A DNA stretch of 38,562 nt from a virus (taxonomy: Duplodnaviria > Caudoviricetes), in IMG/VR virus record IMGVR_UViG_3300016484_000727, positions 1 through 38,562 of that record, one strand, 5' to 3'. Shown in pieces: positions 1-38,562 of this stretch. Position numbers and translations under genes: made by a program. Each line of letters begins with the position of its first letter. Within the stretch, counting starts at the first letter, position 1. Below the pieces are notes generated by a model. It had not been told where the DNA came from. It saw only the letters and a program-made list of their open reading frames with translations, and did no database searches.

Positions 1-20
1 GCGATCAGGCGGGCGTTGGC
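1..20. repeat. 20-nt terminal direct repeat (circular-assembly overlap), copy 1
   Basis: GCGATCAGGCGGGCGTTGGC at 1-20 is identical to 38543-38562. Confidence 0.95.
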
Positions 21-161
21 TTCCGCCTCCTCCGCCGGTTCATCTGCCACGCCAAATGCGTTTGCGACAAGTCTCGTGGGGCTTTGAATGACATACCTGT
101 ACTGCAAGTTATCATTGTAGCCTGAGCGGCCAAGCGTCCATGGCCCTGGTGTATGTTTCAC
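1..161 (-). CDS. 5' part of a junction-spanning phage protein (KHTPGPW...ANARLIAAAPELL type), 105 aa in total
   Basis: Manual translation from GTG at 161 (GGAGG upstream) gives MKHTPGPWTLGRSG...EANARLI, which continues in frame at 38542 as AAAPELLAAC... to TGA at 38386. Not in the supplied track because it crosses the ends. Confidence 0.85.
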   Translation of the reverse strand, partial: MKHTPGPWTLGRSGYNDNLQYRYVIQSPTRLVANAFGVADEPAEEAEANARLI

Positions 162-162
162 A

Positions 163-387
163 TCAACCTCCTATTCTATGCCAGCCCTTGCGCACCAACA
201 CGGCGCGGGCGTTTCTGTACATGCTGCGGTGGACAAGAATTTCACCGCGCGTACCTGTGCCAATATCGACTTGATAATCAGCACTCTCTAAATCACGTCT
301 CAGGTCTAAATCGTTGCCCCGCACCGTCGCGAACAAAAACCATTTATCCGAAGCCGCGTAGTCGTATGTGATATATTCGGGTTTCAC
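163..387 (-). CDS. hypothetical early protein
   Basis: 74 aa; start overlaps the upstream stop; part of a tightly packed leftward operon. Confidence 0.65.
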   Translation of the reverse strand: MKPEYITYDYAASDKWFLFATVRGNDLDLRRDLESADYQVDIGTGTRGEILVHRSMYRNARAVLVRKGWHRIGG

Positions 388-605
388 AAAGCGGCACCAT
401 CAAATTGACGTACCGAATGCTTAATGTCCGCCAGCAGGTCGGACGCCCATCCGACGAATACATTAACGCGCGACTGACCACCATATTTAGGTCGCTGCCA
501 CACATGCACACTGCCGTCGCGTTTGATGACAACACGCTCGACATTGTGTTGATTGTGACGGGCGTTAATGAGCGCGATGATGATTCTACGCTGTGCTCTG
601 GTCAT
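384..605 (-). CDS. hypothetical basic early protein
   Basis: 73 aa; AGGAG RBS upstream. Confidence 0.7.
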   Translation of the reverse strand: MTRAQRRIIIALINARHNQHNVERVVIKRDGSVHVWQRPKYGGQSRVNVFVGWASDLLADIKHSVRQFDGAAL

Positions 606-634
606 TGTCTCATTCTCCTAGCTGTTGTCGTTGC

Positions 635-994
635 CTAGTGCGCGGTATATAGAAACGCTGCGGTTTTCTCGCCGGCGGCGTCATTGTAAACGTCGTATTC
701 AGCGACAAGCGCGCCCTCGTTCAAAAGATACTCCGCCACGGCTTCGGAGAGCTCTTGCCCTTCATCGGCCCCAACGTTGTATTCTTGTGCAATATCTTTC
801 GCGGTACCCTCATAAAATTCGCAACATAGGGCTATCACATCAAGCTTGATGGGTACGCCTTGCGCTGCCGCCAGCTCGTTAAGATGCTCGTACAGCGCTT
901 TCCGGCCCTCGTAACTGTATTGATCCGTGCGGCCCATGCGCTCGAACGCATCATGGAAGGCGGATTCATTTATTTGTTGATAGATATAAGACAT
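635..994 (-). CDS. conserved-looking acidic phage protein of unknown function
   Basis: 119 aa; GAGGAG RBS; motif FHDAF..MGR.DQYSYEG..AL...LDVIALCCEF resembles a recurrent phage hypothetical family (from memory). Confidence 0.75.
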   Translation of the reverse strand: MSYIYQQINESAFHDAFERMGRTDQYSYEGRKALYEHLNELAAAQGVPIKLDVIALCCEFYEGTAKDIAQEYNVGADEGQELSEAVAEYLLNEGALVAEYDVYNDAAGEKTAAFLYTAH

Positions 995-997
995 CGT

Positions 998-1028
998 TCA
1001 TTCTCCTCTGAGTGTTATGTTACGCCAC
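998..1028 (-). repeat. 31-bp intergenic/RBS block, identical to 38330-38360
   Basis: GTGGCGTAACATAACACTCAGAGGAGAATGA on the minus strand at both loci; a 21-bp overlapping variant is shared by 599-619 and 38319-38339. Confidence 0.9.
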
Positions 1029-1087
1029 AAAAGCGGTTTTTTCGGTTGTGGTGCTTACCGGGGGTTCATTCTCCTTTCTTGTTGTGG

Positions 1088-1408
1088 TTAAGCGGCAAAT
1101 AAACTCAAAGCGAGCGATTTGACCTCGCCGCACATGACGGCATAAGACTTCGGACGATTCACCCATTTTTCATCGTTACTGGCGAGGGCTTGCAAGTAAA
1201 AACGCTTGCCGTTTTCGGTGCGGCTCACACTTACCGGACCAAATCCGTCTTTTCGTATAAATACGCGCTCCTGACCGGTCAGGTCGCTAAGATACACGCC
1301 GTTTTTCGCGACCCTGTATATCCCGTTCGCAGTCCCATCAGATTCGAACAGCGTTTTCACTGCATCTGCTGCTGACCTTGTATATTTTTTTCCGTATAAC
1401 GTGATCAT
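1088..1408 (-). CDS. hypothetical early protein
   Basis: 106 aa; GAGG RBS upstream; protein-like composition. Confidence 0.7.
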   Translation of the reverse strand: MITLYGKKYTRSAADAVKTLFESDGTANGIYRVAKNGVYLSDLTGQERVFIRKDGFGPVSVSRTENGKRFYLQALASNDEKWVNRPKSYAVMCGEVKSLALSLFAA

Positions 1409-1411
1409 TCT

Positions 1412-1495
1412 CTAACCCTCAACCTGTTTCAGCCAGTCAGCCATGGCGGCTTTATGGCGGGCGGCAAGGATTATTTTCCGTAATATCCTAGTCAT
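1412..1495 (-). CDS. 27-aa first ORF of the leftward early operon
   Basis: Manual translation MTRILRKIILAARHKAAMADWLKQVEG*; GAAAGG upstream; lies just downstream of the 1540-1568 promoter. Confidence 0.45.
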   Translation of the reverse strand: MTRILRKIILAARHKAAMADWLKQVEG

Positions 1496-1539
1496 CGTGT
1501 TAACCTTTCATGACCGGCCCCTGATCGGACCGTGTGCAC

Positions 1540-1568
1540 ATAATGTCCATTATTTTCCAGATTGTCAA
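1540..1568 (-). promoter_or_regulatory. leftward early sigma70-type promoter overlapped by an operator-like palindrome
   Basis: TTGACA (1568-1563), 17-nt spacer, CATTAT (1545-1540). Confidence 0.65.
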
Positions 1569-1622
1569 GCGGTATTTTCCACTCAGTCAAAAAAAAATTC
1601 GGATTGTCATAATGCAGCACGA

Positions 1623-2307
1623 TAAGTTATTGTTTTTATTGACTTGAGCCGCGAATTGTGACGTTTGTGACAGTCGAGGGGTCTTTCATCGTCGCTAAAA
1701 ATTCGCATTGTCACGGTTAATCAAACCCAACATACACTCACAACCACATGGCATCCACTCGCCCATTTTGTCAGCATACAATTCAACCCATTGTTTTTTC
1801 TAGTCATATATCTAAAACTAAGATTATGGGTGGAGGATTCTTAGAAAGTTCACGGTTGTCGTGATAGTGTAATGCCGTGAAGGTTATGTTAAAATCAGCC
1901 TGAATAAAGTCCTAAAAACAAAAAGAAGTCTTTAAAGCCGGTGTTTTGGGTGCATGATCTGTATGCGAGGCTGCCTCATAAGGGATTGCGAGGGCTAAAT
2001 GTAATGTATTTTCAGATATGCGGCATTACATGCACACAGATTGGAAAATTTGCTGTCACATTTTTCATAATGCATTCATACTGTGGCTGCTGTATCTGTT
2101 TGTTTTTATTGGCTTATTTCCAATTAGGATTAAATGTGCTGTGTCATAAAAAAAATTATACGTGTGCAAACAGACGTGTTCCACACGTATAACATAAGTT
2201 CACCGACTTGTCAACGGGTGCAACAATATATTCATGCGGCCAGAACCGCGTTTCTGTGGCGCGAAAACCTAAGTCATTGTTTTTATTGGGGCTAAAACGC
2301 GAATTGT
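1623..2307. repeat. two imperfect ~37-bp direct repeats containing IHF-like sites, in the AT-rich non-coding region
   Basis: TAAGTYATTGTTTTTATTG-N8/9-CGCGAATTGT at 1623-1659 and 2270-2307; reverse strand AAACAA-N4-TTA is one mismatch from WATCAA-N4-TTR. Confidence 0.55.
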
Positions 2308-2495
2308 TTTTCGCATGTGAATAGCTATCACACAACCCATTGTAATCGTTGCCTTTTCGTACGATGGGTATTATGGGAAATCAACCCCCCCCTATCAAAT
2401 TCAGCGATACACCCCCCACCCCCCCAAGACCCCCTCCCGTCATTTTATATTTATGGGTCCCTCCCGCCCCATATTGTCGGTATTTTTAACCCTGG

Positions 2496-2523
2496 TTTAC
2501 AATCTGTAAAATCCTGTTATGAT
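2496..2523 (+). promoter_or_regulatory. rightward promoter of the packaging/structural operon (probably leaderless terS mRNA)
   Basis: TTTACA (2496-2501), 16 nt, TGn-TATGAT (2518-2523); 6 nt separate the -10 from the ATG at 2530; no SD. Confidence 0.6.
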
Positions 2524-2529
2524 GCGGCT

Positions 2530-2907
2530 ATGAGTTTAAACCGTGACAACATGGCGCGAGTACGAGCTGCGGCTATGCAGGTATTTGAGGACCTGGGTGG
2601 TGTGCAGGGTATGTTGGACTGGGCGCGTGAGAATCAGACGGTATTTTATCAGAAGGTGTTACCTGTTTTGGTGAAGCAGGATGGTTCGGATGTGGACCGT
2701 GTATCTGGAGCTATGGGTGGTTTAAGGATTAATATCAACATGGACGGCCAGAGTCGGCTGGACATGATGTCCGACACCGTGGGTCCGGTGATTGAGGGTG
2801 CTGGGAGTGGTTTGATGGGGCCTGTGTCGCGTCCGAGTGATGAGATGGTTCACGAGGTCCGGTCGTTGGGTGATGTTGTGATTATGGTGGATGAGCCGGG
2901 TGCGTAG
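2530..2907 (+). CDS. terS: putative terminase small subunit
   Basis: Directly upstream of terL; helical motif VFEDLGGVQGMLDWAREN.TVFY; start moved from 2317 to ATG 2530. Confidence 0.6.
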   Translation: MSLNRDNMARVRAAAMQVFEDLGGVQGMLDWARENQTVFYQKVLPVLVKQDGSDVDRVSGAMGGLRININMDGQSRLDMMSDTVGPVIEGAGSGLMGPVSRPSDEMVHEVRSLGDVVIMVDEPGA

Positions 2908-2950
2908 GATGTGGTGTGTTGGTTTCCGTGGTGTGTGCCGCGTCTAAGAA

Positions 2951-5344
2951 GTGGAGTGGGTGGTCGTGGAAATAAACTGGACGCCTCCTGGTCCTGTGGC
3001 GGCTGCGTTTATGCGCAGTGAGGCGTTTGTGCGTGGTTTGATGGGGCCTGTGGGTTGCGTGTCTGGTGACACGTTAGTGGTGACGGAGTATGGTGTTATT
3101 CCCATCTCTGATATAGATCGGCCAATGCGCGTTCTATCGTGGAACGACAAGACAAATCAATTCCAGCTTTCTTGGTGTGGTGGTTCGTTCCCAAAAGGTA
3201 TTGACTATCTGCACCAAATTTCAACGCCGCACGGAGAATTTGCTGCAAGCGGACATCACCAGACTTACGGCGCACAGCGTAGCTATCGACGGGTTGATGG
3301 TCTGGCGTGTGGTGACGTTTTGTTGCGATGCTCAGACGTCCTAGGCGTGACATCCGTTTTGGTTTCCCGGTTATTGTCTGGCGAAGGTGTTCCGCATTCG
3401 ATTCAAAAAGCCGTAAATTATCTGGGTGATTATGCAGCGTTAGCCCGTCAATATGGTCAACGATTTCTGACGGGAGAAGGTAGCGTCCAAGCTTCTGTTC
3501 CATTACGAGGCGGTGTTCGTAAATTAATTTTGTTTGGCGGTTTGTCCTTAGCCGCGCGTATGGGTGATCGTTGGGAGCGGTTACGAGAACGTATCCGTCA
3601 TGGTCTATCCGCCGTCCTGTGGAGAATTGGTGGTTCTTCTCTCCGTTTTGTGCCCCACAATTGGGTCTTGGAAGGTTTTTCTGAAAAATCACCCTTCGGA
3701 TATAGCGTGGGGAAACCGGGACCAAGCGGGCTATCTCGGTTGATGTCCGCACTCCATCTGAGAGCTGAATTATCATCTGGGTGTTTTGGTTCATGTGTTG
3801 GCTCCATATCCGAAGGGGCCATTAAACGTGTGAGGCGTGAAGCTGTCAAGCGTGCATACTGGGACATGCAGGTTCTTGATACGAATAACTATGTTACTGT
3901 TGATGGTACCATCCACCATAACAGTGGCAAGTCGACTGCGTGTGTGTTTGAGATTTTGAAGCGTGCGATGACGATGTCTCCGGGTGTGGATGGCAAGAGG
4001 CGGAGTCGTTGGATTGTGGCGCGTAACACGTATCCGGAATTGAAGACGACGACGATTCCGACGTGGCACCAGTGGGTGCCGAGTACGATGGGTCGGTGGA
4101 TTGGTGAGGGTCCGCCGCGTCACATTATTGAGACGCCGGATCTGGAGATAGAGGTGGTGTTTCTGAGCTTGGACAAGGCGGATGATATTAAGAAGTTGTT
4201 GTCGTTCGAGGTGACTGGGATTTGGCTGAACGAGGCGCGTGAGTTACCGTTTAGTGTGTTGGAGGGCGCGTCTAGCCGGGTTGGTCGTTTCACGAAGGGG
4301 TTAGCGCCGGGTCAGCAGTCGTCATGGGCGGGTGTGATTATGGACACGAACCCACCGGACACGGACCACTGGTGGTATACGTTGGCGGAGCGTGCGACGG
4401 ATACGGATCGTCGCCGTGAGATTGTAAATAGTATTTCTGAGACTGAGGATGGTCTGCGGTCGCTGGGGTTACTGGGGCAGGATCAGCCGTTGTATGAGTT
4501 TTTCCGGCAGCCCGGCGGTTTGAGTGAGGGTGCGGAGAACGAGGAGGGGCTGGCGAAGGTTCCTGGTGGTCGTAAATCGTATTACATGAAGGCGTCGGCG
4601 GGGAAGAGTGATGCCTGGCGTCGGATTTATATTGATGGCGAGTATGGGTATATCCAGGATGGTAAGCCGGTGTACCCTGAGTATAGGGACAGTGAGCACT
4701 GTGGGGAGACGGTGATTGCGCCGAGGGTGCCGGTTCACATCGGGATGGATTTTGGTTTAACCCCAGCGGCTGTGTTTGGTCAGCGGATTCCGAGTGGGCA
4801 GTGGTTGGTACACAGGGAGCTGGTGAACGACCGTGCGTCACTGGCGGAGTTCGCGCGTCAGATCCTGCGGATGTATAACGATGAGTTTAAGGATTGCCCG
4901 ATTGGCTCGATTACGGGTGACCCGAGTGGGCAGGCTGGGCAGGCGGGTGATGAGAGTGCGCGGAATGTGTTTGAGATCCTGAAAGCGTCTGGATTGCGTG
5001 CGAAACCAGCCCCGTCGAATGACCCGACCTTGCGGATTGAATCTGTGGCGCGGGTCCTGAGGGTGCGGGATGGGTTTAAGATGAACCCGAAATGCCGTGT
5101 GTTGCGTAAGGGTTTCATAGGGGCGTATCGATACAGGCGTATGCGCACATCGGGAGATCGGTACGAGGAGAAGCCCGAGAAGAATGATGTGTCTCACGTC
5201 CATGATGCTGGTCAGTATATGTTGTTAGGAGCGGGTGAGGGCCGTGTATTGATGCGGGCGGATACTGGTCTGTACATGCCGGATGGAACGAAGTATATTA
5301 GGCCGACGCGCGTCCGCACAGAGTACGATGAATTTGGGGGGTAG
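2951..5344 (+). CDS. terL: terminase large subunit precursor containing an intein
   Basis: Walker A GPVG|SGKS split by the intein; Walker B IWLNEARE; DTNPP motif; nuclease GMDFG and C-terminal HVHDAGQY. Start may be GTG 2966 (GGAG at 2953-2956). Confidence 0.95.
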   Translation: MEWVVVEINWTPPGPVAAAFMRSEAFVRGLMGPVGCVSGDTLVVTEYGVIPISDIDRPMRVLSWNDKTNQFQLSWCGGSFPKGIDYLHQISTPHGEFAASGHHQTYGAQRSYRRVDGLACGDVLLRCSDVLGVTSVLVSRLLSGEGVPHSIQKAVNYLGDYAALARQYGQRFLTGEGSVQASVPLRGGVRKLILFGGLSLAARMGDRWERLRERIRHGLSAVLWRIGGSSLRFVPHNWVLEGFSEKSPFGYSVGKPGPSGLSRLMSALHLRAELSSGCFGSCVGSISEGAIKRVRREAVKRAYWDMQVLDTNNYVTVDGTIHHNSGKSTACVFEILKRAMTMSPGVDGKRRSRWIVARNTYPELKTTTIPTWHQWVPSTMGRWIGEGPPRHIIETPDLEIEVVFLSLDKADDIKKLLSFEVTGIWLNEARELPFSVLEGASSRVGRFTKGLAPGQQSSWAGVIMDTNPPDTDHWWYTLAERATDTDRRREIVNSISETEDGLRSLGLLGQDQPLYEFFRQPGGLSEGAENEEGLAKVPGGRKSYYMKASAGKSDAWRRIYIDGEYGYIQDGKPVYPEYRDSEHCGETVIAPRVPVHIGMDFGLTPAAVFGQRIPSGQWLVHRELVNDRASLAEFARQILRMYNDEFKDCPIGSITGDPSGQAGQAGDESARNVFEILKASGLRAKPAPSNDPTLRIESVARVLRVRDGFKMNPKCRVLRKGFIGAYRYRRMRTSGDRYEEKPEKNDVSHVHDAGQYMLLGAGEGRVLMRADTGLYMPDGTKYIRPTRVRTEYDEFGG
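3096..3794 (-). CDS. HNH homing endonuclease with N-terminal HTH, encoded antisense inside the intein
   Basis: 232 aa; GYVLV...HPYA...YEHRLVMEQKLGRYL...E.VDHIDG...N...NL..SNAEH is a typical HNH_3-type core; TSTEIARLVPVSPRYIRRV is HTH-like; GGAG 7 nt upstream of the ATG. Confidence 0.92.
   Translation of the reverse strand: MNQNTQMIIQLSDGVRTSTEIARLVPVSPRYIRRVIFQKNLPRPNCGAQNGEKNHQFSTGRRIDHDGYVLVTAPNDHPYARLRTNRQTKLIYEHRLVMEQKLGRYLLPSEIVDHIDGLTLHNHPDNLRLFESNAEHLRQTITGKPKRMSRLGRLSIATKRHHTPDHQPVDSYAVRRKSGDVRLQQILRAALKFGADSQYLLGTNHHTKKAGIDLSCRSTIERALADLYQRWE
3802..3849 (-). promoter_or_regulatory. sigma70 promoter and RBS for the antisense HNH gene
   Basis: TTGACA (3849-3844), exactly 17 nt, TTTAAT (3826-3821); GGAG at 3805-3802. 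Confidence 0.8.
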
Positions 5345-5345
5345 G

Positions 5346-5516
5346 ATGTCACCGAAAGCACCAAAGGCACAGCCGGTTCCTGTGGTAGATGAGGCGTTTA
5401 AGGCGATGCAGGATCAGAACATGTTGATTCGCCGTAAGGGCCGGATGGCGACGTTGATTGCGGGTAAGGGCGGTGCGGCACCGCAGGTGGGGACGAAAAC
5501 CCTGATGGGTCTGTGA
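5346..5516 (+). CDS. small conserved protein upstream of the portal
   Basis: MSPKAPKAQPVPV...RRKGRMATLI...KTLMG; typical size and position for BPP-1/T7-like podoviruses. Confidence 0.75.
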   Translation: MSPKAPKAQPVPVVDEAFKAMQDQNMLIRRKGRMATLIAGKGGAAPQVGTKTLMGL

Positions 5517-7156
5517 TGGGGAACACGGCGGAGTCGATTTTATCCGCGCTGGGGAAGCGCCGGTCTGACCGTGGCACGTTCGAGCAGCACTGGTCTGAGA
5601 TTGCCGAACGTGTATTACCGCAGGCGGGGTATTTTCAGGGGCAGACGGTAACACCGGGTGAGAAGAAATCCCAGCGCGTATTTGATTCCACTGCGATATT
5701 GGCGCTGCCGAGGTTTGCGTCGGCGTGTGAGTCGTTGGTGGTTCCGCGCACGCAGAGGTGGCACGGGTTGGAGACGGGTATACCGGAGCTGGATCGGGAT
5801 AAATCCGTTCGTGGGTATTTGGAGGATGTGACATCGATCCTGTTTAAGTACAGGTATCAGGCGTCCGCGAATTTTGCCGCGAATAAGAACCAGGAGTTTA
5901 TGTATATCGGCGCGTTCGGGAACGGGATAACGTATTCCGATTATGACCCGGTGTTCGGTATGTATTACGTTTCGATCCCGTTGCACGAGTTTTATTTTGA
6001 CGTGGATTATAAAGGCACGGTGGATATGGGGTGGCGGGCGTATAAGCTGACTGCCCGCCAGGCCGCGCAGAAGTTTGGGTTTGATGCGCTGCCGGATCGG
6101 ATAAAGTTGTCCGCGCAGGAGAAGCCTGGGGATGTGTATGAGTTTGTGCACCACGTCTGTCCGAACCCGAAGGTAGATTTGGAGAAGAAGACGTACGAGT
6201 CGTTTCCGTTCCGGTCGTACCACGTTGCGGTGGCGGATCAGAAGATCGTTCGTGAAGGTGGGTACAGGACGTTTCCGTATGCGGTATCGCGGTACTCGGT
6301 GATGAATGACGAGGTGTACGCGCGTGGTCCGGCGTCGTTTGTCCTGCCGGATATTAAGATGGCGAACGAGGTGTCGAAAACGATTCTGCGTGCCGCCCAC
6401 ATGGATGTGATGCCGCCGTTGATGGCGACCGAGGACGCCGTGATGCGGGCGTTCGATTTAACGCCGGGTGCGCTGAATTTTGGTGGTCTGGATGCGATGG
6501 GGAACGAGGCGATTAAACCGCTGAGGATGAACCCGAATATGCAGACGGCTCAGGTGTTGCTGGAAAATTCGCGTCGGGTGATTAACGACGCGTTTCTGAT
6601 TACGTTGTTCCAGATCCTGATTGATACGCCCCAGATGACAGCGACGGAAGCGACGTTGCGTGCGCAGGAGAAGGGCGCGTTGCTGGCACCGACGATGGGT
6701 CAGTTGCAGGTCGGGTTGGGTGTGCAGATTGAGCGTGAGCTGGAACTATTGGGTAATGCCGGTCGGTTACCGCCCGCACCCCCTGCGTTGATGGAAGCGA
6801 TGGATGGTGATGTGAATGTTAGGATTATATACACCGCGCCGCTGAATCGTATGATGCGGGCGGAGGATGCCGTCGGTATATCCCAGACGTTTGCGGCGTT
6901 GGCCCCGTGGGCGGAGTTGGATCAGGGCGTGTTTGACGTGTTTAACAAGCAGCGTGTCGCGGATATTCTGGCGGATGTAAACGGCGTTCCGGTTGCGGCG
7001 CTGAATACGGAAGAGGAAATGGCCGCGCTGGGTGAGGCAAAGGCCGCGCGTGAGCAGGCGAGTATGGCGATCCAGGCGGCACCGGCTGCGGGTGCGTTTG
7101 CGAAGGACATGTCAGAGGCACAGGTAAACATGCGGAATGCCCAGGGTGTTGTCTGA
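5513..7156 (+). CDS. portal (head-tail connector) protein
   Basis: 547 aa; W.EIAE.VLP, FDSTA, GAFGNG, EVYARGPA, MTATE motifs of the podoviral head-tail connector family. Confidence 0.93.
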   Translation: MMGNTAESILSALGKRRSDRGTFEQHWSEIAERVLPQAGYFQGQTVTPGEKKSQRVFDSTAILALPRFASACESLVVPRTQRWHGLETGIPELDRDKSVRGYLEDVTSILFKYRYQASANFAANKNQEFMYIGAFGNGITYSDYDPVFGMYYVSIPLHEFYFDVDYKGTVDMGWRAYKLTARQAAQKFGFDALPDRIKLSAQEKPGDVYEFVHHVCPNPKVDLEKKTYESFPFRSYHVAVADQKIVREGGYRTFPYAVSRYSVMNDEVYARGPASFVLPDIKMANEVSKTILRAAHMDVMPPLMATEDAVMRAFDLTPGALNFGGLDAMGNEAIKPLRMNPNMQTAQVLLENSRRVINDAFLITLFQILIDTPQMTATEATLRAQEKGALLAPTMGQLQVGLGVQIERELELLGNAGRLPPAPPALMEAMDGDVNVRIIYTAPLNRMMRAEDAVGISQTFAALAPWAELDQGVFDVFNKQRVADILADVNGVPVAALNTEEEMAALGEAKAAREQASMAIQAAPAAGAFAKDMSEAQVNMRNAQGVV

Positions 7157-7431
7157 TGAATATATTGGATAAGGTATTGCAGCGGCACAGATCGATGCGT
7201 GCGTGTTTTTGTAATCCTGATGGGTCGTTGACGCGCGATGGCGAACTGGTGTTGAAGTATCTGTCCGCGTATTGCCAGCCGGTTGCGGTGATCGGTAGCG
7301 ATGGGCGTGTGGATCAAGCGGCGACGATGACACGTATAGGGCGTAATGAAGTACTGAATTATATCTCGAAAGCGCTGTCGGTTGATGAAGCGCGTATCCG
7401 TAAAATAGCACAGGAAAACAACGATGACTGA
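7156..7431 (+). CDS. conserved protein between portal and scaffold (Bbp19-like)
   Basis: F...DG.LVL.YL...GRNEVL.YI pattern and synteny. Confidence 0.7.
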   Translation: MNILDKVLQRHRSMRACFCNPDGSLTRDGELVLKYLSAYCQPVAVIGSDGRVDQAATMTRIGRNEVLNYISKALSVDEARIRKIAQENNDD

Positions 7432-8209
7432 TGAAACACCCGTTACTGACACTGCCGCTCCGGCTTGGTACGCCGGTATTGAGGACGCCGAGTTGCGTGG
7501 ATATGTTGAGAACAAGGGGTGGGATAACCCTGGGCTGGCGGTACAAAACGCGCGTGAGTTGGAGAAATTGCTGGGAGTTAAGGATCAGTTGGTGAAGCTG
7601 CCAGATCCAGATGATGCCGACGGCTGGAGCACCGTATATGACCGTCTCGGTCGCCCACAGACACCTGACGAATACGGGCTGGATAAACTGGACGGGTCAG
7701 ATCCTGAGTTTGCGAAAACTGCGGCGCAGTGGATGCACGAGAACGGGTTGTCAAAGTCGCAGGCGGAGAAGATTGCGGCGCAGTGGAATGGTTATGCGGC
7801 GAAGATGCTGGAGCAGCAGAACGAAGAGGCTGCCGCCCGCGCAGCGCAAGAGATGGACTCCCTGAAAAAAGAATGGGGTGTGAATTACGAGGCGCTGATG
7901 GCTCAGGGTCGCGCAGCAGTGAACGCGTTTGGGATCGCCGCCGAGGACGTTGCCGCGATTGAGAACACGCTGGGGACAGCGAAGATGATGAAGTTGTTCC
8001 AGAGTATTGGTGCTGGGTTGGGTGAGGATAAGTTTATAAAATCAGAAGAGCGCGGTGGTGGTTTTGGCCCGATTTCGCCGGATGCAGCCCGCGCGAAAAT
8101 TGCAGACCTTACGGCTGACCGTGGTTTTATGGAAAAATACCTATCCGGAGATAGGGCTGCGGTGGAAAAAATGTCGATGTATCATAAAATGTTAAACGGG
8201 GAGGGTTGA
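7424..8209 (+). CDS. capsid scaffolding protein
   Basis: LGRP.TPDEY and LKKEWG motifs; acidic and helical; upstream of the capsid gene. Confidence 0.85.
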   Translation: MTDETPVTDTAAPAWYAGIEDAELRGYVENKGWDNPGLAVQNARELEKLLGVKDQLVKLPDPDDADGWSTVYDRLGRPQTPDEYGLDKLDGSDPEFAKTAAQWMHENGLSKSQAEKIAAQWNGYAAKMLEQQNEEAAARAAQEMDSLKKEWGVNYEALMAQGRAAVNAFGIAAEDVAAIENTLGTAKMMKLFQSIGAGLGEDKFIKSEERGGGFGPISPDAARAKIADLTADRGFMEKYLSGDRAAVEKMSMYHKMLNGEG

Positions 8210-8436
8210 CTTTGTCAGCGAATAGGGAGAATATCCGCTTAGAGCTGGTAAAGTTGTGTCACAAACCAACCCAGGCATCGCACGAAGACGCGTTGGGTTG
8301 GGCTAGAGAATACGAGAAATACGTATTTGGTGACACGCTTGATGTTGAAGCGCCTAGGCGGCGCGGTTGGCCGAAATCGGGTAGCGGGGATCAGCAGGCC
8401 CTGTCCGATGACACTGAGGAAAGTCTCGGCGAGTGA
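8206..8436 (+). CDS. hypothetical protein
   Basis: TTG start overlapping the scaffold stop with GGAGG upstream; IRLELVKL...WAREYEKYV. Confidence 0.6.
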   Translation: MTLSANRENIRLELVKLCHKPTQASHEDALGWAREYEKYVFGDTLDVEAPRRRGWPKSGSGDQQALSDDTEESLGE

Positions 8437-8538
8437 CGCGCGTAGCGTAAGTGTGGTTCCGGTGTTCCGGGTAGACCTCGCGGATAAAAAGATGACCGCA
8501 CGAGCGGTATTTTCTCAACAATCCGAGAGGGATACACT

Positions 8539-9426
8539 ATGTCTAACAACGTGCCACAGCACTATGAAACGCAATTCACCACAAACATTGAGTTGCTCCA
8601 GCAGAAAAAGGGTTCTGTCCTCCTGCCTTACCTCCGTAAGGTTCCTGGTGGTGGTCAGAATATGGCGGTAATTGACCAGGTTGGTTCAGTTGCGGCTCGT
8701 GAAGTTACAACCCGTTACGCGGCGATCACGCCTGAGGACGTGCCAGTTGACCGCCGGTGGGTCGCACCGAAGACGTACGACTGGGCAACTTATGTCGATA
8801 CGTTTGATAAGCTGAAATTGCTGATCGATCCCACATCGATTTATGCCGAAGCCGCCGCAATGGCTATGGGCCGTCAAATCGATACCAACATCACGACTGC
8901 GTTTTTCGCGTCAGCTAAAACCGGGGTCGATGGTACCACGACCACGTCGTTCTCGTCCGGTCAGCAAGTCGCCGTCAATACAGGTTCGTCATCCGCTACC
9001 GTGTTGAATATGGCGAAGGTCCGCGCCGCCGAGAAACTGTTCTTGTCCAACCACTACACCCCAGCCGACGAACTCATCATGGTTGTCGATGGCGTGCAGA
9101 TGGCAAATATGAAGGGCGAGTACGAGGCCACAGATGCGACAAACAAGGTTTCGGCCATGTTTGACAGTAATGGTATGATCACCCAGATCGGCATCTTCAA
9201 GGTTATCCTCTGCAACAGCTTGCCGTTGGATGGAAGCAGCTACACCCGTATTCCTGTATTCGCCAAAAATGCCATGGCATATGCAGAGTGGATGGGTGTG
9301 TCGGCCAAGGTCACTCAGCGTACAGACCTGCGTGGTCAGCCATATCAGATCTACACTGACATGGTGGGTAACGCGACCCGTACCCAAGAGGTCGGCGTTG
9401 TTGAGATTAAATGCGTCAATAGCTAA
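8539..9426 (+). CDS. major capsid protein
   Basis: 295 aa; F..N.ELL.Q.K.S.L, RRWV, D.FDKLK.LIDPTS.Y, AMGR.ID motifs; GAGGGA RBS. Confidence 0.9.
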   Translation: MSNNVPQHYETQFTTNIELLQQKKGSVLLPYLRKVPGGGQNMAVIDQVGSVAAREVTTRYAAITPEDVPVDRRWVAPKTYDWATYVDTFDKLKLLIDPTSIYAEAAAMAMGRQIDTNITTAFFASAKTGVDGTTTTSFSSGQQVAVNTGSSSATVLNMAKVRAAEKLFLSNHYTPADELIMVVDGVQMANMKGEYEATDATNKVSAMFDSNGMITQIGIFKVILCNSLPLDGSSYTRIPVFAKNAMAYAEWMGVSAKVTQRTDLRGQPYQIYTDMVGNATRTQEVGVVEIKCVNS

Positions 9427-9437
9427 GGAGAGCTGAT

Positions 9438-9938
9438 ATGGCTGTAGTAAATACTAAATCGACATTCATCACGAATGCTGATGCCACCCCACAAGTCCCA
9501 ACGCGGGCGTCAATTGGGGCGGGTAAACTGATGTGCGCCGTTGGTACTGTTGAGATTGCCGCAGCAGACGATGACACGTCCGTTTATCGTTTTGTTCGTG
9601 TACCATCAAACGCTGTGATCACATCGATCAAGGTGTTCTGTGACGCGATCACATCAGGCACTAGCTTTGATTGTGGCCTGTACCGCACAGCGAATGATGG
9701 TGGGGCCGTGGTTGACGCGGACGCATATGCATCGGCTGTATCGCTGGCGTCTGCAATCACGACAGGTACTGAAATCAGGTTTGAGGCCGCCGACATCGCA
9801 AACATCGAAAAACGGGTGTGGGAAGATGCAGCTGCAACGGCTGACACAAAGTATGACTACGACATCTGCTTGACAGCGAACACGGTCGGCTCTGCGGCTG
9901 GCACTGTTTCTCTCCAAGTTGTGTACATGGTTGCTTAG
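9438..9938 (+). CDS. putative capsid decoration/cement protein
   Basis: Beta-rich, Ala/Thr-rich 166 aa directly after the capsid gene; strong AAGGAG RBS. Confidence 0.7.
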   Translation: MAVVNTKSTFITNADATPQVPTRASIGAGKLMCAVGTVEIAAADDDTSVYRFVRVPSNAVITSIKVFCDAITSGTSFDCGLYRTANDGGAVVDADAYASAVSLASAITTGTEIRFEAADIANIEKRVWEDAAATADTKYDYDICLTANTVGSAAGTVSLQVVYMVA

Positions 9939-9945
9939 TGTTAAT

Positions 9946-9975
9946 GTGGGGGAGCTTCGGTTCCCCCACTTCCTT
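9946..9975 (+). terminator. UUCG hairpin after the capsid genes (terminator or stability element)
   Basis: GTGGGGGAGC-TTCG-GTTCCCCCAC followed by a weak TTCCTT tail. Confidence 0.7.
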
Positions 9976-9988
9976 ACTGGAGGTTTAG

Positions 9989-10183
9989 ATGGCGAGTTAT
10001 TTCTTTGGTGCCAACATCGGCGCTCAAAATGTGACGGATGTTACGGCGCAAGCAACCACGCCTAGTAAGGGTGTGGAAGTTCAAATCGTTTACACGGCGA
10101 CAAACGCGTCAAAGCGTGACGTACTGACGGCATTGGATGCGATTAGAACTAAGATCATTCAGACTGGGTTCCCTCCTGCTTAA
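9989..10183 (+). CDS. small virion-associated protein
   Basis: 64 aa; GGAGG RBS; structural operon. Confidence 0.7.
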   Translation: MASYFFGANIGAQNVTDVTAQATTPSKGVEVQIVYTATNASKRDVLTALDAIRTKIIQTGFPPA

Positions 10184-10195
10184 AAGGTATCTTAG

Positions 10196-10489
10196 ATGGA
10201 CGCCACACAATCAGTGTTTTTGATAAACAATGGATCTGCCACATCCAGTGCTGCAATCTGGTATGGCGGAGCGGGCGTGTTTTCGGTTGTTGGCACGTTC
10301 TCTGGTGCCACGATCAAGCTCCAGTTTTTGGGCGGGGACAACACAACGTGGATTGACGTTGGTGTAGACACGACACTGACTGCGGCTGGGGCTGGGGGGT
10401 TCATCTTACCTCAGGCGCAGATCCGCGCAGTTGTCACTGGTGGCCCACCTAGCGGTATCTATGCTGTAGCTGCGAGTATCCCAGAATGA
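10196..10489 (+). CDS. small beta-rich virion protein
   Basis: GTFSGATIKLQ...W.DV motif; structural operon. Confidence 0.7.
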   Translation: MDATQSVFLINNGSATSSAAIWYGGAGVFSVVGTFSGATIKLQFLGGDNTTWIDVGVDTTLTAAGAGGFILPQAQIRAVVTGGPPSGIYAVAASIPE

Positions 10490-10935
10490 ACCTGACATTC
10501 CCACTTGGTCGCGCGGTTTACAAGACAGTTGATTCTGTTGGACCTGGAACAGTGTCGTGGTCTGGCGGTACTGCCCCGAGCGGAACCACTACAATGACCT
10601 GTAAAGCCCAGTACGTGGGTAATGGGTTTATGCAGGTTGAGCTTAAGATATGGTACGCTACGGCTGGCGTAAGCAATACTGGTGTGGGTTTTGATTGGCC
10701 AGCAGATCTGCCATCCCCAGCGTACATGTCGGGCATTACTGGATCGCAGGCCATCGCTGGCATGGGGTCGGCCTGGATACACACTGTCACGGCCTATGGT
10801 GGAGCCAACCCTACTCGTTGTGAAGTCGTGATTAAGCGTAACGGCCCGGACGCTGCGTGGGGCGGAAACCTAGGGGCATTCTCGGCGATCAACGCTAAAT
10901 ACGTTATTGTCCAAATGCTTGTCCAGATCGCGTAA
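10486..10935 (+). CDS. putative head-fibre or receptor-binding-like beta protein
   Basis: 149 aa; Gly/Thr-rich; ATGA-coupled to the upstream gene. Confidence 0.55.
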   Translation: MNLTFPLGRAVYKTVDSVGPGTVSWSGGTAPSGTTTMTCKAQYVGNGFMQVELKIWYATAGVSNTGVGFDWPADLPSPAYMSGITGSQAIAGMGSAWIHTVTAYGGANPTRCEVVIKRNGPDAAWGGNLGAFSAINAKYVIVQMLVQIA

Positions 10936-10945
10936 GGGGTGAAAA

Positions 10946-11149
10946 ATGGCTTACATCCGCCAAAAAAACAGCGTGCCAGGCGATTGCCAGATTGTGGTTC
11001 TGGTTGAGGGCTTTGATGGACCTGTGGTTACAGGGTCTATGGCGGCATTGAAAAAACATCCTGCCATGACTGGCGATTACAAAGACCATTTTGAGGTTGT
11101 TAACGGGGATGTTCCAGAGGGTGTGGCCTATCTAAAGCATGAGGTGTAG
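10946..11149 (+). CDS. hypothetical protein
   Basis: 67 aa; AAGGGG RBS. Confidence 0.6.
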   Translation: MAYIRQKNSVPGDCQIVVLVEGFDGPVVTGSMAALKKHPAMTGDYKDHFEVVNGDVPEGVAYLKHEV

Positions 11150-11151
11150 AA

Positions 11152-11751
11152 TTGACCTCAGTCACTGCCATCTGCAACCGCGCCCTTACAAAGCTAGGTG
11201 ACTCTCGCATCCTTGATATAACGGATGATAACAAGCAGGCTCGCACGATGAACAGTATGTTCACAATTGTGCGTGATGCTGAGCTTCGTGCTCGCGTGTG
11301 GAACTTCTCAAAGGCCCGAGTGTCGCTAGCTGCTGACGTTGACACCCCTGCATGGGGATATGATTACCAGTATTCGTTGCCGTCCGATTGCTTAAGGGTG
11401 TTGCAGGTGGGGCAGTACTATCCAGCGGCCAGCTTGACGGATTATGTGACCGGAGATGAAAGGCCGTACTCGATAGAGGGCGGAAAGATACTCATAAATG
11501 ATGACGGGCCACTGGACATCTTATACGTATCATCAGTCTCTGACGTGTCGCTGTGGGATTCGTGCTTTTGCGAGGTTATGGCTGCAAAGTTGGCGATGGA
11601 GGCGTGCGAGACGCTCACACAATCCAACACAAAGCGCCAGTTGGCGGAGCGTGAGTACATAGCGGCTGTCACGGCGGCAATTCGCTCAAATGCGCTCGAG
11701 GTTCTCCCTGTGCAGTTTAACGAAACATCTTGGGTTATGTCGAGGTTGTAG
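11152..11751 (+). CDS. tail tubular protein A / head-tail adaptor
   Basis: ICNRAL..LG...I, WNF, Y.LPSDCLRV motifs of the T7 gp11-like family. Confidence 0.88.
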   Translation: MTSVTAICNRALTKLGDSRILDITDDNKQARTMNSMFTIVRDAELRARVWNFSKARVSLAADVDTPAWGYDYQYSLPSDCLRVLQVGQYYPAASLTDYVTGDERPYSIEGGKILINDDGPLDILYVSSVSDVSLWDSCFCEVMAAKLAMEACETLTQSNTKRQLAEREYIAAVTAAIRSNALEVLPVQFNETSWVMSRL

Positions 11752-13967
11752 TGCCAAAAGCATCATGGGGGCAATTCTCGTTTAACGCTGGTCAGTTCGG
11801 CCGGTACATGCCTGGCCGCGCGGATTACGAAAAATACAATTCTGGATGTAAGCGGCTGGAGAATGCCATCCCAGTAAAACAAGGTCCGGCAAAAAAGCGT
11901 CCGGGAACATATTTTGTCCATGAGGTCAAGGACAGCACGGACGGCGCGTGGCTTCTGCCGTTTGTGTATTCCGCTGGTACGTCATACGTACTGGAGTTCG
12001 GAGATTTGTACGTTCGGTTTTATACCGATCACGGGATCGTAGAATCATCGCCAGGCGTGCCATACGAGGTTGTAACACCTTATGCTGTGGCTGACTTGAC
12101 AAATTCCGACGGAACATTGGCGCTTGATATCACCCAGTCCGGTGACGTTTTGTATATTTGCTGCCCTGGGTACCAACCGCAGAAATTAACCAGAACATCC
12201 AGCACATCATGGGCCATTACTGATTACGTCCCATACGGTGGTCCATTTGAGGATATTGACCCGGACCAGACCGTAACAGTTTATGCCAGCGCTGCGACTG
12301 GGGCGGTAACCTTAACCGCGTCATCCTCTACATTTGTGGCCGGAGATGTTGGTTCTCTATTCCTGCTGGAATCTAAAGATACGGAGACAGTAAAGGCTTG
12401 GGAGCCTGGAAAGAGCATATCAACCGGAGATTTAAGGCGGTACGGGTACAATGTGTACGAGGCTCTCAACACGAAAAGCACCGGGACTATCGCCCCTATT
12501 CACACGCGTGGCGCTCGGTACGATGGGCATGACGGCGTGCAATGGGAATATAGGCATAGTGGGTATGGATGGGTTCTCATTACGGGATACACATCTGGTA
12601 CGTCTGTTAGTGCTACCGTTGTTTCCAGAATACCATCAGACGCAGTGGGATCTGGTAATGCTACGACGCGATGGGCGAAATCGGCTTGGTCTGACGTTAA
12701 TGGATGGCCTACGCACGTCACATTTTACAAAGAGCGCCTAACATTTGCCCGTGATGCAAACTTGTGGTTTTCGGTTGTGAGTGATTTTGAGAACTTCTCC
12801 AGCCGTGACGCGGGCCAGATCACGCCAGATATGGCTATCAGCATCACGATCCAGTCTGATGTGACTAACTCTGTGAAGTGGATGGCACCGTCTGATGTCC
12901 TTATGGTTGGCACTGATGGAGGTGAACATGTTATTCGCCAGATTTCCACGTCGTCAGCTTTTGCGCCTGGGAACGTACAAGCCTCACCTGCGCCAGTTTC
13001 TTATGGTGGCAGGCATGTCACACCCGTTCGCGGCAACGGAGGTGTCGTGTATGCTCAGCGCACCGGCAAAAAGTTTAGAGAGTTAAAATACTCATTTGAA
13101 ACGGATGGGTATAAATCCACAGACCTTAACATGCTGGCAGACAATCTTGCAGATGGACAGATTGTTCAGGCTGCGTACCAACAAGATCCTGACACGGTTA
13201 TATGGGCGTGCCTTGAAAATGGCGACCTTGTCGGGATGACTTACGACAGCGATGAGAGTGTCGTTGGTTGGCATAGGCATCCTTTATGGTCGGGTGACGC
13301 AACCGTGGAGTCTGTTTGTGTTGTTCCAGATCCTGATGGTGGGCACGATGAGCTTTGGATGGTTCAGAGGTTCGCGGTGGATGGTTCAACCAAGCGGTAC
13401 GTTTGTTACATGGCTAAGTCTTGGTACGAAGACGATGGCGTAGAAGCTGCGTTCTTCGTTGATTGCGGCTTGAGCTATAGCGGCTCAGCCGTCTCCACAG
13501 TTTCCGGGCTGGATCATTTAGAGGGTGTCACGGTGGCTGTGTTGGCAGACGGCTCGACGCACCCGGATTGCGTGGTCACGAGTGGAGCTATAACTTTGAA
13601 CAGGTCTGCCTCTGACATTCACGTCGGTCTTCCGTATCGCTACTTACTGGAGACTATGAACGTCGAAGCCGGGTCATCCAATGGTGTTGCCCAATCCAAG
13701 ACTAAACGCGCAGACCGCGTGTCGGTTAGGCTGATTGAAACCGTAGGGATGAAGGCTGGCCCAGATGAAAATAATCTGGATGAGGTCACATTTAGAGCCG
13801 CATCAGTGCCAATGAATAGCCCCGTTCCACCATTCACTGGCGATAAAACAATGGCTTGGCCGGGCGGGTACGACACCGACGGCCGATTTGTTATTGTGCA
13901 TGATACACCACTTCCTATAACTGTAGCGGCTATCTTCGCTCACGTGGATACGCAGGACCGGCTATGA
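11751..13967 (+). CDS. tail tubular protein B (nozzle)
   Basis: SFNAGQ, GPAKKRPGT, LEFGDLYVRFY, WP..VTFYKERL, GWHRH, GLDHLEG motifs; start moved to GTG 11751. Confidence 0.9.
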   Translation: MPKASWGQFSFNAGQFGRYMPGRADYEKYNSGCKRLENAIPVKQGPAKKRPGTYFVHEVKDSTDGAWLLPFVYSAGTSYVLEFGDLYVRFYTDHGIVESSPGVPYEVVTPYAVADLTNSDGTLALDITQSGDVLYICCPGYQPQKLTRTSSTSWAITDYVPYGGPFEDIDPDQTVTVYASAATGAVTLTASSSTFVAGDVGSLFLLESKDTETVKAWEPGKSISTGDLRRYGYNVYEALNTKSTGTIAPIHTRGARYDGHDGVQWEYRHSGYGWVLITGYTSGTSVSATVVSRIPSDAVGSGNATTRWAKSAWSDVNGWPTHVTFYKERLTFARDANLWFSVVSDFENFSSRDAGQITPDMAISITIQSDVTNSVKWMAPSDVLMVGTDGGEHVIRQISTSSAFAPGNVQASPAPVSYGGRHVTPVRGNGGVVYAQRTGKKFRELKYSFETDGYKSTDLNMLADNLADGQIVQAAYQQDPDTVIWACLENGDLVGMTYDSDESVVGWHRHPLWSGDATVESVCVVPDPDGGHDELWMVQRFAVDGSTKRYVCYMAKSWYEDDGVEAAFFVDCGLSYSGSAVSTVSGLDHLEGVTVAVLADGSTHPDCVVTSGAITLNRSASDIHVGLPYRYLLETMNVEAGSSNGVAQSKTKRADRVSVRLIETVGMKAGPDENNLDEVTFRAASVPMNSPVPPFTGDKTMAWPGGYDTDGRFVIVHDTPLPITVAAIFAHVDTQDRL

Positions 13968-14389
13968 TAATTGTTCCGTTTGTGGCGGCGCACATTCACT
14001 ATGTTGATCCACAGCCGGAGCAAAAAAACTTTTTGCAAAACATGACCAGAGAGTACGCTGAATCATTACAGGGGGTATACGCATACTCTGCCATCACAAA
14101 TGATGGCGTGGTTGCGTGTGCTGGTATACAAGAAATATGGGATGGACGCGGACTTGCGTGGTCTATATTGGGCAACACTTCTGGCCGGAACATGGCCCGT
14201 ATTCACAGAGCTGTTCTCCGTGCGCTCAATATATGCCCATACAAACGTGTTGAAATGTATGTTAACTCTACATTTAGTGATGGATGTAGGTGGGCTGATA
14301 TGTTAGGATTCGAGCGGGAAGGGCTTATGCGGTCATTTTTCCCAAGTGGGCTGGATGCTTATCTGTACGCGCGGGTGAAGAATGGCTGA
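13964..14389 (+). CDS. GNAT-fold internal virion/assembly protein (T7 gp13-like)
   Basis: RWADMLGFEREG motif; follows tail tube B. Confidence 0.75.
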   Translation: MIIVPFVAAHIHYVDPQPEQKNFLQNMTREYAESLQGVYAYSAITNDGVVACAGIQEIWDGRGLAWSILGNTSGRNMARIHRAVLRALNICPYKRVEMYVNSTFSDGCRWADMLGFEREGLMRSFFPSGLDAYLYARVKNG

Positions 14390-14918
14390 TCCTGTAACGA
14401 TGGCTGTGATTGCGGCTGCTGGCACACTTATGCAAGGTGTGAGCGCGTACTCGCAGGCAAAATCCGAACAGGCTGTTGCCAAGCAAAACGCAAACATTGC
14501 ACAACAACAATACATGGCGGATGAGCAGCGCCAGCGCCGCCAATCGCGCTGGGATTTGGGCGAGCAGTTTGCCGCGATGTCCGAATCCGGTACTGGGTTG
14601 AGCGGTTCAAATTTCGATCTCATGAATATGTCAGCCACGAATGCAGAGCTTGATGCACTGAACATTAGATACAGTGGGATTATGGACACTGAAAACTACA
14701 AGTACCAAGCACGCGCAGCTGGATCTCGCGCTACTGGCGCCTTGATCGGCACGGCGATTGGCGTGGCGAAGAATTTGTCCGGTATCCCCAAGTCCACCCC
14801 GAATAAAAACCCAGGGACTGTGGCGCTCACGCGACCCACTTATGCTGTTCCGAACTATCGTGGGTATACCCCAGCTGGCTCTATTCGCCCCATTGGCGTT
14901 CGCGCAGGGATGTCCTGA
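14382..14918 (+). CDS. internal virion (ejection) protein, gp14-like
   Basis: MADPVTMAVIAAAG start; Gln/Ala coiled coil; A.SG..LSGS motif. Confidence 0.8.
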   Translation: MADPVTMAVIAAAGTLMQGVSAYSQAKSEQAVAKQNANIAQQQYMADEQRQRRQSRWDLGEQFAAMSESGTGLSGSNFDLMNMSATNAELDALNIRYSGIMDTENYKYQARAAGSRATGALIGTAIGVAKNLSGIPKSTPNKNPGTVALTRPTYAVPNYRGYTPAGSIRPIGVRAGMS

Positions 14919-17377
14919 TGGCCCGTATTCCGATCATCCAGCAACAGACATCGCCACGTGGCGGAGGTATCGTAGCCCCGCAGCCGGGTGGGCTCGAAAC
15001 TGTAGTTAAAGCAATCGGTGGCGTGGTTGGTGACATCACTGCTAGGCAGGAGCAACGCTCGGCTGAAAACCGCTCGCTATGGTTGGCACAAAAATCCGCC
15101 GACGCCCAGCTTCGCGCTCAGCAGTGGGCTATTGAGTCTCGTCAAAGTGTGACTGGTCTGGCAGACGACCACCCGGATGCGGCTGCAAAGTTTAGTGACG
15201 AGCTTATCCAGTCGTTTTCTGATGAAGCACCGGACGAGGAAACCCGCAAGGCACTAGCTTTATGGGCTCCGAAGTTCAAGGCTGGTATTGTATCTGATGA
15301 GATCAACTGGGCTGCTCAAAGGAATGTCGCGTACAAATCCGCAGTCATGGACGACACGCTGTCCAAATATGAGACGCTTGTCACCAATGATCCCAGCAAA
15401 CTCGGCTCAGTCCTCGATGAAATGGATGCGTTTATTGCGTCGTCTGGGACGCCGGATTATTCACAATTAGAGATCCGCCGTAAGGGTCGTGAGCGACTAA
15501 TAGAAGTCGCCGCACGTTCCGGCATGTCGTCCGCTGTTATGCCCGCTGCTGCGGCGGGTATTATTAAAGTGAGTGGAAAGGGATCAACCCCACCCCCTGT
15601 TAAAGGGGTATTGGCAGATCCTGCCTTACAGGAATACGCGCGGTCAGTTTACAAACAGTACGGCATCGATGAAAACATCGCTATTGCTCAACTCATGGCT
15701 GAAAGCGGCGGGGACCCCAAGGCGTTCCGTCGAGAGCCTAATGGGGTAACATCGGCTGGGCTAGCGCAATTCACAGAGGCGACGGCAAAACGTTACGGAT
15801 TAACAGACCGTAATGACCCTCGCCAATCGATTAAGGCCCAAGCTGCGTATATGGCAGACTTGCTGAAAGATTTTAGGGGCGACTATGAGAAAGCTATTGC
15901 GGCTTATAATGCTGGCCCTGGTAGCGTTCAGAAAGCTGAGGCCGCAGCAGCCAAATCGGGGAAAACCTGGAAAGACCACTTCTCTCCGGCTATGAAAAAA
16001 TACACAGCTCCGTATCTGAGTAAAATTCTGTCATCATCAGGGTATGCCGTTGGAGGCCAAGCTGTCACTATCACTGGCTCTACGCCGCCTCAAATCGCGG
16101 CATTGCTGCCAGAACTCTCTTTAGAGGCACGGTCGCGGATTGAGAGTGAGTGGGATAGACAGGTTAAGGCTGGGCAGTCAAATCTGAAAAATCAGATTGA
16201 ACTTGGCTTCAATGACGATCTTGCCCAAATGAAATCCGGGCTCCCACCGACAAATGCATATTCTGTTGACACATTGGCCGCTGCTGGGTTTTCTCAAGAT
16301 AAAATTATTGAGTACCAAGCGCTGCGGGAAATTGGCGTCCCCGCTTCTCAGGCGGCAAAAAAAATGACGGTTGCAGAATTGGCAGCACTGACGACCGGCG
16401 ATGTTGCCGCTGGGCCTGCTTTTGAGGCGCGGTCATTGGCGGCAAAAACTTATGCGGCGGCAGCGGATGCTGAATTGAAATCCCGCAAAGACGACCCCAT
16501 CGCTCATCGCCAAAGTGTCGGTGAGCAACTCGGCGGGGACCTTACGCCAACAATCACCGGTTTGATGTCATCTGGTGACGTGACAGGATCGGCTTCGACT
16601 ATTGGTCGCGTTATGTCCGCCCGGACTGTACGGGCTGGGGAAATGGCGACTAAGTATGGGTATTCTTATAACCCGTTGACAAAGTCAGAGGCGGAAGCCA
16701 CGGCCAGAATGTACAAAGGAATGACATCTGGTGATAAGGTGAAATTCCTTGGCGTCATGGCGGCATCTATCAAGCACCCGCAATCGTACTCCGCTTTTAT
16801 TGAACAAGTAGCAGGAAAAGATTCAGCCGACGGGATGGCTGGGTTGTACTTTTACAGCGCGACCAAGAGTGGATTACCGTCGCGTGTGGCTGTCGATGGA
16901 GCGTCATATATCCTAAAGGCTTCGGAGGCTGAGAAAACAGGGGCGATACAATCGCTGAACCTGCCGTCGCCTAAAGAAATGGCTGACGACTTCTCACGCC
17001 GTGTGGGTAATTCACTTGATATGGCAGATCCACGCATTCGTGCGTCGATGTTTAATGCCTACAGTGCAATCTATCGTGGTATTCGTGTGGATGGCGAAAT
17101 CAATGACGGCAAAGCTACCGATGTCGCGTTCGCACATGCAGCGGGCGCTGAGCGAGGTAAAGTGTTTGGTCACGACTTTCTGGTTCCATCTGGAAAAAAA
17201 GCCCACGACGTTGAGGTTATGTTTTCTAACCAATTCCGTGCGGCGACAGGTCAAGCCCTTTTGGCCGGGCACCGCTTTGCTCCAACTATTGATGGTGGGT
17301 ATGTCGTCGTAGACCCTCAGCGGTTCCCGGTGCTGGACAAGAAAACCCGTAGACCTGTGGTGTTGAGGGTAAAATGA
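14918..17377 (+). CDS. internal virion protein with an SLT lytic transglycosylase domain
   Basis: AES.GDP.A, GLAQF...TA..YG and AIAAYNAGPG motifs. Confidence 0.88.
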   Translation: MARIPIIQQQTSPRGGGIVAPQPGGLETVVKAIGGVVGDITARQEQRSAENRSLWLAQKSADAQLRAQQWAIESRQSVTGLADDHPDAAAKFSDELIQSFSDEAPDEETRKALALWAPKFKAGIVSDEINWAAQRNVAYKSAVMDDTLSKYETLVTNDPSKLGSVLDEMDAFIASSGTPDYSQLEIRRKGRERLIEVAARSGMSSAVMPAAAAGIIKVSGKGSTPPPVKGVLADPALQEYARSVYKQYGIDENIAIAQLMAESGGDPKAFRREPNGVTSAGLAQFTEATAKRYGLTDRNDPRQSIKAQAAYMADLLKDFRGDYEKAIAAYNAGPGSVQKAEAAAAKSGKTWKDHFSPAMKKYTAPYLSKILSSSGYAVGGQAVTITGSTPPQIAALLPELSLEARSRIESEWDRQVKAGQSNLKNQIELGFNDDLAQMKSGLPPTNAYSVDTLAAAGFSQDKIIEYQALREIGVPASQAAKKMTVAELAALTTGDVAAGPAFEARSLAAKTYAAAADAELKSRKDDPIAHRQSVGEQLGGDLTPTITGLMSSGDVTGSASTIGRVMSARTVRAGEMATKYGYSYNPLTKSEAEATARMYKGMTSGDKVKFLGVMAASIKHPQSYSAFIEQVAGKDSADGMAGLYFYSATKSGLPSRVAVDGASYILKASEAEKTGAIQSLNLPSPKEMADDFSRRVGNSLDMADPRIRASMFNAYSAIYRGIRVDGEINDGKATDVAFAHAAGAERGKVFGHDFLVPSGKKAHDVEVMFSNQFRAATGQALLAGHRFAPTIDGGYVVVDPQRFPVLDKKTRRPVVLRVK

Positions 17378-18720
17378 TAATTCCAGAAATCGCCACGGAT
17401 GATGAACTGGAAGTATCAACCATCGACACGCTTGATCGCTTGTCTCGTCTCGATGTGGTTAAGCCGCCTGTGGTTGGTGACGTGGCTGGTGGCATCAGTC
17501 GGGGTGTGGCTGAGGGTGCCCAGTTATCAAAAGCATATCTTCAAAAGGGCATCAGCGAGGACGCCTACGAAAAGTCAGTCCGTAGCTATGACCAGATGAA
17601 GTCAAACCCATACAATTCTGGGTTTGCGTCTGAGGCGTTGCGGGCCGTAGCCGAGTCGCTTACCGTTTTTGGGGCTGGTGCAGCAGCAGAGATCGGCCTG
17701 GCTACAGCAGCTACAGCTGGAACGGGTGTAGCGCCAGCTCTTGTTGCGTCCCCATTTGTTGGTGCTGCTTTCACTGGTTTGGTATATGGGTCTGAGCGTG
17801 GCCGTGAACTAGAGAAACAGGGTGTTGACTTTGACACTCGGTTTAACGCAAGCCTCACGACCGGCATCCTATCGGGCGCTGGAGCTTTGGTTGGTGAGGG
17901 TCCTATTGCAAATCTTGCGGCCAAGACCGCTGCCGGTGCCGCAATTAACGTAAGTTTTGGTGCTGCCGAGCGGTTTGCCATCGGAGACATTCTTCGCAAC
18001 AAAGGTTATGATGAAATCGCCGGTGATTATGAGGCATTGGATACGGGCGCAATTATAGCCGACGCCTTGCTAGGTTCCGCCCTTGCCGCTGGTCCACATC
18101 TATTCAGCGAGTCGGCTACACTTTTAAAGTCGTCATCTCTGATAGCTCGTAAGGCCCAGGTTGACGCACTGTCGGTTGATCGTATTGGCGAGACGCCCGA
18201 GGCCCGCGCTGCCCATATGGACGCGCTGGACGCCGCCACAGAGTCGCTTGCCCGTGGAGAGCCTGTGTCTGTTGAGGGCGTTATTGCTAAACATAAATAC
18301 ACCGAACGCCTAGGTGATGACGTGCCGGAGCTTAGAGAACGTGCCGCAGCTATGATGGATGAGGGCGCTCTGATGAACATGCAAGCTGTGTCAGATCTGG
18401 CCAATAGTAGGTGGGGTAAATACATTATCCCAGAGGACATGATTGACCCACTGACTGAGATGATGAGTGGCAAGAGCGATGTGGTTTCTGAGGAGGGCAT
18501 CCCGGATACCCCTCAGAAGGAAATTGTTGACACTAGCCATGATGAAATGATCCGCCGTATCGTGGCGGAGAACCAAGATCGTGTGGCTGTTACTGACACT
18601 GGTGAGAAGTCAACCATTGTGGCTGAGGCCAAGAAAATAGAGTCCTTGTCCGCCAAGGCCGAGCAAGACATAAATCTAGTGACCGCTGCTGTTAACTGTT
18701 TTGTAAAGACGATCAAATGA
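17374..18720 (+). CDS. internal virion (ejection) protein
   Basis: 448 aa with Gly/Ala-rich hydrophobic helices; synteny. Confidence 0.75.
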   Translation: MIIPEIATDDELEVSTIDTLDRLSRLDVVKPPVVGDVAGGISRGVAEGAQLSKAYLQKGISEDAYEKSVRSYDQMKSNPYNSGFASEALRAVAESLTVFGAGAAAEIGLATAATAGTGVAPALVASPFVGAAFTGLVYGSERGRELEKQGVDFDTRFNASLTTGILSGAGALVGEGPIANLAAKTAAGAAINVSFGAAERFAIGDILRNKGYDEIAGDYEALDTGAIIADALLGSALAAGPHLFSESATLLKSSSLIARKAQVDALSVDRIGETPEARAAHMDALDAATESLARGEPVSVEGVIAKHKYTERLGDDVPELRERAAAMMDEGALMNMQAVSDLANSRWGKYIIPEDMIDPLTEMMSGKSDVVSEEGIPDTPQKEIVDTSHDEMIRRIVAENQDRVAVTDTGEKSTIVAEAKKIESLSAKAEQDINLVTAAVNCFVKTIK

Positions 18721-21302
18721 GAGAAGAGTGCATCCAGGCCGTTTCCGACGCTGCTGGTCGTAAGATCACGAAGGCTGAGGCGCGTCAGATTGAGCGAAAG
18801 ATTGTCGAGGCCAAAACGAGGTTGGCTCGTGAGGATTTTCAGTCATGGCAGAACGCGTCGGAGATCCAGAGATACGAGTTCGCGGTTGAGCAGGTAGCCA
18901 AAGATATTCGCTCCGAAGCTGCCCGTAAACGCACCAGTGCAGAGTACTCGGTTTTACGGGCTGTCGAGAACACTAAGGCCGTAGACGCCATTCGTGAGGC
19001 ATCCGCATACGTGGACAAGGATGGAGTAAAAAAATACCGCAAGACCCGCGTCGAGGCTGTAGAGGATTATCTTGTCGGGAATTGGGGTGGGGACAGCATC
19101 GTCAATCAGGTGAACGCACGGTTCTCAGTGTACTCCGGTATGTTGTCGGAGCTTTTCGATAAAGCAGCACCATTCCTTGGCGTGGTTGATAAGGCTGAGG
19201 GCCAAAAGGATGTGTTCTATGCCATTCATGGTGCGCCGCGCGATCCGAAACACGCTACAATCTCGGATGCATGGAAGCGCGTAACGGATCCCTGGCTTAC
19301 AGAAATGCAAGGGTATGGCGCTCGTATCCGTAAACTAGACGATTGGCGTGCACCACGTCGGTATCACGCGGAAAGTATGCAGGCCGCAGGTGTGGACAAG
19401 TTTGTTGAGTTTGTCCTTAGAAATGCAGATGCAACTCGCATGTTGGACGAAAATGGCGAACCAATGACGCGAGCCGCACTGCGGGATTTTGCAATATCCA
19501 CATATAAAAACACCATCGGCGAGGGTGGATCAACTAAATCGTCTGGGGAGAAGGCTGCGCTTGTTCCGGGTGGCGGCCAGATTGGAAACCGGTACGACAA
19601 GGCCAGGAAGCTATTCCTAAAGTCAGTCGATGCAGAATGGGAGTTCCACCAGAGATTCGGTGGGAACGACTTTTATGGCCTATTGATGGACCATGTCCGG
19701 TCGGCCTCGCGTGACGTTGAATTGGTGAGGCACTTCGGCGTCAACGCGGAGCATGGATTTGTCGCGCTGCTGGAGGACGCCGCCAAGGCGGACGATAACC
19801 CACTCATGCCAGGATACTCTATAAAATACCAAGAGAAAATCCAAGCAGCCACTCAGCGGAATCGTGACGCGTTCAGGTATGTTGCATACGGCGCGACCAT
19901 TGTAGACCCTGGGTTCGCCCGTAAGGCATCCATGTTACGCAGCGTGACTGCTGCCCTTCTCATGAGAGCATCAGGTATAGCTGTGTTTATCGGGGATCTC
20001 GGCACTGCTGGGGCGAATGCTAAGTACAACGAAATGAACGGACTAAAGGTTGTCGCCCGCAGTATGCTGACGCAGATCCCGGTCCTGTCAAAAGAAACCC
20101 GTGAGTGGGCGAAGCAGGCTGGGACGGCCTATAACATCATGAATAACTCCATTGGCCGCATGGAGTATGAGCTTCTTAGTAAACAGAAAACTGACAAGTT
20201 TACTGAGATCATGATGCGTCAGGCTGGGATCAATTACGTTACCGAGGGCGCCCGCGCGGCAAACTCGTACATGCTGATGGAGACTATTGGCCGGTACATT
20301 ATGTCTGGTGGCGAGGCCACAGCAGACGGGCTTAAAGTCCTTAAAAGATACAAAGTAAATGAGGACACGTTCAATTTTTGGAAACACGTCCGAAAAATCG
20401 ACCCGCTCGGGTATGGGCCTGACAAAAAGATATTAGACCCGCAGAGTATATTAGCGCTGTCGGATGAGGACGTGTCTGCATTCACGGGTCTAAAGCATAA
20501 AGATGCTATTGAGTTGTATCGCGTGCGATCAGCGCAGAAATTAGCGTCCATCAACATTTCGGAGATGGACTTTTCCACTGTGTCCCCATCGGCCAAAACC
20601 CGCATAGCATTAGGGGCAAATCGTGCGGGCGACCTTAAATCAGAACTAGCTAGAACTTGGTTTTTGTTTAAGTCGTTTCCGGTCGATGTTGTTAACCGTT
20701 ATTGGCAGCGTGCCATGAGTGAGGGTGAGAACGTCGCATCACGCGCAGTAAACGTAGCAAACTTCTTGGCTTGGTCCATATTTTCTGGAGTCATTGCGAA
20801 CTGGCTGGCTGATTTACGCAATGGACGTGACCCGAGGCCAATCAACACGGGGCAAAACATCGTCGCCGCACTGCTTCGTGGTGGCGGTCTTGGTTTGTAC
20901 GGGGACATTATTTTTGGTGCCGATAATGACACCGCAGACCAGATTGCGGCCCTCGCTGGTCCAGTGCCACAGCTTATTTTTAGCGCAGCAAACATTCCTG
21001 CTGGCGGCATCAAGGACTCATTTACCGGTGAGAAAAGCTCCGCTGCTATGGAGGCTATTAAGTTTGGGCAAAAATATTTACCCATCGATGTACTGTACAC
21101 AAAAGCTGCAATGGATCGCATGGTGTGGTATAAATTGATGGACATGGTTAACCCAGGGTACACCGACAAGTACCAAGAGCGCATGGAAGAAAAGTATGGG
21201 TACAGCTATTTTTGGGATCTGTCCGGGGAAGCGCCGAGTGAGGGACCTGACTGGTCTAATATCTGGAATGACGAGTTCCAAATAACAAACGAGAGGCAGT
21301 AG
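18717..21302 (+). CDS. large internal virion (ejection) protein
   Basis: M..ECI.AV..A.GR start; FKSFP, G.DPRP and GGGLGLYGD motifs like epsilon15/BPP-1-type core proteins. Confidence 0.85.
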   Translation: MREECIQAVSDAAGRKITKAEARQIERKIVEAKTRLAREDFQSWQNASEIQRYEFAVEQVAKDIRSEAARKRTSAEYSVLRAVENTKAVDAIREASAYVDKDGVKKYRKTRVEAVEDYLVGNWGGDSIVNQVNARFSVYSGMLSELFDKAAPFLGVVDKAEGQKDVFYAIHGAPRDPKHATISDAWKRVTDPWLTEMQGYGARIRKLDDWRAPRRYHAESMQAAGVDKFVEFVLRNADATRMLDENGEPMTRAALRDFAISTYKNTIGEGGSTKSSGEKAALVPGGGQIGNRYDKARKLFLKSVDAEWEFHQRFGGNDFYGLLMDHVRSASRDVELVRHFGVNAEHGFVALLEDAAKADDNPLMPGYSIKYQEKIQAATQRNRDAFRYVAYGATIVDPGFARKASMLRSVTAALLMRASGIAVFIGDLGTAGANAKYNEMNGLKVVARSMLTQIPVLSKETREWAKQAGTAYNIMNNSIGRMEYELLSKQKTDKFTEIMMRQAGINYVTEGARAANSYMLMETIGRYIMSGGEATADGLKVLKRYKVNEDTFNFWKHVRKIDPLGYGPDKKILDPQSILALSDEDVSAFTGLKHKDAIELYRVRSAQKLASINISEMDFSTVSPSAKTRIALGANRAGDLKSELARTWFLFKSFPVDVVNRYWQRAMSEGENVASRAVNVANFLAWSIFSGVIANWLADLRNGRDPRPINTGQNIVAALLRGGGLGLYGDIIFGADNDTADQIAALAGPVPQLIFSAANIPAGGIKDSFTGEKSSAAMEAIKFGQKYLPIDVLYTKAAMDRMVWYKLMDMVNPGYTDKYQERMEEKYGYSYFWDLSGEAPSEGPDWSNIWNDEFQITNERQ

Positions 21303-21304
21303 AG

Positions 21305-23179
21305 ATGACAATTGATACAGAGATCCCATCTCGCAACACGTACTCCGGTAACGGGGTAACGACTGCATTCTCGACATCATTCCCGTTTCTGGCGTCGTCT
21401 GACCTCGTCGTGATTGTTCGGTCGTCAACTGGCGTTGAGACCACTAAGGCACTTACAACAGATTACACTGTATCAGGCGGGAGCGGTTCGCGTGGAACAG
21501 TGACCATGCTCACGCCTCCAGCGTCTGGTGAAAAACTGGTTATCTACAATGACCCCAGTATCACACAGACCCGCGATTATGTGGCGAACGACCCGTTTCC
21601 AGCTGAGAGCCATGAGCAGGCGCTCGACCGGCTGACAATGATCTGTACCCGTCTTAACGACCGTGTTGATAGGTCCGTGCAAATCTCAGACGGGTACGCT
21701 GCGACGATTGATCTAACGCTGCCAGCCCCAGAAGCTGGTAAAGTTTTGTTGTGGAACTCTGGTGCCACTGCGCTCACAAACGCTGCCATCACCGATTTGA
21801 TCTCAACAGGCGAATCCACCATCGTGATCGCGGACCTGCTATCCCTACCGATCCTCGGTGGCTTTGCGTCAGACCACAACAGTTTCGATTCGTCACGCTC
21901 GGACGCGCGGATCTGGACTATTTCTGACCGCCTGAATGTTGGTGCGGTTGATACGCTTACGTTCCAACGTGAGTACAAGACGGTTACATCCGTAACGCGG
22001 TCAGGGTCAACGGCTACCTACACATGCGCTGGGCACGGTTATTCCAACGGCGATGTGATCCAGCACGGTGGGTGGGTTGAGGCGGAGTATTGCGGCCAAG
22101 GCGCTATTTTCAATGTCACAGCAAACACGTTTGATCGTACTGTAACAGGAACCCCGACAACGCCCGGAACGGCGGTTGGAACACCAAAATGCTCCAAGCC
22201 TGATGGGGGTGAAGACGCCATTGAGTTGGAGCGTGCTGGCACAGTTAGGGCCTCTCAGGCGATATTTAGATCTGCCGAGGGTTACATTGGTTCCGGCTCA
22301 TACTCTGTCGTATCAGACAATAACGCACCTGGTATGGATTGTATCGGTGGTGAGGACTTCGTTCTAAATGACGGATCTGTAGCCGGGGATACAGCGACTG
22401 CCAGGTACATTGAAGCACGCCGCGCTGGTCCAGGTTCAGCGGTTGGTGTGGAATCAAACTCTGTCAACAGTTACAATACAACCGTTCGGATCAAGCCGTA
22501 TGATTTCTTCAAAGAGGGAATGACGGCTGACGCATGGTTCATGGCTGGTGGTGAACCCGGTACGTGCCCACGCCCAGTTATCCAATCCTCCCTTGCTGTG
22601 GGCATTGGGAATAACGGCGCATCGCACCTTGATGGGATTGTGTTCCATGCGGAGGCTATTGATAACTGTGACGGTGTCACAGGCACCGGTCCAATTATCA
22701 CGGCAGCTAAAGGCCACGCTATCGAATGGCACTTTGACAGCACGGGCGATGTGGGTGCTCGCATCCGGTCTGACGTGTTATACCGCACAAAGGCCACGCA
22801 GATTGTGTTTAGTGATGAAGGTTTGGTCGTCCAGTCTATTGATGATACTGAGTACTTGTTCCAGGTTGAAGGCGGTGTAACCACTGCTGTGAATGGTTTG
22901 AAATTGACGCCGGGAACGACTGGGGTTGCTGCAACCTTGTCTGCAATAGGTGAGACCAATGTCGGACTCACACTTAAGTCAAAAGGCACTGGTGAAGTTA
23001 ATCTATACGTCGGGTCTGTGAATCGCCTCAAGCTCACATCAACTCCATCAACTTATGTGGCCCCAACAGGGACTACGTCACGTGCCACATTCGATACGGC
23101 AACAGTTACAACAGCGCAGCTCGCCCAACGTGTGAAAGCTCTCATCGAGGATCTTCAAGCCATGAAGTTAGTCGCGTGA
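21305..23179 (+). CDS. tail fibre / tailspike
   Basis: N-terminal T7-type anchor YSGNGVTTAF..SFPF...DYTVSG...E.ALDRLTM; beta-rich body. Confidence 0.88.
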   Translation: MTIDTEIPSRNTYSGNGVTTAFSTSFPFLASSDLVVIVRSSTGVETTKALTTDYTVSGGSGSRGTVTMLTPPASGEKLVIYNDPSITQTRDYVANDPFPAESHEQALDRLTMICTRLNDRVDRSVQISDGYAATIDLTLPAPEAGKVLLWNSGATALTNAAITDLISTGESTIVIADLLSLPILGGFASDHNSFDSSRSDARIWTISDRLNVGAVDTLTFQREYKTVTSVTRSGSTATYTCAGHGYSNGDVIQHGGWVEAEYCGQGAIFNVTANTFDRTVTGTPTTPGTAVGTPKCSKPDGGEDAIELERAGTVRASQAIFRSAEGYIGSGSYSVVSDNNAPGMDCIGGEDFVLNDGSVAGDTATARYIEARRAGPGSAVGVESNSVNSYNTTVRIKPYDFFKEGMTADAWFMAGGEPGTCPRPVIQSSLAVGIGNNGASHLDGIVFHAEAIDNCDGVTGTGPIITAAKGHAIEWHFDSTGDVGARIRSDVLYRTKATQIVFSDEGLVVQSIDDTEYLFQVEGGVTTAVNGLKLTPGTTGVAATLSAIGETNVGLTLKSKGTGEVNLYVGSVNRLKLTSTPSTYVAPTGTTSRATFDTATVTTAQLAQRVKALIEDLQAMKLVA

Positions 23180-23331
23180 CCCCAGAGCAAGCCCTATCAG
23201 AACTTCATCGCGTATGTGGTATGCTTCCACTGGCCCGCGCAGAACATGCGAAGGTTGATGTGTTGGTTAGCATTATCTTTGAAGCCATCAGAAGTGAGCC
23301 TTGCCAAGAGGAGAAAAATGATGGAAAATAA
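23176..23331 (+). CDS. 51-aa protein coupled to the tail fibre gene
   Basis: Manual translation MTPEQALSELHRVCGML...; GTGA overlap with the fibre stop. Confidence 0.5.
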   Translation: MTPEQALSELHRVCGMLPLARAEHAKVDVLVSIIFEAIRSEPCQEEKNDGK

Positions 23332-23339
23332 ACCTGTGG

Positions 23340-23633
23340 TTGTTGGGGGCGCTCATGACATTCAATATACCGGACAGTGCGGTATGGGGCGCTATTTTAA
23401 CCGGTCTTGGCTTTTGGGGTGTAACAGCCCTGCGCATTCAATCTAGGTTTACCAAGATGCAGGCGCTGATTGATGAGCATACAAAGAAACTTAACGAGCA
23501 CTCTGAGCTTATCCGCCGTGTTGAGAAAAGCGCAACGGACACTCACGCACTGGTTAGTAGGCTAACAGGTACCTTAGAGGCGCTCGTCATAGATGTTCAC
23601 GACATCAAAAAGCACATCATGGGTGGAAAGTGA
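23340..23633 (+). CDS. putative holin-like membrane protein (TM plus coiled coil)
   Basis: TM segment AVWGAILTGLGFWGVTAL followed by a coiled coil; directly before the endolysin; start may be ATG 23355. Confidence 0.6.
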   Translation: MLGALMTFNIPDSAVWGAILTGLGFWGVTALRIQSRFTKMQALIDEHTKKLNEHSELIRRVEKSATDTHALVSRLTGTLEALVIDVHDIKKHIMGGK

Positions 23634-24013
23634 TGAAATTCACGGCGCGAGACGAACAAAGACTGGTGGGGGTTCATCCCGCTCTTGTTAAAGTTTTTCG
23701 GCGTGTGGCAGAGGTGAGTGTTATTAGATTCACCATCACTGAGGGCGTAAGGTCGTTGACTAGGCAAAAGGTTTTAGTCGCCAAGGGCTTGAGTAAAACC
23801 ATGAAGTCCCGCCACCTGACGGGCCATGCCATTGATGTCGCCTTGTATGATGACGATGGGAAAATCACGTGGGACCTGCAAAAATACAAAGACTTCGCAA
23901 CAATTGTTGAGCAGGTCGCGGCCAGCCACGGAATAGAGGTAGAGGCGGGGGTCAGATGGAAAACCATTGTTGATGGGCCGCACTTTCAATTATCGTGGAA
24001 GCAATACCCATAG
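23630..24013 (+). CDS. endolysin, M15-family (L-Ala-D-Glu) peptidase
   Basis: GVHP.L, ITEG.RS..RQ, SRHLTGHAID and DGPHFQL motifs. Confidence 0.92.
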   Translation: MMKFTARDEQRLVGVHPALVKVFRRVAEVSVIRFTITEGVRSLTRQKVLVAKGLSKTMKSRHLTGHAIDVALYDDDGKITWDLQKYKDFATIVEQVAASHGIEVEAGVRWKTIVDGPHFQLSWKQYP

Positions 24014-24027
24014 AAAAGGAGCACGAC

Positions 24028-24267
24028 ATGTCGAAATTCACGCGGTTTTTACGGTTTTTGAAGGGCAAGAAAACTTATATTGTAGGTGGGGCACTGGTTG
24101 CGGCAGGCTCAGTTATCCCTGAATTGTCTGATGGTATGCGTACCCTTATCGTTGGTCAGGGCCTCTTGGCTATTACGGGTAGAGCTGGCCTAAACTCCGT
24201 GCGTGACCATATCTTAGATGCTGTGCTGTCAGAGGTCACAAAGCCAAAAAAGCCTACAGCCCAATAA
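24028..24267 (+). CDS. putative holin/lysis membrane protein
   Basis: LKGKKTYIV followed by hydrophobic segments; AAGGAG RBS before ATG 24028. Confidence 0.6.
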   Translation: MSKFTRFLRFLKGKKTYIVGGALVAAGSVIPELSDGMRTLIVGQGLLAITGRAGLNSVRDHILDAVLSEVTKPKKPTAQ

Positions 24268-24280
24268 GGCCGTTGGATTG

Positions 24281-24317
24281 AAAAAGCCCCCGCGTACCAA
24301 TGGCAGAGGCGGGGGGC
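24281..24317 (-). terminator. intrinsic terminator for leftward transcription
   Basis: GC stem (GCCCCCCGC...GCGGGGGC) followed by TTTTT on the minus strand, at the convergence with the late operon. Confidence 0.6.
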
Positions 24318-24715
24318 ATATTGCTGGTATTATACCAGTCTTGAAAGCCTGATGCTAGTAGCAGCGCAGGAATGTAAATACCCCCATGCGGGCCACCGAG
24401 GGGGCGGGCGGTGGACAGACCGGATTCGAGTCCGGGCACCCTATCTGACGGTCAGCCCACATCATGAGCGCGGCCAGAATTGGTTTTGGGTGCCAGACCG
24501 CATAGCGCAGTCCCCCGGGCCATGCCCAAAATCAAACACCCAAACTCTCACGCCCATTCGGGCCAAACTGTGCGGGTCTCTCCCCGCCTGTCACGCACAT
24601 TTTTTGGTCGCCTTGCGGCCCACAGCGGAAACCAATCGTCAAAACCGCTCTTATGCACCCGCTACGCAGTTGCACGGGTTACTCTGGCATATCCTCTTGC
24701 ATATGTTGAATTTTG
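24281..24715 (-). ncRNA. candidate structured non-coding RNA or long 3' UTR
   Basis: No convincing ORF; at least seven successive hairpins; TTGACA at 24719-24714; terminator at the 3' end. Confidence 0.4.
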
Positions 24716-24943
24716 TCAAGATCCATATAGCTGCTTAGATATTGCAGCGCACAATTCTTTGATTTCGTCCGTTTGGATGATTGGTCCATCACAATCTACC
24801 CCAAAGTATCGTGTGACTTCGGCGCTACACCTTTCTGAACCAACGTGAATTTTGCAATAAACTCCGTTTCTACCACTCACGGTCAGCGTACCGTGCAGCT
24901 CTGCATCTTTCGCTACAGCTTTAATTTCGTTTTTAACTGACAT
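24716..24943 (-). CDS. hypothetical protein
   Basis: Start moved to MSVKNE (GGAG upstream). Confidence 0.6.
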   Translation of the reverse strand: MSVKNEIKAVAKDAELHGTLTVSGRNGVYCKIHVGSERCSAEVTRYFGVDCDGPIIQTDEIKELCAAISKQLYGS

Positions 24944-25097
24944 TATTTTCTCCCGCTTGCTTCGCGTCAATATGCCGTTCATACGCTTTTAACGCAGCGC
25001 CGAGATGGAACACGACACTGTGCGCCCGCCCATTTGAAAACTCAGGGTCAGCTTCCAGCGCCTCATAAGCGATCATCATGTGTTCCAGTGGTGTCAT
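24933..25097 (-). CDS. 54-aa hypothetical protein
   Basis: Manual translation MTPLEHMMIAYEALEAD...; fills the gap with an ATGA overlap. Confidence 0.55.
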   Translation of the reverse strand: MTPLEHMMIAYEALEADPEFSNGRAHSVVFHLGAALKAYERHIDAKQAGENNVS

Positions 25098-25303
25098 CGC
25101 TCAATCTCGCTGCTGTATTGGTTGACGGCCTGTGGCTTTGGCTGGTGTTCGCCGCACCAGCTTCTTGACCCAGAAACCTCAGGGCTTATAGATTTTGTTC
25201 TTTTTGCAGTCGGCGGGTATCGCCTGCAAATTCCATCGCAGGCTTCACCTTCTAAAGTAGGAATCTGTACATAAAACCTGCACGTTTCGCATGTCGGGTT
25301 CAT
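25094..25303 (-). CDS. small Cys-rich (metal-binding) protein
   Basis: C..C.F...G.CRRYPP...WCGEH. Confidence 0.7.
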   Translation of the reverse strand: MNPTCETCRFYVQIPTLEGEACDGICRRYPPTAKRTKSISPEVSGSRSWCGEHQPKPQAVNQYSSEIER

Positions 25304-25458
25304 GATCGCCCTCCCCTTAAAGCTGCGCCCAGAACGCCTATGACCGCCACGCTGATCGATAGCAGGGCATACGCCAGAGAGCAGATCAGAGTGATGATCG
25401 CGGTGAATGTCCAGAAATCACGGGTTACGAATTGAAGGAGTTGCAGGGCGCTGTTCAT
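25300..25458 (-). CDS. small membrane protein
   Basis: Start moved to MNSALQ; long hydrophobic stretch. Confidence 0.6.
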   Translation of the reverse strand: MNSALQLLQFVTRDFWTFTAIITLICSLAYALLSISVAVIGVLGAALRGGRS

Positions 25459-25781
25459 ACCGCACCCCCCGGCTTGTCGATCAGGGCGAGGATTTTTTCC
25501 TCGCAAGACACTGCTGCGTTGTATTCTCCATCCGCATAATCTGGGTCAAAAATGTCTCCGTCATGTGCGCACACAGCATAAGAGTTGCACACCTCAGCCG
25601 CCTCTCTCAGCCCCTGTTTGCGGCCCAGCTGGCGGGCCTTGGCGATGGCGCGAATGGCAGCTTCATCAGCCCTGACATGGAGCCGAGGATCTCCGACTTT
25701 TTCCAAGTACTCTTGCACCTTGGTTTCATAAAATTTCAACAGCTCGCGGTCGGCCTGTGTGATCGGTGGTTCTTGGGTCAT
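25455..25781 (-). CDS. hypothetical protein
   Basis: 108 aa; GLREAAEVC...ILALID; coupled overlaps. Confidence 0.7.
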   Translation of the reverse strand: MTQEPPITQADRELLKFYETKVQEYLEKVGDPRLHVRADEAAIRAIAKARQLGRKQGLREAAEVCNSYAVCAHDGDIFDPDYADGEYNAAVSCEEKILALIDKPGGAV

Positions 25782-25990
25782 TGCAATTTTCCCTTTTCAG
25801 GCATCCATCCGCTGTCGACAATTAAATCAACAAGGGTTTTGACCTCACCCGGTTCAAGGCCACACAAAACATACCGCAGCACGTCCGAATATGTGTTATC
25901 CGGGGTAATAACCACGGCTTCATCATCAGATGGCGCGGTGTAGGTTTGTCCACACCTGAGAGTTAGAAGCGGCGTGCAAATCTCAGACAT
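25778..25990 (-). CDS. hypothetical protein
   Basis: Start moved to MSEIC; packed operon. Confidence 0.55.
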   Translation of the reverse strand: MSEICTPLLTLRCGQTYTAPSDDEAVVITPDNTYSDVLRYVLCGLEPGEVKTLVDLIVDSGWMPEKGKLQ

Positions 25991-26423
25991 TTTCCTTCTC
26001 CATTTCTGCAATCTTAGCCCGCAGCGTGGCGGCGATGATGGCGAGGGCTGGCGACTTGACCAAGCGCGACGTCCCGATCCAATTATGAAAGCGGTTTACA
26101 CGCACTGAGGCCAGCCAATTGGTCCCCTCATTTCGGATCAACACTTCATGCCCCGGCAGCACGGCCTCGAAGAACTCGACGGCGGCGTCGATGGAGCAGT
26201 CTAGGCAGAGGCGTCGATATTCTGAATATATCGAGCATTCGCTATCCTTAGCATAGACACTCAATTCATCGGATCCATCGTCGCCCGTGCCAATGCGTGA
26301 GCGGCCAAATTCGACACCCTCTTGCAAGCAGATTAATCGACCCACATCGTCATTGTGGAGCTTGCCCGTCGCCCCATCGACCCGTTCCAGCAGGGCGCGT
26401 ATTTCTGCGATGGTGGTGGTCAT
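25983..26423 (-). CDS. conserved phage protein
   Basis: SIDAA......LPG...PALAI.AA.LRA, a recurrent phage motif. Confidence 0.7.
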   Translation of the reverse strand: MTTTIAEIRALLERVDGATGKLHNDDVGRLICLQEGVEFGRSRIGTGDDGSDELSVYAKDSECSIYSEYRRLCLDCSIDAAVEFFEAVLPGHEVLIRNEGTNWLASVRVNRFHNWIGTSRLVKSPALAIIAATLRAKIAEMEKENV

Positions 26424-26563
26424 GGACGCCCACTCCGGATCATTTGCCGCAGCTGGAGGTACGTTCCATAGCCGCCCACAACAATAAGACCTGTCAGGCT
26501 AAGCCATAGCGCAATCCCTATCGGCAGGCCAAGAAACCAGAACATATACATATCTACCTTCAT
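26420..26563 (-). CDS. small membrane protein
   Basis: Start moved to MKVDMY (AGGAG upstream); one TM helix. Confidence 0.6.
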   Translation of the reverse strand: MKVDMYMFWFLGLPIGIALWLSLTGLIVVGGYGTYLQLRQMIRSGRP

Positions 26564-26564
26564 C

Positions 26565-26933
26565 TCACTCTCCTGTTTCTGGGGGTTGTTTGGCACATTG
26601 GTACTGCGGCGGGTCGGCATACAGCGACACCGAAAGGTCTTGTTGAACGACAAAGGAGTCGTCCCCCCTGAAATGAATTTCCTTCCCGCGCAGCTTGTCG
26701 ATCAAATCCATGATCGCTACCTCTACATCCGAGCATATCTCCGAGAGGATGGGATAATCTTTGGCGACACGTTGCTTGTGCGCATCCAAGCCCCAGCGGT
26801 TCATTTCCCGAACGTTAGGATCGAACCGCGCCTGCCAACATCCATTGCCAATGGGACAGAGAGCAATGTTAACGCCGACCTTCTTGAAGAACGGGTGCAA
26901 TTTTTGTATGTCGGCTTTGAGGTTAGCCATCAC
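26565..26933 (-). CDS. hypothetical protein
   Basis: 122 aa; coupled to the upstream gene. Confidence 0.6.
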   Translation of the reverse strand: MMANLKADIQKLHPFFKKVGVNIALCPIGNGCWQARFDPNVREMNRWGLDAHKQRVAKDYPILSEICSDVEVAIMDLIDKLRGKEIHFRGDDSFVVQQDLSVSLYADPPQYQCAKQPPETGE

Positions 26934-27148
26934 TCCACCTCCGGATTTTTCACTGCATGTTGCTTACAGAACAGCCCGCCGAGGCCGTGGCCGGGTTTGC
27001 GGGAACATTGGTGAGGCCACCATATTCCATCTTTCGGCCAAACTTCTTGAGCGCACAGGCTGGCGTCATGTTTGCGTTTATGGCTGTGCATCCCATACGT
27101 CCGCCCCCTGATCTCCTTGATCCGCTCGTCTCGGGTCTGGTCCATCAC
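26930..27148 (-). CDS. small Cys/His protein
   Basis: C.QEVW...QCSRKPGHG..GLFCKQHA. Confidence 0.65.
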   Translation of the reverse strand: MMDQTRDERIKEIRGRTYGMHSHKRKHDASLCAQEVWPKDGIWWPHQCSRKPGHGLGGLFCKQHAVKNPEVE

Positions 27149-27423
27149 GCACCGCCTTTCAGGGTTTTGGCTATTTTGCGCCGACAACCGCGCTCGGACA
27201 TCCGCTTGTTCTTATCCCCGGTTTCGCCATGCCAACCGCTGTTAAAGTGAGCCCCACACAGCGATAGGACACCAACCAGCTCGGCCACGCGGGCTTGAAG
27301 GGCTTGCCGCTCGATGCAGCATGGTCGTGGGTTGGGATCGACAACGTACTCAGACGTGTCGAATTTATACCCGGCCAGCTTGGCATCAAACGCCGCTTGT
27401 TGTTCTGGTGTTGGCTTGCTCAT
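27145..27423 (-). CDS. hypothetical protein
   Basis: 92 aa; AAGGAG RBS. Confidence 0.6.
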   Translation of the reverse strand: MSKPTPEQQAAFDAKLAGYKFDTSEYVVDPNPRPCCIERQALQARVAELVGVLSLCGAHFNSGWHGETGDKNKRMSERGCRRKIAKTLKGGA

Positions 27424-27581
27424 TGCCCCGGCTCCTTTCCTTCAAGCTCGGCCAGATATTCCGTCATTGACGCGTAGTGCATACCTTCGAGCTTGTACGG
27501 CGGCGTCATCATCTTTTTCTCGGCACGGCGGTTAACCTCGTCCACAAAGGCGCGGATCACGCTCAGGTCATGCTCGGTCAT
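27420..27581 (-). CDS. 53-aa hypothetical protein
   Basis: Manual translation MTEHDLSVIRAFVDEVNRRAEKK...; ATGA overlaps at both ends. Confidence 0.6.
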   Translation of the reverse strand: MTEHDLSVIRAFVDEVNRRAEKKMMTPPYKLEGMHYASMTEYLAELEGKEPGQ

Positions 27582-27772
27582 TTCGGCTCCTTTATGAGGG
27601 CTTTCATGCCCTGCGCGTTCTTGAAAACCCGCGTGTTTCCGTGGGTGTATGTGATGGTGCAGTCCTCGCCCTTGCGCCGATGCATCGCGGCGTGCGACAT
27701 AATCCCCAGCGGATTGAACCAGCGGTCACAGGTCCGGCAAAAACAGGTCTGATCGTGCAAGTTTGGCATCAC
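27578..27772 (-). CDS. small C2H2 zinc-finger-like protein
   Basis: CRTC..WF..LGIMSH.AMH. Confidence 0.65.
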   Translation of the reverse strand: MMPNLHDQTCFCRTCDRWFNPLGIMSHAAMHRRKGEDCTITYTHGNTRVFKNAQGMKALIKEPK

Positions 27773-28059
27773 GCCCCCTCCGCAGCCGCGAGCATATTCA
27801 CTAGTGGCCTTAAAGCCTCTCGCATCTTTATGTTGCTCGCCGTTATAGGTTCCACAGCAAGAAACTCGGATATTGCTTTTCTAGCATGGTCCAGTGAAAA
27901 TCTCGGCACCACCACGTACCCGGCGTCGGTCAGGGCTTTGAGGGCGGCCTTCATGGCAGATTGGGCCGTATCCATATTGGGCAGGCCCGTGCGCGGTGTT
28001 TCCATGTTGAAGGCCACTAGGGCGGCGTATGCCACGGCTTCGCTCAGCAGGGGGTTCAT
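27769..28059 (-). CDS. hypothetical protein
   Basis: Start moved to MNPLLSE; AGYVVVPR motif. Confidence 0.65.
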   Translation of the reverse strand: MNPLLSEAVAYAALVAFNMETPRTGLPNMDTAQSAMKAALKALTDAGYVVVPRFSLDHARKAISEFLAVEPITASNIKMREALRPLVNMLAAAEGA

Positions 28060-28229
28060 TGGGGATTTCCTTTTGAGAGAATGACTCCGCGCCCGCCCGC
28101 AAGAGCTGCACACTCATAGGCGGCGTGACCATCCGCCCTGCACTCGGTGTACATCCAGCCCACATAAACGACCGTTGCGGCAAGGGCGATCAACAGAATT
28201 AAACACGCGATGACATGCTGCAGGTTCAT
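28056..28229 (-). CDS. 57-aa membrane protein
   Basis: Manual translation MNLQHVIACLILLIALAATVVYVGW..EC..DGH..YEC; ATGA overlaps. Confidence 0.6.
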   Translation of the reverse strand: MNLQHVIACLILLIALAATVVYVGWMYTECRADGHAAYECAALAGGRGVILSKGNPQ

Positions 28230-28603
28230 ACCGCACCGCCTTTGCGCACGAGGATGAGGTCGCTGACAAATTTCAGACGACCTTCCGTGCCATAAACACC
28301 TGGGATGTCACAAGCACACGGACGTTGAACCCACGCCTCAGCACCGTTGATGTGGATCACTGTGTATTTCTCTGAGCCATTACCACACGAAACCACATCC
28401 CCGACTTCAATCACCGGGGCAGGCTCGACGAGTTCGATCGCGGCGTAGGCAAGAACATCTTTCCACACGCGGTGTTTCGCTAGACCGCCGATAAACGGGT
28501 CTTCTTGGTTGTCGTTATACTGCACAAACACGAGCGCATTTAGTGGAACAGGCGGCTGATTGGACCCATCGTGCCGGGTCAGCTTGATCTTTTGCGGGGT
28601 CAT
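28226..28603 (-). CDS. hypothetical protein
   Basis: Start moved to MTPQK; IEVGDVV KOW/SH3-like C-terminal part. Confidence 0.6.
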   Translation of the reverse strand: MTPQKIKLTRHDGSNQPPVPLNALVFVQYNDNQEDPFIGGLAKHRVWKDVLAYAAIELVEPAPVIEVGDVVSCGNGSEKYTVIHINGAEAWVQRPCACDIPGVYGTEGRLKFVSDLILVRKGGAV

Positions 28604-28605
28604 GA

Positions 28606-28821
28606 CTAGTCCTTCCATGGTGTGGTTGGATTTACTGTACGGGTGAGTGTTATCAATCCACTGAGAGCGTCTATCGTTGCTGACCGGCCAGAGCATCGAG
28701 CCAGCCGTTCAGTTCCTATGAAAAGCCAGACTCGCAGGAGCTGATCCTCGTCCTCAACAGTTGTGGCCATGGCAAGATAATCCTCAAGCGCGGCGTTGAG
28801 TGGTGGCTGATCGTCAATCAT
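28606..28821 (-). CDS. hypothetical protein
   Basis: 71 aa; packed operon. Confidence 0.55.
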   Translation of the reverse strand: MIDDQPPLNAALEDYLAMATTVEDEDQLLRVWLFIGTERLARCSGRSATIDALSGLITLTRTVNPTTPWKD

Positions 28822-29074
28822 TACCCACCCCTCCCGTCAGTTCGCCGCCCAAAACCCAGTGCGGGTATTGCTCGGCTGCCCATTGCAGGGCGCGGTATGG
28901 ATTGCCGTAAAGCGACGGGTTGTCCTTGTAGGCCCGTCCAATCAGAACAGCGGCGGTTTGCTGGCGGGGTGACATTTTCGCCCACACGTCGCACACCTCA
29001 TCAATTGCCTTGCGTTGGTGTTCTGTCAGCGGCTTGTGATAGAGCTGGTCGCCCGTGTCTGTGATGGTCATCAC
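28814..29074 (-). CDS. hypothetical protein
   Basis: 86 aa; GAGG RBS. Confidence 0.6.
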   Translation of the reverse strand: MMTITDTGDQLYHKPLTEHQRKAIDEVCDVWAKMSPRQQTAAVLIGRAYKDNPSLYGNPYRALQWAAEQYPHWVLGGELTGGVGND

Positions 29075-29418
29075 TTAATCCTCTTCGCTGGTTTTCCGGT
29101 CAAAGCAGACCATGCGGCCACGAGGCGCGATCTCATCGGCAATTCGCGTGTGATTTGGCCGATGCTTTCCGAGAAGTCTTGTAGGGCGCGACGGCTGGCG
29201 GAAGCGTTGAACAAAGCGCCAGCCCCATCCGCACAGCGAACCCATGTCCAGACCACCACGTGGACACTGTCGTCCACCTGTGCGGCTTTGGTCGCTGCCT
29301 CTGCCGCCTGCGTGCACATGATTTCAGCTTCGCCTATGGTTCGCGTCCTGTGAGCGCGTTCCTTGGCAATTTCTTGTTCGATGCGTTTTTCGATCTGCTC
29401 AAGTAGGCTCTGTTTCAT
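29071..29418 (-). CDS. hypothetical protein
   Basis: 115 aa; AAGGA RBS. Confidence 0.6.
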   Translation of the reverse strand: MKQSLLEQIEKRIEQEIAKERAHRTRTIGEAEIMCTQAAEAATKAAQVDDSVHVVVWTWVRCADGAGALFNASASRRALQDFSESIGQITRELPMRSRLVAAWSALTGKPAKRIK

Positions 29419-29513
29419 TGTTTTGTTCCTTTCGTGGCTTCCCGCTTAATGAATGCGTCACAAGTATATCAGACCCGCCCATTAAATGGTTCAGGACCTG
29501 CCCTGGCGTTAGG

Positions 29514-29762
29514 TTAGAACGGGATTTCATCATCGACACTCGGTGCGGCCTTGCCGTGCGTTGATTGCTCAGCTGACTTAGGCTCAAACAAATTTGCCCA
29601 GCCTGTCCACTCAGGCCCAACCGGGATGCACTCTAACTTCATAGACAACTGTCCCTTGTCGTTCTCAAACACAGCACCGATGTTTTGGTACCGGCTCTTA
29701 TCATTCCCGTCGCGGTCTTTGTATTTTCCGACAACGGCTACAACGTCAAACTTCTTTCCCAT
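29514..29762 (-). CDS. small SSB-like protein with an acidic DDEIPF tail
   Basis: GKYKDRDG.DK.RY.NIG.VF...KLE.IP.G..W.GW; C-terminal DDEIPF mimics the bacterial SSB tail; downstream of RecT. Confidence 0.7.
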   Translation of the reverse strand: MGKKFDVVAVVGKYKDRDGNDKSRYQNIGAVFENDKGQLSMKLECIPVGPEWTGWANLFEPKSAEQSTHGKAAPSVDDEIPF

Positions 29763-29949
29763 TTTTCAACTCCATGATTTCTAGGTGGGCGGCTCTTGCG
29801 TAAAACTTATAGTACATCAACTCGTCCGAGTATTTAAAACCACGGTGACGACGGAAGTCCGGGACATTACCAGCCTTCACATCTTTCTCTGCGAACTCCA
29901 TCATGTCGTCACGTGTCATGTCGTAGCAGTCATCTGGGTTATCACTCAT
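29746..29949 (-). CDS. hypothetical protein
   Basis: Start moved to MSDNPD (GAGGAG upstream). Confidence 0.55.
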   Translation of the reverse strand: MSDNPDDCYDMTRDDMMEFAEKDVKAGNVPDFRRHRGFKYSDELMYYKFYARAAHLEIMELKNGKEV

Positions 29950-30121
29950 TCCCAACAATCTCCTCAATTTTAACAGTTGCTTGTGCGGCCATATCCAAAC
30001 GGCCCTGCTTGTACGCCCGCTCCAACCCGGCCTGCACAGCCTCCATCAGTGGTTTGTTGCCGGGTTTATGGATAGAGACTATCGATTCGGCTATCGTGTC
30101 AATGATCAATGGGGTATTCAC
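29942..30121 (-). CDS. 59-aa hypothetical protein
   Basis: Manual translation from GTG overlapping the recT stop: MNTPLIIDTIAESIV...AYKQGR. Confidence 0.55.
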   Translation of the reverse strand: MNTPLIIDTIAESIVSIHKPGNKPLMEAVQAGLERAYKQGRLDMAAQATVKIEEIVGNE

Positions 30122-30942
30122 AGCGTATCTCCTTCTCCGGTATCCTGATTGTATTCGATTTCATGCACATCTTGGCTCACATCCTCCTCTGGAGGGGGTG
30201 GAGGCAAGATCGCCTGTAGAGCGCGCGGTTTACCGGCGATACGAGGGGCTTGTGGTTGTGGTGCATCGTTAAAATCAAACTCGTCGTTCCCAATATCGAT
30301 GCTCAATTTTATCGGGAGGTATTTTGACAGGCGTTTCATCGCAGCCTTACGCCACATCTCCCCTCTGAACTCCATCCATGCTGGACCCTTGGCTGACTTA
30401 GACTTTGACTGGATCATGTCTAGATCTGCTTTTGGAACAATCTCAGTTATGACCGTACCATCATTCATGACAGCAACGGCGTACACACCAACAGGTTCAC
30501 CCCGGTCTCCAAACCAGTCAGCCTCATGGCGCGGTGCCTGACCTGATGCGGGGTCGTATTCAAACACATCATTGGCGTGGACGATCAGGGCCGTGAACAC
30601 TTTAATCAACCCAGTTTCAAAGGCACGCTTACGTATACCGGCAGACATTGGCGTGTAGTTTGCAACCTTGATCCAGTTGTCAGGCTGGCCTTTACGCGCT
30701 GTGTTTTTGTTCACAGGTGTGATGATCGCTTCACGCCCGTCCGGGAGCAGGCCGTCACGCGCACAGTTCCGTGCCGCAAGAATAATAGACCCAAGGTCGC
30801 ATCCTTGAAGATCTGGCGTCTGAGCAACGGCTGTGACCAGAACCTCACGGAAAGTCTCAAACGACATGCTGGCTGGTAGCAAGGCTGAGAACTCAGACCT
30901 CCGGTCGTCGATCATTTTTTTAATGTCAGATATAGAACTCAC
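30118..30942 (-). CDS. recT: RecT-family single-strand annealing recombinase
   Basis: A.DGLLPDGREA, V.AND.F.Y, GVYAVA and W....EMWRK...KRL.K.LP motifs. Confidence 0.92.
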   Translation of the reverse strand: MSSISDIKKMIDDRRSEFSALLPASMSFETFREVLVTAVAQTPDLQGCDLGSIILAARNCARDGLLPDGREAIITPVNKNTARKGQPDNWIKVANYTPMSAGIRKRAFETGLIKVFTALIVHANDVFEYDPASGQAPRHEADWFGDRGEPVGVYAVAVMNDGTVITEIVPKADLDMIQSKSKSAKGPAWMEFRGEMWRKAAMKRLSKYLPIKLSIDIGNDEFDFNDAPQPQAPRIAGKPRALQAILPPPPPEEDVSQDVHEIEYNQDTGEGDTL

Positions 30943-31829
30943 TTCGCTTTCCTCTCGTTGATCCGAAACACACGGCTGTCCTTACGTTCATACGAAACGA
31001 CAGCGCCCTTTTGCTCTTTGAATGATACGTTGTACGCACCACATACCAGCTTGTCCGCGTCACCTAAGGCTAACAGCACCTGACCCTTAGCTAGTGTGCG
31101 CCGATCTGTCAGTGCCTTAATTTCGGCACCAAGGTTTTTGTATTCTAATAACGCGTATTCAATGGTCGGATCGCCCGTGACATCAACAACCTTATTCTCA
31201 ACAGGCGCATACAGTTTACCTAGTGTATCCACATCACACGGCAATTGGATCTCAGGCTCAATCCCTGCCTCAATAGACCGCCAAAACTCAACGCACTGGT
31301 CCTCTAGTGCCTTACCAACCAACGGATCGTATTCCCGGTAAATTGGGGTTAGCTTATTTCCACCAACCAGTGGTGCTATCACAGCCTTACGTACACCTAT
31401 GACGTGCATCTGGTGTTGTACCTGGATCTCGATGTGAGCTGGTGCCTCTCCATCAATCCACTTGTCCTTGTAGATTAGGCCATCGACATTTTTGACTTCG
31501 ATCAACGTCTGCCCGTCTGTGGTGATAAAATCGAAAGAGGAACCCATGCGACAATGAGGCAGGCGTACATAATCGTCCAGACGGCGAATGTCCAAATTGT
31601 TATCAGCAGCAAAGCCAAACGCAATAGCGTCCTGCAAACGACGGCCCCACTTCGCGCGATCATTGTCCTCAAATCCATCTTCAATACTGCCCTTCTTCTC
31701 ATGCCACAGCTGAAATTTTGATTTGTATGGGCACACATTAAACAGTGCGCTAACTTCCGTACTCGTCACATCCTTCTTGCGCTCGGCAAGCCATGCTTCC
31801 TCTGTTGTAAATGGGATTGTCTCTCTCAC
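30939..31829 (-). CDS. YqaJ-like (lambda Exo family) exonuclease
   Basis: WL.ER...VTSTEV.AL, WG.RL, S.DF...EVK and QVQHQM motifs; paired with recT. Confidence 0.92.
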   Translation of the reverse strand: MRETIPFTTEEAWLAERKKDVTSTEVSALFNVCPYKSKFQLWHEKKGSIEDGFEDNDRAKWGRRLQDAIAFGFAADNNLDIRRLDDYVRLPHCRMGSSFDFITTDGQTLIEVKNVDGLIYKDKWIDGEAPAHIEIQVQHQMHVIGVRKAVIAPLVGGNKLTPIYREYDPLVGKALEDQCVEFWRSIEAGIEPEIQLPCDVDTLGKLYAPVENKVVDVTGDPTIEYALLEYKNLGAEIKALTDRRTLAKGQVLLALGDADKLVCGAYNVSFKEQKGAVVSYERKDSRVFRINERKAK

Positions 31830-31854
31830 GTCCAGCTCCTGATCTGATATTTAA

Positions 31855-31882
31855 ACCATATCACCGTTTTCCAATCTGTCAA
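31855..31882 (-). promoter_or_regulatory. leftward promoter of the recombination/accessory operon, with an operator over the -35
   Basis: TTGACA (31882-31877), 16 nt, TGn-TATGGT (31860-31855); GGAG before GTG 31829. Confidence 0.7.
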
Positions 31883-31890
31883 CAGAGAAT

Positions 31891-31924
31891 TTGACACGCC
31901 CTAAATTTTTTTGTAGGGTGTCAA
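31891..31924 (+). promoter_or_regulatory. rightward promoter of the replication operon, inside an inverted repeat
   Basis: TTGACA (31891-31896), 17 nt, TAGGGT (31914-31919); 6 nt to ATG 31926; TTGACA(CG)CCCTA...TAGGGTGTCAA dyad. Confidence 0.6.
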
Positions 31925-31925
31925 T

Positions 31926-32144
31926 ATGGACAGTATATTTATATCACCCGTCGAGGTCTTGGCGCGGCACTTCAACGGCAAGCAAAAAGCAGCTATAGCC
32001 ATTGGGTGCAGCCCGTCGGCCATTAGCCATTGGATTAACCGCCATGGTGGGTACATCCCCGACACGCGTATCATTAGGCACATAGCGTCCGTCGTGCCTG
32101 AGATCCCGCTGGAGCACCTTATCCACGGTGTGCGGTGTCCCTAA
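31926..32144 (+). CDS. Cro-like HTH regulator
   Basis: F.GKQKAAIAIGCSPSAISHW...G.IP pattern; first gene of the rightward operon. Confidence 0.85.
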   Translation: MDSIFISPVEVLARHFNGKQKAAIAIGCSPSAISHWINRHGGYIPDTRIIRHIASVVPEIPLEHLIHGVRCP

Positions 32145-33508
32145 GGGATTACCAGGTAGACCTGATTGGTCAGGCTCGTAACCGGTTTAGCAATGGCGCG
32201 CAATCTGTGCTGCTTCAATCTCCGACTGGGTCCGGCAAGACCGTTATGATTACTGACATGATGGGCAGGGCCGTTGAGCGAGGGAGGCGGTGCTGGTTTG
32301 TTGTCCACAGGCAAGAGCTTGTGAACCAGGCGGCGCATCATTTCTCGCGAGCTGGATTAAACTACGGGATCATATCCAACAAACACGCGCCCAATCCAGA
32401 GGCACCCATCCAGGTGTGTTCTATAAAAACCCTGTACAACATGATGGGGCAGGTCCAGACTCCGGATTTTGTGGCATGGGATGAGTGCCACCACGTCGCG
32501 GCAGGGCAGTGGGACGCTGTTTACAGATATGCCGAATCAGCAAAGCATATTGGATTGAGCGCGACGCCAATACGGAAAGATGGGACCGGCCTGCGAAAAT
32601 GGTTCGACACCATGGTTCGCGGTCCGGAAGTCAAGTGGCTGATCGGCCAGGGTTACTTGTCAAAGTACAAGATGTACGGTGTTCAAGATGTCGATACCAG
32701 TCAGGTTCCAACATTAGCGGGGGACTACAAAAATGACGCACTATCAGCACTCATGGACAGACCCACTATCATTGGATCTGCCATATCACATTACAATCGA
32801 ATCGCCCCAGCTTCTCGCGGTGTTGTGTTCGCGCTCAATATCCAGCACAGCAAAAACATTGTCGCTGAATTCATTGCACACGGAATACCAGCAGCCCATG
32901 TCGATGGTTCGTCGTCTGATGCCGAGAGAGATAAAGCAATCCGTGCACTGGAAAGTGGCGACATTAAGGTCCTATCCAACGTGGACCTATTCGGGGAAGG
33001 CTTCGATCTCCCTGCGATTGAAACCGTATTACTCATGCGCCCCACTCAATCTATCGGGCTTCATATTCAACAGATCGGCAGGTGCTTACGCCCCCACGAT
33101 ACTAAGGACTACGCGTACATCATTGACGCTGTTGGAAATTGTTCGCGGCTTGGCGGACCTTCTACGGAGCGCGTCTGGGATCTGGACGGGACGCCAATAT
33201 CGGGCCGCAAAAAAGTAAAACTGCCCATTAATGTGAAGGTGTGCCAAGGCTGTTTCGCTGCGGCCCCATCAACGGAAAAGACGTGCCAGTACTGTGGTGA
33301 TCCATTCCCAGTCAAGGTTCGTAAGGTCATCCACATCGATGGCGAGTTGGTGGAGTTGACTGACGAGAACATGCAGTCCATGCTGAAATTGCAGCAGGCT
33401 AGGGCGCGTACCCTGGACCAACTTATAGCCGTCGGTAAGGAACGTGGTTATAAATCACCACACTTCTGGGCAAAAAAAATAATGGAGAGCCGAGGTGCTA
33501 GAGGCTGA
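32135..33508 (+). CDS. superfamily 2 DExH helicase with a C-terminal zinc ribbon
   Basis: LRDYQ, SPTGSGKT, DECHH, SATP, EGFDLP, QQIGR, C..C...C..C. Confidence 0.95.
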   Translation: MSLRDYQVDLIGQARNRFSNGAQSVLLQSPTGSGKTVMITDMMGRAVERGRRCWFVVHRQELVNQAAHHFSRAGLNYGIISNKHAPNPEAPIQVCSIKTLYNMMGQVQTPDFVAWDECHHVAAGQWDAVYRYAESAKHIGLSATPIRKDGTGLRKWFDTMVRGPEVKWLIGQGYLSKYKMYGVQDVDTSQVPTLAGDYKNDALSALMDRPTIIGSAISHYNRIAPASRGVVFALNIQHSKNIVAEFIAHGIPAAHVDGSSSDAERDKAIRALESGDIKVLSNVDLFGEGFDLPAIETVLLMRPTQSIGLHIQQIGRCLRPHDTKDYAYIIDAVGNCSRLGGPSTERVWDLDGTPISGRKKVKLPINVKVCQGCFAAAPSTEKTCQYCGDPFPVKVRKVIHIDGELVELTDENMQSMLKLQQARARTLDQLIAVGKERGYKSPHFWAKKIMESRGARG

Positions 33509-33866
33509 GATACAACGCCGCGTCCAGCTCGCGCTTATGTCACAGCTGGGGTGTAAAACCTGGCGCAACAACGTCGGCATGGGCTGGGTTGGGAACGTCA
33601 TTCACAGGCAGGGTTCTCGGGTTATCCTTGATAACGTCAGACCATTGCATAGCGGGTTGGTTGAGGGGTCTGGTGACCTAATAGGGTACTACCGAGGCGT
33701 GTTCGTTTCGGTTGAGGTTAAAACAAAAACCGGACGACCGAGACCGGCACAAATCCGTTGGCAGGAAACGGTTCGCGCTGATGGCGGCATTGCTATTATA
33801 ACCAACGACCCACAAGATGCGGTCGATCAGGTATTGACACAATGGAAAATGATCCGCAGTATGTGA
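33495..33866 (+). CDS. VRR-NUC (PD-(D/E)xK) nuclease
   Basis: E.EIQ, WRNNVG, G.GDLIG and VEVKT..GR....Q..W motifs. Confidence 0.9.
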   Translation: MLEAEIQRRVQLALMSQLGCKTWRNNVGMGWVGNVIHRQGSRVILDNVRPLHSGLVEGSGDLIGYYRGVFVSVEVKTKTGRPRPAQIRWQETVRADGGIAIITNDPQDAVDQVLTQWKMIRSM

Positions 33867-33879
33867 TTGCGGGGCACGA

Positions 33880-36102
33880 ATGGAAAAACAGCGCAACTTT
33901 GAATCACTGGCTACATCGCTACTGTCTGATGCGAAATCCCTTTTGCGCACATGGCTGCCCAATGGACGTCTGGTTGGGAACGAATATACGTCCGGTGATC
34001 TGGGTGGCGCACCAGGCGAATCACTGAAAATAAATATCCAAACGGGGCGGTGGTGTGACTTTGCAACAGGGGATAAGGGCGGCGATCTCATCAGCCTTTA
34101 CGCCTCGATCAGGCGGATCAGCAACCCCGAGGCGTATGATGTCCTGTGTGGTGGATACGATATTTACCCCGCGTCACAGCCTCAGGTGGAGTTAAAGCGG
34201 CTCACACCTCCACCGTCTAACGCTCCAAAGCCGAACTTTCACGACACAGAATGTGGCGATCCCGTCGCGATCTACACGTATAAGACCAAATCGGGCGGGG
34301 TGTATAATTACATATGCAGGCATGAGCTTGATGGTGGTAAGAAATTCACACCCCACACATGGTGCGCTGATGACGCGATGTGGGTTCGTAAACACATGGC
34401 CGCACCGCGTGTGCTGTATAATCTCAACCTCATAACCGACCGCCAGGACTGGCCTATCCTTATTGTTGAAGGTGAGAAGGCGGCAGACGCGGCACACCGT
34501 GTATGTGGTCACAAGTATGTGGTCACGACATGGCCGGGCGGTGCGCAAGCCATAGGGAAGGCCGATCTCACACCACTTCACGGACGAAACGTGGTGCTCT
34601 GGCCTGACGCGGATGACGCTGGCATCCAGGCTATGAATAAACTCGCTGGCCTTCTTATGGGTAAGGGCGGCACGATCAAAATTATCAACCCCGAGGGACT
34701 TGAGGCTAAACACGATGCGGCTGACCTGTTTAATGACCAAGCTATGTCGTACGATCAGTGGTTGGTCTGGGCGCGTCCGCGAACAGCTCCTTATTTTGGG
34801 GCAGAAGTCACCCCCCTTGTACCAATGGCACCCAATCCAGCCCCACCACCCCCGCGTCAGGAGGATATGGACGACAATTCCCCCCAAGTTTTATGGGCAA
34901 AGTATGGTCTCCAGATCGTTAATAACAAACCCGCGCCAAACCTCCTCAACATTCAGCGGATCTTCCTTAACCACACTTCATTCGGCGACCTATGTTATTT
35001 TGACGAATTCTTCAATCAGGCGTTCATTAAGGATGGTGACGTATACCGACCGTTTACGGATAACGACGCAATTTCCATCGCCATAAAGATCCAAGGTCAG
35101 CTTGCAATGCCGACCGTGAGCGACGAACTTGTTTATAAATCAGTGAAGGCATACGCTATGTTCAAAACCGTATCATCTCCAAAGGCTTGGATGGAAACCT
35201 TAAAGTGGGATGGCGTCCAGCGCGTTGGAAAGTGGGCACACACCTACATGGGCGCGAGGGATTCTGAGTATCACGACGCAGTGTCTAAGAACTTCTGGAT
35301 CTCGATGGTCGCGCGGATCTATCAGCCGGGGTGCAAGGCTGACAACATGATTATCCTAGAAGGCAAGCAGGGACTGGGTAAATCTACTGCCCTCTCCATC
35401 ATCGGCGGTGCGTGGTATGGTGAGAGCACAGAGTCGGTGCAGTCTAAGGATTTTTACATCTGTCTCGGCGGCAAGATGCTTGTTGAGATTGGTGAGATGC
35501 ACACGTTCAGTCGTGGGGATGTGTCTCGCGTAAAACAAATTATGTCGGCCACCAAGGACACGTATCGAGAGCCGTATGGACGGACATCATCAGACCATCC
35601 GCGTCGCTGCATCTTTGCCGGCACCACAAACGACGCCCAATACCTGAATGACCCCACTGGCGCACGTCGGTTCTGGCCCATCAAGACCGGGAAAATCGAC
35701 AACACCCTTCTAAAACAGGACAGAGATCAGCTATTTGCTGAGGCAATACACCTGTTCAAATCAGGTGAGCCGTGGTGGTTGGTTCCAGAGCGTGAGGCCG
35801 CAGTTATACAGGAACAAGTTCGTGTGGCCGATACGTGGGAAACCCCTATCTCTGATTACGTGTCCGCCAAGGTTGTAGTTACCCTTAATCAGGTGATCCA
35901 GGAGGGATTAGGTATTCAGTCGCAGGAAAAAGTCACCAAGGCCCTGCAACTCCGTGCCGCCGATTGCCTTCGCGCGATTGGATGGGTTAAACGCGGACAG
36001 AATGGCCGTGGCGGTCCGGTTTACTGGTGTGCACCAGAGAACGCGGATGTCCCACTCAGTACACTTGTGGCTAGCACAGGAGGTGTTTTCGATGGCTTCT
36101 AA
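33880..36102 (+). CDS. primase-helicase (TOPRIM plus VirE/VapE-like P-loop domain)
   Basis: W.DFATGDKGGDLI N-terminus; IVEGEKAADA and WPDAD TOPRIM motifs; EGKQGLGKST, YREPYGR, FAGTTN, DPTG.RRFWP. Confidence 0.92.
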   Translation: MEKQRNFESLATSLLSDAKSLLRTWLPNGRLVGNEYTSGDLGGAPGESLKINIQTGRWCDFATGDKGGDLISLYASIRRISNPEAYDVLCGGYDIYPASQPQVELKRLTPPPSNAPKPNFHDTECGDPVAIYTYKTKSGGVYNYICRHELDGGKKFTPHTWCADDAMWVRKHMAAPRVLYNLNLITDRQDWPILIVEGEKAADAAHRVCGHKYVVTTWPGGAQAIGKADLTPLHGRNVVLWPDADDAGIQAMNKLAGLLMGKGGTIKIINPEGLEAKHDAADLFNDQAMSYDQWLVWARPRTAPYFGAEVTPLVPMAPNPAPPPPRQEDMDDNSPQVLWAKYGLQIVNNKPAPNLLNIQRIFLNHTSFGDLCYFDEFFNQAFIKDGDVYRPFTDNDAISIAIKIQGQLAMPTVSDELVYKSVKAYAMFKTVSSPKAWMETLKWDGVQRVGKWAHTYMGARDSEYHDAVSKNFWISMVARIYQPGCKADNMIILEGKQGLGKSTALSIIGGAWYGESTESVQSKDFYICLGGKMLVEIGEMHTFSRGDVSRVKQIMSATKDTYREPYGRTSSDHPRRCIFAGTTNDAQYLNDPTGARRFWPIKTGKIDNTLLKQDRDQLFAEAIHLFKSGEPWWLVPEREAAVIQEQVRVADTWETPISDYVSAKVVVTLNQVIQEGLGIQSQEKVTKALQLRAADCLRAIGWVKRGQNGRGGPVYWCAPENADVPLSTLVASTGGVFDGF

Positions 36103-36898
36103 TATCAATGCAAAATGGACCGACGAAAAACGAGAGTGGTTCCTGCGTCTGATCGGTGAAGGATATACCACGCCGCAAATCGCTGGAATTATGGAACTCA
36201 GTACATCCAGTATCCGTAAGGCCCGCACGCGGTACGGCGTCCCGACGATTTACGGCCCACCAAAAAAACCGAAACCGCAGAAAACAACAAAGCCTCACGC
36301 CCCATGGCCAGATGAAGTCAATAAGCGCATGGTCGAACTTGCTCACCAAGGCATGACGGCGCAACAAATCGCAGTCACTATCAAAAAACCGAAGCGCACA
36401 ATCGCTAACAAATGCCGGACGCTTGGGATAAAATTAAACCCCGCACCAAAAGGGCGTGTCATATGGACGCCAGAGGAGATTGAGGCTGTCCGCGCGATGG
36501 TAGGTAATAATTATTCATCAGGCCGGATCGCGGGCACCATCGGTAAGACTAGAAACGCAGTGATTTCCTTGTGTCGCCGCAACAAAATAAAGTTTCAACC
36601 TCTACGGAACGTTCCACTAAGCATAGGGCGTAGGAATAAAATCGTTGAGAAACCTGACCTTCCAGATATTTGCATACCGGTTCAAATCTCCACCCCATCA
36701 GTCACCACGCCGTTTTACGCGCTTAAATCCGGGCAGTGTAAGTGGCCATTTGGTCATGCCGCATATGATATGGCCTGCTGTGGTGAACCAGTGTCGTCAC
36801 ACGGAAAACCCTATTGTGAGGCGCACAATCTAGCCGCCTATAATCCGCCACCACCTAAGGCGTTCATTCGTGGCGCTCACAGGGCCGCATATAGATAA
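36092..36898 (+). CDS. gcrA: GcrA-family regulator with three tandem N-terminal domains
   Basis: WT.E...G.S...IA...G.TRNAVI...R N-domain; L....CKWP.G...CG......PYC..H...AY C-domain; start moved to ATG 36092 (GGAGG upstream). Confidence 0.88.
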   Translation: MASNINAKWTDEKREWFLRLIGEGYTTPQIAGIMELSTSSIRKARTRYGVPTIYGPPKKPKPQKTTKPHAPWPDEVNKRMVELAHQGMTAQQIAVTIKKPKRTIANKCRTLGIKLNPAPKGRVIWTPEEIEAVRAMVGNNYSSGRIAGTIGKTRNAVISLCRRNKIKFQPLRNVPLSIGRRNKIVEKPDLPDICIPVQISTPSVTTPFYALKSGQCKWPFGHAAYDMACCGEPVSSHGKPYCEAHNLAAYNPPPPKAFIRGAHRAAYR

Positions 36899-36929
36899 AA
36901 AAACCCGCCACTGGATCAGCAATGGCGGG
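36897..36929 (-). terminator. intrinsic terminator for the leftward early operon
   Basis: CCCGCCA-N12-TGGCGGG followed by T7 on the minus strand. Confidence 0.75.
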
Positions 36930-36934
36930 CAGGC

Positions 36935-37105
36935 TCAGGCACAAATCGCGGAATGGAGTAACTTTAACAAGTGGTGCATAGACTTGACGTTCTTATCATA
37001 CACCGTTTTCTTTCCAGTATTATCCACTATCTCTAAAAGGATGTCAACTTCACCTTCTTTAAGAGCCTTTTCTATCGCTAGAGCAAGGGTTCTGGCGTCA
37101 GTCAT
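36935..37105 (-). CDS. 56-aa hypothetical protein
   Basis: Manual translation MTDARTLALAIEKALKEGEVDILLE...; ATGA overlap; ends just before the terminator. Confidence 0.6.
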   Translation of the reverse strand: MTDARTLALAIEKALKEGEVDILLEIVDNTGKKTVYDKNVKSMHHLLKLLHSAICA

Positions 37106-37413
37106 TCTTCACCGCCTTCGGCCTTGGCGATTGCTGATCGTGCCATGGCTAACCACACGCCCGGCTCACCCGGAACGTTCCAGGGACCACCATTGTGACC
37201 ATAATCTGCGACCGCTTTTTTCAACGCCGTCAGCATATCAGGTGCGGCTCGCTGAACGTACACCTTAGCTATAACCGCCCGCGCACGATCGACGGCCTTG
37301 TATACAGCCGCATACCAGTCAGGATCATCCATATGAATCGTCCCGATTGTATCAGCCGTTAGCACATCCAAGCATTCTTTGAGGGCGCCTAATAATTCTT
37401 CCTGTATGCTCAT
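37102..37413 (-). CDS. hypothetical protein with two ELL.AL...AR..IAK repeats
   Basis: ELLGALKE...RARAVIAK and DMLTALKK...MARSAIAK. Confidence 0.7.
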   Translation of the reverse strand: MSIQEELLGALKECLDVLTADTIGTIHMDDPDWYAAVYKAVDRARAVIAKVYVQRAAPDMLTALKKAVADYGHNGGPWNVPGEPGVWLAMARSAIAKAEGGEE

Positions 37414-38087
37414 TTTACTCTCCTATAAAAAACGTGACTTCCTATACGCGCCACAACCTTAGCACCATCAGCCCATCCTGGATGTAAGCGTTGCTCGTGG
37501 TAAAATAACGCCCCACCTGTTGGGTCCTTTATTTTTCCGGCGAAAACCGCCTGTGCAATCCTTACAGATCGTTGCCATTCGCGGCCACCATCGGTAAGAG
37601 CCTCACGTGTGATTTTTCTTAGGTTTTTATCCGACCCATTTAGGGCACTGAATTGTGCGTCATGAAACACCACATCCTCAACAGTATCCCCCCACCGACC
37701 AGCATCCAGGCGGTTCAGCGCCACGTGCATCACAGCCGCTTGGCCCCTATCCGATTCCCCCCGTGCTTCGCCATACCCTATAGCGGCAAGCAATCGTATC
37801 TCAGGGGCAAGTGTGGCGCGCTCATCCAGAACTTCGCCACGCTCAGCGAGTACCTTTCGCGCCCATTCCGCCTCATAATCAATAGACGGGTCAGCAGGGG
37901 CTATTACGGGGCCGCGTGGCGCGTCGTTCAGCCCCCGCCCCTGTACCATAGCAACCACTGATAAACCGGCTACAGCGGTTAAAAAACAGCCGTAAACCGC
38001 ACCTTTAAACCAGCCGGGTGTATCTGTGCCCGGCTGGGTATCGTCATAACCCCGCCCGCCTAGGTATAAATCCCTATAGTGCCCCAT
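37410..38087 (-). CDS. membrane-anchored cell wall hydrolase (SleB/Hydrolase_2 family)
   Basis: Y.EARGE...GQ.AV.HV.LNR, QFS, DPTGGALFYH, P.WA, IG.HVFY motifs; N-terminal TM; start moved to MGHYRD. Confidence 0.9.
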   Translation of the reverse strand: MGHYRDLYLGGRGYDDTQPGTDTPGWFKGAVYGCFLTAVAGLSVVAMVQGRGLNDAPRGPVIAPADPSIDYEAEWARKVLAERGEVLDERATLAPEIRLLAAIGYGEARGESDRGQAAVMHVALNRLDAGRWGDTVEDVVFHDAQFSALNGSDKNLRKITREALTDGGREWQRSVRIAQAVFAGKIKDPTGGALFYHEQRLHPGWADGAKVVARIGSHVFYRRVK

Positions 38088-38325
38088 GATCACCCCCAAG
38101 GTTTTCAGCCTGCGCTGCAAGGGCTTGGCGTTCTAGGAATTTTTTCGCAGGTCCGCCAAGGTTGTCATAAACAATGTTGCTAACAACCCCGTTACAGAGC
38201 GCACTTTCACACAATTCATACGCGCTCAGGGCTGTACACAGTTGCTCTAACTCACGATCAATCAAATGATCGTATGTGCTATCATAGAACCCCTCAAAAG
38301 GGATTGCCGTTTCAAGCGTGGTCAT
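38074..38325 (-). CDS. hypothetical early protein (IPF.GFY.S motif), possibly truncated
   Basis: 83 aa; AGGAG RBS within the repeated block. Confidence 0.65.
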   Translation of the reverse strand: MTTLETAIPFEGFYDSTYDHLIDRELEQLCTALSAYELCESALCNGVVSNIVYDNLGGPAKKFLERQALAAQAENLGGDHGAL

Positions 38326-38329
38326 TGTC

Positions 38330-38360
38330 TCATTCTCCTCTGAGTGTTATGTTACGCCAC
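38330..38360 (-). repeat. 31-bp intergenic/RBS block, second copy
   Basis: Identical to 998-1028. Confidence 0.9.
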
Positions 38361-38385
38361 TATTTGTCGGATCTTCGCGCGTGCT

Positions 38386-38562
38386 TCATCCAGTGCGCCC
38401 GGCAATATCTCTTGTCAGCTCTCCCTCAATTGTTACGCCTGCGCGCCCCACGGCATCGCGCAACACGTCGCCTAACTCATCGTCCGCTATGTCTTCACGA
38501 GCAAGGCAAGCCAGGCACGCGGCCAGCAATTCAGGTGCAGCAGCGATCAGGCGGGCGTTGGC
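38386..38562 (-). CDS. 3' part of the junction-spanning KHTPGPW/ANARLIAAAPELL protein
   Basis: In-frame continuation of 161->1 after collapsing the 20-nt overlap (318 nt, 105 aa plus stop). Confidence 0.85.
   Translation of the reverse strand, partial: ANARLIAAAPELLAACLACLAREDIADDELGDVLRDAVGRAGVTIEGELTRDIAGRTG
38543..38562. repeat. 20-nt terminal direct repeat, copy 2
   Basis: Identical to 1-20. Confidence 0.95.

Follow-up and report, generated by a model that had tools for sequence, protein, structure and literature searches.

A tailed-phage terminase intein with an antisense HNH gene: a probable two-gene selfish element

The window, that is, the whole 38,562-nt stretch of viral DNA analyzed (IMG/VR record IMGVR_UViG_3300016484_000727), contains a terminase large subunit (TerL) gene interrupted by an intein, which itself bears an HNH endonuclease gene on the opposite strand (Table 1). 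The intein-bearing TerL ORF (797 aa) opens with GTG at 2951, and translation probably starts at GTG 2966, judging from a GGAG motif 9 nt upstream and from the N-termini of homologues. As proposed in the preliminary description of this DNA, a 289-aa class-1 intein splits the Walker A loop between GPVG and SGKS, beginning with Cys1 and ending with His-His-Asn, followed by Ser. Cys1 and the His-His-Asn terminus are present in 123/123 complete inteins of the family, the −1 residue is Gly in all of them, and the +1 residue is Ser in 120, Thr in 2 and Cys in 1. The block B histidine (H68) is invariant among 107 aligned inteins, and the block F aspartate (D270) is conserved in at least 90%, with Cys at that place in 2 of 123. 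A threonine usually lies three residues ahead of the block B histidine, although not universally, and this position is mostly Ala, Ser or Asn in the complete inteins of the family.

Table 1. Features of the interrupted terminase locus, with the basis of each assignment
Feature	Coordinates	Strand	Basis
Terminase large subunit gene (intein-containing precursor)	2951..5344	+	TIGR01547 E 1e-5; phrog_2 E 1.4e-21
Class-1 intein, 289 aa, in Walker A between Gly and Ser	3056..3922	+	Sequence, model, homologue alignment
N-terminal splicing (Hint) region, aa 1-92, Cys1 and block B His68	3056..3331	+	pLDDT 94-98; C1/H68 invariant (n=107); 7cfv E 1.6e-5
Sense-frame helical segment, intein aa 95-139, facing the HNH catalytic core	3338..3472	+	Model; mild constraint
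Sense-frame filler, intein aa 142-245, predicted disordered	3479..3790	+	pLDDT < 50; constrained only to stay stop-free
C-terminal splicing region, aa 250-289, block F Asp270, His-His-Asn	3803..3922	+	Alignment and model
Antisense HNH endonuclease gene, 232 aa, ATG to TAA	3096..3794	-	Pfam HNH_3, phrog_10730, alignment, model
Helix-turn-helix (HTH), HNH protein aa 1-45	3660..3794	-	Model; Z 5-6 to many HTH proteins
HNH nuclease core, protein aa 92-136 (H94, D113-H114, N122, N126, N133, H136)	3387..3521	-	HNH_3, alignment, model
C-terminal domain, HNH protein aa 171-231, predicted helical, overprinted on the N-terminal splicing region	3102..3284	-	Model; selection in both frames
Shine-Dalgarno-like GGAG, 7 nt before the HNH ATG	3802..3805	-	Sequence
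Predicted sigma-70-like promoter of the HNH gene	3821..3849	-	-35 TTGACA 3849-3844, 17 nt, -10 TTTAAT 3826-3821

Profile and structure searches recovered a Hint fold for the intein and HNH_3 for the antisense protein. Both Hint halves of the intein are modeled with pLDDT 94-98, the best Foldseek match against solved inteins has E 1.2e-6, and the model matches 28 PDB entries at E <= 0.001, those listed being inteins or Hint domains; the Pfam Intein_splicing match, taken alone, falls below its cut-off. The center of the sense frame had been described as about 160 aa of filler devoid of an endonuclease. The latter part stands, as the sense frame matched no endonuclease family in profile searches and testing for an in-frame endonuclease gave no likeness between the two profiles compared. 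However, only about aa 142-245 are predicted to be disordered, whereas aa 95-139 form two helices in the model and are under mild constraint. The host frame is unbroken, with one continuous TerL ORF and zero sense stops in 123/123 complete inteins. Given the conserved catalytic residues, the Hint fold and the essential nature of TerL, protein splicing is predicted to remove the intein and so to re-form the ATP-binding loop, which is uninterrupted in intein-free alleles.

The minus-strand ORF falls entirely within the intein and, in line with the preliminary description, encodes an HNH protein. It scores 30.8 bits against Pfam HNH_3 (curated cut-off 24.8, E 2.3e-7), matches phrog_10730 over residues 7-231 (E 1e-56) and, among the family searches, matches HNH_3 and HNH PHROGs only. 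An alignment of 130 relatives shows no variation at H94, H114, N122, N126 and H136, nor at N133 of the HNH core; D113 is at least 90% conserved, and the strict catalytic pattern is kept in 111 of 115 full-length copies. The HTH-like N-terminus noticed earlier is likewise recovered in the model. The ORF had also been placed over the sense-strand filler; it does lie within the intein, but it runs beyond the filler, and ~76 codons at its 3' end share DNA with the N-terminal splicing domain (intein aa 15-90). For the C-terminal domain, no fold relative was found in the atlas (best 0.75), by Foldseek or by VIA-align, a null that is uninformative because the domain was modeled as part of the whole protein. 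No in-frame or fused form of this HNH was matched among 1701 longer candidates, which counts as weak evidence. Two further loci that turned up in the search, L415 (an unrelated in-frame HNH intein) and L416 (a mini-intein), were set aside.

The antisense HNH layout, open and in the same relative frame, is conserved in at least 123 distinct complete inteins, including those of cultured phages; six loci cut by contig ends are excluded from this count, and the sequences are related, so that counts are not independent events. More distant HNH relatives also lie antisense within inteins (at least about 50 distinct), some of them in non-terminase ATPases. Empty alleles are common, comprising 69/69 distinct nearest relatives of the TerL in the window and 60/70 distinct alleles near another family member, L025. 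Several pairs of inteins are far more alike than the terminases that carry them. Fourfold-site differences amount to 3/94 in HNH and 80/187 in the extein for L029/L031 (flank differences starting at -4/+3), 1/91 and 51/142 for L195/L196 (from -18/+18), and 13/79 and 78/132 for L065/L066 (from -4/+9). Because such near-identical inteins sit in diverged terminases, with boundaries 3-18 nt from the junction, they point to recent and precise homing. In AU tests, three terminase-sister pairs were rejected as clades of the HNH tree (p 2e-10, 5e-5 and 1e-4; pairs chosen after both trees had been seen, 22/115 rows). Intein and extein identities are nevertheless correlated (Spearman 0.66), which attributes much of the history to co-descent or to transfers confined to a terminase clade. 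The opposite pattern, in which HNH is more diverged than the extein, also exists (best p 1.7e-5 among 2968 pairs), and swapping one intein for another would be a further route to such pairs. A fewest-changes count on the terminase tree gave 7; with biased sampling and no shuffle comparison, it was not used as evidence.

These patterns are best explained by a two-gene selfish element in phage terL, composed of a predicted self-splicing intein on the plus strand and a putative antisense HTH-HNH homing nuclease on the minus strand, a reading given a probability of roughly four in five. An unlikely alternative is that the HNH protein is expressed and selected for a different task, competition or marker exclusion, in which it cuts the DNA of related phages, intein-bearing or not; the intein would then be no more than a safe landing place and would spread by hitch-hiking. 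The target of the enzyme is not deducible from sequence, which gives this explanation some room. However, it accounts poorly for the close transfer boundaries in the three pairs above, for the occupation of a single Walker A position by all 123 complete inteins, and for the location of 67 of 69 distant relatives, among the matches listed, inside inteins as well.

Predicted expression signals for the HNH gene are embedded in the intein itself. The predicted promoter sits within the codons of the intein's C-terminal part, and in 92 of 112 full-length inteins the best promoter site has a 17-nt spacer and occupies this same position. TTGAC is present at -35 in 71/112 (17% under synonymous recoding) and TAnnnT at -10 in 75/112 (14% under synonymous recoding), and the sense codons across the -35 element are strongly biased, with GTC used for 74 of 82 Val and AAG for 90 of 93 Lys. 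An SD-like motif is found in 79/90 sequences with a rule-found ATG, compared with 7.5% of control windows; the ATG-finding rule returned no ATG in 22/112 sequences. Ymer-type and PHS3 inteins have no promoter at the fixed position (L002 scores 8 elsewhere, and L001 scores 11 at another offset). A consensus promoter scan of the window called two sites, with 1.3 expected, and did not call the predicted HNH site, because its rule demands A at position 2 of the -10 element. The minus-strand match of that scan at 3930-3903 lies in conserved protein motifs. A hairpin covering the ribosome site is not supported (z -0.22). Since no phage RNA polymerase was seen among the 25 ORFs scanned, the gene would be transcribed by the host sigma-70 polymerase, and the conserved motifs make it likely that the HNH protein is expressed from signals of its own, a promoter and a ribosome site. 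Four public runs consist of contigs only, without strand, and the short pieces that fall on the intein in the RNA run X1 are not evidence of transcription.

Substitution patterns argue for selection on both strands. Synonymous recoding of HNH puts 4.6 stops per sequence into 145 codons of the sense frame, and none is observed in 112 full-length inteins, so the open sense frame is not due to chance. Across 31 disjoint close pairs, HNH aa 8-140 accumulate HNH-silent changes at 0.23-0.36 per site and intein-silent changes at 0.024-0.051; the ratio flips in intein-only stretches (0.36-0.43 vs 0.03), and both substitution classes are low in the two-frame overlap (0.086 and 0.106). These values show that selection maintains the HNH frame in the central part and the intein frame toward either end, and that both frames are under selection over ~76 codons, where the HNH tail faces the N-terminal splicing domain. 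In addition, antisense stops over intein aa 15-90 number one in 112 sequences, where about 2.0 per sequence are expected, whereas the antisense frame of the 133-aa mini-intein L163 contains many. A view of the antisense ORF as passive shadow or dead relic, in an intein inherited vertically or spread by general recombination, is therefore very improbable. Seven of eight deletion forms (133-226 aa) retain an open antisense remnant, and an open frame alone is thus no proof of function; the correlation of intein and extein identities also fits this view. However, the third codon position of either frame pairs with the second position of the other, so that neither frame can be a shadow of its partner; HNH shows a 6- to 15-fold suppression of amino-acid changes; and both the strict catalytic pattern and the promoter and SD motifs are conserved.

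Domestication of the HNH protein by the phage, for example as a DNA-cutting accessory of the terminase or as an HTH regulator with an antisense transcript damping early terL, is just as improbable: HNH genes adjoin terminase genes in some phages according to the available text of PMC3592412, and HNH RNA could run antisense over the terL start because no terminator was found past the HNH stop within 2900-4300, but most close terminase relatives lack the element, intact terL genes hold deletion forms without the HTH or without the whole HNH core, and relatives are located in non-terminase ATPases.

In the two-gene selfish element, splicing of the plus-strand intein would restore the TerL ATP-binding loop, while the minus-strand HTH-HNH protein, produced under its own expression signals, would nick or cut terL alleles free of the intein, and their repair would copy the element in. 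The target would presumably lie at the Walker A codons. Nicking appears more plausible than double-strand cutting because of the modest likeness of the HNH protein to I-HmuI. A nuclease that does not depend on splicing to free it from a packaging protein made late would be present at an earlier stage of infection, while co-infecting genomes recombine, and this might explain why the layout is stable. The interpretation given in the preliminary description is partly supported. The composite selfish element that it put forward draws comparative support from conservation, two-frame selection, patchy distribution, tree discordance and recent-transfer pairs.

The architecture had been thought undescribed, which does not hold. 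Antisense LAGLIDADG and VSR-like endonuclease ORFs within intact inteins, TerL inteins included, are reported in a preprint (bioRxiv 10.1101/2025.01.02.630785), with LAGLIDADG examples in Synechocystis DnaX, a Chloroflexus SpoVR-like protein and actinobacteriophages. The TerL element is an HNH version of this arrangement, sharing the intact intein, an open sense filler without a recognizable fold, an opposite-strand endonuclease ORF, TerL hosts and signs of ongoing spread, but its HNH nuclease places it outside both subtypes. In the available text of the preprint, HNH is listed only in frame and antisense-endonuclease inteins are called rare, whereas at least 123 distinct inteins in one subfamily, and at least about 50 more distant ones, are found here. 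The word "promoter" is absent from its main text, and the conserved sigma-70-like antisense promoter and ribosome site in the intein's C-terminal codons are new here, as are the near-identical inteins in diverged terminases. Full-text searching, with subscription literature mostly outside its reach, found only this preprint on antisense endonucleases in inteins and no paper on an antisense HNH there, although the preprint's supplementary tables could hold such a case, and the available text of the Ymer-genus paper (PMC11445585) does not mention an intein, HNH or homing.

The HNH_3-type core is shared with I-HmuI-like nicking endonucleases of phage group I introns (1u3e; I-PfoP3I, PMC3428280, as far as its available text shows). 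I-HmuI is the top Foldseek match of the HNH model (E 0.075), and model aa 46-145 align to 1u3e aa 10-105 at a modest Z of 5.1 (rmsd 4.0, 85 aligned). However, the carrier is an intein rather than an intron, the HTH of the antisense protein precedes the nuclease core, whereas in I-HmuI the catalytic domain is N-terminal and the DNA-binding domain C-terminal, and the antisense protein has an additional C-terminal helical domain, for which, modeled as part of the whole protein, no match was found. With canonical class-1 and mini-inteins (Spl DnaX 7cfv, Ssp/Npu DnaB 1mi8/4o1r, Mtu RecA 3ifj), the TerL intein shares the Hint fold, Cys1, block B His, block F Asp, the His-Asn end, the +1 nucleophile and a site in a conserved nucleotide-binding motif; unlike canonical bifunctional inteins, its own frame has no endonuclease domain. 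The ShiLan domain, an out-of-frame HNH in mycobacteriophage methylases, is described in the available text of PMC11855218 as an HNH ORF concealed within a host frame that stays open, and as showing signs of homing, but it lies on the same strand in a shifted frame without a splicing domain, whereas here the ORF is antisense and the intein rescues the host gene. Split-intein fractured genes (Dassa et al. 2009, as cited in the preprint) also place the endonuclease as its own gene between splicing halves; in contrast, the host frame here is continuous in 123/123 complete copies.

A broader combined proposition is tentative, at somewhat less than an even chance: antisense HNH genes driven by a sigma-70 promoter of their own may constitute a large mobile class of phage inteins targeting the P-loop codons of many ATPases; in this subfamily, overprinting on the strand opposite the catalytic splicing domain, in the least-free frame, may have given the nuclease a new domain of 60 residues that is folded and needed; the promoter may free homing from late terminase timing; and the family may thus represent a dated, testable de novo domain birth atop an enzyme.

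In their available text, the two closest papers leave open how hidden endonuclease ORFs in inteins and similar inserts are expressed and whether their homing continues, and the conserved promoter-like and SD-like motifs embedded in splicing-domain codons offer a testable answer, for which phage PHS3 on Pseudoalteromonas marina provides a cultured family member. The expectation that annotation pipelines drop the antisense ORF holds for Sabo and Koroua, where only the sense gene is annotated (as a hypothetical protein), but not for PHS3, where HNH is annotated and TerL truncated; annotation therefore errs in two directions. The family offers a clean natural example of true dual coding across an enzyme domain. 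Its HNH nucleases, predicted to aim at Walker A codons, form a large untapped set, and their existence suggests that many inteins now classed as decayed or as mini-inteins may be active.

The window is a virus record of 38,562 bases, rated complete, whose portal, capsid, tail-tube, internal virion, RecE/RecT-like, helicase, primase, and GcrA-family genes identify it as a podovirus-like phage. The GcrA-family gene, a regulator with several HTH repeats (Pfam E 2.2e-14), suggests an alphaproteobacterial host, and no RNA polymerase was detected among the 25 window ORFs scanned. The ORF directly upstream of terL, with no Pfam or PHROG match, is a candidate small terminase by position only. Ahead of the packaging genes lie C-rich runs at which the pronounced excess of G over C along the late genes changes sign; they could represent a genome end or packaging site.

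Coordinates of the features described, by sequence
Feature	Sequence	Position	Strand
C-rich runs	Window	2400-2480	
Candidate small terminase ORF	Window	2530-2907	+
Terminase large subunit (terL) ORF	Window	2951-5344	+
Intein	Window	3056-3922	+
HTH-HNH ORF, 232 aa	Window	3794-3096	-
Promoter-like site	Window	3849-3821	-
GcrA-family regulator	Window	35954-36898	+
Intein side, run X4 contigs	Window	3161-3936	
Extein side, run X4 contigs	Window	4044-5047	
9-nt deletion, run X1 contig	Window	3488	
Longer intein	L238	2645-3727	
Longer intein	L244	1764-2846	
Longer intein	L245	2702-3727	
PHS3 locus (KX912252.1)	L001	3041-5019	
Unrelated intein	L415	2001 onward	

The insert in terL encodes 289 aa running from Cys to His-His-Asn, with GPVG on one side and SGKS on the other, and its sense product is an intein, as the preliminary description had proposed. 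The C-extein's 69 distinct nearest relatives (from 80 loci) all have an uninterrupted loop here, which fixes the insertion site. A profile of 107 family members retrieved solved inteins by sequence (7cfv, E 1.6e-5; 1mi8, E 7e-4), the predicted model contains two confident Hint halves (aa 1-92 and 250-289, pLDDT 94-98), and a Foldseek search with this model included inteins among its matches, down to E 1.2e-6. Cys1, His-His-Asn, the -1 Gly, and the +1 nucleophile occur in 123 of 123 complete inteins; block B keeps its His but not its usual Thr, and block F keeps its Asp. We infer that the TerL precursor undergoes protein splicing. The central ~160 aa, previously read as filler, deserve that name only in part: aa 142-245 are modelled as disordered and are only stop-free (no sense stop in 112 sequences, against 4.6 expected per sequence), whereas aa 95-139 are modelled as two helices. 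Over the insert, G+C falls from ~0.56 to 0.50 and the flanking GC skew fades, as would be expected of foreign DNA.

The antisense ORF is a genuine gene, and the proposed protein with an HTH-like N-terminus and HNH core, encoded wholly inside the intein, was borne out by profile searches and structure modelling. It matches Pfam HNH_3 above the cut-off and phrog_10730 end to end, 631 proteins match it, and its catalytic residues are invariant across 130 aligned sequences. The predicted model (mean pLDDT 88.5) comprises an HTH (aa 1-45), a core (aa 46-145) modestly alignable with I-HmuI (Z 5.1), the top Foldseek match (E 0.075), and a helical C-terminal domain (aa 171-231), where model confidence may stem in part from conservation that the sense frame enforces. 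Three loci (L238, L244, and L245) have longer inteins (342-361 aa), in which the antisense HNH bears an additional N-terminal HTH-like repeat, with both frames open. For Pseudoalteromonas phage PHS3, GenBank annotates the antisense HNH, places the TerL start inside the C-terminal end of the intein, and misses the N-extein and the intein.

First codon positions of the two frames pair and each third position lies opposite the other frame's second, which rules out either frame as a shadow of the other. The antisense frame is kept, and substitution rates indicate selection on each frame. Across HNH aa 8-140 in 31 disjoint close pairs, HNH-silent changes amounted to 0.23-0.36 versus 0.024-0.051 for intein-only-silent changes; in the intein-only stretches of the same pairs, the HNH-silent class was 0.03 and the intein-silent class 0.36-0.43, and analysis of 40 pairs in 15-codon steps agreed. 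In most copies the HNH frame ends at intein codon 8-14, and its last ~76 codons therefore overlap the N-terminal splicing region. Both classes are suppressed in this overlap (0.086 and 0.106), where antisense stops number 1 in 112 sequences against ~2.0 expected per sequence; on this sequence evidence, the overlap is true dual coding. Among the best 150 cluster representatives, the tail is present in 40 and the core in 148, and 29 GenBank phage matches outside the family align only within HNH aa 15-164; the tail is thus confined to a subfamily. In distant relatives, the HNH ends sooner, mostly near intein aa 50-85 (boundaries set by pattern, some misplaced). Because the Hint fold is older, the tail probably originated by read-through and later became fixed.

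A predicted promoter, TTGACA and TTTAAT separated by 17 nt, is followed by GGAG 7 nt ahead of the HNH ATG. The best promoter-like site falls at the same place in 92 of 112 inteins, with TTGAC in 71 (null 17%) and TAnnnT in 75 (null 14%), and a score of at least 10 of 12 was reached by 41% of inteins versus 7% under synonymous recoding. At the -35, the sense codons hardly vary (GTC 74/82, AAG 90/93), and the rate of intein-silent changes, 0.41-0.55 just outside, drops to 0.17 across the promoter and ribosome site. In 79 of 90 sequences the ATG has an SD-like motif ahead of it (control 7.5%); the start rule did not find the ATG in 22 of 112. A consensus promoter scan did not call the window's site, PHS3 has an 11-of-12 promoter-like site at a different offset, and no good one was found in Sabo.

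The family comprises at least 253 loci, reducing to at least 123 distinct complete inteins. Of 50,697 phage records in GenBank, 9 carry it, those of seven Pectobacterium phages, of the Dickeya phage Setonix, and of PHS3; three of the nine were retrieved. Terminase-large-subunit PHROGs were matched by 27 of 31 host C-exteins scanned; L009 and L039 match only second-insert families, and L253 and L143 match nothing. Terminase ORFs at L009, L039, and L080 (C-exteins 793-798 aa), L014, L020, and L247 (746-778 aa), and L488 are far longer than those of their relatives; the first three seem to carry a second insert ~30 aa beyond the first intein, and L488 has a weak LAGLIDADG match.

Empty alleles account for 47 of 49 rows in the starred terminase-tree clade holding the window's TerL and for 60 of 70 distinct alleles near L025 (88-100% identity). 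Three pairs of diverged terminases share near-identical inteins (fourfold-site differences, HNH versus extein, 3/94 vs 80/187, 1/91 vs 51/142, and 13/79 vs 78/132; p down to 4e-14 among 2968 pairs), with flank differences beginning 3-18 nt from the junctions. AU tests on the HNH tree rejected three terminase-sister pairs, which were chosen with the terminase and HNH trees in view (22 of 115 rows). The correlation of intein with extein identities (0.66) counts against mobility. Contigs of public run X4 differ at 2/371, 0/229, and 2/156 sites on the intein side and 8/180, 8/249, and 27/402 on the extein side, a contrast that fits recent transfer, although the contig pieces are not bridged. A run X1 contig has a 9-nt deletion that keeps both frames.

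Eight deletion forms (133-226 aa) have lost the HNH front or all of the HNH, the smallest being a mini-intein with an antisense frame full of stops; they represent the usual invasion-and-decay cycle. Five of 203-226 aa (L022, L092, L121, L139, and L156) have lost the HNH start and HTH but retain an open frame through the catalytic core and tail; their breakpoints cluster, and a promoter-like site persists in L092, L139, and L156.

A profile built from 23 tail-less relatives yielded 80 loci, the best 80 of 551 confirmed (69 distinct). In 67 of the 69, an intein-like stretch encloses the HNH on its opposite strand, with the relative frame unchanged, the other two being cut by contig ends; the 14 of 80 loci with the tail are members of the window's subfamily. 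All 20 sense segments scanned match Pfam Intein_splicing (9 above cut-off), none matches a nuclease family in the sense frame, and no close free-standing HNH relative was found among the best 80. Sixteen hosts scanned comprised terminase families (5), a strawberry-notch-like helicase (L439), an AAA_24 ATPase (L424), and nine without a match. In the distant relatives L440, L456, L461, L476, and L493, insertion follows Gly-Lys and precedes Thr, at least one residue further along the P-loop than in the window. The intein at L415, in a portal-like gene (host named by eye), is unrelated and has its HNH domain in frame.

An antisense endonuclease ORF in an intein, taken to be undescribed in the preliminary description, is already known for other endonucleases (bioRxiv 10.1101/2025.01.02.630785); our literature search found no report of an HNH version, of its overlap with the splicing domain, or of the promoter. 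In the most probable reading (about 0.82), TerL would be made as a precursor and then spliced, while host polymerase would separately transcribe the minus strand from within the C-terminal splicing codons. The HTH-HNH protein would nick or cut the Walker A site of an intein-free allele in a co-infecting relative, and repair would copy the element with very short flanks, perhaps helped by the phage RecE/RecT-like genes. A competition nuclease, which would cut filled alleles too, is an unlikely alternative to this homing at empty sites; that the element is a relic, or has been domesticated, is in either case very improbable. Collectively, the element is real and, judged by its substitution patterns, selected on both strands, and it is very likely still mobile.
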